From: Yuukianura sp. NJ FZ-2021
Taxonomy: Eukaryota
Assembly (NCBI GenBank): GCA_046563655.1
Contig: CM102290.1
Location: 10,230,001 to 10,294,000, forward strand
Length of the DNA stretch: 64,000 bases
Direction: 5' to 3'
This document shows positions 1-64,000 of the stretch, piece by piece; the stretch's first letter is position 1, and every line of letters begins with the position of its first letter. The notes beneath the pieces were generated by a model, which was not told the DNA's origin, did not search any database, and saw only the letters and a program-made list of their open reading frames with translations. The position numbers and the translations under genes are program-made.

Positions 1-3000
1 CAATTTGGGGTAATGAGGAACGTTGTCAGAGTGGATGAAAGCCTTGTGAAGGAGGAAGTATTGTCGGCAGCATGCAATACTCCTCGACCTCCAAAAGATC
101 TCATGAGAAAAGAATCCTTTTCATCGACGCTCGCCGAAACGATCGATGTCGTTGCGAGTGATCAGACGGCCTTGGATCCCGCTATATACGGTTGGATATT
201 TTTTAAACAACAATTTAAACTGTACCCGTAACGCGATATATGGTCAAATGATAATGTATCTGAGCTTATTTCCGGGCTTGGTTTCTGTGAATGTCAACAA
301 TTTTTGGATTGGATTTAGAAGCTCGACGTGCTGAGGACGAGGCTAGGAAAGCAAGAAGGAGGCAGTATCAATCGAATAGAAGACGACAAAGTACTGGAAA
401 GGAACCTCAACCGCCCAAGAAACGAGCGCGCAAAGTAAGCTATACAAAACGTCAAATGTCTTCAGAGCTTGAAGTGATTGTTAACTTGTGTGGTTTGTTC
501 AAGGGATCGAAAATGGAGGAAGATTACGAATTGTACTTGGAGACACTGATGACGCAACTGAGGCAACTACCACCAATAGGGATTACGGAACCGGACCTTG
601 GCAGAAACTATGGGGTCTGTGCTCCACCTGGGATAGGTGACATGTCGAAGTTACATACGAGGCGTTACAGTAGGATCCATGGAGATCTTGTGGGTGACAT
701 TGGGAATTCTAGAATTCGTGGGGAAGCGGACTACTATTACACATTTCCATTCGGAACAGAATTAGCCGAGCGTGAGAAGAAACCTCCATCAACACAGCGA
801 GGATTCTACAGCCAAGAATTTGCATCACCCAGAATGGGGAGTTACTGTAAGTGAAAACGTGAATGTTCGACCTTACTCACATGAACACAAAAATGAATTA
901 TTTTTAACATTTACAATTTCAGGTGACAGAGAAGCTAGCAATAGCAGATCATCATCCCCAGGAAGAGACTGTGATACACCGGATACAATAGTTAGTTCAT
1001 CTTCCCCTGAACCTGCTTGCTATGATAGAACCAATCCCTACAGTGGTAAGAGACTTCTTCCGAAAAAAAATAACATAAGAAATAGAATCAAAGGGGAGAT
1101 GATTCATCCTTTTTCATTTGTTTATGATGTAAGAACTCAAGTATATCAACGAGGAGGAGGATATGGAAACAAGAAGTGCGTCGCCCGGTTACGAAATTCA
1201 GCGTCCTATTCCCATTCGGCCTGTTCCGCCGAGATTTGACCTTGGTACTATCAAAGAGGAAATGGTAATTTATCACGTCTCAAGCTATTTCAATTTCTTA
1301 ATCATAAAATTGATGTAATTCTGATATGCTTCTCTCCTACAGGACAAGGAAAACAAGAACATTGCTGTGGATGTGAACTTCAGCAAAACACGGTGCTGCG
1401 GTCCGTTGAGAGAGAGCAGAAATGTGACTGTAACACTCACTTTAGCCTCCAACGCTGTAGATGATATTAGTGGAGTATTGCGGAATTTGGCTAACATCCT
1501 ATCTATTTCCTCCCCGTCTGGTTTTCAAGTCACTGATAGAACGCTCACACCTCCTTCAACTACTCAAAAGGTTGGATCGTACACGTATCGTAGCAAAGAC
1601 GGGAAAGAAGCAGTGGACATCCAAAGTATACTCAACGGCACTGCTAAGTTTTGCCGCCATTGCGACGTCGTAGTTTTGTCAAATATTATTCGAAAAAAAC
1701 CATCGGATCTTCCCGGGCTAAGACTTCCCAATGTCAAAGAAGAAAATGGTGATGGAACAGAAGATTTCTACTTCTGTAGTTCTACGTGCTTTGTTCAATT
1801 CTCCCTGTCCCATGGAATTGCGCAAAGTGTAGAGGAAAAGGCAAGTTGGAATCCTCAAATGACCAATGAAACGCTCATTCGTACATTCTAACTAATATAT
1901 AGTTCTATATAAACAAAAATTGCAACTTTACCTTATTTTAGGCGAGTGCTGTAGTGAGACATCCCAGTGAGTCTGAAACTTCAGACACAAGTCCAAGTAA
2001 GGACTCTAAACCGAAGCACAGGCACCAACACAGCAAAGCAACTAGCGAATCTTTAGAAGTGAGTGGTTTTAGGAATTGATTCACTTTGCTTTCCATTGTT
2101 TATGTTTATCAATCAAAATTTATTGTTACAACCTATTGTTGTTTTCCCAGAAATCAAAAGAGCGTGGAGGAAAACGAATCAAATTGGAGGATGGGAAGCA
2201 ATGGAAGGGAACTCGGTATCGGAATTGGACGGTAAACCAAACTCAGCAAACATCGCCCATCAAATACAAGAAACCGAGTGACAAAGAACTTACAGAAGTA
2301 AGCATTGTCTATAATAGGAAGTTGTAGTAGGCTGTAATTTACAGCCTGTAAAGTGTTGAACATTTTCTTTTTTTTAGCTCTTGTTCCGAATGGGAATTAC
2401 TGTATCTCCTCCTAAGATACCAGAGGATACTCGTCAGTGTCTATTTTGTCATCAGCTTGGAGACTCTGTTTCTGATGGCCCAGCAAGGTATGCAATAAAC
2501 TGGACTGCGATTTGTTGAGCGATGTAACGTTTTTGACACTGTTATTTTTCCCTCTCAGATTGCTGAACTTAGACGTTGACAAGTGGGTTCATTTGAACTG
2601 CGCTCTCTGGTCAGAGGAAGTGTATGAGACTGAGAACGGTGCTTTGGTCAACGTTGAGGTGGCATTGAAACAGAGTCTTGCATTGGAGTGCATTGCCTGT
2701 TCTCAGAAGGGAGCCACTGTCAAATGCTTCAAAGTTCGGTGCTCGGCAGCATATCATTTGGGATGTGCCGTCAAGGAAAATTGTGTCTTTTACAAGAACA
2801 AGGTAATGGACTAAAAGCTTTTCAGGAAAAATGACTTTGCACTTACTTGTTTTATGGTTCGTCTAGACTGTTTACTGTTCATCTCACATTCCTAAAGGAG
2901 AAAAGGACAATGAGTTGACAACGTTGGCCGTTTTTCGAAGAGTGTACATTCAGCGCGACGAAAACCGACAAGTTGCCGCAGTGATGCATCATGCTGACCA

Positions 3001-4469
3001 GCATCATCTCCTGCGTGTTGGATCTCTAATTTTTCTTAGTGTAGGACAACTTCTACCTCATCAGTTGTCAACATTCCACACCAGAAATTACATCTTTCCC
3101 ATTGGATACAAAATTGTAAGTGAATCCCAGCGCATTTGAATTTGTTGTTGATAGTCATCCGTGTCTTACTGTATTTGTAGGTTCGATTCTATTGGAGCAT
3201 GTTTCGAATCAATAAGAGGTGTCAGTACATTTGTTCCATTCATGAGGCAGACGGGAAGCCTGAATTCCGGATAACAGTTGAAGAAAACGGTACAGAGCGA
3301 GTAATCAAGTCAGAGACCGCTCAGGGGGCCTGGCACCAAGTCCTGGAAGCTATTATGAAGCTTCGCGCAACCTCTAACAGTATTAAAGTCTTTCCAACGT
3401 TCATCACTGGAGAAGACTTGTTTGGTCTCACTGAGCCAGCAATAGTCAAGGTAAGGAAATGTAACAACTTGAGGATTGAGGTCTGCCGATTGATAACATA
3501 CCAATTTTATGCATATTTTGTGTATATATGTATAGGTACTGGAGTCCCTTCCGGGAGTGGAAACTTTGAGTGATTATCATTTCAAGTACGGACGGAACCC
3601 TCTCCTTGAATTACCCCTGGCGATAAACCCTACTGGGTGCGCTCGTTCTGAACCGAAACTGAGAACGCATTTCAAACGTCCACATACTCAGCGAACCGGG
3701 AGTTCCAGATCAACTTCCGCCCCAATCACGTCATCTTATTCGTCTGACCCGGCGTCGTGTCCGTATTCGAAACAGTTTGTTCATTCGAAGTCATCACAGT
3801 ACAGAAAAATGAAGCAAGACTGGAGGAACAACGTGTATCTCGCAAGGTAAATATATTGCTTTATATAAATGCAAGGTAAGCATATTACCTCGAAAGGTAA
3901 ATATATAAAGACTTTACGTAAGTCTAATTTCATCATTGTTGAAAGCTGAAGAGCATTCATATTGTATATTCATTTGGTTTAGGTCGAAAATTCAAGGACT
4001 CGGTCTCTACGCTGCAAGGGACATTGAGAAACACACAATGGTGATCGAATACATTGGAGAGATTATTCGTTCCGAATTGGCAGAGCTGCGAGAGAAACGA
4101 TACGAGTCCCAGGTACCAAGGGCGATATCTCGTTGAATTTGAGAAATGTGTAATTTTTATTTAAAAAAACTTATATAAACCATGATATTTCAGAACCGTG
4201 GTATCTACATGTTTCGAGTGGACGAAAACCGTGTAATTGATGCAACCCTGTGCGGTGGTCTAGCTCGTTACATCAATCATTCGTGCAATCCAAATTGTGT
4301 CGCAGAGCAAGTTGAAGTAGAACGCGATATTCGTATTATTATATTCACAAGTCGACGGATTTGCCGCGGAGAGGAACTTTCATATGATTACAAATTTGAA
4401 TTTGAAGACGATCAACACAAGATTCCTTGTCTCTGCGGTGCTCCAAATTGTCGTCAGTGGATGAACTAA
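1..4469 (+). CDS. trr: Histone H3K4 methyltransferase, KMT2C/D (trithorax-related) type; 3' part of a multi-exon gene whose 5' end lies outside the window
   Basis: Spliced exons encode an extended PHD (WVHLNCALWS...C..C...GAT.KC...C...YH..CA), FYRN (LRVGSLIFLSVGQL, FPIGYK), FYRC (ITGEDLFGLTEP), a WIN motif (GCARSEP), SET (IQGLGLYA, ARYINHSCNPNC, ELSYDY) and post-SET (IPCLCGAPNCR). Stop TAA at 4467-4469. Confidence 0.95.
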
Positions 4470-4755
4470 TTTATTTTAGTAGACATACAGAATTTTATAA
4501 CATAATTAAGCAGCCGCAGACATAACAATTTTATAAGAACTAATTAAGCAGAGGTTAGGCAAAAAATTTTTTTATATAACTAATATAATAAAGCAAACAA
4601 ACATTTTCGTTGATTTTCCGTTTCTTCGTTTGTTTGTTTTTGTGTGTTTTTTTTGTTAATTTTTGAAGTACTACCAAAATTTCTATCGACAACTTCTAAC
4701 GAAATACTTCATGCTTGATTTTGGACTTTTCAATATTTGTTAAAGTTTGTCATGG

Positions 4756-7058
4756 TTTTGAAACTTTTTCGTGAAGAGAGTAGATCTCTATCGCTTTCCG
4801 TTCACGAGATATAAAATTTCAAAATTTCATTATAATTTTCAAAAACTTTCAAAATTCATATCTCGGGAACGGAGAGTGATAGAGAGGTAAACTCTTCGCC
4901 CCTGAATTCACAAAAATATGTAGTATTTTTAAAAATTTTAAAAAGGTACCCTCAGATTTTGACGAAATTTCACAAAAAACCATGGACTATAGTCCATGGT
5001 TTTTTTCAAAATTTGACGAAAAACTTGATGTTCCATTTTGGAGTTTTTAATATTCCTAAAAATTCTTTATATTTTTTGAAACTTTTTCGCGAAGAGAGTA
5101 GATCTCTATCGCTTTCCGTTCACGAGATATAAAATTTCAAAATTTCATTTTAATTTTCAAAAACTTGGAAAATTCATATCTCGGGAACGGAGAGTGATAG
5201 AGAGGTAAACTCTTCGCCCCTGAATTCACAAAAATATGTAGTATTTTTAAAAATTTTAAAAAGGTACCCTCAGATTTTGACCAAATTTCACAAAAAACCA
5301 TGGACTATAGTCCATGGTTTTTTTCAAAATTTGACGAAAAACTTGATGTTCCATTTTGGAGTTTTTAATATTCCTAAAAATTCTTTATATTTTTTGAAAC
5401 TTTTTCGCGAAGAGAGTAGATCTCTATCGCTTTCCGTTCACGAGATATAAAATTTCAAAATTTCATTTTAATTTTCAAAAACTTGGAAAATTCATATCTC
5501 GGGAACGGAGAGTGATAGAGAGGTAAACTCTTCGCCCCTGAATTCACAAAAATATGTAGTATTTTTAAAAATTTTAAAAAGGTACCCTCAGATTTTGACC
5601 AAATTTCACAAAAAACCATGGACTATAGTCCATGGTTTTTTTCAAAATTTGACGAAAAACTTGATGTTCCATTTTGGAGTTTTTAATATTCCTAAAAATT
5701 CTTTATATTTTTTGAAACTTTTTCGCGAAGAGAGTAGATCTCTATCGCTTTCCGTTCACGAGATATAAAATTTCAAAATTTCATTATAATTTTCAAAAAC
5801 TTTCAAAATTCATATCTCGGGAACGGAGAGTGATAGAGAGGTAAACTCTTCGCCCCTGAATTCACAAAAATATGGAGTATTTTTAGAAAATATAAAAAGG
5901 TACCCTCAGATTTTGACGAAATTTCACAAAAAACCATGGACTATAGTCCATGGTTTTTTTCAAAATTTGACGAAAAACTTGATGTTCCATTTTGGAGTTT
6001 TTAATATTCCTAAAAATTCTTTATATTTTTTGAAACTTTTTCGCGAAGAGAGTAGATCTCTATCGCTTTCCGTTCACGAGATATAAAATTTCAAAATTTC
6101 ATTTTAATTTTCAAATACTTGGAAAATTCATATCTCGGGAACGGAGAGTGATAGAGAGGTAAACTCTTCGCCCCTGAATTCACAAAAATATGGAGTATTT
6201 TTAGAAAATATAAAAAGGTACCCTCAGATTTTGACGAAATTTCACAAAAAACCATGGACTATAGTCCATGGTTTTTTTCAAAATTTGACGAAAAACTTGA
6301 TGTTCCATTTTGGAGTTTTTAATATTCCTAAAAATTCTTTATATTTTTTGAAACTTTTTCGCGAAGAGAGTAGATCTCTATCGCTTTCCGTTCACGAGAT
6401 ATAAAATTTCAAAATTTCACTTTAATTTTGAAAAACTTGGAAAATTCATATCTCGGGAACGGAGAGTGATAGAGAGGTAAACTCTTCGCCCCTGAATTCA
6501 CAAAAATATGTAGTATTTTTAAAAATTTTAAAAAGGTACCCTCAGATTTTGACCAAATTTCACAAAAAACCATGGACTATAGTCCATGGTTTTTTTCAAA
6601 ATTTGACGAAAAACTTGATGTTCCATTTTGGAGTTTTTAATATTCCTAAAAATTCTTTATATTTTTTGAAACTTTTTCGCGAAGAGAGTAGATCTCTATC
6701 GCTTTCCGTTCACGAGATATAAAATTTCAAAATTTCACTTTAATTTTGAAAAACTTGGAAAATTCATATCTCGGGAACGGAGAGTGATAGAGAGGTAAAC
6801 TCTTCGCCCCTGAATTCACAAAAATATGTAGTATTTTTAAAAATTTTAAAAAGGTACCCTCAGATTTTGACCAAATTTCACAAAAAACCATGGACTATAG
6901 TCCATGGTTTTTTTCAAAATTTGACGAAAAACTTGATGTTCCATTTTGGAGTTTTTAATATTCCTAAAAATTCTTTATATTTTTTGAAACTTTTTCGCGA
7001 AGAGAGTAGATCTCTATCACTTTACGTTGACGAGATATAAAATTTCAAAATTTCATTG
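4756..7058. repeat. Tandem satellite array, 318-bp monomer, 7 full copies plus a partial copy
   Basis: The anchor TAGATCTCTATC recurs at 4781, 5099, 5417, 5735, 6053, 6371, 6689 and 7007, an exact 318-bp period. Copies are nearly identical. Each monomer contains the perfect palindrome AAAAAACCATGGACTATAGTCCATGGTTTTTT. Confidence 0.97.
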
Positions 7059-8085
7059 TAAAAAAAGAAACTATTTTTTTGTGATTTTTGTTGAACACTT
7101 TTTCATCTGATTGACTCTGCTGCTTTCTCCGGCTCGTCGTTCCCTTTTCGATGTGCTGAATTGGAAGAGTTGAAAAGCGAGATAATTCGACAACAATCTA
7201 GATGTATTTCATTCTTATTTCTCTTGTTTATTAGTCATTTGTAAATAGCACGTTGCTTGAAGACTTCTCTAATGTTAATTTGTATTGTTAAACATAAGCC
7301 ACAAGAAGCTATGTGGTCTTCCAAATCAAAATGTGGACTTTAAATATAGTATTAAATATTATTTATATTTATCGTGCTAACATTGAAATCAAAGCGTTCG
7401 GGTTTGGTAACCAGACAAAAACAGAGAAGAAAGGACAAATCAATCAGCGCAGGACGATTTTCACAGGGTAGATGCTTTTGGTTGTTTAGAATCAAGCATA
7501 TGAGTAGCTACAGTGGTTTCCGAAGATTTGGAAGTAGATTTTGTCTTTTCAAAAGGGACGGGACTTGCAAAGGGACATGCATTTCAAAAGAGAGTAAAAG
7601 TATTTGTCAACGATTAGAAGGGAAGAAAGAGACGGAATTAGATACTATTAAACTCGTATTAATTTGTTACATTATTTCTAATTGTAAACATCAATGTATA
7701 ATAATTATATTTATTACTATTTAGGCATAGATGCACGAGCCTGAAAGTATTTCCTAAGACAAGTGTGTAAAACGGTTTACTCGTCATATAGCTTTGTTTT
7801 AACTTTGGTAATCAAACATTTCAACGAGTGTTCTAGTGATTCTTTTTTTTATAAATTCTTTGAGCATTGGATTCATCTCGTAGTCTGTATGAAATACCGA
7901 TGTGGTTTATGTTTTTAAATATCACCAAGAAACAACAGACCATTTAAAAACGGTTTCTTCTTACAGAACTGGAAATGGAAACAAGAAAAAAATAGAAGCG
8001 CCGTCAAAAGTAGATTTAGACAAAAAACGAAAGCGTTTGTCGCCCTAATGTCATTGTGCGTCTGCGTCTGTCCAATAGCCCATGC

Positions 8086-11000
8086 TCATGCGCCATGTGA
8101 TTCGGAATTACTCGTCCTTGTACTCGTTGTCTCCTCTGCATCACAGGTGTACTTCCCTGCAAACAGACCAAAATACTTAAGATTGCAGTGTCGTATCGGA
8201 TCTCAGCATTAATTTCGTGCAAAAATTACCCGAAACAAAACACCTCTTGATCAAGGAGACTCGGTAGCCAGAACCCATCAGGTAAAACTCATTCCCAGAA
8301 AGAGTAGAGTTCTCACAACTGAATTGGGCAGCTATTACTCCCTAGAGAGAATATTTACCTTTTTAAGTTTTCAAAACAGATTGTTATTAAGTGTTCTTCA
8401 AAAAAATAAAAAACTTACTACAGAACTCTGTACCGTTGTAACTTCAAATCTAGCACGAAGTGTGCCCACACCCTGGTTTGCCGAAGCGCATGATATACTT
8501 GGAATTTTCCAACATGCCCTCGTCGTGTTTGGAAACCTGTAACAAAAAAAAACGTTTTTTTTAGTGTTAACTCACAGCCTGAACCGTTAATAGTCGCTTT
8601 GCTAGTTCTCAATGCGAAATTCAATTTGTCGAGGAAGTATTTCCTTACCACTGGCCAGTAGGTTTTGATTGCATGCTTTTGACACCCCCGTCGACATGGG
8701 CGGCGATGCAAACGTGGAGTAAAGGAGGAAGCTCATTTTTACTGCTCATATTCGGAAAAGGTGACTGTGAGGATGGAGCCATGGCATGACTGTTACATTT
8801 GTAGTCAATCCTCAGATCCACTTGGCTAAGTTCACGCTTCCAAAATGCCACTAAATGCAGTGGACAGGAACCAGCACCAGATTTAGGAGTAATCTGAAAC
8901 CAGAGTATCTCTCATTTTTAACACAATACTACAAGAGCTACGTATGTCAAGCTTACGTGGTATTTGAATATGTTCAAGTTAAAGTAAGACGCATTGGGGT
9001 TCTGTTCTGAGTTCTTTTTCAACAGAACCACTAAGGCACTCATGTCAAACTCAACTATCAAATCCTCCTGTTCTCGCTGTCTGAAATTGAAAAAATTCTA
9101 CTATATTAATTATTATTTAGGTAGCCAAATCGATTGATGAGTTCAGATTGCAGCTTACACATGAACGAGCTCTTTGTTCCACACGAGATTGTCAAGACGC
9201 TGCAAGGTACGTACTTGGAAAGAGAGTTGATTTGGATTTGGATTGCTGGCAAAAACATGCAGAATCCCTGCCGGAAAGGAAAGCATCATATCACCAGTTA
9301 TTTTTACTTGGCACCTGAGGAGACAATGGAAAGCAAAATATCAGTTATTTGCAAAAAAAAGAACCAACATTAAGTGGATTTGATGTTAGCCTCACAATGT
9401 CTCGTCATTCCCTTTGAACCGAGCATGGACAATTTCATGGAAGGCAACTGCAAGTGGAATTGAGTCCGACATGCCAATGGTCAGTGGAGAAGGACCTCTT
9501 GAACCTGTCACGTAGCTACCGATGCTTCTTGTGTCAAGACTTCCAATACTCTCAGTTCGAGATATTGCTGGTGAGGGTGAGCTCAAGTTGCGCTGCATCA
9601 GTCCCTTAAAAAAACAGACAGGAATTATTTTCTACAAGGAGTTTCATTTTCAACTTTCTACGTAGTATAAAAACTGCAACAAATTACCTCCGGACGTGGT
9701 CGTGAGGATGGCCTTGGAATTGCAACTAAGCCGCTCGTTGGAGTCGGTGTATTCCGGTAAGTTCCGGGTTGCCTCACCGGTAGCGGCGGTTGAATGTCTC
9801 CCACTTCATTAAAAATGTCAGCTAATTCTGAAAAACAAATTGATGGTAACTCTCCCTGTGAGGTAAAACTTGTCGATTGACGTTGTAACTAATTCACCTG
9901 AATAGCGAGAGGTGTCAGTCAGCATAGTCTTTGGATTTGTTCTATGATTTGTGGCAACTGGTGGACTGAGGGGCGTGTAGTGATGGCGAGAAGGTGGCGA
10001 AGAACTTCCAATTCTCTGGGAGACTGATTGTGACCGTTTCATTGTCGCTTCAGCATCATGTAACATAAGTTTTCTAGTCTGCAACACAAACAAAAATAGA
10101 AATTGCTACATCAACTGGATACCACCACTAGCAACAATGAAAATAAGCCCAAACTAAACGAATTGTGTAACTCACTGCAATTCCAATTGGGGACAGAGTC
10201 ATGTTCTCCACGGTAGTTCGAAGCTCGTCAACACTTGCACTCAGAGGAGGTCCATTTCCGTTGGTAGAAGGCTTTATTTCAAATCGCAGTCTTTTGTCAC
10301 GATCGTCATCTGGAACACAAGCAAAAAGAGGAATCAAAATCCAGAACCTACAGTTAGTAGTCAATTCGGCTGAAACAATTTTCCGAGTAAACCTAATTTA
10401 TTCTTACCGGAATCAGATTCGGAGCTAGAATAGAAGCTACTCTTGTCATTTTCAAATGTGGTCTTTGGTCGAATTGTGTAACCCTCGTCGTCAATCTCAG
10501 CCGTAGGTGTTTCCGACTGTTGACTTCCTCCGTCCTTTTCATCCCTGAAATAAATCAAAATTCGGAATCACGAATCCTCAACTACAGAAATATCAAGTTA
10601 TTCCCTTACGCATCAGACTTTTCTTCCTTTCCAGTACTTGGGTTGATACCATCCTTCTTCTTGGACTTCTTGTCCTTCTTCTCTCTTCGACTCCTTAGGA
10701 ACCCTGAAAATCCATTCATAAACTTCATTTCTTCAAGGTAATATCACAATGAATGTTTGCCAAAGACTAAAAAGTAGAAATTCACTGCAAAAAGAAATAG
10801 GGTATTCGAATGGCAGAATGCATCCAGTCGTTGTTGGTGCGTAGAAAAAACGGAACAGTTAATGATGTAGTGTCAAGGAGACTTAACTCAGTGTGGCATA
10901 GCAATTACAATTGAAAAGTTTAAGAACCTGCTGTCCACGACGATATACTTGAGTAGGGGGATCGAGCAGCAGAGTCTCCTATTATTGTAGCAAGCAGCGC

Positions 11001-12600
11001 AACGTCACAAAATGAAGAACATGAGTTACTTATAGTTCATCATTAAAGTTGCTCATCATTAAAATTCATCATAAATTTGTCTGGTAATGTTCAATAAAAT
11101 GTAAGGAATTATGAGACAGCATGAGGGAGGACTCTTCACTAAATGTTATTGCTTGACACTAAGCTCAAGACTGACTGGATACAAATGATATAATCATGAG
11201 TGACCTTGAGTATATTAACTTAAATTGGTCAAAACACCCCATTTCAGATGTAATCACAATGTCCACTCATGTCTACAACCGTTGAATACAACAGAAACTT
11301 GTGTCAGCTGTTGACGTACCTTGGGAAAGTGGAATGAATAAGTTAAGTAGAGATGTCGTTCTCCTTGACCCTTTAGCAGGCCGTATGTCCTCGACAAGGT
11401 CACCGTTTGTTTCCGGGTGACGGACTTTCTCTCCATTGATTGACTTGTCATCTGAGGCTTCACTTCCTAAACTCTCTCGGTCAGCGCTGCCTCCGCCTCC
11501 TCCAGCAGTAGTGGGCTCTTCCATAGCTACAGCTAAAGGAATTGGAACACTTCCTGCAAATCAATGCAAAACGTAGCTGTTAGTACCCGAGTTGATTACC
11601 ACTTTACCACTTTTGTACTTTCGGATTGATATTATGAGAACTCAAGGTGTGTCAAATTACCGGTAGACATATTTACCTGGTGGAATGAATTCGCCCTTGA
11701 CTCACAACCGGCCGTCATGTCTCCATTTAGAAGATAAGATTGATCTTAGAGTGAAATTACTCTAACACTGATTGGTCTGTGTAGCCTGGTATGCAGTTGT
11801 AGGACTTAGCAGCTTGAAAGTTATGTGAACTGAAACTACAGAGTTAGCCTAGAAGTCCTCCAGGATGGAGATGCCATATTCTCATTCCCGTGTCACCTAC
11901 TTATTTAGTAACTGCTCAATTCCTTCCGAGCAATAACTGGAAGTGGAGTGCAGTAATCACTGAACTGAGCCACGGACGATGCGTGTAGGCTGGAAAAAGA
12001 AAAAATTGAAATGTAGATTTTGAATGAAAAGAGAACTCCTCTTTTATTGAAAAGAGTTCGAACTTTCCTCTGCTTCACAGATGGAACATTCTCACCTCTA
12101 AACCAATCCCGCCGCTTTGTTGAACAACAACAGCTTCAATTTCTGAGTGAATTCCTGCAAAAAAAAAAACAAACAAAATTAACACCTTAGTATTACTAAT
12201 ATTATAGTAAAATACAACATAAATTGATTATAAATATCATTACTCGTTCCCTTCACATTACAATTACCCTCCATCTGCACTAAAAAGCTCAACAACCATG
12301 GACATCCTCCTTGTAATTGCTTTCAACTGTCATTTCACCTGCGCATTCCCACTCCAAGGCGGTTTCAACCCCCTCGACTCCACCCGAAATCCACGCTAAT
12401 TCAATTTGAGATTAATCAATTAGTCAACTACGCTGCTGTCGCTGTCCCAAAGTTATGAATGCCAAGACGTTGCTCTCGGCTATTTAGCTCCTGTCTAACC
12501 TGTCCGGAATAACCAAAGCGACGAGGCATTTTAGTGTTTTCGAGTGTGAAAGATTTCATCCCTGTGGCGTCCGGTTCCTTGTCTCCCGCGTCCATTGTGA
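8086..12600 (-). CDS. FCHO/SGIP1-family endocytic adaptor with C-terminal mu-homology domain; multi-exon, 5' boundary uncertain
   Basis: Exons encode [21 protein letters not shown], the Ser/Pro-rich linker with [31 protein letters not shown] (start of the muHD), DLRIDYKCN and [18 protein letters not shown]. Stop TGA at 8086-8088. The start codon could not be fixed. Confidence 0.85.
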
Positions 12601-15600
12601 TGTCTTTTTCAGTTTCTTTTTCCTCTGAACTTGGAACTGGACTGGCGTGCCGTAGATGTGCCACGGTTTGACAGATTGGGGGCGGGGTTTTTTCGGAGCC
12701 CTGATTCTCTTAATAAGGTTTTCCAGACGAACGGTGAAAGCTTGTGCCTGGGACAGTGCTCATCTCTTTCACGGATTTATGGAGACTTCGGCCTTTCTCT
12801 CCAGACCACAACAAGGTAGGCGAACCGAAAACGCTTTTCCATTTTCATCAAACTGAATGCAGAAGCCTAACTTAACCTAGCCTGAACTCAAGTGACAAAG
12901 GGAGACACACAGTCACCCGAACAAAACCAACACTCAAGTCCCCCGAACTTGTTGCGTTTAGTATGCAGAAAGAAGCCTCAATTTAGCTACCCATGCGACA
13001 GCCTCATCTCACTTTCCACTAAATTTCTCATTACTTCTGCTGGCGTTGAGATAACTTCGTTTCAGTATTAAGCTCGCGTGTTCAGTATTAAGCTATGTCG
13101 CAAGAAACAAGACTTTTCAGTGCTATGTTCCTAGGGCGGACTTTCTGCATAAGGCTGAACCGTTTTCTTCAACCAGGAACCCGCATTGAAAAAACATGGA
13201 CAGCACCTCTAAGCTCCATTTCTGCAAAACATTCCTTCCTTCCAATGAGAAGGAATGTGATGTGAGTGGAAACAAAGAGAAAGCAGGGGCTCAGGATTCG
13301 CATAAAGTAAAACGGTGTGGTTGCGGTGAAAAGTCAAGGCAACGGGCCCTGCGACCTCAAAGCTCAATTCAACGCTACCGCACAAGTTTGCATCTAACGG
13401 CTCAGATTTCACCAGGGAAAGCCTCCAACTGACACAACTTCCATCCATCTACAAAAAAAAAAGTTTTTAAATAAACATTTGATTTCAAAGTAAAATTAAA
13501 AGCAACATTTTCAATATGAGGAATAAATTAAAAAACTCACCCAGAAGTTTCCCAATTCAACAATTTGGACCAGAGACTTGGACGATTAACATTTCCTCTC
13601 ATTTCCCCCCAAATAGTTTGAAAGTACACAGTAAGTCGAAAGTTGCAAAAAATGTGAGAGATGGACCAGCGTCATTTAGAGACTTCGTGCGCATCGCCTT
13701 CTGAAGTTTTGATCCTCCGGTGTGGATTTTTCCCGGGCTCTCCCAGTACTACACAGTACAGTTCCAGTGCAGAACTTCGAACTGTTCAGGAGTTGGTGGG
13801 TTGCGCCAGGATGAGCCGTAACTGTGCTGCTGGGCTTTAGTGTTTTCAAGAGTACCCAAAGTGACGGAAGAGCATGGAAGTGATCCCATGAAAGTGGGCA
13901 CATTAATCATCACATCCACAGTCACCGTCCACGTCTGCACCATCTTCTACTTCATACACTCTTTTGTTCAAACAAGCTTCAAACGTTTCTCACCAACCAC
14001 TTCCCCGTCCGCAGCTTCAAGCATCTGAAAGGTAGTACAGAATTATCCATTTTAATATAATCTTTCCATTTCCCATTTGAACAAGTACATTCAATTACCA
14101 TAAAAGAAAGCGCAAAGGCATCACTATTGCTCGAAACTTCAAACATCCCTGTTAGATTCTGTTCCACGGAGTATTCTAAAACAAACAAAATCAAAACTCA
14201 AAAACTAGTCAGGTTAGCTCTCGAAAAAAAAGTCACCAAAGGAAGCGTTTAAAAAAAGAACAAACAAGAAGTATTCAACGCTGCTCTAGTTGAATGTCAC
14301 TGCGTATGAGGAGAACTGCTGCTGGCTTTGTGTTGTTGCAGGAGAAAGACAACTTTCACTTGTTTTTACATAAAACAAAAGAGATCCATTGTGTGTTTAG
14401 GGACTCAAACAGGATTCACACCTCTTTGAGAACAACACTAAGCCACCTTAATAATCCAAATGGGGGCTTAACCTATCGTCTCTCCTTCCGAAACGACACG
14501 CCAAATTTAGCCCTAATTTTAACAATAAAGCGATTTGTATACCACTTGTTTTCAACGCTGCATACGTTCAAAAAAATTTTAGAAACGGGCCAGCTCGTTT
14601 TTCCAAACTTTTTGAAAAACGGAAGTTAATTTTCAAGCTGTTCCGAAAAAATAGCTATTAAAAAACAGCGTCGTTGGAACTAGACAAACATGCTAGAAGA
14701 CGTTGAAATAGGCATAACGGGTTTAAGTATCGGTTGGATTTTGGCCAAACCGGTATCGGGTGCACAGACACTGTAAATCTTATTTGAAATTTTTTTTTTC
14801 GAACGGGGTTGGAACTAAGTTGTCTCCAAGTCAAGCAAAACTTTTTCATTCTTTTGCATCCAAAAGTTGTGAAACACGCTGGAAAAATTCAACTTATTAA
14901 AACAAAAATACTGGCATCATTCAAATGTGACTCGGAGTTGAGAATTTTTTGTTTAAAACTGGAACACGGGGCCGCCTGTTTTTGGCGCCTTGAACATGTT
15001 CATCAAGTCGGTGAAGGAGGGAGGGGCCATTAAAAGTAATAGAAAACCATTAGGATTCAAATTCTGCCGCCCTTCCGCCTCTGGTATTCCTGGACAAAGA
15101 CAAAGGAATTTTCCGTCTTTACTCTTAATTAACTCTGACGAAAGAATTTAATAACTCCATTCACCTCCTCCACTAAAATGACTTTTCCTTTACTTTCTTT
15201 CTCTAACCAGAGAGAAAAGACGGAAACACAGTTTTCATGAAATAACTCAAACATGAAAGTTTAATAAGGGCTTTCGAAACACCGTCCAAAAACACTCCAC
15301 ACGACTAGTGTTTTGGGTATTCATGTTTTCATTACGAAAACACATTGGATTTTAATACAAATTGAATTTTGGATTTCCCCTCCTTCTCTGACTCGCCCAT
15401 TAATAAAAACTCATTTTGAGTTTTAACGCATTTGTTTTAAACTTTACCAAGTTTTAGTACAAATCGTAAACTTTCTCTAGTTCAAGTGGTAAATTCTCTG
15501 TACAAAGTAATTCTTCACACCTGACGCTGTTCACTTAACTTACGTTACTCTTCAGTTAGGTTATGTTATTTTCATTTCCCCTGTTCTTTGCTTTGTGGAG

Positions 15601-17037
15601 ACAAGAACTGATTAACTAGGAGAGGATTCAGACTTTCTCCAGGAGACACCACTATCTGCCGGAGAAATGTTTACTAATTATTCAGCTCACTTTCTCCGTC
15701 TCCAGCACCATTTTGAAAGAGTAATTAGCAAGTCTAAACCACTCAATTTCACCGCTTTTGCCTTCAGACAAGCCTCCACTCAAATTACTACACACATTAT
15801 TGATCTCACCCAAAACATTGTAATCCTCCTCAGTCCACCAATCAACTTTCACGCCAAGGCCAAAGTATCAATTTTCTTTGATGCTTTGATTTAAAATCAT
15901 CAGTCAATTCATTCAAAATTTTACAAGAAAAACGGGCAACTTTTTCGCAGAAGTTATGGTCAATATTTCGTCATTCTCAAAATTTCCTAAAGAAAAAAGC
16001 ACTTTGGAGATAGATGGAGCATAATTTTTTCATCTTTTCCATTTTGACTTTGTGTTTATGTAAAGTTAGCTTTAGATTTTGATGAGAGTTGTGACTTGAG
16101 GGTATGGCAGGATTTGAGAATTGATTTGAGTTGAGCGGGATTACTAATGGTTTTGGTGAAATTAAAAAACCAATCATGGAGATCTGTTGATCCGAAGGCT
16201 GGAGGAGTCTGGTGGGAGGGATTAATCTCAGTCAATCACTTCCACAACGACTCATAACGACTTATGCTCGCATGATGGATGATAACCAAGGGAATTCGCA
16301 ACTACTTTCCCCCCTTTTTGTCATATGACGCAAGCATCTCACAGAGTATTATGGTTCAAGTTACCACCAATTCCCACCTTCTCAAACAACTTGTGGGTTT
16401 TGGGAATTCCAAGCTTTCACCAAAATCCACCACTTTTCCCGAATTATTTCAAGGCCAAACGAGCCACACGGAAATTAGCAAAACTACGCGCCGGTAGCAA
16501 CAGACTGAAAAACAAGCCGCTTCTCTCGGCGCGTCTGTTTTAGAATTTGCATCCACAAACATGTTCCTCTTTCAAATAATTTTGGAAATAAAACATTCAT
16601 CAACTAAAAATTGCGTCTGAAATAGGAGCCGAAGGATAAAGAGAGATTGGAAAGGATTTTGGCTCTGATTATAATCTGTCCAAGAGCACTCTCTTTCTTC
16701 CAATTTCCCTTCAATTGACCTCCGCACTATCAAAATTCCCAGCAGCATGAGTTCTTGTTCCCACTTTACAATTTTAGGCGGATGAAAGCAAGTTTCGAAA
16801 CTAACCGTGTTATCTCAGCTTCTTCAATGACACAGGCAGAGCGAAGGAACTTGAAGCAAAAGCTAGAGACGCCGAGACCCAGAGACCTTAATTGAATATG
16901 GTTTCAAATTACATTTCAGATTTGAGTTGTGGAGGTCTACAGCACAACGGCCTCATAAATTTGTTACTTCGACCAGCATCCTCAATCTCATTGTTCGGTG
17001 GAACGTGGGGCCACTACCGAAGTGGGTCGCCGTAACC

Positions 17038-17170
17038 ATGAGTATTCGCAGAGTTCGTGGCTCTTTTCGTGGGTCTATGAAGAGATTCGGCAGCAGCGAA
17101 TCTTCCAAGAAGAATCCAGTGAGACCCTGCAAATGGATTTTCAAAAACAATCAGTGGCTGCTGCTCTACG
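17038..17170 (+). other. Candidate alternative first coding exon of the SLC4A11-like gene
   Basis: AACCATG at 17038 opens 44 codons plus 1 nt and ends at a G|GTACG donor in phase 1. This matches the phase-1 acceptor of the SLC4 exon at ~25109. There is also an upstream TTTCAG acceptor at ~16919. Confidence 0.35.
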
Positions 17171-20100
17171 GTACGTTCAAATAGAAAAAAAATGTTTTTG
17201 AATTTCTAAAATATCAATCCCCGCCATTTCTGAAAAATAAAAATGGGTTTATGTCCATCCGCATCTGCTTTTATAAAAACAAAATTGTTGCGTCCTGTTC
17301 CCTTTATCGTATAAAAAAATAGTTACGACTTTTTCTAAAAAAAAAAGGCTTTAAAAATGTTTACATCTGTTTCCTGTTGTTCCTGTTCTTTTTAAAAGCA
17401 ACTTGTTTCACTTTGAACGTTCGCAATTTTAACATAAACCACTAACACCAAAATAGTTCAGTTTTCATTTTACAAACTCCTTTCTCCTCCAGTATGCAGC
17501 ATAAGTTGCAAAATATTTTTGCTTATGTTTTTGCAAACTCGTTAAGCCCATGGAATAAAATTCATAAAAGTATGTTCCCTTCCTTTGTCAAATCAAAGTC
17601 CCCACTTGCGAACGTCGAAGCGTGTTAATTCCTTTCGTCAAAGGTTTGATACAAAAACAAACAAAAGAAATCGAATTACACCATCCTCTCCCAAATTTCT
17701 AGTGAACAGAAGGTACCATCATATAGGGAACTTTTCCCCACTGTGGAAACAATTTTGCTTAAGAAAAGGTTCCAACGCACTCACAACGCTTGGCAGTCGT
17801 TTCTTTCTCATGTAGTAGAACAGAAACTGGGAGTACCAACTGCGAGAGAAAGTTCAACTTTTACTTTTTCCAAGTAACTTTGTCAAGGTTGTGGCATTAG
17901 TGGTTAGCGTCTGTCTGCTGTTTACCAAACGGACAAGGACTTTCACTCAAACCTTTTTACTTTCATTTTCACTTTCCTCAACGATCAATCAAGGTCGCAG
18001 GTCACATTCATCTTAAAAGCATCAACGCCACATTCTTCACAAGTTGCAAATTGCCACGACACCGCTGAAATGTTTTTCGTTGTTAGGTTCACCTAACCTT
18101 AAGTCTCCTCAGCTATGACAAACACGACACAAGTTAACGTTCCAAAAATCGAAGAGACGCTCTCTCTTCTGCTTTGCTTTGCCAGTACCGAAAATGCTTC
18201 AGCGGAAGACGAAAGGGAAAGTAATCCAAATTAAAAATTAATTACGAACAACAGATTCCCAGCGGGAGATTGGATCGTTTTCTAAAAAGAAGGAAAGCAT
18301 GTCATTGACAACCGCCAACTTTTTTTTAGAATTCACTTTTCACCCTCTCGTCTTCTTCCCAGGGGTGGTGAATGTTTGAAATTTAAAGTACTATGAGAAC
18401 TTTCTCCATGCAAAATTAAGTTAAAGACCCTCATCTCCTAGAAATTGCACAAATCACATTAGGGAACCCTACAAACCCTTCATCACTTTCTTCTTCAAAA
18501 TCCCTCCATGTCGCTTTTCACAAAAAAACCGAAAAGCTTCTAAATATTCAAAAGAAAAAAGTTTAGAGTCTTTCACAATTTTTTCTAACCCGAAGTTCAA
18601 ACAACCTCCTCGCCGAAACAGAAAATTACTTCGGAAAAAGCGAAAATTAATTAGGCAAAACTCGCAATTTTTTTTCCAAATCACCATTACTGTTTTTCTT
18701 GTTTATATTAAGTAGGTTGAGAGGCTTTTAAGAAAATGCTGTCGTTGCCATACCTACCAACCATACAATTGAGGAGCGGATCGAATCCACTCATCGACTG
18801 TATTTTGAAACCAAAGAAATTTTAAGCTTAGGTATTCTTTTTGTAAAAACTGCAATTTCTCCAGATTTCCACTTGAATTCGATCGAACCAGCAGACATTC
18901 CTTTGCTGCAGCCAAGCAACCAAACTTAAACACCTTAGTTACCAAAAAATCTGCTTGTTTTTCTGTTTGTCTAAAGTTTAAATCCTACAAGTGTTTTTAT
19001 AATACAAAAATTCGAGAGGCTTAACATCGTAGCTCTTTTGTAAGTGGAAATTTCGAAGAAAACATAATCTAACTACCATAAAACGGAATGACATGTTGGC
19101 CGTGGGAGTTGGAACTGAATCCTCCCAAATGTCAAAACACATTTCTCCTTTTCGCTTCTTCCAAAACGAAGTTTCTTTTACAACCTCTGAAAGGTTTCTG
19201 TTGATTTTCCAAAAAGTTACGGAAGAGTACTGAGAAGCAACAAATATCTTTGCGTAAGCAAAGAGAGAAGAAACAGAGTCTTTGTCCTTTGTATCACTTC
19301 TTGTTTCATTGAACAGGGAAAGCCTTTCAATTGGATTTGTATGGAACTGAGTGCATTGAGTAACGGAAGTTTGTGTGTTGGGAGAGAAAGGGTATAGGCT
19401 CGCTCACAGTTAAGTCGGCTTCTAATTTCCTCACCTTTCAACATAATTTCCTGAAATCTTTCCTCAACGTTCCTGCGATTCTGTGTTAACCTTTTCTTCT
19501 TGGAAAGAGCTTTTCTCTGTCACTTGCTTTGTTCCGCCCGCAGTCACAAAAGAGCCTCTTGCCTCATGTACAAAGCTAACCCAACAAAGCTACTTGAGGC
19601 TTAAGCTGCCGGAGAAAGCACACTTTCCCCGCAGTACAATCCAGCGCCCTCTGCCAGGCCAAGAATCCAACCAGCTACTCCAAATAGTGTTGTCATCGCT
19701 ACCGCTAGAGCCACTCCACGTCAATCCTTATTCAACCAACTACTCTACATTTCTTGACCTAACAACCAAAGTTTCCATGCTTAACAAATCCCATAAAATC
19801 CGCAAAGTTTTGACAAACAACGTTGCAAAAAATAAAAACTGAACTATAGTTTTGGATTGATAGATTCCAATTGTGCACAAACGTAAATTGTTAAATGAGA
19901 TACAGTGACACTCCTCTTTCGGACGATATACTACATCGCTGTTTTTCAAACACAAATGTCGAAGGTCAACGCTATCGGTCAAGGTGAAGGGTCATATAGG
20001 GCTGGATTCAAGCTAATTGAACTACCCCGACACTCATTTCATTAGCAAAAGGTCTCCTTACCCTGCTAAACTCTTTAGTTTTCGGTATTTTGAAAATCAA

Positions 20101-23100
20101 ATGAATCCGAAAACGCAATCGCATTTTAAAAAAGAAGAATTTCCTAAAGTTCATTAACCTTATTATAATCTTTCCTGACGTCAACCTAACAGGTTTCTAC
20201 ACTGGACGCTTGAAAAATTAATGCCCATAACTGCACAGTAAACAAAATCAACACCCATCAACAATATTAGGAAAGTTATAAAAACTTCCAAATTGTTATT
20301 CGCATAAAAGTGGACAACAACAAAATCTAAATTTTATTATTTTCAAAAATATAGTGGATGCCAATAAAAAATAAATTCCAATTTTGAAAATCTGGAGAGA
20401 AATCGATGAATAATAAGAAAATGAAAATAACGAATTCTAGATTTTCACGATACCTTCGTTATAATTCGTCGCGAATCCCCGCCATTTCTGGATATACGAA
20501 AAAATTCTAACCCACGTAGCCTCAGATCAAAGCCATTGACTAACTTAACCAGCCTAACTGAAAAGAAAGAGGGGGTCACTAGGACACCATTTGAAGAGGA
20601 AGACTTGAAAGTGTTTCGACCATATTCAAGTCCTGATTTCCTTATTTACCTCTGCGTACAAAGGCCTCATTCAAATTAAATTGATATTATTGTTCTTATT
20701 GTCTCAGCTTTCACTCTGCTTGTCCTTTCAAAGTTTCCACAGAAAGCTTAAATCCTTACAAATCCCCGTTGTTCCCCACGGTACACCACTTCCAAACAAC
20801 AGTCTTTAGCCTCAAACAAATCAAGTACACACAAGCATAGTGCTCCTCACTTGTACGAGTACACTTGTACACTAATGCCAATTCCAATTTAAACCTCATT
20901 AAACCTAAACTAAGCAAACATTGCTCATCTCCCAATTCATCCTCCTCACTGTACATAAACACGCTTCCACTTTCACTTTACAAAAACAAATTCAAGTTTC
21001 CTTTCGAATTTCCTGTAGCCCACCTTCGTTCAATCAGTTTCCAATTTCCTCCTGGATTTACATTTAAAAAAAATTGTGTTTAGAGAGCGTCTTTTTCTTC
21101 ATCGCCCTTTTACTGCCCGCGAAGAAAAACATCTTCTCTGCGTCATTGTTCACCACTTTCTTTCTGTCTGTTTTCGAATTTTTTTTTCGTTCTCCACTAC
21201 TTTCACTGAAAAAGAGAGCAGAATGCGGTACAAATATCCCAAGTGAAATGAGTGTGAAATATTTATGTTAGTGACTATGATCTGTTTGGTGATTTCAGAT
21301 GACGGAGAGGAATTCAGTTTGAGTTACACAAAGAGAGAGGTAAGGTCTTTCATGTAACAAACTACTAAGGATTAATGAGGACGTAGAGATGGGCAATTAA
21401 TTCCCCCTGTCACTTTGCCCATCTCTGGTTGTGAAGTGCTATTAGTAAGAAATACCCTGTAGATGGCCCAACTAAAGACCCACCACTGCTCAAAAGTGTC
21501 ATTTTCCCAAACATATTATTGATCTTCTCTCCTTCCTATCTTCCTTTCTCTCGAGGTCCACCACACCACAGACCAAAGTGGATTTCACCTGCCCAAATCA
21601 CATCTCCAGCAACATGGAAAACACTCCACAAAAAATGGAAATCAAAAGCTCCCTTAAACCAAAAAAAGGCGGGAGAGAACCGATTTCGGGGAGTTTGTTT
21701 TACCCGAAAAAAACCCTGCTGTGCTCCGCTTTACATCCAATTCAAACCATCAAATCTCTATTCTCATAACCTTCCCTTGCCCGTCTCAGGCAGGTTACCC
21801 CATAACTCTGATCTCACACTGTCAAAAAGCTCAACAGCAAAGCGGTATACTACAGTAAATTTTGCTCCTTTGTTAATAAACTTAGAGTTTTGCAACCAAC
21901 GTTTTGATCATAATGTGCTAGTATTTTTACTTTTGACCATTTTGATGTTGACTGATGGTCGTGCCAGTGTGAAGAGGCACTTCCTCGGTGAGAGTTTGGT
22001 GGGAAAATGGGGGCGGGGGAGGAGCAAAGGCGGGTAAAAGACGAGGAGTGAAGAATGCGCTGTGTCTAATCCGATTTCTCCAAATCCCTCACCTCTCCCC
22101 ACGAAGTCAAATCAGAAGATGCTTTCAGGAAGAAAAAGAGAGAAGTCCAACAACTGAACCTGACTTTCGCCAGGAAATTAAATGAAGACGACAACTTCCA
22201 CCATGTCAAATTACTCAGTCAGTCCAACTCAACAACTCAAACAACTTAATTTAAAAATGAAAATTAAAAACATTCCTTATCCCATCTCCCATTGGGAGTT
22301 CCCGATTGGTTCAAATAGATTTTTGTTCTAGACGAATTGCTTCAAATGATAATCTCCATCATACGAGAAAAGGATTATGGTTTTGAATGAACTCGCTCGA
22401 ATATATTGATTCTAAACAATACGTTCATTTTTGTTGGCTCCACTGTACTGACCTGCTAAAGTAAATTACTTTTTTTGTATTTAAATTTCATCAGTTCCTG
22501 TGCATCCTCAAAACAGATGCAGTGTGCCATTACAGCTGACTGACTTTTGAATGTTTAGTTCACTTTTTCAATCCAATTTTTGGTACGATTTATGAAAAAC
22601 GAGTTGAACCAATCATCTATGAACAAATTTATTTGAAGCAACGCATGTATCTCCATCAATCTTTTTGAACTTTCCTTCCATACAGAACCTTTCACTTTTC
22701 CAAAAATCCTACAGTACAATTTAAATGGGATTCGTTTTTTCCGTGTGACTTCATCCAAGAACACAAAATCCTTTCAAACTTTAACCTGACCCAACGTAAT
22801 CCAAAACCCAAGTAAAACAGACATTTTGTTTACAAATTCACCCACGACATGTTGCATTAAAAACCCCATCAAAAGATACTTTTTGATTTAGAAAATAGTG
22901 AAATAACTTGTTAATGCTTTAATTCCAATAACTTTCACTCGAGAACTTCTGTTCCCCAGAATGTTTTTGTTACTAAAGAATCCCTTACTTTCCTTGGACC
23001 TCATTCTCTACTGCCACTACTCGACTGTCCTACTGTCTGTATTATGTGGAACACATCTGAGTGAGCCAAAAGACACCGGAGATTTCGGGTCTTGGGAGTA

Positions 23101-23554
23101 CAGCATACGAACCAAATTGACACAGAAGAGAAGAAAGCGATTGCATGAGAAGAAAGTTATATAGAGAAAGTTGCCGCCGAAAAGGCACGGGGCACCCTGT
23201 ATTTGGAGTCCGTTGGAGAGTGATCGATAGGGAAGACAATCCGGAGAGAGCATTTGGCTGAGGGTGCTCAGGGCGGAGATGCTGGATGCTGGATGCTGTG
23301 CCCACTACCCCACTTACACACTGCCAAGCCATTCCCCCTTTCATTCAGACTCACAGACACCAAGAGTTTCAGTTCCAAATCCTCCGACCTTCCAGGAGGA
23401 CCCGCTACTCTGGCTCTCTCTCAAAGACAAGCCTTAGCCCCACGTGTACCCACCCACCAACACCCCAACATGACCCACCACCCCCTCTGAGCCACCAAGC
23501 ACCCACAAACAAGTACAAAACATCCGCCGTCGAGCACAGAGAAAGCACGAGGTC

Positions 23555-26500
23555 ATGCAGCAGCAACCGCCAGAGCACAACGACTCACAACATTCTGCAC
23601 CAGTGTCTGTTCCCATGACGACACTGCTCAAGTTGACCCACCATGAAGGTGAGGTAGGTCCAGACAACCAGCGGAAGATCCCACTGCGAAACTTGGTTCA
23701 GCCGGTGGGGCCAAGTGGGACAGTGGCAGAAGACGACTCCAAGTCAGAAGAAACCACCATGACGTGCAGACCCACCAGGAACTTGTCACCGAGTCGTGGC
23801 GGGAGATTTACAACCGCGGCGGAGCCGTTAGTCGAAGAAGACGTTGGCGGAAGTGACGAGAATTTAACAAATCGCGGGAATTCTGGCCGCAGCGGGTCCG
23901 CTGGAAACATTGTCACTGGATTTCCCAAGTTCAAACGCTCTTCTCTCCACTATGCTCACGGAAAGAAGTTGACCCGCCGTTCGTCGTTTCTCGTTGACAC
24001 GGCGTGTGCCCATCCGCACATGAATGTGCTGCCTAAACCATTGGAACCGATTCCTCAGCCCGTCGTTGTACCGAAACGCCGCTGTTCCCTCACTCTACCC
24101 TATCCTAACTTGTACGGTTCGTGGCAAGCCGCTGCCGCCGCCTGTTCCGTCCCTGTTGTCAAAAGTTCCAGTAACGAATTGTCACCCGGAACAACTGGAA
24201 GTGGGGCTCTCCCACCACGTCTTCCACCCCCACTCCTAAAACGTCGTTCTCTAGCCCAGTTTGATATGAGTCGCATGCACTCAACTTCTCCCGCCCGTCC
24301 ATTCGTTCCGGACTTCCGTCGCCAAGCGACACGAATTCCAGGAAGTCTTGGAGCGAGTACTCCCACGGTCCTTACGATTTCCCCCGAGGCAGATGAGGAG
24401 GCCGCAGAGAATGAGACACAGACCCAGGCCCCCGAGGAGGAGCCAATCCTGCCCCAACCCCCTCCGGAGGAACCCCCTGCCCCACAGCCTGAAGAAGGCT
24501 ACTTGATCTCTTGTCACTTGCAGAAAATCCCTATGAAGGACTTTGGTTCTGAGGTACGAGCAACGCTGGACGTGGCCCATTTCCTCAACCAAGCAGTACT
24601 TCTCCTAGACGTCTGTGAAAATTCCCTCGAGAGACTCGTCGATGTGATGATTGCCAAACTCTTTCGCGTTGCTGAAATGTCGGAAGTCAGCGATGAGGAA
24701 ATCAAATCCGCAATTTTTGCAAACGACTCAGGTGAACAACAATTTTCTCTTGAAAAGCAACTCTAGACTAAGTTCAAAGAAAAGCCAAATTCTGTTTGAA
24801 CGAATTCGTTCAAATAGAATTTGGTCGATGGAAAACTTGCTCTATAAGAGGTAACGTTTGTAACGAAATCACACTAAAAATTCGTTCGGAAGATTCAAAG
24901 GATTGTAAACGCGACAAGGTTTTAACCAAATACGTTCAAATTATCCATTTCTTCTATTCCTTTTTCTTTCATAAGAAAAATTTGGAAAAAATTAATTTGT
25001 TTGAACCAATACAATAGCGCCAATCCATTGGAACCATAGAATCGCTCCTGATTTTGACTTTAAAATAATTTATATTTTGAAATTAAAATTTGTGTCTTAA
25101 TTTTCCAGTTAACCTGCTTACTCGGACAATTCAGGGTGTCAATTCGAGTGAAGAGTACGACGAGTCGTGGTTGTGCTGCACGTAAGAAATAAGTTTGTTC
25201 TATTTTTGCTTTGGATTAGCATAAGTCAAGGAAAGTCGGTGAAAGGTAGGGGGAAAGGAGTTATTGAAGTGAAAGGAAACTCGATCCCTGTCTTCTCCTG
25301 GGGATACACCATTAGCAAACCCTATAAATTTATGATAAAATATTCCCTCTCCCAATCACCACAAAGAACAGAGTTCACCAGTCACTTCACTTTCACTACC
25401 CACTAACTATTCCACCTTCCAAACAATTCTCTAATTCCAACTTTCAAACGAACAACTCAAATTACGCAACTCTACCATCTTTTTCTTATTTCAATTTCTA
25501 AAAAATCAAAAAAATGTTTAAATTATTACAAAATAGTTCAGTTTAACCACCCAGTCAGGGGTGGTTGGCTAAAGTTGGATGATGGCTATGGAGGTGGAAG
25601 TAATGAGAGATGGGGTAGAAATGGTAAGATGAGAGAGGTAAGGTAACCCGTTTGTGGAGAGAAAGCAAGGTGTGTTCATAGTAAAAATCTCATAAAATTG
25701 AGCGGCATAAACCCTACTTCACCTGTTGTTCCCGCCAAATCAAAACATAACCTCAAGCCATCCCTCACTCTGCACACAATTCAACTCTAGCTAAACCTAG
25801 CCGCAAAACAAAACCAGCAAAAATATTTTCAGAAACGAAGCCAACCAAAAATCCAAGCAATCCAAGCAGGCTTTAAACACCAAAGTCCCAAGTAAACCCG
25901 AAATCCATCCCGCAAAACTCCATGCAAGTCAAAAATCTTTCCAGCGAAACTCCACGCAAATCAAAAATAAAGCCAGCAAAAATCCACACAATTGAAAAAT
26001 CTATTCGACAAAATTCCATTCAAATCAAAAATCAAGCCAGCAAAAATCTACACAAAAGAAAAACCTATTCAGCAAAAACCCAGGCGAATGAAAAATCTAT
26101 CCACGCTAATCAAAAAATTTAAGCTACAAACAAAATTAAAGCAGATAAAAAAAATTCAAGCAGTGGAAAATCTAAAACAAAAGAAAAACTCAAGCAGTCA
26201 AATGACAGACTTTTTCAATGTTTTTGAACTGGTTAGCTTAGATCTTTGGAAAAAAAAAGTGTTCAACTTTTCGTCGTTGCCCTTTTTGTAAGGAAACCAA
26301 ACGGAGCTAGGAATTTGTGCAAATAGGTCTGTGATTTTCCTCCGAAGCACAGATTTAGCCTAACCTGATATCTTAGCAACGCCAGAGCTTTTCCCTAAAC
26401 AGTTTTCGGTTGGATTAGGTTTTGAATTAGGTTAACCTAGTTCGCAAATTAAACTCGTTTTGTTGCGTAGGTGTAATTTGCCGACACTGCAGCGTCGGCA

Positions 26501-29500
26501 CGTGGCCATAGCTCGTCTCAAGCAACCAGCTAATTTTGGACGAACGAGTCACGACGTGCGACTCTTCATCATGATCCTGTGCCCCAGCAAAGAGGTGAGT
26601 CCTGTGGGACGTGGTCAGGTTGACTGATGGAACCCAGGGTCATTACTAAGGCAATTTCTAATTAACTTAACGTAAGTTTACCTAACTTTCTACAGAAAGG
26701 TACCAAGAACGCTCTGGAAACAGGGCGAACTTTCTCCACCATTTTCTCAGACATGGAGTTCAGACATTCTCTACTCGAAGCTCACACGGAAGAGGAATTC
26801 AAAAGGCTCATTCTCAAACAGGCTCAAGACTTATCAGAACAACAGAGTAACTCAGAAAACAGACCGCTAGACACTAGCCCTGACCCCGACTACGAATACG
26901 TAAGTAAACATGACCTTAGAATCTGCACATGCTCAAACGTCCAAAAAATTTCATGTTCAAATGTCAAAAATTTCATGGTGAAATAATTTCCAATGCTTAG
27001 GTCAAAGAAAAGTGGATAAGCTTTGGAAACGGGATTCGGGATGACCTGAGTCGTCGTTTGCCACACTACATGGCTGACTACACTGACGGAATCGTTGGGT
27101 ACAAAACTATTCAGAAAACTGTGTCCACAACTTTCTTCCTCTACTTTGCTTGTATCCTCCCTGCCATTGCTTTTGGAGTGCTCAATCACCACATCACTGG
27201 TGGCATCATTGGTAAAACCTCACATTTCTACCTAAAAAACCAAAAATTTCGAAAAGTAAACAATTTGTCCCCAAAAACGTAACTTTTACAAATACATAAC
27301 AAAACCATGTCTCAATCATAGTTAAAAAGTATCTTCCGTTTTCAGATGTGAAGAAGGTCATAGTAGGTCAAACGTTAGGAGAGCTGAGTTATGCCATCCT
27401 CTGTGGTCAACCGCTCAACATTCTGCTCACAACAGCCCCACTCTGCCTCTTTGTCAAAAGTACGTCAAATCACTAGTGTTAAAAAGTTATTCTAAATTCT
27501 GTTCTAAAAACTGAACATTGGCTGAGCAGTCATTTACGGGTTGGCGGAGGATTTTGAAATCGTGGAGGACTTCCCAGCGTTGTACTGCTGTGCAGGGCTG
27601 TGGAGCAGTTTCTTCACTGCCATCTACGCTCTCTTCGACATGTCACGCCTCATGAAGTGGTCCACACGCTCAACAGAAGAAATATTCGCCCTCTTCATTT
27701 CTATCGCTTTCTGCGTCGACGCATTCAGAGACACCGTCAAAAGTAAATTCTCAAAAATATTTCCAAAAATACTTTCAAGTCCAGAATTGTTAATTTTTTT
27801 AGATTTTCAAGACAACTACTACTGCGGACCCTCCAAAAATGTAACGATGCTAAGGAATTCTACGAGTCCAAGTGACGCTTTCCCTAACCTCAACCGTAAG
27901 GATCAAAAATTTACAAATCAATCAACCATCGAAACCTTACTATTTACTGCAAACACTTCTTAAGTGCGGGAATTCTTATTTTCAGACTCGTGGGGTAGCG
28001 GGCACTTGAACAGTACGATTCATGCGGGTGCAGGCGTAGTGACGACCGTAGTCTCCGATTCTTGTCACCGTGATCAGAGCGTCCTCTTCCTGTTTCTTAT
28101 GCTTGGAACACTTTGGCTAGGGAATTCGCTTTACAACTTTAACAAAACGTAAGGAGTTTTCTTTGAAAGCGTTTACACAGTGAAAGCGTTCGCTTCGAAA
28201 ATAAAACTTTTGAAGAGTGCCACAGAAAAAGGGTAACAGGCACCTTTACCATAACAAGAATGCCTGGACACCTCTATACAAACAAGTTCCGTCACAAAAA
28301 CGTTTTAGAAACGTTTGGGCTTAAACGCTTACCAGATCTAGCTAAACTAACGAACACCTTTGTTTTTGTCCATATAGACCCTACCTCCAAGCTAGCAAGA
28401 GAGAAGCCTTGTCTGACTACGCTCTCCCTGTGGCTGTTATTGTGCTCACTTTCGTCGGAACCTACCTCTTCAGGGACATTGAACGTAAGGTTAACACTAA
28501 CTATGGGTTTGAATCGTTGTTATCCAAAACCCCAAAACGCTTGGTTAAAATGCAGTGGAACAGTTCAAGTACGTGGACAACGAGGTCTTTGTGCTGCCCA
28601 ACTTCCATCGCTTGTCATGGACAACCATTTTCTGTTCGGCTGGACTCGGTTTCTCCCTCTCCTTGCTAATTTTCATGGATCAGAACATCACGAGTGCAAT
28701 GGTCAACAACCCGTGCAACAAGTAAACAACAATGGCATAATTATAAAAACAATGCTCTTAAATCAGCATAAAACCTAACCAAAATTTTGAATTTCTAGAC
28801 TGAAAAAGGGCCCAGCCTTCCATTGGGATCTGATGGTCGTGGCAATAATCAACGTCGCCTGCTCTCTCTTCACGTAAACAACTTTTCAAAATACCTAAGA
28901 GCAAATTTTCAAATTTTGAAACCAAATTTTGAACGTTTTTGAAGGTTTCCGCTCATGCATGCCACTTTACCACATTCTCCGTTACATATGCGCTCGTTGG
29001 CAGACGTCGAAGAGCGCGTGGATCAAGGTCACGTCTACGAAATGTAACCTATTCCTCTGCACTTTTTGTCTTAGCAAAATGCACAATGTGACCTTTGACC
29101 TTGACCCCTTAGAATTGTTCGAGTGAGGGAAACAAGACTTACCGGAATCTTCTCTCATGTGCTGATCGGGCTGTCCGTGTTTACGCTTCCTTATCCCTTG
29201 GGCCTAATGTCCATCCCCGTGGCCGTCCTGGACGGACTCTTCCTGTACATGGCTCTCACGTCCCTCAATGGAAACCAAATGTTTGAACGAATCACGCTCC
29301 TCTTCATGGAACAGGTTTCTGGAACAACAAAAACACCACTGTAGCTTTGTACAAAACCTAACGAACCTAATTAGGTTAGTCTTAGGTTAGCACCATTGGC
29401 CTAATGAGTGTTATGCACCTTAGGCGGCCTATCCTCCGAACCACTACATTCGTCGAGTGCCCCAGCGGAAGATCCACCAGTTCACGTTCTGTCAAGTCTT

Positions 29501-29799
29501 TCAGCTCTTTGTGATGTGCATCGTTGGATTCGTGCTGCCGTGGCCCTATGTCAAGATGGCCTTCCCCATAACGCTCTTCCTCCTTCTACCAATCAGGTAC
29601 CTGGAAACAAACAATCCAATCTCAAAAACTGTTCCAATATTAGGTTAAAAATGGGCTAAAACTAACGAAATTAAGGTTAAAATCTTTAATCAGTTCGTTA
29701 CGCAAGGCTGAACCTTGTTTTTTGTTTCGCAGACATCAACTAATTCCGAAGTTGATTGAGCAGCGGTTCCTCGATGCTCTCGACGGAGAGCATCAGTAG
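23555..29799 (+). CDS. SLC4A11: SLC4A11-like (band 3 / borate-bicarbonate transporter family) membrane protein, multi-exon
   Basis: Motifs include [91 protein letters not shown] and [19 protein letters not shown]. Stop TAG at 29797-29799. Confidence 0.92.
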
Positions 29800-31437
29800 A
29801 TGGCAAGACTCCTTTGATTCCAGAAGGCACCATTCCTGAGGCAGACGCTTCACAAAAGCGTCATCTCCCGGAAGAAGTCAGCTCCATTCGACATTCAAGA
29901 CGTCCAAGCAATAACTTATTCAAAACTGCATCCTACCTCACCGGGGAGGTCAAAGGTCAAAGGTGTCAAACATGCCTTTCCCTCACCGTAACTTTAGTTA
30001 AACGGAGTAAGCCTGAAGGCAACTACTTGCCTCAAGGGTGACAATCTGACAAGTACACTCGCCATAGATTTCTATTCTTCTAAAACAGGAGTCCATAAAT
30101 TTAACTGTGTGTTGTTACTTCACTCAAGTCGAAACGCACACAGACGGTCGACAGACATTCGGTCATCTGCAAATTGTTCAACTTCAAAAAGAAAAACTGT
30201 TCAACAAGTTCAAGTTGAACTTAATTAAATGAGAAGCTGGTAAGTGAAATTTTATTTTCATTTAAATTGCAATTTTTTGTTGTACAGGTATTAGGATGAA
30301 TTTTTTTTAAATAATTTTTGGTGAATCCAAAAAAAACTTAAAAACGGTGTTTAAAAACAATTTGAAAACGTCAAACGTAGCGTTGAACTTTTTGTAGTTG
30401 ACCGATTGTCCCTTAAACATGTCCATAACAACAGAAAGGGAATATGTGTTAGTGTCCACATAAAGTGAAAGTTAAAGTTAAAAGTACATAGACTTCCGTC
30501 TCAAATTGTTTCCGTTCAAATTATACTTTGTCCGAGGAAGCAGTTAAATTTTATATTTAAAACATAGCAAAGCGAGGCAATAATTAAAGTTAATTATTTA
30601 AAGTGATTACTAATTTAAGTAACCCACAGACAGAATGATTATATGCCAGCAACAAAAAGCTTAAAAAAATCAAAAAGTACCTAGAAAGTTGTGTGTTAGT
30701 AAGAAAAATTAAACGCTTAGGAAAGAATTTAAAAAGCAGAGAACACAAAATACAAGCCGGTTTTTATGTGATAAAACACGCAAGGAAATCTTTTTCGTTT
30801 TAGAAAAAAAAATGATTTTTTTTAAGAAAATGAAAATATTCAACCTTCTCTTTCAAATTTTGCAAAAACAGCACGCGCAAAACATATAATTAAACTTTTC
30901 TTCTGATCTTCAAATTTATTTTTCAAAAACTTTTTCGATCTTGTGTTCAAAAAAAGTTTGTTCCTATTTCGAGTTTTGCGTTCCCACAGGTAAGGAAAAC
31001 TCATTTTCCATTCCACTGCATTAGATGTGTAGTAAAGAGTGGTGCTACAAAACTTTAGACAGATTTGTTTAAAAAACTTAAAATTTCCCGCCTCCCAGTT
31101 GTTTAACACCCCTTGGAATAAGTTAAGCTTTAGGCATAGTGTTGTAGACAGGGTCAAGTAAAATTCAGTCACCTTTTTGTGTTTGACGTTGTGTAATAAG
31201 CAGAGCTTAATGTCTACGTTGAGAGTGGCGTTTGAACACCTTTCTGTTTAGAAATGTTAAACAAAAAGTCTGTTTTGAGAGTCCTTCCCTAAGAACTACT
31301 TAGGTTAGGTTAAGTTAATTAAGTTAGTAATTAAAGCTAAGCGTTAATTTATAGAAATTGTTGCAGATTTGTACAAGCTCAGAAAGAAAGAATGAAAAAT
31401 GAAGAAAAAGAATGAAATGACAGACATTGTAACTTCT

Positions 31438-32622
31438 TTATTTCTCGGAAAATTTAAGTGAAGAAAGTTGCCACGCGATGATTTCGGACATGCGTCGGCT
31501 GTTGTCCAGCACAAACGCATGAGCAATTCCTTCCTGGCAGAGTGTGTGTTCTAGATTCGGAACTTGTTGGGTCATGAACTTTACGAAATCCATCGGACAC
31601 CAACCATCAGAGGCTCCAAAGTAGACAAATAGGCGGTGGACATTTGCTTCCAGGAAAGTCACATCGAGGTCACAGACGTGTGTCATTTCGGCGTTGGCCA
31701 TGGTGAGAACCTTCTCGAACGTAGGTTTCCGAATCAGGGTGAGAACGCCATCCTGGGCAGACTGTTTGGCCTTGGGGTACTTGAGCCAAAAGTAAGCACT
31801 TACCAGAGATCGACGCAAGAATTTTGGAATGAGCTCCAGTGCAGACAGGACAGAGAGGAGGAGCCAGTGCAGTGACTGTGTCGCAACGTAGAACTTTCCG
31901 TTGGGGCTTTTACGCATGTCCATGATGGTAGGGAACAGTAGGCAGAAGTGAATCACTTGATCAGAAAACTCCGGCTTCGCCTTCAGCAGCTCTTGTCCAA
32001 GGTAGGACCCGATGGAGTGCCCAATGAGAATAACTTTGACATGGGAAGGAATGTGTAGGTCAATGAACTTGGCTTTGTGACACAGTTGCCCTTGCAGACT
32101 GTACAAGCCACCAGAGCCTAAAAACAACAAAAGGTTGTAAAGTTTCGGATTCGACAATTTTTTAAATTACTAGATTATGGTTTGGCTTAAAGTGTATCAG
32201 ATTAAACATTACTTTCAAGTGGTGGCTGTGTGGACTGGATTTCGTCTGCATGGTGACCAGCATGAGAAATGCTCCATATTGGAATGACTTCGTCTGGAAA
32301 CCGTTCCTTCAGTTCACCGGAGAGATGAGACATAAACTCATAGTAAAAATCAACTATTCCAGGATTCCCTGAAAGCATTACCACACAAAAAATTTCTACT
32401 TTGAAAATTTAATTTTAATTGTGAGTTTTCAATCTTTTTTGGTTATGTTTATCATAATTCTGTTAATTTTTGGTAATGTGGTTGCCTCGAACCTGGTATG
32501 ATGAGCACAAGGACCTTGCAATCACTCAAATCATCTCCGATCCTGCGCTCCAGAGAACCACACTTGGTTGGTATTTCCCCGATATGGATGACAGACTCCA
32601 TCATTTTCGTTCTTCCCTCCAT
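31438..32622 (-). CDS. LDAH: Lipid droplet-associated hydrolase (alpha/beta hydrolase), 3 exons; exact start ATG uncertain (32622 or 32604)
   Basis: LIIPGNPG..DFY, ISHAGH, YSLQGQL.HK..FI, the nucleophile motif GHSIG, LLFPTI..M..SPNG, YFG.SDGWCP and HAFVL. Confidence 0.9.
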
Positions 32623-33795
32623 CCTGCATGTACGCAAAACAAGAAGATGTAATCAAGCATTACATATCCAGTACAGTATATTGGACAACTACTCGCTATT
32701 CCTCATTGTTCAAAATTTTAAACGTTCTTGTCCTAAAAAACTAGAATTTATTCTTTGAAACAATGATACATTGGCAAAATCAACTAAAAATATTTGGGAT
32801 ACTTCAAAATAAAAGTTGTCATAGATACGAAACCATTTCTATTTCAAAAACCATTAAAAAATCCATGCGGTCATAAAACGCAAAAACAGGGCACGATGCC
32901 TGAATTTTTTATAAAGTGTTGAAATTTTGTTAAATTTTTTAAAACGCCAAGTTCACAAAGGCGCTTAGAGTGACTGACTACATAGTATTTGATTAGTGAT
33001 CTTCCCTTCAATTGCGACTTTAACGTTTCCGGTGATGCAGTTGGGGTCCAGCTAACTTCTTTTTTTCTCGGTCGTTCACCCTAACTCATACAACATTCCC
33101 CCAATTACAATTACAACCACAAATTCATTATCGAGTTCAACAATAATGGACTGTATCCACACAAAACGTCGTAAAATCAACACAAAGTCATTTTAGTTCA
33201 CTCCAAAATGACTCAGTACGAAAATATTCAACTCAATGAAATCCGAAAATCCAACTCAAAGTTTCATCATAGCCAACCCTACGATTTGAGAAAAAAAATA
33301 AACTGAACATTTTAGTCAGAATGAACGATTTTAAAGCAAAATCTGAAAATACCCATCAAACAAGACCCTTGACTTTTGAATATTTGCAAAATTTTGTGAA
33401 CACAAACATTTTGAAATTGAATGCATTACGAAACAATACGTTTCTGTTGCAGGTTGCAGGTTCAGAGAACCGCTTTTCTCATTCTCCCTAACTTTCTCCA
33501 CCCCATCATCAGGCGACATTTTTCACCTCATACCCCTAAATCAAAATTCGAGTTCTAATTTTCAACTTCTATCTAATTTTCAACTTGTGAAGCCAAAAAC
33601 TTGAAAAAGTTCGACAATTGAGGCAAGTTGGAAATAGTAGTATTTCCTGACAAAAAATCCAATTAAGATGTAGATGTTTGTGATGATGACAAAGGAGGTG
33701 ATCGACACTTGATGGTTGAATCAAGAGGACGAGGAACTTAGAAACCATGGACAATGTCCTCTTGTTTCCTTCCAACCGTGGTCCATTGACATCTT

Positions 33796-36700
33796 ATGGA
33801 GATCCAGGTGAGTTGGAGTCCAATTACGGAGAGAGATGTGATGTGGTTGTGCCTCTGGGGTCAGTCAGCATTGGGAGAGGGTGACCTCACTGGACAATGG
33901 TGGTTAGCGGAAGTGGGTTCACTAGAAGAACAAAGGAGGGCTCAGAATAGATTGGAATCCAGAGCATGAAATCACCACTTCCCAAACCCTCCATTTCACA
34001 ACACAGCTCACCCATGCTCACCCTCAGTCACCAATTGACCTCTCATACCTCACCATCGCTTTTTATCCACTCAAAATCAACTACAATCAAAAATTTCAAT
34101 CAACTAAATTCTGAAATTCGTTCATCAAATTTCAAAGACTAAACGAATCTAAAGTTCTAATTAAGTGTAGAAAGGAGATATCGTTTCTCTAAAATTCTTC
34201 AAGCCGTGCAGTGCTACTCCTCATTTGTAACTCTCAACAGCGTCTCAGCGTGCCCCAAACACAGATTTTGTTGGAATTGAAGGTTTGGTTGGAGAAATCG
34301 CGAGAAACGTGAGAGTGAGAACTGTTTTTATGAGGATGGGGAGACCCAGGAGAAAGGTACGATTCTCATTTCTCTCTTTTCACTTTCACCAGCAAGAACA
34401 ATTCAATCAAAATCACCAATCCACCTTCGAGCCAAATTAATAACCTAACTAACACAACACAACCCAAATTCAAAACAGCACCTAACTCAATCATGTTCTA
34501 ACTCAAAACTCAATTTAAACAGAAAAGCCTGCTTTTCCTTTCACCAGTCCCTACCCCCTTCCTATATAAAACCTAGGAATCGAATTCCGTCACAATAACC
34601 CAACATCACCTTACAATTAATTCGTAAATCAAGTTAAACCTAATCAAAGTTGGCCAAAAGCAGGCTGCTAATAAAATTATTTTCCACATCGTGTTTGTCA
34701 AGTTCATACCTGCATAAGTCCAGCTTAAATCAAAATCCAAAACTTTATAACAAAAATCAGAAAAGTAAAATTGCAGTTTCAAAAAGTTCAATTTTTAGCA
34801 AAAATCTTCCGGGATTTTTATCCGATAGATTTCCGGGATTCCGTGAAATTTTTAGGGAAACCAGATTTAATTACAAATAAAAAATCACACGAAGCAGAAT
34901 CAAACTTTTGGTTTTTCCTTTTTGAGAGGAAAAAAATGGACAACTTGAAATTGAAACTCTGATCTATTTTTCGTTTTTTTAACCATCTCATTTCGTTTTT
35001 CTCTTTTTGTCAAAGTTTGATTTGAGCACAATAGATTTTAGTTTAATTGCCGTGGCTATCAATGTCCTAAAAACGGTAAAAGTCCGTTTGACGTGGAGAA
35101 TGCGTCGTGAGCAGCGTTTCGTTCCGCTGAGTGGGTGTTGGATGTGATCAGAAATGGAGAGAATTGCGTCCTTCCTGCTCTCAGCCCATCCAGTACACAG
35201 ATCTGCAAAGGACATGCAATCCTCTCCGCAAAACAACAATGGGCTCCAGTGGGCAAGGGGAATGGCCCACTTTTCAACTTCCATCCTCCACTTCCTGAGC
35301 CTTCACAATCCCTTTGTCACAAGTCCAATGACCTCATTCACACTTTTGAAAAAATACGTTTCAAGTTTTCGAAAAAAAAAATTTCAAAAAAGTAACAAAA
35401 ACTAAAACAATTTCAATTGCACACGAAAAAAATATATTCCAGGGTCGACCTGTTACGAGTTCTACCAGCAGCGTCCTCTCCCTCTTTCTCGTTGCCGCAT
35501 TCTTTCCAAGTGGAATTCAAGGTTAGGCAATTTTTTCAAAATTTCAGTTTTTTTTTAGAAATAGCAAATTACTGAAAATGAAATAATTCAGGACAATGTT
35601 TTGGTGGCGTGGAAACTTATGAAAAGACGACAGGGATGGCGATCTCAGAGAACTCAGAGTCTCAAGGACTGTTGCATCAACCAGGGGCAGCAGTCACAAG
35701 GGATTGTACTTCTGTCTGCAAACAAAGTACCAACTGCAAAGCATTTACAGTCGGTACGTTCGAATTTTAAGAATTTGAAATTCTCAATAACTACAAAATT
35801 CTAAGCTCTTCAAAATTTCAAAGATTATGACAAATCAAGATGTGACTCGTATCAACGCGACTCCATTGGTCAAAGAGACAAACTCAGAGAAGATTCAAAG
35901 ACAAACTACTTTGAAAAAGTTTGTTACAGTGGCGGTAAGCTTCAGATTCAATGCTTTTTTTAGTCATTTTTCAAGAAATCTGTTCCTGCTAGTGCTAACT
36001 CCTTGGAATACCTAAAATTTCCGCTTTGATGAAATATTAATTCTGTTCTGAAAGTTCAAAACTTTCACACAATTTGTGGGGATCGGCTCTGGTCCTTTGA
36101 ACGTGTTTTGGGAGCCTACTTGGAAGGTTTTGACGACAAAGAAGAACGTGGAATCCAAACCAAAGTGGAATGTGAGAAATTGTGTCTCACTGAAACAGAA
36201 TTCACGTGCCGGTAAGGACTCATTTTTCACCAAATTCAAAATTTAGCCCATCCCTCCTCAAAACATTTACCATTACCACTCACATTTTCTCATCAAAACG
36301 AAAACACTCAAAAAATGAAATCCCAAATTCAATCTTTCTAGTTCTGCTGAATATGACGAGTCTCTCAAAGTATGTCGCCTGAGCCGAGAAGACAGACGAA
36401 CGCAGCCGAGTGCGTTTCGACGACAAATCGGACTTCCTGTGGACTACCTCGAGAATCAATGCGTCAAACGTAAGTTTAACACTTTACACGTGAAACGTTA
36501 TCATTTTAGTCAATCCAAATTTAGTATTAAATGTTTTCAATTTCCAGAACTGCCGGACTGTCGCTACACTTCACGACAAGACTTCTCCGTCATCTCCATG
36601 GATGATTTGCAGTATGCAGCCTCACGAGAAGACTGCGAAACACTATGTGACCATGTTAGCAATTACAACAGAAAACCAACCTAATTAACCTAATTTCCAC

Positions 36701-39700
36701 CGTCAATAATGTTAGCCTAACTTGAACCTACAACTTTTAGGCTCGTGGGTTCACATGCCGCTCTTCCTCTTTCGCTGCTGACGAGAATCGATGTTACTTG
36801 AGTGCTGACGACGCCGTGAGTCTCATGGGAGCTGCACCTCCGCACAAACGTGGAGCCGTTCTATCCGAGAAGCAGTGTTCCATCAGTAATAACTTTTCGT
36901 AAACTCACCTAACCTGAACGTAACTTTAACCTAATCCTACACCTTATTTTAGACCATTGTGAAGGGGGATTGATAACTTTCGAGAAAGTTACCGGACACT
37001 TCTTACGAACCGCCAAGCAAGAACCGATTGCCCTTACCAACACAGTTCCAGGAATCACTCTCGACTGTGTTGAGAAATGCAAAAATGCTGGAGCTGACTG
37101 TCCCGCTTTCATGGTGGACCATTCCGCCATGCGCTGTGTCAAACTGGACCGAAATACCCAAGGACGCGGAGAGGAACTCACACGTAGAGATGGGCAAAAC
37201 TACTTTGAAAAAATATGCTTGAGAGGTTAGCTATAATAGTTAAACTATGTATCCTATTGTTGAGAATCACATTAACCTTTGACCTTTAGGAAACATTAGA
37301 GCTGCCTGCAGAGGACGTGCTTGGGCATTTGAACGTCGACCAGCCAGAGAACTTCGAGGTCACGACGATCTGCTCCTTCACAACGTCCCAAGTCGACGAG
37401 ATTGCGAGGAACGGTGTCTCACAGAAACGCGATTTGTTTGCAGATCAGCTGAGTATCATACACAGGTAAAATAGGATTTTTAAAATTGCAATGTTCTTCA
37501 AAACCGAAATTATATCAACTTTCTTTGATTTTGAATAGACTACAGAGTGTAGATTGAGCAGAGAAGATCGACGAACACGACCAAACGATTTTGTAGAAGC
37601 TCCTATGCATATCGAATACTTGGAAAACCAATGCATACCGCGTAAGTGCCATTTTCAAAATACACTTTCATAATTATATAAAATTATGTTTGTTTCTTCT
37701 ACTTTTGCCCTGTGGAATTTCAGCTGACAGGAAGTGTGGGTTTGACATGATTCCTGATTCCAATCCCACCTACTTGGACATGGTACTAAGCAGTGTTGCG
37801 AATGAAGCGGATTGCCAACATCGCTGCAACACAAACGTCGATTTTGTGTGTCAGTCTTACTCATTCTATGCCGCAGCATCTCAATGTTTCATTTCAGGAG
37901 ACGATCGAGGTTATACTACTACTGCATCATTTTTCATTTGAAAAGACTTTGAAAATTTGAAAATTGTACAAAAATATAATATTTCCTAAAAATCGTTTCA
38001 GCTTCTGCCGGTGAAGGTGCTATTCAAAAACGACCGCAAACAACCTACAATGAACGAAATTGCAAGAAAGTATTGACAGGCCCGCAGATTCCAGATCGGT
38101 TCAACCCACCAGTGGGGCCTTCCATTTCAACTCATGACAGAGATAGACTTGGAGATCGAGACAAGGTTGGACCGAGTCTCAGTACTGACACTCAAAGTAA
38201 GCAACACCAAAAAAGCACCAGTAACCAAAATGTGAAAGAAAATTTGAATGACAAAAATAATAACCTAACCTAACGTTTAGTTGGACGCTGCGCCTATGGA
38301 CGAATGACATACGAGAAAGTTTCTGGCTACGAATTGGAGCGAGGTCAAAAGTATTTGTTGTACAAGAATTCTTTACGTGGAATTTCTGACAGTTGCGCAA
38401 AACGATGCCAGAGTGACGTCAAATGCCACGCTTTCAACTTGGACTACAATCGAAACGAATGTTCCGCACTCGAGTTTGCCAACGACGAAGTTAGGTTCGG
38501 CCTTCGCCGAACAGCCGGAGTAGCATACTTTGAAGGAATTTGTCTTCGCGGTAAAATCACATCGTGTACTTTCTAAAAACAATTTTGAAGATTTTAAATT
38601 CCAAACATTTTTGAAACCAGGAGGGGGATGTGGTCTTCAATGGACGTTTGAGCGAATTCCTAACTTCCAACTTCGTGGTTTTGAGAAGGAAGTGTACCGT
38701 GACATTGGGAAGACACACTGTGAAGATCGCTGTCTCGAGGAAAGACGATTCATTTGTCGCTCTGCTTCCTACGACTGGAAAAAACGTGAATGTCGACTGA
38801 GCACAGAGGACCGATTTACACAAGGAAGAGCCTTCATTGCCACTCCAGACTCTGACTACCTTGAGAATCAATGTGCCCCACGTAAGGATTTCTACATTTT
38901 CTCATAATCTGTTTTAATTAATTTGCACTAATTAAGTTTTCTTATATCTAGAATCCCGACAGTGCACGTATCAAGGTGCTCAGAAGGATCGGTACCTCAT
39001 CTACGTTGACAAAGCGGAACCAGCCGTCACAGAAGTTAGCTGTCAACGAGCATGTGACAAGGAACGAGAATTCAACTGTCGATCATTTTCCTTCTTGGCT
39101 CCCGTAAACAAACTTTGAAACTTACAAGTTTATGAAAGAACACTATGACAAAAAAAAATTAACTCTGAGAAAAATTGAAGCAGGTTCTGAATGGCATTCA
39201 AGTGAGTCAATGTCTCCTGAGTGGTGACACAGCAGGCAACGCCGGTCCCAATTCGTTTCAAATTCAACCAGGAGCAATCTACACTGAAAAAGAATGCGAC
39301 GCAAGAAGTATACCATCAGGAGCTTATCCAGGAGACTCTCGACCTTACCAACCAACGGACCCCATTTACGCTGACCCTCGACCTTACCCTGCCACCAGCT
39401 TCTACGACCAAAGAGAATCATTTCCAGCTCCAGGAACGAGAGATCACTATCCCGGTAGAGAGCGTGACCCGCTACCATATCCCGTCCGAGATCGAGATGG
39501 AATTCGTGACCGTGATTCTTCTTATTTAACACGAGACAGATTTCCACCTTCAGGACGAGATCCGTATCCCACCCGAGATTCAAACCGTGACAGAGACTTT
39601 TACCCAGCCAGAGACCGAGAACCTGGACGTTTAGATCCGTATCCAGCCAGAGACTCGTATCTTCACCGCGATCCTCCTCCGGCATTCACGTCAACTCGCA

Positions 39701-42700
39701 ACAACTTTCCTCCATTACGAGACAACAGTGCTTATCCCACTCGAGATCGAATCGACACCTATCCGCCGTCAAACTACCCACAAACTGTGGACCAAAACTA
39801 CCTTGACCCTGACCTCTCGCCCTATCGATGTCGACACACAGTTACTTACGAGAAGATTGTTGGCTACACATATAACGGAGCCAGAAAGTAAACACTTGGC
39901 GCAAAACCACAATCAGAATTTGAAAATTTTGATTTTTTCTATTAACTAACTATGATTTCCATTTTTTTTCCATTTACAGAGAGACTATTCCCAGCAGAAC
40001 GGATGTGGGTGTGACAGGAGAATGTCTCAAAGAATGCGATCATCTGCGTGAGAGATGTCTCGCAGTAAGTATCGAACCACTGCGCAGTACTGGCCAACGC
40101 TGCTTCTCACTGGACCGGTCGTCAGAAGCTGATTCTTCCCTGCTTCATCCCGTTCCTGATCTGGTTCACTTTGAAAAAATTTGTTTGCGCGGTAAGAAAT
40201 AAAAATCACTAACTCAAAAACTCAACACCTTAAAAACATGGTTCCATTCTGGCCCCAACTGGAATTCAATTTCAACTGCCTTTTTTTTTAGAACGCGGTT
40301 GTGGAAAGCTTTGGACATTTACTCGTGTTCCGGAATACGAATTGGCAGGCCCGGGAGATTTGGAACTGCGAAACATCTATACTCGACGTCAATGTCAAGA
40401 CGAATGTCTACGCAGTGTGCGGACCGTTTGTGCCTCAGCAACATACTACTCAAGGGAGCGACTTTGCAAACTAAGCAGTGAAACACGCAGAACTCGGCCC
40501 GAAAGCTACCGAAAAGCTAGTCCAGACGTCGATTACATGGAAAACGAATGTGCACCAAGTGAGTTTCAACAGAATTCTTAAGCTGAAACAGTGCCAAACT
40601 GCATTTTCCCCCAAATTCGTTTCACCTAACACTCGGAAACGATAAATTGAACTTTCTATTTCAGTTCCACCACATTGCGAGTACACCGATTCGCCTGGTC
40701 GCTACTTGCCAGCAGCTGACCGACTCGTACCCAGGATTTTTGCAGCCGAAGAATGTCGTCGAGCCTGTGATACCGAAGCTGAATTTACTTGTCGTGCCTT
40801 CACATTCCATTCGTACCGACGAGACTGTCTCATCAGTTCAGACGATACGCTATCGTCAAGCCAAGCTCTCATTCCTGATCCAGATTTCTTTTACAGTGAA
40901 AAGGGATCTTGCAACAACGGTTAGTTTAAAACTATTTTTCAAACATTTTCTTAAAAACAAAACCCGCGAAGATTCATAGTTCTTTTTTGAAATTCAGTTC
41001 GTGTCGACTGTACCCCATCCGACATGCTGGTGACAATCAACTTTGGGACGCCATTTGCCGGCCGAGTTTTTGCAACTGGAAACCCGCAATCTTGTTTTGA
41101 AATGGGCGGAGACAGAAGTCAAGTCGTTTTGCGGATTTCTCTTGGAACGCAGTGCGGAACGCTTCAGCAGGCAAGGAGAACGTTACAAATTCTTGAAGAC
41201 CCAGTTTGACGTCTGGCCTGAACGTATTTTTTCTAATCAATTGGAATTTGACATTGTTTGTTGCAGGGGCGTGGTCGATATGTAAACCACGTCGTAGTGC
41301 AACAGAATCCTGTAATCATGCAAGAGTCAGACAAAACCGTTCGAGTTGAATGCTCTTTCGATGCCAATGACCAAACAGTGTCCTATGCTCCCAATGGCGG
41401 ACTTGGTCCAAAAGATCACGAAGGCGGAGGAATTTCAGTAACGTAAGTTAGTAGTTCAAAAATAGCATTCTCTTTAACAATAGAAAACTGAAAACAATGG
41501 ACATGGTCAAAGGTAACAATGAAACTAGATCATTCACTCGACAATTTCCGCTAACTTTCCAACAATCATGATACTTCCGGAGAAAAACAATCCTGCATTG
41601 TCTAATTCCAAATTTCAAGGTTTTCAATCTTCGGGGGGTCGATTTTTAAAAACCCCTAAGTTTAACACATTTTTTCCAGATCAGATGATTTTCACACATC
41701 TTTTTTTGTCTAAATGACCTTAATTTTTTGTGATCTGTTTTACAGAGTACCATTCAAACCATTGCCTGGAAATAACATCGTAACCAATACAGCTCCAACT
41801 CCAAACGTACGCATGCGGATCATAATGAGAAACGGACAAGATGCTTCGGTTGTTGGGCTCGGAGAGGAACTGCAACTCCGAATTGAGATTGACCCGTCAA
41901 GTGCCTTTGGCATTTTTGCAAGAAATCTAGAAGCCAGAACGGAATTTGGTGAACTTTTGACCCTCATTGACAATATTGGGTAACGTTTACAGACAGACTA
42001 ACCTCACAAACCTAGCAACCTAGCTACAGAAAGTCTAAAAATTGCATAATGTATTTCTCAGATGCCCTCGTGATCCGAACGTCTTCCAATCTCTAGAGGT
42101 TGATCCAGGAACTCGGAATTTATTTGCAAACTTCAAAGCCTTTCGATTTCCCTCCACGGCCACTGTTAACTTCGTCGCGACTGTGCAATTCTGCCAAGAT
42201 TTATGTCAACCAGTAAGATTTGAAAAAATGGATTCATTTTTTACAAAACAGTTTTCATAAAATCACTGTTTCAGGTGAGATGCCAAGGAGCAGATTCGTT
42301 TGGAAGGAGGCGACGGTCAGTAAATTCGACAGACGTTACAGGAGAACAAATCACACTCACAGCACCCATCATTTCCCGCCTTCCTGCCAACAACTTTTCA
42401 ACTACAACGCTCCCTAGCGTTCCACACGAAAAATACAACGTTTTCCAATATGGGAAACCACGAAAAGAACCCAAAGAGCCGTTGACTACCACGGAACAAC
42501 CAAGTACGCCCTAAAGTTTATTTTCAAGATTTCCGATGTATCGAAGTTAAAGCTTTTTCAAACCATTTATATTTTTGTTCCAGATTTGTTGGAAGAGCGA
42601 CGCTGGAATCCTAGTCCTAGGATGGAACACCGTGAAAATCCACCTCCACAGACCAGCTACGAGCGATATCCAATGCCTACTACGACTGTCAGCTCCGCTT

Positions 42701-43400
42701 CTGCTATCTCTACTTTGGACACAGTAGCCGATGCCGAACAAAATCGAATCTCGCCGAACCAGGTTTTACATACTTTGACTACAACCGCCGCCCCCAAAAC
42801 ACTTCCTGATCTTCCTGGAGCACTACCCATTCATTCCAAGGTACAAAGATGAAACAAACTTTCAAATGGACTATGTTAGTAGAAAACTAGTTTAAAAAAG
42901 TCAAACAGAAATTGAAAACCCATCTTTCTCAGCTGATTGTGATTCCTCGAGCCATGGACGACACCAACATGCCAATGAACACAGAGGAAACAGGAGGTCG
43001 TCGAGGGTTCAACAACGGGAGCATGTCATACGACGACCAAAGTGGAGCCAGTCGATCCGAATTAGGCTACCCGCCAGGCTACATCTGCAGCAGCAAGGGA
43101 AGCGTCGTCGGTGCAGTCGTCACTGTTCTGCTTCTTCAAATTGGACTCATCGCGGGCTTCTGGCTCTTCTATCGCTCTCGGCAGCGACTCTGGGACAAAG
43201 CCAATGGAATCAGCAGTGAATCACATTTTCCCGCCGCTTCCGTACATGGAACCTCCAACACAGGATTCTCAACTTCCCCAGAAGTCATCTTCAGAAACGT
43301 CTATGATCGACTGTCGGCTGGCGGTCGGAGACCGTTTCTCATCCCCTTTCCCAATTCCCACGCTAGAACACATCACCACCAACAGGAAACAGAGGACTAA
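33796..43400 (+). CDS. Large apical extracellular-matrix protein with multiple PAN/Apple domains, a ZP domain, a furin site and a transmembrane helix (NompA-like); start codon tentative
   Basis: Signal-peptide-like exon at 35443-35521 (SVLSLFLVAAFFPSGIQG), repeated PAN modules (C...C.....F.CRSA.Y......C.LS.E.R...P......DYLENQC), ZP domain (PFAGRVFATGN, FKAFRFPS...VNF.ATVQFC), RRRRS furin site and TM segment (VVGAVVTVLLLQIGLIAGFWLFY). Stop at 43398-43400. The start is proposed at ATG GAG ATC CAG|GTGAG (33796), which is in phase with the next exon. Confidence 0.85.
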
Positions 43401-44466
43401 TCGTCGTCACTACAACTTAAACTGCACAAATAATCTAACCTAGTCCATAATCTCTCTTTTTACACTTTTGAAATAGAAATTAACCTAGCAGAGAAGTTTA
43501 GACAACGGCAAGTCTAATGACTCCCGTTTCAAAAATGCAACCAAAGTTCTTTCACATCAAATTCAAAAGCACATAAAATAGATAACTTGCAGCTTTCTTT
43601 TTTGGCACATCTTTATCAATAAGTAAAAAATTCACTTTCATAAATAAATGAACAGTAATTGCACATAATTTCATCGGAAATGCTGTGACGGGTAATGGAT
43701 AAGAACGTTTTAGAGTTGTATATTCCTGAATCTTTTAGACGTAAGGACACAGCTAAATCTAGTTTTCTCATTGGCCAACTTTTGGTAATAAAACAATCCT
43801 CCTTCCACAAGTCTACCGGCAACTAACAAATTACTATTCAACATTACCACAATGCTATTAGCAAAACCTAAAACCCGGGTATGGAATGTCGGAAAAGTTA
43901 GAAAACATCCTAACAAGTTACAATAGAGGCAAGCTTGTACGGAGCATAAGTTCTGTAATTATGAACTTAATTTAATTAAGCTCATGCTCATTTAATTAAG
44001 CCTTAATAACTTTACTAAATACTGCGAGACAACGAAATACATTAAAATACACTAAATCCATGGCTATCAAATCACTAAACTGGGAACGGGGAGGGGAGGC
44101 TGTTCTCACACTTCTAGCCGAAGCATATGATGGTTACATTATTACATTCTTATTTACATTGACAAGTAGAAAAAAAAGCCGGCTGACCTTGAGAATTGTT
44201 CATAACTTGGACTCGGTTGATGGAGATGGAAACCGAAATGTGAGTTTCAGTTGACAGAGCGGAGATACCAACCACGAGCAACAAAGTCTATTATCGTTTC
44301 CTCTCTAAACTTCAATAACGTCACTACAAATTATATCTAATTTCTTAAACAAGTACCCAAGTACCGTTACCTTACAACCGAAACTACGAAACTTGTACTA
44401 TTAAACTTATTAAACTTATAGGCACAACAATTAAGAACAGAGTTGCACTTCTGTGAATCAAGAATC

Positions 44467-46243
44467 ATGTTAGAACAAATAACGATCCTGACAATTACTG
44501 CATTCGCCGGTCAATTCTTATATGGGATTGTTCAAACATACAATCCTGGAAGTACCCTCTTCTCATGGCATCCGCCATTGATGATCTTGGCAGTAAGTTA
44601 ATCCAATAAGTTATGACACCGTTTCTTACTAAACTGGTAGCAATAAGTCAACTACAATTACAAATTTACAACACAAGAACACAACTAACCATGGATGATA
44701 GAGAAATTTTTAACCTGTTGTTGTCTTCCTTGTGTTACTAGCAAGTCATCGCCATTCAGTCAGTTCTGATGTTCAAGTATATTCCTCGTAGCTGGAGAGT
44801 CACTATTCACGGAATCATTGCAGGTAATCACGAATTACAAACTAATAAAGTGACAAGTAATTGGACACACTGGATGGAGGAAGACTGACGAATCGTCAAT
44901 TGAACGATGAAGAACACAGAGGAAAAGACTAGACGTGGGGGATGGAGGAAAAAAAGACAATGGCGGCAGACGACAAACGAAAGGAGGGAGAGCGAGACGA
45001 AAGAATAACGAAAAGGAGGGAGGAAAGTAACGTCAAGAAGGACGCTTCTTTTTTCCCTCCTTTTTTGAGGGGTGGGAAAACGAAAACCAAACGACTTCGG
45101 GCTGAGGACGCGGAGGGAAAAAAGCGACGCGCGTCAAAAAAGAACACGCGGGATGCTCAAATGAACAATTTGAATTTATACATTATTCCGTGTATTCTGC
45201 ATTCTTTTATTTTAGGTTTGGCCACTTGTCTTTTCTGTGGAGGCTTTTACGCCATCTACCAGAACAAAATCAGCTTCCAAAAATCTCATTTCACTTCCTG
45301 GCACGGTTTCTTTGGTAAGCTAAATACGTAATCACTCGAACGGGCAGACCTCGTTAGATTAGTCAGTTCCAGTAATTAATTAAACGAATAAACACCAGAT
45401 CAGTTTCTAATAACGCGGATGCTTAGCGGATTTACCCTTCCAGCCGTAAAAACATGTTTCAAGGTTTTGTCCAGTGTAAACTAGTAAAATTCGCGTTGCT
45501 CTTGCGTATCACATCCATTCCCGCACATCACAGGGGTAAAATCATGGCCAAAATGACGCCGTCAAATATCTGAATATTGTCATCCACAGGGGCATATTCA
45601 TATGTGAAATCATTATCAAAATGAAAAAAAATGACGAGGGCCGTAGTATCAGTATCCTCACATTGTCGTTCTGACATTGTCTACCAAAATGACGCAGCAA
45701 TTTAGTACATCATGGGGGAAATCATTGCCAAAATGACACAGCCACTTAGCACATCACGGGGGAAATCATTACCAAAATCACGCAGCCAAATATCTGCATA
45801 TTGATTGATGTTTTTAGCTAATTAAGCTAATACCATCAATTGTTCCTAAAGTTTATATTATATGAGAGTTACATATTACAGTGTACTCTTTCTTACGAAG
45901 TTTTCCGAACCCGATTCATAATTATCACTCTAACCTTAACCTTATTACTTAACTTCCTGTTTAATTTCTAGGAGTGATGACCCTTGGTCTCATGGTGTCG
46001 CAATCTGTGTTTGGAACAATCCTCGAATATGGGAAGCCGCTACTGAAGAAGCTAGAGTTAGTCAAACCCATCAAGATGGGCCACTACATAAATGGCTTGG
46101 TGTCGCTGCTCATGTCGTTCGTGGTTGTCATGCTGGCGACAGGCAACTGGTTTTACTGTATCACCGTCGCAGTCCCTGTAACTATTTTTACCCTCCGTGT
46201 CCTCAAAAACCGATTGTGGAAAAACAAGCCTAAGAAAAATTGA
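44467..46243 (+). CDS. Cytochrome b561 domain-containing membrane protein (CYB561D1/D2-like), 4 exons
   Basis: Heme-ligand His motifs LFSWHPPLM, R..IHG, KSHFTSWHG and K.GHYING sit between hydrophobic helices. Exons lie at about 44467-44592, 44742-44823, 45216-45314 and 45972-46243. Confidence 0.75.
45523..45803. repeat. Degenerate ~42-bp minisatellite in an intron of the cytochrome b561 gene
   Basis: About 3-4 copies of (C/T)ACATCA..GGGG..AAATCAT..CCAAAATGAC.C near 45523, 45706 and 45749. Confidence 0.6.
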
Positions 46244-46869
46244 GCCTCGCTGTTTCTGAGCACACTACATAGCTGGATATGCTTAAGACTAATCACTTAC
46301 TATTAGTAAGTACTTCAATTATTCCTTTCATTTAACATGAAAGGAGCATAAAACTGTTTTAATGTATGCTCCAAAATTCCATCCTCAAGCTCAAAGTTAG
46401 TTAAATAAGCCCAGAAAAATAAATGCGTAAATCAATGAAAACTAAACACAGAGTACTTCATATTAACAACGTTTACAATAGCTTTCACTTGATAATTATC
46501 CTCTTAAAAATTCTGGATATCCACCGCTGTCATTCTGAAGAAAAAAAAGTTACCAATTTTAAAGATTTCGTTGCCAGGACAACCCCTTGCACATCAAAAA
46601 TGTTGTGTGCGTAATCCTTACATGTTTCAGCTTCTTTGTCTTCTCCTCAGAGGTCATTCAACTCAACTTTTCCCGTCAGTCTCTACGTGGATTTCATAGT
46701 GGAAGGACCTGCCTCGGCGCTCGCAGTTCATTCTTTGTTCTGAGACAGTTGACCTCTTGTACAAAATCTCCAACTAGTTGACCTGTGGTACAACGTCACC
46801 AGCTAATTGCCAGCCAGTTAGTCGAACTCGGCACTGACGTCCAGCCATCCAGTCTAAAAGAACTCCAAA

Positions 46870-47736
<867 letters not shown>

Positions 47737-48702
47737 ATGCTCAATTTCAATCGCATCTCAAAATCAAATCAAAATCTGCAAAACTAAGCTAGTCAAGAAG
47801 TTCCTTTCAAACTACTACGAGATTAATAAGAAACGGAGGGAATATAGTTATAAATAGATACCTAAATGTGAGTCAGTACAATTCCTATACTACTAGTATG
47901 CAACGAGTAAATCGAATCCATTGTTGATTTTTATAATTTTTTCAAACAGTTCTTTGAACCTGAATTGACTTCTTCAATCTTCAACTAAACTGCGAGATGA
48001 TGTGTTTCGTTCTAGTAACTACTAATTTCGTTTCCTATTCATTTTTTTTTTACCAACTCTGAATTCTAGTCAACAATTTCCTACCGGATTAAACTTAAAA
48101 CCGTAGTTTCTTTCCCTTTGGAGTATAATTAACCTGGTTTATCGAAATGAAGTTGGAAGTATCTCTTACCTGTTACAGAAGAAAGTAGATGATTGATATG
48201 TCAGCGTCTGCTTATTAGGCTTGAATTTGAGTCTGACTGCAGTACAGTCCGTTGCATCCGATGGGACGACGGACCCCTTGACCTTTAACCTCCGGTGGGA
48301 ATGGTACCAACTCGAGCTTCCGATTTGTTAATTTAATGTCCAAAGTCGACTTGTACTTCTATAGTCGTCTGTGACAACTGTCAAAGCCAAGTAAACCACG
48401 TTCTGTGTGACCTTGATCAAACAGCTGATGATATCAGAGCGTGAGAATCCACAAGAGAAACCGGTACTACTCTGGCACAATAACCGCACGTCTGTAAAGT
48501 AAACAAACAGAAACATAAACATGACATACTGCCTCTGATTGTGTGCCTCCGTAAAACATGTAGAGTCATGATTATTCACACGTTCATTCGTTTCACCTGA
48601 ACTGGAGTCCTGGAGCAATATTCAGATGAACATCCTGTGTCTAGACACCGTTCATCAGGACATGGACTTCCTGGACAGAAGAAGAGGAGATCGTCCGTCG
48701 CG

Positions 48703-49964
48703 ATGGCCAAGGCCAGAACGCCCTCCAAGAGTCCCTCCGTCATTGTTGAATTGGCAGAATCGGACGATGAAATTGACGTCAACAATAACCTAATCTGCGA
48801 CGACAGTACTCGACTGTCTCCCTCTCCGTTGGGATCGACAGGAAAACGTCGACTGGCTGTTACTGACGAAGACTTCAAAACCACACGCCGCAAATCTTCT
48901 GCTTCTCGCTACGGCTTTGATGAATCCTTCATAGAACTCGTCGCAAAAGAATGTCAACTTTTCCTTGAGACGGAAAACGTCCTTGGCAGAGGCAGCTTCG
49001 GAACAGTTGTGGCAGCAAACTACCAAGGTAATGTCGCCAACAAAGCTCCATTAGAGAAAGGCAAGCAAAAGCAATGTCGAACTTTGACTTTTTAGGAACT
49101 GAAGTAGCTGCCAAGATAGTGGACACCAAATGCAAGCAACATGCAGACTCCGTGAAGAACGAGGAAAATGGTCTTGATCTGGCAGGTCACCCACATGTCG
49201 TAAACGTCCTAGATATCTTCAGACTGGGTCTAAACACGGCCATTATCATCCTTCCACGACTGCGCAAAGGCAATCTCCTCACGATCTTAAATAAACGGTC
49301 ACCACCGACACTTCCCACAGTAGTCACGTTTGCGTTACAAATTGTGTCAGCTATTGGCTTCTGCCACGCCCATAACATCTTGCACCTTGACATCAAGCCG
49401 CAGAACGTTCTCATCGACTTCTGCGATAACCTTCGACTGGGTGACTTTGGGAATTCTCGTAAAGTGGAAGACCTTCAACTTTCGTCCACCCTGACCACCG
49501 TAAGAACTACGCAACTAATTCATTATAGTTCACAAATTAAGCCCAGTTTCGTTTTCAGTTGGATGGAACAGTGGCGTACAAAGCTCCGGAACTCTTCTGT
49601 GGCCAAATTCCTAGCACAAAAGCCGATGTCTACTCTTTTGGAATAACGCTGTGGCAAATTCTTGAAAGGGAAACGCCCTATCTGGGATATGATAACCACA
49701 CAATCATCTACAAGGTTACTGAACATCTCGAATTGACAAACCATCTGACAATTGTAATCGTCAAACGTCCTTTGTAAAAGATGAATTTAAATTTAGGTTG
49801 TGGCAGAACAGTTTCGACCGTCGTGGACTACTAGCAAAACCTACGGTATGGATGAAACTTTCTGGAAACTTCATTCTATCGTTACTACCTGCTGGGATCA
49901 AATTTCTCAACGGCGGCCAGAAATAGCAAGCATAGAAGCGCAACTCGAAGCAATTTCGAAATAG
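48703..49964 (+). CDS. mos: Mos-like serine/threonine kinase, 4 exons; start codon tentative
   Basis: LGRGSFGTV, VAAK, HLDIKPQN, LGDFG, GTVAYKAPE, KADVYSFGITLWQ, PY....HTIIYKVVA..FRP and CW.....RRP. The HLD (rather than HRD) catalytic loop and the C-terminal motifs fit the Mos family. Confidence 0.78.
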
Positions 49965-50153
49965 CTGAAGCTTTGAAAGCTCAATTCGTTCATTGAGAAC
50001 ATCCAAGCAGCGAGACTGATCTCAAAATAAGCTTCAAATTAGAAAATTTTTATACTGACCTTTTAGAATGTATTTAATAATTACTTTAAGGGCACACAAG
50101 TTAGTTGTGGGGAACATGGATCGTAGAGCCAGCATCTGAGAGATCCTTCATCC

Positions 50154-50738
50154 TTACTCTGGCATTTCTCCTCCTGGGATTAACTGAAATAAATCAAACA
50201 TTTTTTACTTTGCCTTATCCATACTGTCTATGTCACAACTAATTTCAGTATTGACATACCATCGTAATGTTGCTTCCATTGAGCAAGATTTGTTCCAATT
50301 TCGTAACTCGTCGGCCCTCTGACGTCTGTTCGTACTCCGTGACGTCCTCCAGAACCATGTTTACGTAGTCATCAAATCCCAGAAGTGTGCCCACCAACTC
50401 CTTCTCATTCTTCATCAAGATGTGAATGCGAGATCCAATGCACTTGTCTACCAATTCTGCGAACAAATAAGGAGAAATGACTAACTTGTGAATTGAGGGA
50501 TGGCGATCGGACGGAAGGAATCACCCGATTTGTTAATAACACCAACACAGAGGTGGGTGGTAGTATACTGTCGCAATTTCACTAATTTTGACGACTGCCT
50601 GAGCGAGTGCCATAACGATTAAATACTACATATCGATGATCAATGATTAGAAATCTTATCGGTTAGGTAAAGATGCAGCGGCTGCGGCTTACCAAGAGGA
50701 AGAAGCGATGAAACATTTGTTGCAGATGCAGATGCCAT
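50154..50738 (-). CDS. LSm5: U6 snRNA-associated Sm-like protein LSm5, 3 exons
   Basis: The spliced product reads [56 protein letters not shown]...[20 protein letters not shown]. Confidence 0.96.
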
Positions 50739-51746
50739 TATAAGTAAGCAGATAGGCTACGCTTCAAGAAAACTTGTACTTAAGAATACCTAAATAACGT
50801 TTAATTATCGATAGATAAACGATTAATTATAAATCGATAAAAACGAGGGAAAGAGTACTGAAAGGAAACGAGGATGTTTTCTTGTGTTGTTGTGTTGTGT
50901 CAAATTCAATGTCAACCCGTTTCGCAATTGCGGTTGAAGTAAGGTGTAATGACCATCACTGTATTTTCACAGTGCAGTCACTTTACCACTACGATGGGTC
51001 ACCTATTATGGTGGCTACAATGTTCGGCAATTTGTGTTGCCACTTCAGTTTAGGCTAACATGGCTGTAAAAGTTGCCACTGCGGAGAGCACTCTCCAAAA
51101 AAGCTAAGATGACTGACTCACCCAACTGTGCAGGCACACCGACTGTCGTTAAACCTTAACACCAACCTCGTTCTCTTTTTCGTCCTCGTTTTCGTCTAGT
51201 TTTAAATCTCTAATAAACCCGCCGAGCTTTCTCGCGCCAAATGAAAATCTCACAACCTCGTAAAATCATACACATCTATAACGCAATAGAAAGGAATGCA
51301 AAAAAGCGTAGAAAGAATGAAGCCAAAGCAGGAACTTTATTTAAGAATTCATTAACTAAATTAAATAACTAAATGAATTGTTGCTATTAATATATAGTAC
51401 AAAAATTAACTTCTTTCTAAATGTTGGGATACATTTACCTGGGTGCTCGGGACCTTATAACTCCAACATGAAATCGACTTCAGTGAAACTACCTTTTACG
51501 TTGACGCGAGGAATTCATGTCTATATGACAATTAATTAGAAATATATCTGTTTACATCGATTCTGAAGACCTGGAACCTTGTCCAGCACCAACAGCTGAT
51601 GCAGCACATCATCATACTTTCCGTATCCCTTTCGTTACCCACCTCCTTACCTTAAATCCCATTTGAAAAGTATTGGATTTGTACAGCAGAATTATTCTTC
51701 TTAAGATGAAAATCAAATGGTGTAAAAGACAAGTGCAGATGAAGAT

Positions 51747-53386
51747 TCAATGAATCAGTCCTAGCGTAATTTCTTCTTCGACTACCATTTGGTTTCCTGG
51801 AATAGACACAATTCCATGCTCTTCTATGATGGAGATAGTTTGAACAGCAGCCGATTCTTGAATTTGTTGTTTTGTGAATGTTTCGTCAACACCGTCGACG
51901 TCAGTGGCAACACGATTCGGATTCTTCTTGCACTTCTTTCTGAGATGCCCAGGAAGACTGGAGAGGCGCTTGAAGTGCTCTCCACAGTACTGGCACTCAT
52001 GTGGTTTAAATCCCATGGGGATACTGTGCACGTAATGCTCGTGATTCCGATGGTTTCGAGAATCTTTGAAGGTTTTGGGGCAAAAACGGCATTTGAAGGG
52101 TCTTGTCTTTCTGTGATAAAACTTCATATGATTGTGGAGACCTAGAAGTGATTAACCAACATTAATTCGCTAAAATGCAACTGCGGGCTGCAGTCTGCAG
52201 CATGCTTAACCTACGACGTTGAACTCAGAACGGAAAAGGTGAAGGAGTAGAAATAGGAATCTTAATTCAAAACATTGCCAGTACCCAGTTTGTTCTTGAA
52301 GCTGGCCTTGCAGCTTGGTAGTTTACAGACGAAGGGACGTTGCTCTCCGTGAATCAGCTCGTGATTTTTGAGTAAATAACTAAAGTAGTACCTGAGTGAA
52401 GGAAAAAAATCAATTAGTCAAACAGTGTTCCGTCAGAACAAAAAAAAAAGGTGAACAGTAAGCCCTCATACGCTTTCCCGCAGATTCCACATTGAAATTC
52501 CTTCTCACGGTCACCAACCTCGTGGGTCAATAGAAGATGTCTCCTGAAATAACACCAACAATGTAACCAACGAGTAATATCACGCAAGTGCATTAAACAA
52601 CATACGTTAGATTTGCGTTTTTGTCGAATCCGGCGTTGCAATATGGACATTTGAACTCCTTTGAAGAATTGTCCACCACTCGAGTTCTTCTTGCCACTTC
52701 TTCTTCTGGATCCGGTTCTGGATAATATTCTTCTAAGTACTCCACAACTTCTGATAATCATAAAAGATGCACATGATTAGTACAGTTAACAGACATTTAT
52801 CAAAACTTCGAAAAAAAAAACACATACACACACACGTGCTACCTTATGTTATAAACTACAAAGACAACGAATATAATAGAGCATTACATTATTAGCATAT
52901 ATATGTAGGAAATTAACCTATTTCAGCGGCAGCCGCGGCTTCATCAGCAGCATCCTGATCAGTGTCTGTACCCTTATCGTCCTTGCGAAGCGCTTTTTCC
53001 ACCACGCTGTTGAGAAAGCTCGAGTCCACCTTGGCATTCTCGAGTAATTTGAGAGCACTGTACAGTTTAGCCACGATGAGTCCACAAGTAAGACAGAGGC
53101 CTAACTTGGGATCGATGAGTCCAGCAAAAGATTGGCCGTATTTCCAAGTAAAGATCTCCTCAAGTCCAGTATAAACATCAACGATCTTGTTTTCTGTGGG
53201 CACTGGTTCTCCGTTCTCGTTCGTAACAGTAGTAGGCGTTAAACCAACCTCCTTCTCGGCATCCGCTACGTTCAAAACGAATTTTCTCGTTTTCCGAAGA
53301 GTAGGGCTGAACTTTTTATTGCAACAGCCGCAATAGTCAATTAGGGTCGTATCGGGTGCCGGAACTTGTTTCCTACTTCTGCCCAT
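51747..53386 (-). CDS. C2H2 zinc-finger transcription factor with an N-terminal CxxC...CxxC (ZAD-like) region, multi-exon
   Basis: The N-terminus has CGCC...CLTC. Tandem fingers follow: FKCPYC..., FQCGICGKA...H...H, RPFVCK..C, RPFKCRFCPKTF....H...H and KPHECQYC. Confidence 0.85.
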
Positions 53387-55944
53387 TTCGAATGTTGAAT
53401 TTTTATACCTAAGTCTCGTCTTCCTGTTGTGTTTTGAAACTTCTAGAAGTAGAAATGAAAAATGTCAACTCGCGATTACGCAGCAATGTCGTTTAAATTG
53501 TCACTACTCACACGCCAATAATCAAATAAGAACAATTACTTACGAATATGATAATAACGCAAGAAGGAACACTGCAACAAAATAAAAAGAATTTTTACAC
53601 ACAATATCAATCACAATTTAGAAATACGATAATTCTGAATTCAATTGACAAAAGTTTTCCTCCAACAAGTATTACTTGACAGGAGTATGCGGGTGACTAA
53701 TTACTCTTGAAGTTAACTTCAATTAAGTAAAAACTCATCACTTTGTCGTTGTCCTTTCTGTTGATTTAACTTTTTAACTTCAAATTTGTTTTGCTTTTGA
53801 TTCTTTTCTATTTTCTCGAAATGAGTTCCCGCACTTGTCATCTCATACGTGTAGTAGAAGTGCCTAATTCTCAGAAAAGACTGAAAATACTCAACAGTTT
53901 GTTTTTCTCTTTCTGTAAAAAATACATTAATATAAAATTACATTATATATAATATAAATAACATAATAATAAATAATGTAAATAACAATATAAAATACAT
54001 TACAAAAAATACTGTAAGTTTTTCTAGTTTGCACGGTTTCTTGAAACAAAAAACCAAAAAACCATGTTTTTTTTTTTGAATAAACCAAAACCCAGTTTTA
54101 GTGCAAATTAGTGTGGAAAATGTGTATTTAGGTAATTGAAAAATTGTGAAAATTATAGGTAGTTAATTTTTCTACTTTTCACTAAAAATGGACAACTGAA
54201 GAGAAAAAGTCTTAAATAGTAGAAGACCAAGACGCAGAATATACTACATAATACATCAATTTGTGTAGAATCCGCTATTTCAAAGCGTAAAATTTCGAAA
54301 TTTCTGCGTTTTCCATTCTAATTTCTGCATTTGATTTAAAGGTTTAAAAAAAACAATTGGTTGGTTTAAACCAACGAAACCCTGAGAATAATTAAAATTA
54401 ATTACTTTGCAATTTACAAAGTAATTAATAATTAAAGTAAATAGTACTATTAATTCATACCATCTCCAAATTCACAAAGAACTTGAAAATCCAAAAAAAA
54501 AAAGACAAAGCAAGGAGTTAACTATGAAGTTTATCCGAAAATAACTTCATCAGAACCAGCCCCCTGCAAATGGCGCCCATAGCCACCAACGCAATTTTTT
54601 GTTTGTGACGTCACCAGCTGAAAAATACCGTAATCGTGAAATTGGAACCCGCTGGCATTTATGTAAACAACATGTGTCTTACGGGTTTCTATAGGACACC
54701 ACCAACAATTGGCAGAATTCCGGTATTTTCAGCGGGTGACGTCATTTTTTTTTCCACATGGCAACCAAACAAATTCTCCATTCGCACTACCTAGTAGTAT
54801 TCTATATAACCTTGATCAGAACTGACTTAATTTGTTATGAGTTTCAATTAAGAATCAGTTAACTCCGTTAATAATTGAGGAAGATGCATGAATTTATTAC
54901 TAATGAAGTTATTGAATGTCCAGGATTATTTTCCTTAGTGATCAACCACTTTCTTCAACAACTGCTTTCTTCGTAGCCACGAATTGTGGGCTCAATCGTA
55001 AAAACGAGAAGTGTTTCAGTAATCGTAATTATTAATCCTACCTAATTAGTTAAAACAATAATAGTAAGACCCAGTCACAACACTTGTAATGCATATATGG
55101 CCACTATTCAACTTAGTTATATCTCTTCCTTATTAGTAAATGTAATAAATCCATCAAGGGGACTATTATGTCACACTCACAACCTAAAACGTTTCTTCCC
55201 TCTGACACAACTTAAATCCCAATAGCTAAAACAACAAAGGTTTGATTAATGACGCCCCTTCGGTGGGTTCACATTCACAATGTGAATTTCACATACTACA
55301 GCTCAAGCATCACGAAACTAACTACACAGTCCACAAATTGATACATGCTAGACGTCACATTAATGTCTGTCACTAAATCGTTAATTGGTCTAGGGTTGAT
55401 AATACTTCCTGGAAGTTACTCTGAACAAACGAGCTCCATCAACTACTAGATTAGTTCAGGAGGGAATGAACAATTAAGAATAATAGAAACACTGTGAGGA
55501 CTTGTGACAATGACAATAGTACTCAAGACAAAAAGGTTCACTAGACACTGGCACATCGCCGCACGTCACCTTAGTTGACTGTAGTTAGCTAAAGGAAGGG
55601 AAGATGTTCGTCTCCATCTGTCACAAGCAAACTTTATAAAAGGAAGAAGTCAATGAATGAAGAAGTCGAACATGACCTTAGAAACTGGCCAATTACCCGC
55701 CTTAAGGACGTGTGATATGCGTCTAATAAACAATAATCGTTAAATTTAGTAACCACGATAACCGAGCTTTTGCAGTTAGTAAAAGATGCAGACATCGACA
55801 AAAAGAAACACCATCGTGAGTGGTGAAAAACGATCAGTGCAAAGTTGATCAGAAAAGTGTGGACTTTCAAACAAACAAAATACTGACTCAAGTTCGGTTG
55901 CCGTCGTTTGGGTTTTGTCAACAACTTTACTGAGAATGCGACAT

Positions 55945-56237
55945 TGAAATTCAAAAATGGTTTTGGTCAGCGTAGGAATGTCGTACAGTAACCTACAATA
56001 TATCAAACTTTAGGAAAAGACTTGATCTAGTTTCTCGCTGAAAAAAAATTACAAAATTTTAGTTGTAACTGTAAAAAAAATGGACCCAAACATTCCACCT
56101 CCATATTTACATAGATGGAACTAAAACTTTGTAATTTTTTTTCAGCGAGAAACTAGATCAAGTCTTTTCCTAAAGTTTGATATATTGTGGGTCATTGTAC
56201 GACCTTTCTACGATGTCCGAGATCATTTTTCATTTCA
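55945..56237. repeat. Long inverted repeat (foldback/MITE-like hairpin) just downstream of the Lin-7 stop codon
   Basis: 55995-56055 is the perfect 61-bp reverse complement of 56128-56188. Imperfect pairing extends outward to about 55945/56237 and inward toward a short loop. Confidence 0.9.
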
Positions 56238-56286
56238 TGTGTTACAGCGGCATTTTGACCCCCAGTTTCCAGGGTGTCCGCACACC

Positions 56287-59200
56287 TTAATACTGCTGTT
56301 GTCGTCTCCGAGCTGCACGTTGCTTGTCAAATCGAAGCTCCATTTCTTCCAGAACTTTTGGGGTATAACGAACTACAAGTTTGACTGAACCCTGAGCTGC
56401 CTTGAGTAATTCTACCGCCTTCTCATGGTTTTCACCGTCAACAGACTGAGAACAGAACAAAAATGTTTAGTTGTGTTAGATAAGTAGTAGAGTGTAGGAT
56501 CGGAGGTTTGCCTCATTTATTTTTAGCTCAGCCGCGGGGGCTAGTCGGGCGCAATATTGGGGAGGGGAAAAAACCTCAAAATGACAAAAAGTTTACCTCA
56601 TTTATTTTTAGCTCAGCCGCGGGGGCTAGTCGGGCGCAATATTGGGGAGGGAAAACCCCTCAAAAAATACATAATGACAAAATCTCAACATCTAAAATGA
56701 GATAATGTCAAAAGTGCCAACAACAAAAAGGCCGACATCAAAAAGGTCGACAACAAAAAAGTCAAACACAAGTATTGGAATTTTTCCATAGAAAATTCGA
56801 ACATTGACTCTAGCCTAGTATCTATATGCTTGTAACTACTTCGCTGCGACCGCTGTTTCGAATACCACACGGGTCAACGCTTGTGGTTAAGAAGTTACAA
56901 GTACTTAGATACAAGATTGGGGTCAATGTTATTGCTATTTTCAAATTTTTTTGGTTGAGGATTAAAAAAGTTCTAAAACCAATTCTCTAGAAAAATGTTT
57001 TTTGAAAAATTCTAAAATAGTAATTCAACCCTTTTCTTGGAAAAGGCTCGCTTCTGTTGGAAAACGTATCCCCCAATATTTTAAAAGATGGCTACAGAGT
57101 ACAAAGTATTTAAGCTGAAACGCTTGAACACCTCATGGCTACAGCATTGGATTTATCCAGCCCAGTCCTGGGGAAGCCTTTGGGCCATGTGAGCCAGCCC
57201 TTGGACGCCAGCCCTTGGACACCAGCCCTTGGACGCCAGCCCTTGGACACCAGCCCCTTGGACGCCAGCCCTTGGACGCCAGCCCTCAATTCGCATGAAT
57301 TTTTAACGTAATATAACAACTTCACTGCATAATACAATGGCCTCTCTACATAATACAATGGCCTCTCTGCATAATACAATGGCCTCTCTGTATAATACAA
57401 TGGCCTCTCTGTATAATACAATGGCCTCTCTGTATAATACAATGGCCTCTCTGTATAATACAATGGCCTCTCTGTATAATACAATGGCCTCTCTGCATAA
57501 TACAATGGCCTCTCTGCATATTACAATGGCCCAGTTGTATAATACCACAACGTCATTACATAATGCCGAGTTTATTCTGTACAACATAGCGAGTTTGCGA
57601 GAGTAAAGTCTAGACTTTGTCAATGTCACGGGAACTTACTCCGTGAGTACACCTTGCAGAGTTCTTCCTCGGGATTATTTCCCGCAGGTAACCTGCCTTC
57701 GAGAGTCAGATCATCGTCAATACCATGGTCACGTTGTATAATACCATGGTCGCATTGTATAATACCATGGTCACATTGTATAATACCATGGTCACGTTGT
57801 ATAATACCATGGTCACGTTGTATAATGCCATGGTCACGTTGTATAATACAATAACCTCACTGCATAATACAACATTTTTTGTCAATTTTACATCCAACCA
57901 CCACCACCACCACCACAACCCCAACGTGCCCACCCTTGCAAAAGTATAAATAGCGACGTTGACTTGCTCATCTCTCAGTTTCATTTCAGACGTTGAGCTG
58001 TGAAGACGTGAAGATTTTACCATCTGGAGCGGTTAGGCTAACAGTCATGGCGCAAAAATACATTCTTGTTCACCAAGACGACTACAACAGTCTACTGGAT
58101 CAGCTTGAGACATATGAGTCTCAGCAAAACAGCCCTTGCAAAAGTTATTTTGGAGAAAAGCAAATCCATGATGGTTTTTTGCTTGATACTAAACCCGTAC
58201 AATACTTACAGCAACATACAATGAACATGTCTCAGAGCCGTGGACCAATGGAGCTTCATGAGCGTAATTCGCGAGATTCTGGGAACAACATTCCAATCGA
58301 ACTTCAGAATCATATGATGCAAACGGAATTACGCCAGAACTGGGAAAATCAACGGAAGCAAAGGGAAGGCTACGTCAATGTGAACGTTGTAAACGATAGG
58401 CGGTTGAATGATATGGCTACAAGTCACTTTACCGGATGGGATGGTGGACCGGAAAAGTCAGCCAGAAAAACCGAAGACAGATATGACCGAATTACGACCT
58501 GGTCAGAAAATCCAACGAATGGTTGGTCAAATACTGTGGTAAAGCCGAATGACGCGCTCGAGATGCCATTTTCCAAAAGATTTAAAAAAGAATCGCAAAT
58601 AGCGAAAGATGAAACGCCGACAGCAGCACCGACAACTCCACCGTTTACTCTGGACCAGTTTTCAGCTGTTGGAAAGCAGCTAGCACAATTTTTTGTAGCA
58701 AATGGAGCAACCTTTGCGAACAATAGCGTTAGTCTGGGTGATGCCAACATACCCAGGAGCGAGTTCGAGGAGGGAATACGAAAACTTGCGGATGGAAGAT
58801 ATAAGTTGACAAGACAAATGATTCCTGTCATCGTAGACTTTATGATTCAGACAGGCATTCCAAAATATCTGCTTCCGATCAGCCACCGAGGCTTGCTCGG
58901 TCGAGATGAACCCGAAAAGCTTTCTCGAAATCGCCCGCACGTGGAAAGTGATGTAGAAAATGAAGAAGAAGAAGATGACGAGGAAGACGAGGGGGATGAA
59001 GAAGGGGAAGAAGAAGTAGAAGAAGAATTAGAAGAAGAGGAGGAAAACGAGGAAGACGAAAGGGATGAAGAAGGGGAAGAAGAGTATAGACAAACTGGAG
59101 GAGCTAAACCATCACCAGGTCCCATACGACATTATCAATTTCTCCACCAGATGAACCAACACTCCCCTATTGTACGCGAGACACTTCTCTCCACAGCGTC

Positions 59201-62200
59201 TCCTGGTCAAATTCTTGGGTTACACAAATGTGTTCAGGACGTATTCCAGGGCAACATTCCTATTGAGGCCACCGTCAAAAATATCTTGAGACCGCATCGA
59301 TATAAGATTAAACGTGTTGCAGAAGCTAAAGGATCGATTGAAGACAAGAAAAAACTACTTATACAGCACGGTGGGTTCCTGCCAGCTCTTCTCGCTGCCG
59401 CATTACCAATACTTGGAGAGTTTCTCACTAGCGTAATTTCGTAGAATTATACACCTTTATGACTGTATATTCGTTAGATTCCGAATTTTCAAAATAAAAA
59501 ACTTGAAAATAGAAATTTTATCGTGTAATGTGTTTATTCATTCATTCATTAGCATAGATTCGACAATTTTCAGGAAATATATTATCTCTAATGCGAAACA
59601 AATCATTTTGTCGTTGAGTTAAATCGATGAATAGATATCCATATTGCTTTAACATGCATTCCTTGTAGGCTTCTTCCATGGTTGTATTCTTCTTTCCTCC
59701 ATTCATCTGACGTCCAAGACAAGCTACAAATTGAGAGTCTCGCGGATTCTTCATTAGAGCAATGTAGTGACAGTTTGACGTGATTTCTTTCATATTCCTG
59801 TGAAAAAGTTTTGCACAAGAATGATGAGTGATACGTTGCGGTGATGCGAAGTCCTTGTGAACGCAGCTCCAACTTCTCCGTTTTTGCCTGCTTCATGCAT
59901 CAAATCGTCAAGGACGACGACTGACGGCTTGTCGGTTCCGTCATGCCATTTTTCAGGAAGTCCACGATGAAATTGTATAGTTGGAATCTTGGTCTTCAAT
60001 TCTCCAAACAGCGTAGGCTGGAACTCAGTGTAACAATACATGATACGTTCCAAGGGCTTGTCAATATTAGTCTCGATAATTTCGTTTCGTCGTAGAAGTA
60101 TTTGCTTCACAAGGGTGCTTTTGCCGCTCTGAGTCATTCCACTGATGCACATAGTAAACGGTGCAACCAAATGCGGGTCAAACTTTTTCCCAGAGTGTAC
60201 ATGTCGAAACATAGTAGATTTTTCCCGCTGATTCATGCATACCTGAAGCATTTTCGATACTGCGATGCTACTATGACAAGTTAACTTGTGTCGTTTCAAT
60301 GCGTCCCTTCGTGAGAATTGTCTGCAGCAAATATCGCACGCTGTACTGGTATCCATGATGTATAGTCCACAGAATCTTCACGTCTTCACAACTCAACGTC
60401 TGAAATGAAACTGAGAGATGAGCAAGTCCACGTCGCTATTTATACTTTTGCAAGGGTGGGCACGTTGGGGTTGTGGTGGTGGTGGTGGTGGTTGGATGTA
60501 AAATTGACAAAAAATGTTGTATTATGCAGTGAGGTTATTGTATTATACAACGTGACCATGGCATTATACAACGTGACCATGGTATTATACAACGTGACCA
60601 TGGTATTATACAATGTGACCATGGTATTATACAATGCGACCATGGTATTATACAACGTGACCATGGTATTGACGATGATCTGACTCTCGAAGGCAGGTTA
60701 CCTGCGGGAAATAATCCCGAGGAAGAACTCTGCAAGGTGTACTCACGGAGTAAGTTCCCGTGACATTGACAAAGTCTAGACTTTACTCTCGCAAACTCGC
60801 TATGTTGTACAGAATAAACTCGGCATTATGTAATGACGTTGTGGTATTATACAACTGGGCCATTGTAATATGCAGAGAGGCCATTGTATTATGCAGAGAG
60901 GCCATTGTATTATACAGAGAGGCCATTGTATTATACAGAGAGGCCATTGTATTATACAGAGAGGCCATTGTATTATACAGAGAGGCCATTGTATTATACA
61001 GAGAGGCCATTGTATTATGCAGAGAGGCCATTGTATTATGTAGAGAGGCCATTGTATTATGCAGTGAAGTTGTTATATTACGTTAAAAATTCATGCGAAT
61101 TGAGGGCTGGCGTCCAAGGGCTGGCGTCCAAGGGGCTGGTGTCCAAGGGCTGGCGTCCAAGGGCTGGTGTCCAAGGGCTGGCGTCCAAGGGCTGGCTCAC
61201 ATGGCCCAAAGGCTTCCCCAGGACTGGGCTGGATAAATCCAATGCTGTAGCCATGAGGTGTTCAAGCGTTTCAGCTTAAATACTTTGTACTCTGTAGCCA
61301 TCTTTTAAAATATTGGGGGATACGTTTTCCAACAGAAGCGAGCCTTTTCCAAGAAAAGGGTTGAATTACTATTTTAGAATTTTTCAAAAAACATTTTTCT
61401 AGAGAATTGGTTTTAGAACTTTTTAATCCTCAACCAAAAAAATTTGAAAATAGCAATAACATTGACCCCAATCTTGTATCTAAGTACTTGTAACTTCTTA
61501 ACCACAAGCGTTGACCCGTGTGGTATTCGAAACAGCGGTCGCAGCGAAGTAGTTACAAGCATATAGATACTAGGCTAGAGTCAATGTTCGAATTTTCTAT
61601 GGAAAAATTCCAATACTTGTGTTTGACTTTTTTGTTGTCGACCTTTTTGATGTCGGCCTTTTTGTTGTTGGCACTTTTGACATTATCTCATTTTAGATGT
61701 TGAGATTTTGTCATTATGTATTTTTTGAGGGGTTTTCCCTCCCCAATATTGCGCCCGACTAGCCCCCGCGGCTGAGCTAAAAATAAATGAGGTAAACTTT
61801 TTGTCATTTTGAGGTTTTTTCCCCTCCCCAATATTGCGCCCGACTAGCCCCCGCGGCTGAGCTAAAAATAAATGAGGCAAACCTCCGATCCTACACTCTA
61901 CTTAAGTACAAACTACTTGAGCAGTTTGTGATTATTTAGCTTGTTACACTTACGACACCGTTGACTGACAAAAGCTGGTCACCCCTTTTGAGACCCCCAT
62001 GTCGATCAGCAACTCCTCCAGGAATAATCCTAGAGATGTAGATGGGAGAGTTCTGTTCCCTTCCACCCATGACATTGAATCCTAGTCCTTCATCCGTCTT
62101 TGGAAGTTCGACCACACGGGGATGAGCATGACCTTCACTGGCAGCGAACGCAGCAACTGTGGCCTTTGCTGTCGCTGACGCTCGGATGTCCGGTGACCCT

Positions 62201-62468
62201 TGAATGTCAACCGTTTCATATACGTGTTCGTAAACTTCTCTGACTGCATTGAAAAAATCACTCTGCAGTACTTTCTGTAGGGCCGATAACTTAGTAGCAG
62301 GAACTTCGCCGCTCTTCTGTAAAATATCTAGTAGCTCCACAGCCCTTTTCACATCTAAAACATAAAACAGTAACATAAACAACGTTCAACAGTTTTCCAG
62401 CATGTTTACTAAAGCTTGCCCCGCCCATTTTCCCATAACCTACCTTTCGCTAGTGATAACTGTTCCAT
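56287..62468 (-). CDS. Lin-7: Lin-7/Veli (L27 + PDZ scaffold), 3 exons: 62468-62444, 62354-61954, 56445-56287; intron 2 contains the virus-like insertion
   Basis: The spliced product reads [17 protein letters not shown]...[111 protein letters not shown]... with canonical GT-AG junctions. Confidence 0.96.
56511..56662. repeat. Subterminal direct repeat with an 85-bp period inside the TIR (mirrored at ~61726-61877)
   Basis: CCTCATTTATTTTTAGCTCAGCCGCGGGGGCTAGTCGGGCGCAATATTGGGGAGGG occurs at 56511 and 56596. Confidence 0.9.
57193..57287. repeat. 14-bp tandem repeat (CCAGCCCTTGGAC[G/A]) x6 inside the TIR (mirrored at ~61102-61196)
   Basis: Directly visible, with G and A variants and one copy carrying an extra C. 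Confidence 0.95.
57328..57545. repeat. 21-bp tandem array A (TATAATACAATGGCCTCTCTG) x~9-10 inside the TIR (mirrored at ~60844-61061)
   Basis: Direct reading. It produces the repetitive pseudo-ORFs LYREAIV / LYNTMAS in the ORF track. Confidence 0.95.
57721..57871. repeat. 21-bp tandem array B (TACCATGGTCACGTTGTATAA) x6 plus degenerate copies inside the TIR (mirrored at ~60518-60668)
   Basis: Direct reading. It shares the TATAATAC(A/C)ATGG core with array A. Confidence 0.95.
57945..58008 (+). promoter_or_regulatory. RNA polymerase II core promoter (TATA + Inr + DPE) at the inner end of the left TIR, driving ORF1
   Basis: TATAAATA at 57945-57952, Inr TCAGTT at 57975-57980 (A+1 = 57977) and AGACG at +28 to +32 (58004-58008), matching the DPE consensus RGWYV. 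The first ATG is at 58047. Confidence 0.75.
58047..59444 (+). CDS. Element ORF1, 465 aa, intronless; putative Maverick/Polinton-type structural or core protein with a long acidic tract and a C-terminal QHGG-hydrophobic segment
   Basis: Long open frame from ATG 58047. It has an E/D-rich tract (~58944-59084), QTGG at 59091-59102 and the C-terminus GNIPI...LR..R.KIKRVA...[30 protein letters not shown] follows at 59493. The function is inferred from motif resemblance only. Confidence 0.7.
   Translation: MAQKYILVHQDDYNSLLDQLETYESQQNSPCKSYFGEKQIHDGFLLDTKPVQYLQQHTMNMSQSRGPMELHERNSRDSGNNIPIELQNHMMQTELRQNWENQRKQREGYVNVNVVNDRRLNDMATSHFTGWDGGPEKSARKTEDRYDRITTWSENPTNGWSNTVVKPNDALEMPFSKRFKKESQIAKDETPTAAPTTPPFTLDQFSAVGKQLAQFFVANGATFANNSVSLGDANIPRSEFEEGIRKLADGRYKLTRQMIPVIVDFMIQTGIPKYLLPISHRGLLGRDEPEKLSRNRPHVESDVENEEEEDDEEDEGDEEGEEEVEEELEEEEENEEDERDEEGEEEYRQTGGAKPSPGPIRHYQFLHQMNQHSPIVRETLLSTASPGQILGLHKCVQDVFQGNIPIEATVKNILRPHRYKIKRVAEAKGSIEDKKKLLIQHGGFLPALLAAALPILGEFLTSVIS
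59445..59541. terminator. Compact bidirectional polyadenylation region between the two convergent element genes
   Basis: AATAAA on + at 59493-59498 (for ORF1) and AATAAA on - at 59538-59533, just after the ATPase stop codon. Confidence 0.6.
59542..60356 (-). CDS. Maverick/Polinton-type DNA-packaging ATPase (A32/FtsK-HerA superfamily) with an N-terminal C2H2 finger; reading frame broken by one missing base at ~59803-59807
   Basis: [15 protein letters not shown] (Walker A), VVVLDDLM (Walker B) and [20 protein letters not shown], then in the next frame [16 protein letters not shown]...AY......YGYLFIDL.......RIR.NIF. Restoring one base gives an ~271-aa protein. Confidence 0.88.
60373..61902 (-). 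repeat. Right terminal inverted repeat (1,530 bp)
   Basis: Reverse complement of 56486-58016. Confidence 0.97.
60381..60444 (-). promoter_or_regulatory. Mirror-image core promoter (TATA + Inr + DPE) at the inner end of the right TIR, driving the ATPase gene
   Basis: On the minus strand: TATAAATA at 60444-60437, TCAGTT at 60414-60409 and AGACG at 60385-60381. The ATPase ATG is at 60356. Confidence 0.75.
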
Positions 62469-63244
62469 TCTTCGTCAACTGTAAGTGTGCCAGGCAGGTA
62501 TAGTAGATGACTCCTTAGTACCTACTAATCACGATTAAAATGACCTCCGGAGGTCACCAGAAACTGACTAAACAAGGACAGGAATAATGAATTTGTGAAG
62601 TTGGAGTTTGAGCTGAATGACAAATGACAGAAGTGAGAAGTTGAATTAGGTTTCCTCCCTCCACTCAACTCACCAGACCTGTTTGTCTTCTCATACAGAA
62701 ACGTTTAAACCAAATCACGGAGTTGATTTGTCAACTTAATTCGTGGCAATTCAATTGTCAATTATTTCCTTAATCCGATGGCATCGTTTTTTTATTTCGA
62801 TGTTAATTGTCATTCCTAAATATGGGCCAACTCCTCAACTCCGGTCCATAATCCCCTATCCATTGAAAACAACGTTCGGATTTCTCTCAAAGATGATTGA
62901 AAGATTGAATCTAAAACCTAACCAAACAAAGTCGAAAAGAAAAACTTGCCATCTTATTATTAATGCCATTATCGACTGTAGTCGACAGCATTACAACATT
63001 CATCAAAAGATTATGCAAAGTGGACGAGGTCAGAGGTGAGGTCACGCTCACACGATGTTGAGGTCACAGAGAGTGGAACCCTTTCTCAAAGTAAACAAAC
63101 CAAGCAAGCCCGCGAAGTCGTTTAAAAAGGCAAATGTGTGTTGGACGCCGCAAATATGTGGGTGCGAATCCAGAGTTCGCTAGTGAAAAGGGGGTGACAA
63201 TTCACCAGATACTTGTTTCTAGATCCGGTAAATACCAGGCCAGG

Positions 63245-63760
63245 TCTAAAAGGCTGAAATTTTGGAGGCAAGTTGAGACGTGTTAAGGGCATGGGAAAAA
63301 GGCTGAAATGGGGTACCTTGTGACACACAGACAGCATGGCTAAAAGGCTGAAATTTTTCGATCGAGAAAAGGCTGAAATGGGGCAGAGTGAGATTCCTTG
63401 GAAAGTTAAGCACCATGACGGAGAAAGTTCAATAAATCAGAAATTGAGTGGGGCAACGTGAGATTCCTTTACGAAAACTAAGATAATTCATGGAGAAAGT
63501 TCAATAAATCAGAAATTGAGTGGGGCAACGTGAGATTCATGTAGAAAACTTAGATAATTCATGGAGAAAGTTCAATAAATCAGAAATTGAGTGGGGCAAC
63601 GTGAGATTCGTGTAGAAAACTAAGAAACTTCGTTCGCATTGTTCAAATTACTAACAAATTGCATGTGGTAGTGTGAGATTGCCTTGGAAAAGTAGGAAAC
63701 TTGTTTCACACATTGTCCAACAAAGTAATAAATGTCTTGGGGCATGGCGAGATTCTCTTC
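63245..63760. repeat. Repeat cluster upstream of Lin-7: 71-72-bp tandem unit x3 with degenerate flanking copies, plus AAAAGGCTGAAAT x4
   Basis: GAGAAAGTTCAATAAATCAGAAATTGAGTGGGGCAACGTGAGATTC occurs at 63421, 63493 and 63564. AAAAGGCTGAAAT occurs near 63248, 63297, 63342 and 63367. It may be a transposon remnant. Confidence 0.8.
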
Positions 63761-64000
63761 TTAAGGTACATTGTTCCCAGAAGAAAACAAAACCACTACA
63801 GTTTCTGACTGCAGTCGTCATCAGTACCCTGCATCACGGTAGACCGTAGTGCAATGGTCCCGTTGTATACTATGCATCAGAGTTGGTGACCAGTGACTAA
63901 CTTAATCTTTTTAACGTGACAAAATTTTGAAAAATTCACTGTTACACTTACTTTTCGAGGAAAAGGAATTTTGAAAAATTCAGCTGAAATTCAACTTTTG

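What the first reader, a model, noticed from the sequence alone, without database searches (positions are those of the whole stretch)
56486..61902. Miniature two-gene Maverick/Polinton-like element: 57% TIR, keeps a packaging ATPase, lacks polymerase, integrase, protease and capsid
Seen in the sequence: a 5,417-bp insertion with ~1.53-kb almost identical TIRs, AGT...ACT termini and a TSD. Its 2,356-bp core is filled almost entirely by two convergent intronless genes. Established knowledge: Mavericks/Polintons are typically 15-20 kb or more, begin with AG, and encode protein-primed PolB, rve integrase, an A32-like ATPase, an adenain-like protease and capsid proteins. Simple deletion derivatives usually leave gene fragments. 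Here there are no visible fragments: both genes have their own promoter, start, stop and poly(A) signal. Inference: this is an organised, helper-dependent mini-element (satellite or defective-interfering-like) that keeps virion-assembly genes rather than replication genes. The near-identical TIRs and clean TSD suggest recent insertion.
Basis: partly seen in the sequence, partly recalled or inferred. Interest (0 to 1): 0.9.

Follow-up and report, generated by a model that had tools for sequence, protein, structure and literature searches.

The report
Two-gene mini Polinton, multi-copy, recently mobile
A 5.4-kb stripped-down relative of the virus-like Polinton/Maverick transposons sits in an intron of an animal's Lin-7 gene, exists in roughly ten or more copies, is still absent from some chromosomes, and keeps only two virus-particle genes, so it must borrow its copying and insertion enzymes from a full-length helper.

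Summary
The structure is real. It is a 5,417-bp insertion (56486-61902) with 1,531/1,530-nt inverted ends that differ at 3 places, AGT...ACT termini, a TAAGT duplication and a 2,356-bp core, 94% of it coding.

Contigs of public runs show the empty site, with one TAAGT, in the same sample and in a second organism. They also show the whole two-gene core at about 10x and 34x the flank depth. So this is a young multi-copy family and not a one-off deletion.

The minus-strand gene is a Polinton-type A32-like packaging ATPase with a C2H2 finger. In this copy its frame is broken (188 + 83 aa). The run contigs are not broken there.

The 465-aa gene fuses two Polinton proteins: a ~250-aa protein of unknown function, which two relatives fuse to the ATPase, and an adintovirus GasderminX module (fold match E 3.7e-6).

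Both genes start just inside the inverted ends, each downstream of the same TATA box.

No polymerase, integrase, protease or capsid gene is present. Helper dependence is inferred; a satellite-like packaging role is unproven.

It is a new variant of a known kind.

The parts
56481..56485 (.). Left copy of the target-site duplication, TAAGT
   Evidence: Empty-site contigs keep a single TAAGT (tables 5 and 5c).
56486..58016 (+). Left terminal inverted repeat, 1,531 nt, starting AGTAGAG
   Evidence: 3 differences from the right arm.
56506..56674 (+). Two subterminal direct repeats of about 85 bp, mirrored at 61714-61882
   Evidence: D6, D7.
57193..57286 (+). 14-bp tandem array, 6.6 copies, mirrored at 61103-61196
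57325..57531 (+). 21-bp tandem array, 9.9 copies, mirrored at 60844-61064. Candidate protein-binding repeats (inference).
57719..57849 (+). Second 21-bp tandem array, 6.2 copies, mirrored at 60540-60670
57945..57952 (+). TATAAATA inside the left arm, 95 nt upstream of the ORF1 ATG
   Evidence: read from the sequence.
58047..59444 (+). ORF1, 465 aa. It comprises a P250 module (res 1 to about 295), an acidic linker (res 298-350) and a GasderminX module (res about 355-465).
59109..59441 (+). GasderminX module of ORF1, with the conserved Q-x-G-G-F-L motif and a hydrophobic tail
   Evidence: (148 of the 150 listed hits match here), (pLDDT 93.4; BFVD E 3.7e-6, TM 0.82/0.87).
59493..59498 (+). AATAAA downstream of the ORF1 stop
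59533..59538 (-). AATAAA (minus strand), 4 nt after the ATPase stop
59542..59793 (-). ATPase, C-terminal piece, 83 aa, frame -2
59790..60356 (-). ATPase, N-terminal piece, 188 aa, frame -3. It holds a C2H2 finger (C7-x2-C10-x12-H23-x4-H28), Walker A (GMTQSGKST) and Walker B (VVVLDD). The frame breaks near 59800.
60437..60444 (-). Mirror copy of the TATA box inside the right arm, 81 nt upstream of the ATPase ATG
   Evidence: the position follows from the arm alignment.
60373..61902 (-). Right terminal inverted repeat, 1,530 nt, ending CTCTACT
61903..61907 (.). Right copy of the target-site duplication, TAAGT
56446..61953 (-). Host intron of the Lin-7-like gene that holds the element. The neighbouring exons end at 56445 and start at 61954.
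   Evidence: run X5 contig joins 56445 to 61954 with GT..AG on the minus strand.

Best explanation
This is a non-autonomous, deletion-derived member of a Polinton/Maverick (adintovirus-like) lineage. Only the two long inverted ends and the two inward-facing genes next to them have survived. Shown: the structure, the duplication, the empty allele, the multi-copy state, the Polinton ancestry of both genes and the absence of all replication and integration genes. Inferred: it is copied and inserted in trans by the integrase (and probably the protein-primed polymerase) of a full-length relative in the same genome. That helper would recognise the shared AGTAGA... termini and the subterminal repeats. 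Also inferred: each gene is transcribed from the same TATA promoter carried in the inner end of each arm. The two products are virion-module proteins: a zinc-finger packaging ATPase, and a fusion of a ~250-aa ATPase-associated protein with GasderminX. GasderminX is a virion accessory protein whose pX-like tail would need the helper's protease. Some copies keep both genes open and the differences between copies are biased towards silent changes, so the genes were probably of use to the element recently. Other copies are decaying, including the ATPase of the window copy.
For: Structure and duplication.

Empty site: contigs of runs X1 and X2 (the sample that also holds the insertion) join 56476/56480 to 61903 and keep one TAAGT. 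Their depth is 92.8 to 125.1. The filled left junction has depth 86.1 and the flanks 184-212. Run X4, a second organism, has the site empty.

Copy number: the core contigs that bridge both arm/core junctions and the ORF1/ATPase spacer have 9-11x the flank depth in X1 and 33-35x in X4.

Polinton ancestry: 27 of 42 ATPase homologues carry Pox_A32, with a best E of 4.9e-67. rve integrase lies beside the ATPase in 18 of 41 related loci and PolB in 3 of 41. The GasderminX module lies next to the integrase in L005, L014, L022 and L025. Its fold matches the Terrapene adintovirus GasderminX (E 3.7e-6, TM 0.82/0.87).

Shared terminus: L022 is a TIR-bounded 10.5-kb relative with an integrase, and it also starts AGTAGA.

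Gene state: all four runs' contigs differ from the window at the ATPase break (table 4), so the break is private to this copy or an assembly error. ORF1 differs from the X1 contigs by 5 replacement and 6 silent changes (ratio 0.22, P 0.015). With the ATPase added the count is 6 and 7 (P 0.009).

Promoter and poly(A) signals.
Against: No helper with the same ends could be looked for, because no genome is held and none lies in the window. Trans-mobilisation therefore rests on the absence of enzymes plus the evidence of mobility.

The duplication is 5 bp if the arms are taken as perfect, and the usual Polinton value is 6 bp (passages of PMC3014272).

Decay is visible. The window's ATPase is broken. 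The only contig of organism B over ORF1 has an in-frame stop at codon 291. One X2 contig has a 4-letter insertion inside the GasderminX module.

Contig word depth is only a rough proxy for copy number; the tool itself says so. The silent-change bias rests on 13 differences, and one further difference in an X1 contig was not listed.

In relatives the two ORF1 modules are separate genes, in the other order and on the ATPase strand. ORF1 could therefore be a by-product of rearrangement.
Confidence: 0.78

Rival explanations
1. Satellite reading. The two genes are kept because they serve the mini-element. Its own packaging ATPase and the ATPase-associated P250 module would recognise the repeat arrays in its arms and steer the helper's capsids to the 5.4-kb genome, in the way phage satellites carry their own packaging-specificity factor.
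For: Both retained genes are from the virion module. P250 is fused to the ATPase in two relatives, L002 (527 aa) and L003 (508 aa), which points to a joint function. Each arm carries about 16 copies of related 21-bp units. The differences between copies are biased towards silent changes. The ATPase is not broken at this place in the contigs of all four runs. A contig of X5, a run that also holds spliced Lin-7, covers the core at depth 19.6 while the arms have 0-3. That is a weak hint of transcription.
Against: No particle, packaging signal or binding has been shown. Several copies carry breaks in one or other gene. The same layout follows from a single deletion between two terminal genes. The P250 fold gave no informative match.
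Confidence: 0.22
2. A cut-and-paste transposon of another superfamily with long inverted ends that captured two Polinton genes and is moved by its own family's transposase.
For: The duplication is 5 bp if the arms are perfect. Long arms full of subterminal tandem repeats are common in several cut-and-paste families (established knowledge, recalled).
Against: The ends are AG...CT, and the first six bases, AGTAGA, are shared with an integrase-bearing relative of the ATPase lineage. Both genes come from one virus module, and each starts 31 or 17 nt from an arm. No transposase remnant is present.
Confidence: 0.05
3. Assembly artefact, such as a false inverted duplication or a chimeric join.
For: Long, nearly identical inverted repeats are a known product of misassembly. 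The runs that hold the filled allele may be the data the assembly was made from.
Against: Separate contigs cover the left flank/arm junction and both arm/core junctions (table 8). The empty allele differs from the filled one by exactly the element plus one TAAGT. The same core occurs at high depth in a second organism.
Confidence: 0.02

Closest known systems
Polinton/Maverick elements, and adintoviruses with the Beta-class (GasderminX) virion module (Starrett et al. 2021, PMC8502044, passages read)
   Same: Long inverted ends, AG...CT termini, a 5-6-bp duplication, an A32-like packaging ATPase and GasderminX with a pX-like tail.
   Different: It has no protein-primed polymerase, integrase, adenain, hexon or penton. 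It is 5.4 kb against 10-20 kb. GasderminX is fused behind another protein. The ATPase carries a C2H2 finger.
Non-autonomous or polB-less Polinton derivatives. The Anolis survey (PMC3014272, passages) refers to 'Polinton elements (autonomous and nonautonomous)'. Polinton-related structural variants of at least 12 kb that lack polB are reported in butterflies (bioRxiv 10.1101/2025.02.07.637071, section 12 read). Repbase 'Polinton-N' entries are recalled and were not seen here.
   Same: Mobile without a full enzyme set, and polymorphic in presence or absence.
   Different: Those described in the text I read are large and keep most virion genes and the integrase. This one keeps two genes only, and both sit against promoter-bearing arms.
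L022, a TIR-bounded 10.5-kb metagenome element
   Same: ATPase 53% identical in its best segment, GasderminX gene, AGTAGA termini, and the ATPase as the first long inward-facing gene.
   Different: L022 has an integrase and about ten further ORFs. Its arms are 86 nt. GasderminX is a separate 121-aa gene on the ATPase strand.
Phage satellites that carry their own packaging factor, and adenovirus defective genomes (recalled; analogy only)
   Same: Helper-dependent genomes that keep the ends and packaging functions.
   Different: No evidence of particles or interference here. The hosts and lineages are different.

Membership tests
Autonomous Polinton/Maverick | [quoted passage not shown] | tested here: not met
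   The core is filled by two other genes. 0 of 168 tblastn hits by 883 ORFs of related loci fall outside those genes. None lies elsewhere in the window.
Autonomous Polinton/Maverick | Retrovirus-like rve integrase | tested here: not met
Autonomous Polinton/Maverick | Long terminal inverted repeats with 5'-AG...CT-3' ends | tested here: met
Autonomous Polinton/Maverick | 6-bp target-site duplication | tested here: inconclusive
   TAAGT (5 bp) with perfect arms; TAAGTA (6 bp) if the left boundary is slid by one base.
Autonomous Polinton/Maverick | A32/FtsK-HerA-type packaging ATPase | tested here: met
   Homologues down to E 4.9e-67, 27 of 42 with Pox_A32. The window's own N-terminal piece scores 18.8 bits, under the 22.8 cut-off. 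The gene is frame-broken here.
Autonomous Polinton/Maverick | [quoted passage not shown] | tested here: not met
   No ORF is left for them. No hit from the ORFs of related loci.
Non-autonomous Polinton derivative | Polinton-type ends without the enzymes, together with evidence of mobility and several copies | tested here: met
   Empty allele, half-depth filled junction, and core at 9-11x and 33-35x flank depth.
Non-autonomous Polinton derivative | An autonomous partner with matching termini in the same genome | not testable with these tools
   No genome is held. The nearest pointer is a related integrase-bearing metagenome element that shares AGTAGA.
Adintovirus GasderminX | The helical GasderminX fold | tested here: met
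   Model pLDDT 93.4. Match to the Terrapene adintovirus GasderminX in BFVD: E 3.7e-6, TM 0.82/0.87, rmsd 1.8 over 107 columns. The next hit has E 0.45.
Adintovirus GasderminX | pX-like C-terminal domain | tested here: inconclusive
   In 54 sequences Q is invariant and G-G-F-L nearly invariant, followed by a hydrophobic tail. The only PDB pointer is a chain named PX at E 2.8. The pX likeness itself is taken from passages of PMC8502044.
Virus satellite / defective interfering genome | Replication and packaging that depend on, and compete with, a helper virus | not testable with these tools
MITE | Short (under about 1 kb) and non-coding | tested here: not met
   5,417 bp with two genes.

The most novel reading that the evidence does not exclude
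The element is a satellite of an animal Polinton/adintovirus. It is a 5.4-kb genome that has shed replication, integration and capsid genes, but keeps its own zinc-finger packaging ATPase and an ATPase-partner/GasderminX fusion. Both are driven by promoters in its ends. With these it could claim the helper's capsids through the repeat arrays in its arms. This would be the animal-virus counterpart of phage satellites that carry their own packaging-specificity factor.
Probability: 0.2. Interest if true: 0.85.

Novelty: new variant of a known kind. Interest (0 to 1): 0.58.

Why it matters
Polintons and adintoviruses are widespread in animals, but neither their movement nor their particles have been observed directly. 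A small, young, insertion-polymorphic derivative implies that a working helper was active recently. It also narrows the cis requirements for mobilisation to 1.5-kb ends. It links a protein family of unknown function (P250) to the packaging ATPase through gene fusions. It shows a layout in which one promoter in the inverted ends serves both genes. If the satellite reading holds, it would extend virus-satellite parasitism to this virus class in animals.

Tried and rejected
Whole-genome copy search: no genome is held.

Word-index protein searches with ORF1 whole and with residues 1-295 found nothing. The exhaustive search did find relatives.

Pfam on ORF1 gave only sub-threshold matches to acidic low-complexity families.

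Protein atlas: best score 0.78 for ORF1, and no usable hit for residues 190-295.

PDB sequence profiles: nothing significant for either ORF1 module. Nothing for the 34-aa tail alone.

Foldseek against the PDB with the GasderminX model: no hit at E <= 0.001.

P250 model: mean pLDDT 57.9, and only residues about 200-285 are confident. VIA-align best Z was 4.5, with two adenovirus capsid entries at Z 3.6-3.7; this is too weak to use. BFVD gave nothing at E <= 0.001.

IMG/VR scan with the ATPase alignment: 2 weak loci only.

Inverted repeats of at least 40 nt were sought in nine related loci and found only in L022.

Complex prediction for the ATPase with the P250 domain was unavailable, so nothing was folded.

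Earlier findings of this scan: nothing.

No RNA holder is listed among the runs.

Literature: searches turned up no description of a two-gene Polinton mini-element. Kapitonov and Jurka 2006 is not held. Supplements were not opened.

Rejected: a programmed frameshift at the ATPase break, because the site is not a canonical slippery heptamer (read) and the run contigs differ from the window there.
Full report
OBSERVATION. The repeat finder gives two inverted arms, 56486-58016 and 60373-61902. A global alignment of the arms shows 1,531 against 1,530 nt with three differences: one indel in an A run at 56964, and substitutions at 57960 and 57998. The element starts AGTAGAG and ends CTCTACT. TAAGT stands directly outside both ends. 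If the left boundary is slid by one base, the duplication reads TAAGTA (6 bp). The arms make up 56.5% of the 5,417 bp and the 2,356-bp core is 94% coding. The arms are built from two subterminal 85-bp repeats, a 15-bp array, a 14-bp array (6.6 copies) and two related 21-bp arrays (9.9 and 6.2 copies). No part of the element recurs elsewhere in the 64-kb window: 0 of 73 blastn hits lie outside it.

HOST SITE. The minus strand to the right of the element encodes L27 and PDZ domains, so the host gene is Lin-7-like. A contig of run X5 joins 56445 to 61954 with GT..AG on the minus strand, and also removes a neighbouring 89-nt intron. The element therefore lies in an intron that would be 86 nt without it.

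IS IT REAL, MOBILE AND MULTI-COPY? No genome is held, so I used public runs (all are Logan contigs).

- Empty site. In X1 and X2 (organism A, one sample), contigs join 56476 or 56480 directly to 61903 and keep a single TAAGT. One form also has a GT-repeat difference in the flank. This is the empty site.
- Polymorphism. In X1 the empty-site contig has depth 92.8 and the filled left junction 86.1, while single-copy flanks have 184-212. The insertion is therefore heterozygous or segregating in that sample.
- Second organism. X4 (organism B, a different study) has the site empty at depth 3.2.
- Copy number. Contigs covering the core run across both arm/core junctions (57987-58235 and 60168-60386) and across the spacer between the two genes. 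Their depth is 1,745-2,148 in X1 and 113-118 in X4, which is 9-11x and 33-35x the flank contigs.

Word depth of contigs is a rough proxy only. Even so, the two-gene layout, and not merely the single genes, is what is multi-copy. The core contigs differ from the window copy by 15 letters in X1, 23 of 2,544 in X4 and 36 of 2,410 in X5. In X4 the flanks differ by 21 of 1,024 (2.05% against 0.90%, Fisher P 0.007). These results dispose of misassembly and of a one-off deletion.

THE ATPase. The minus-strand gene opens with a C2H2 finger, followed by Walker A and Walker B motifs. Of 42 homologues, 27 carry Pox_A32, and the best is 77% identical at E 4.9e-67. Some relatives also have the finger (P0003, P0005, P0006, P0025). 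In this copy the frame breaks near 59800. Three of three intact relatives align to frame -3 up to 59802 and to frame -2 from there on. At that place the contigs of all four runs differ from the window over their full depth (table 4). The break is therefore private to this copy or is an assembly error.

Lineage of the ATPase: a metagenome scan gave 96 confirmed relatives, of which 80 loci were kept. I annotated 41 of these 80: the 12 and the 29 others of at least 3 kb. Of the 41, 18 have an rve integrase and 3 a DNA_pol_B_2 polymerase on the same contig. This is a Polinton context. L022 is a 10.5-kb relative bounded by 86-nt inverted ends. Its ends also begin AGTAGA, and its ATPase is the first long inward-facing ORF.

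ORF1. The 465-aa plus-strand ORF has no Pfam family; its only matches are sub-threshold hits to acidic low-complexity families. An exhaustive phmmer search found 438 proteins at E <= 0.001. Of the 150 listed, 148 match residues of about 285-465 and 2 match 167-313.

- C-terminal module. It belongs to a family of ~110-aa proteins in which Q is invariant, G-G-F-L is nearly invariant, and a hydrophobic tail follows. Its AlphaFold model (pLDDT 93.4) matches 'GasderminX [Terrapene box turtle adintovirus]' in BFVD at E 3.7e-6, TM 0.82/0.87, with the next hit at E 0.45. The PDB gave nothing.
- What is known about GasderminX. Passages of Starrett et al. 2021 (PMC8502044) describe it as a hallmark accessory gene of Beta-class adintovirus virion modules. 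They say it typically has a domain like the adenovirus core precursor pX near the C-terminus. That adenovirus pX is cut by the viral protease after Gly-Gly is my recollection and was not tested here.
- Position in related loci. This ~110-aa gene sits beside the integrase in L005, L014, L022 and L025, and just after the ATPase in L028.
- N-terminal module. Residues 1 to about 295 match a ~250-aa family ('P250': P0047, P0060, L025:12976-13707). In L002 (527 aa) and L003 (508 aa) this family is fused behind the ATPase in a single ORF. Its model is confident only for residues of about 200-285 and matches nothing informative.

ORF1 is thus P250, an acidic linker and GasderminX. In relatives these are separate genes, in the order GasderminX then P250, and on the ATPase strand. 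Other GasderminX proteins with zinc-finger or acidic N-terminal extensions do exist (P0054, P0057, P0073, P0076).

EXPRESSION SIGNALS. TATAAATA lies at 57945-57952 inside the left arm, and so again at 60437-60444 in the right arm. The two ATGs follow 95 and 81 nt downstream, 31 and 17 nt beyond the arm ends. AATAAA follows each stop codon. So one promoter, duplicated by the inverted ends, can serve both genes; this is inferred. X5 holds spliced Lin-7 and therefore contains cDNA. It has a 2,410-nt contig over the core at depth 19.6, while the arms have 0-3. That is a weak hint of transcription from some copy.

SELECTION AND DECAY. Against the X1 contigs, ORF1 shows 5 replacement and 6 silent differences (ratio 0.22, P 0.015). 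With the ATPase added the count is 6 and 7 (P 0.009). One further X1 difference was not listed. Evidence against function also exists. The only X4 contig over ORF1 has an in-frame stop at codon 291, at the boundary of the two modules. One X2 contig has a 4-letter insertion in the GasderminX module. The window's ATPase is broken.

INTERPRETATION. The element is a helper-dependent Polinton derivative. Its tidy look needs no special selection. If the parent had promoter-bearing arms with one inward-facing gene at each end, a single deletion between the two 3' ends would give exactly this layout. The different order and strand of the ORF1 modules in relatives shows that rearrangement has occurred in this lineage. 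Whether the two virion genes now serve the mini-element, which is the satellite reading, remains open. The ATPase-P250 fusions, the repeat arrays and the silent-change bias speak for it. The broken copies speak against it.

NOVELTY. Non-autonomous and polB-less Polinton derivatives are on record: passages of PMC3014272 and section 12 of bioRxiv 10.1101/2025.02.07.637071. My four searches found no two-gene form with promoter-bearing ends. I could not read Repbase or Kapitonov and Jurka 2006. I therefore rate this a new variant of a known kind.

Noticed in passing
window 55700-56284: A 585-bp stretch holding a 130-nt hairpin-like inverted repeat (55948-56077 / 56106-56235). It has very high word depth in the runs (18,000-42,000). 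Contigs of X1, X2 and X5 skip it at full flank depth, with GT..AG-like ends on the minus strand. It is either a high-copy MITE-like insertion that is absent from that sample or an intron in the Lin-7 3' region.
   Followed up: partly
L002:144-1724 and L003:790-2313: Single ORFs of 527 and 508 aa that fuse the zinc-finger packaging ATPase with the whole P250 module. This gene fusion links a Polinton protein of unknown function to genome packaging.
   Followed up: partly
L022:1-10500: A 10.5-kb metagenome element bounded by 86-nt inverted ends that start AGTAGA. It carries the ATPase, an rve integrase, GasderminX and about ten further ORFs. Its longest ORF is 503 aa, so it may be a complete polymerase-less relative.
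   Followed up: partly
proteins P0057, P0073, P0076: GasderminX modules preceded by a FLYWCH-like or C2H2 zinc finger and a long acidic stretch. This architecture recurs and parallels the acidic linker of ORF1. The FLYWCH label is my reading of the sequence and was not tested.
   Followed up: no
window 59803 (run X2, table 7): A contig that matches the N-terminal part of the ATPase but continues with unlike sequence exactly at the break. This suggests a second, more distant ATPase gene in the same genome, possibly that of a full-length relative.
   Followed up: no
L025:8631-9476: A BIR + RING (inhibitor-of-apoptosis-like) ORF inside a 14.5-kb Polinton-like contig, next to the ATPase.
   Followed up: no
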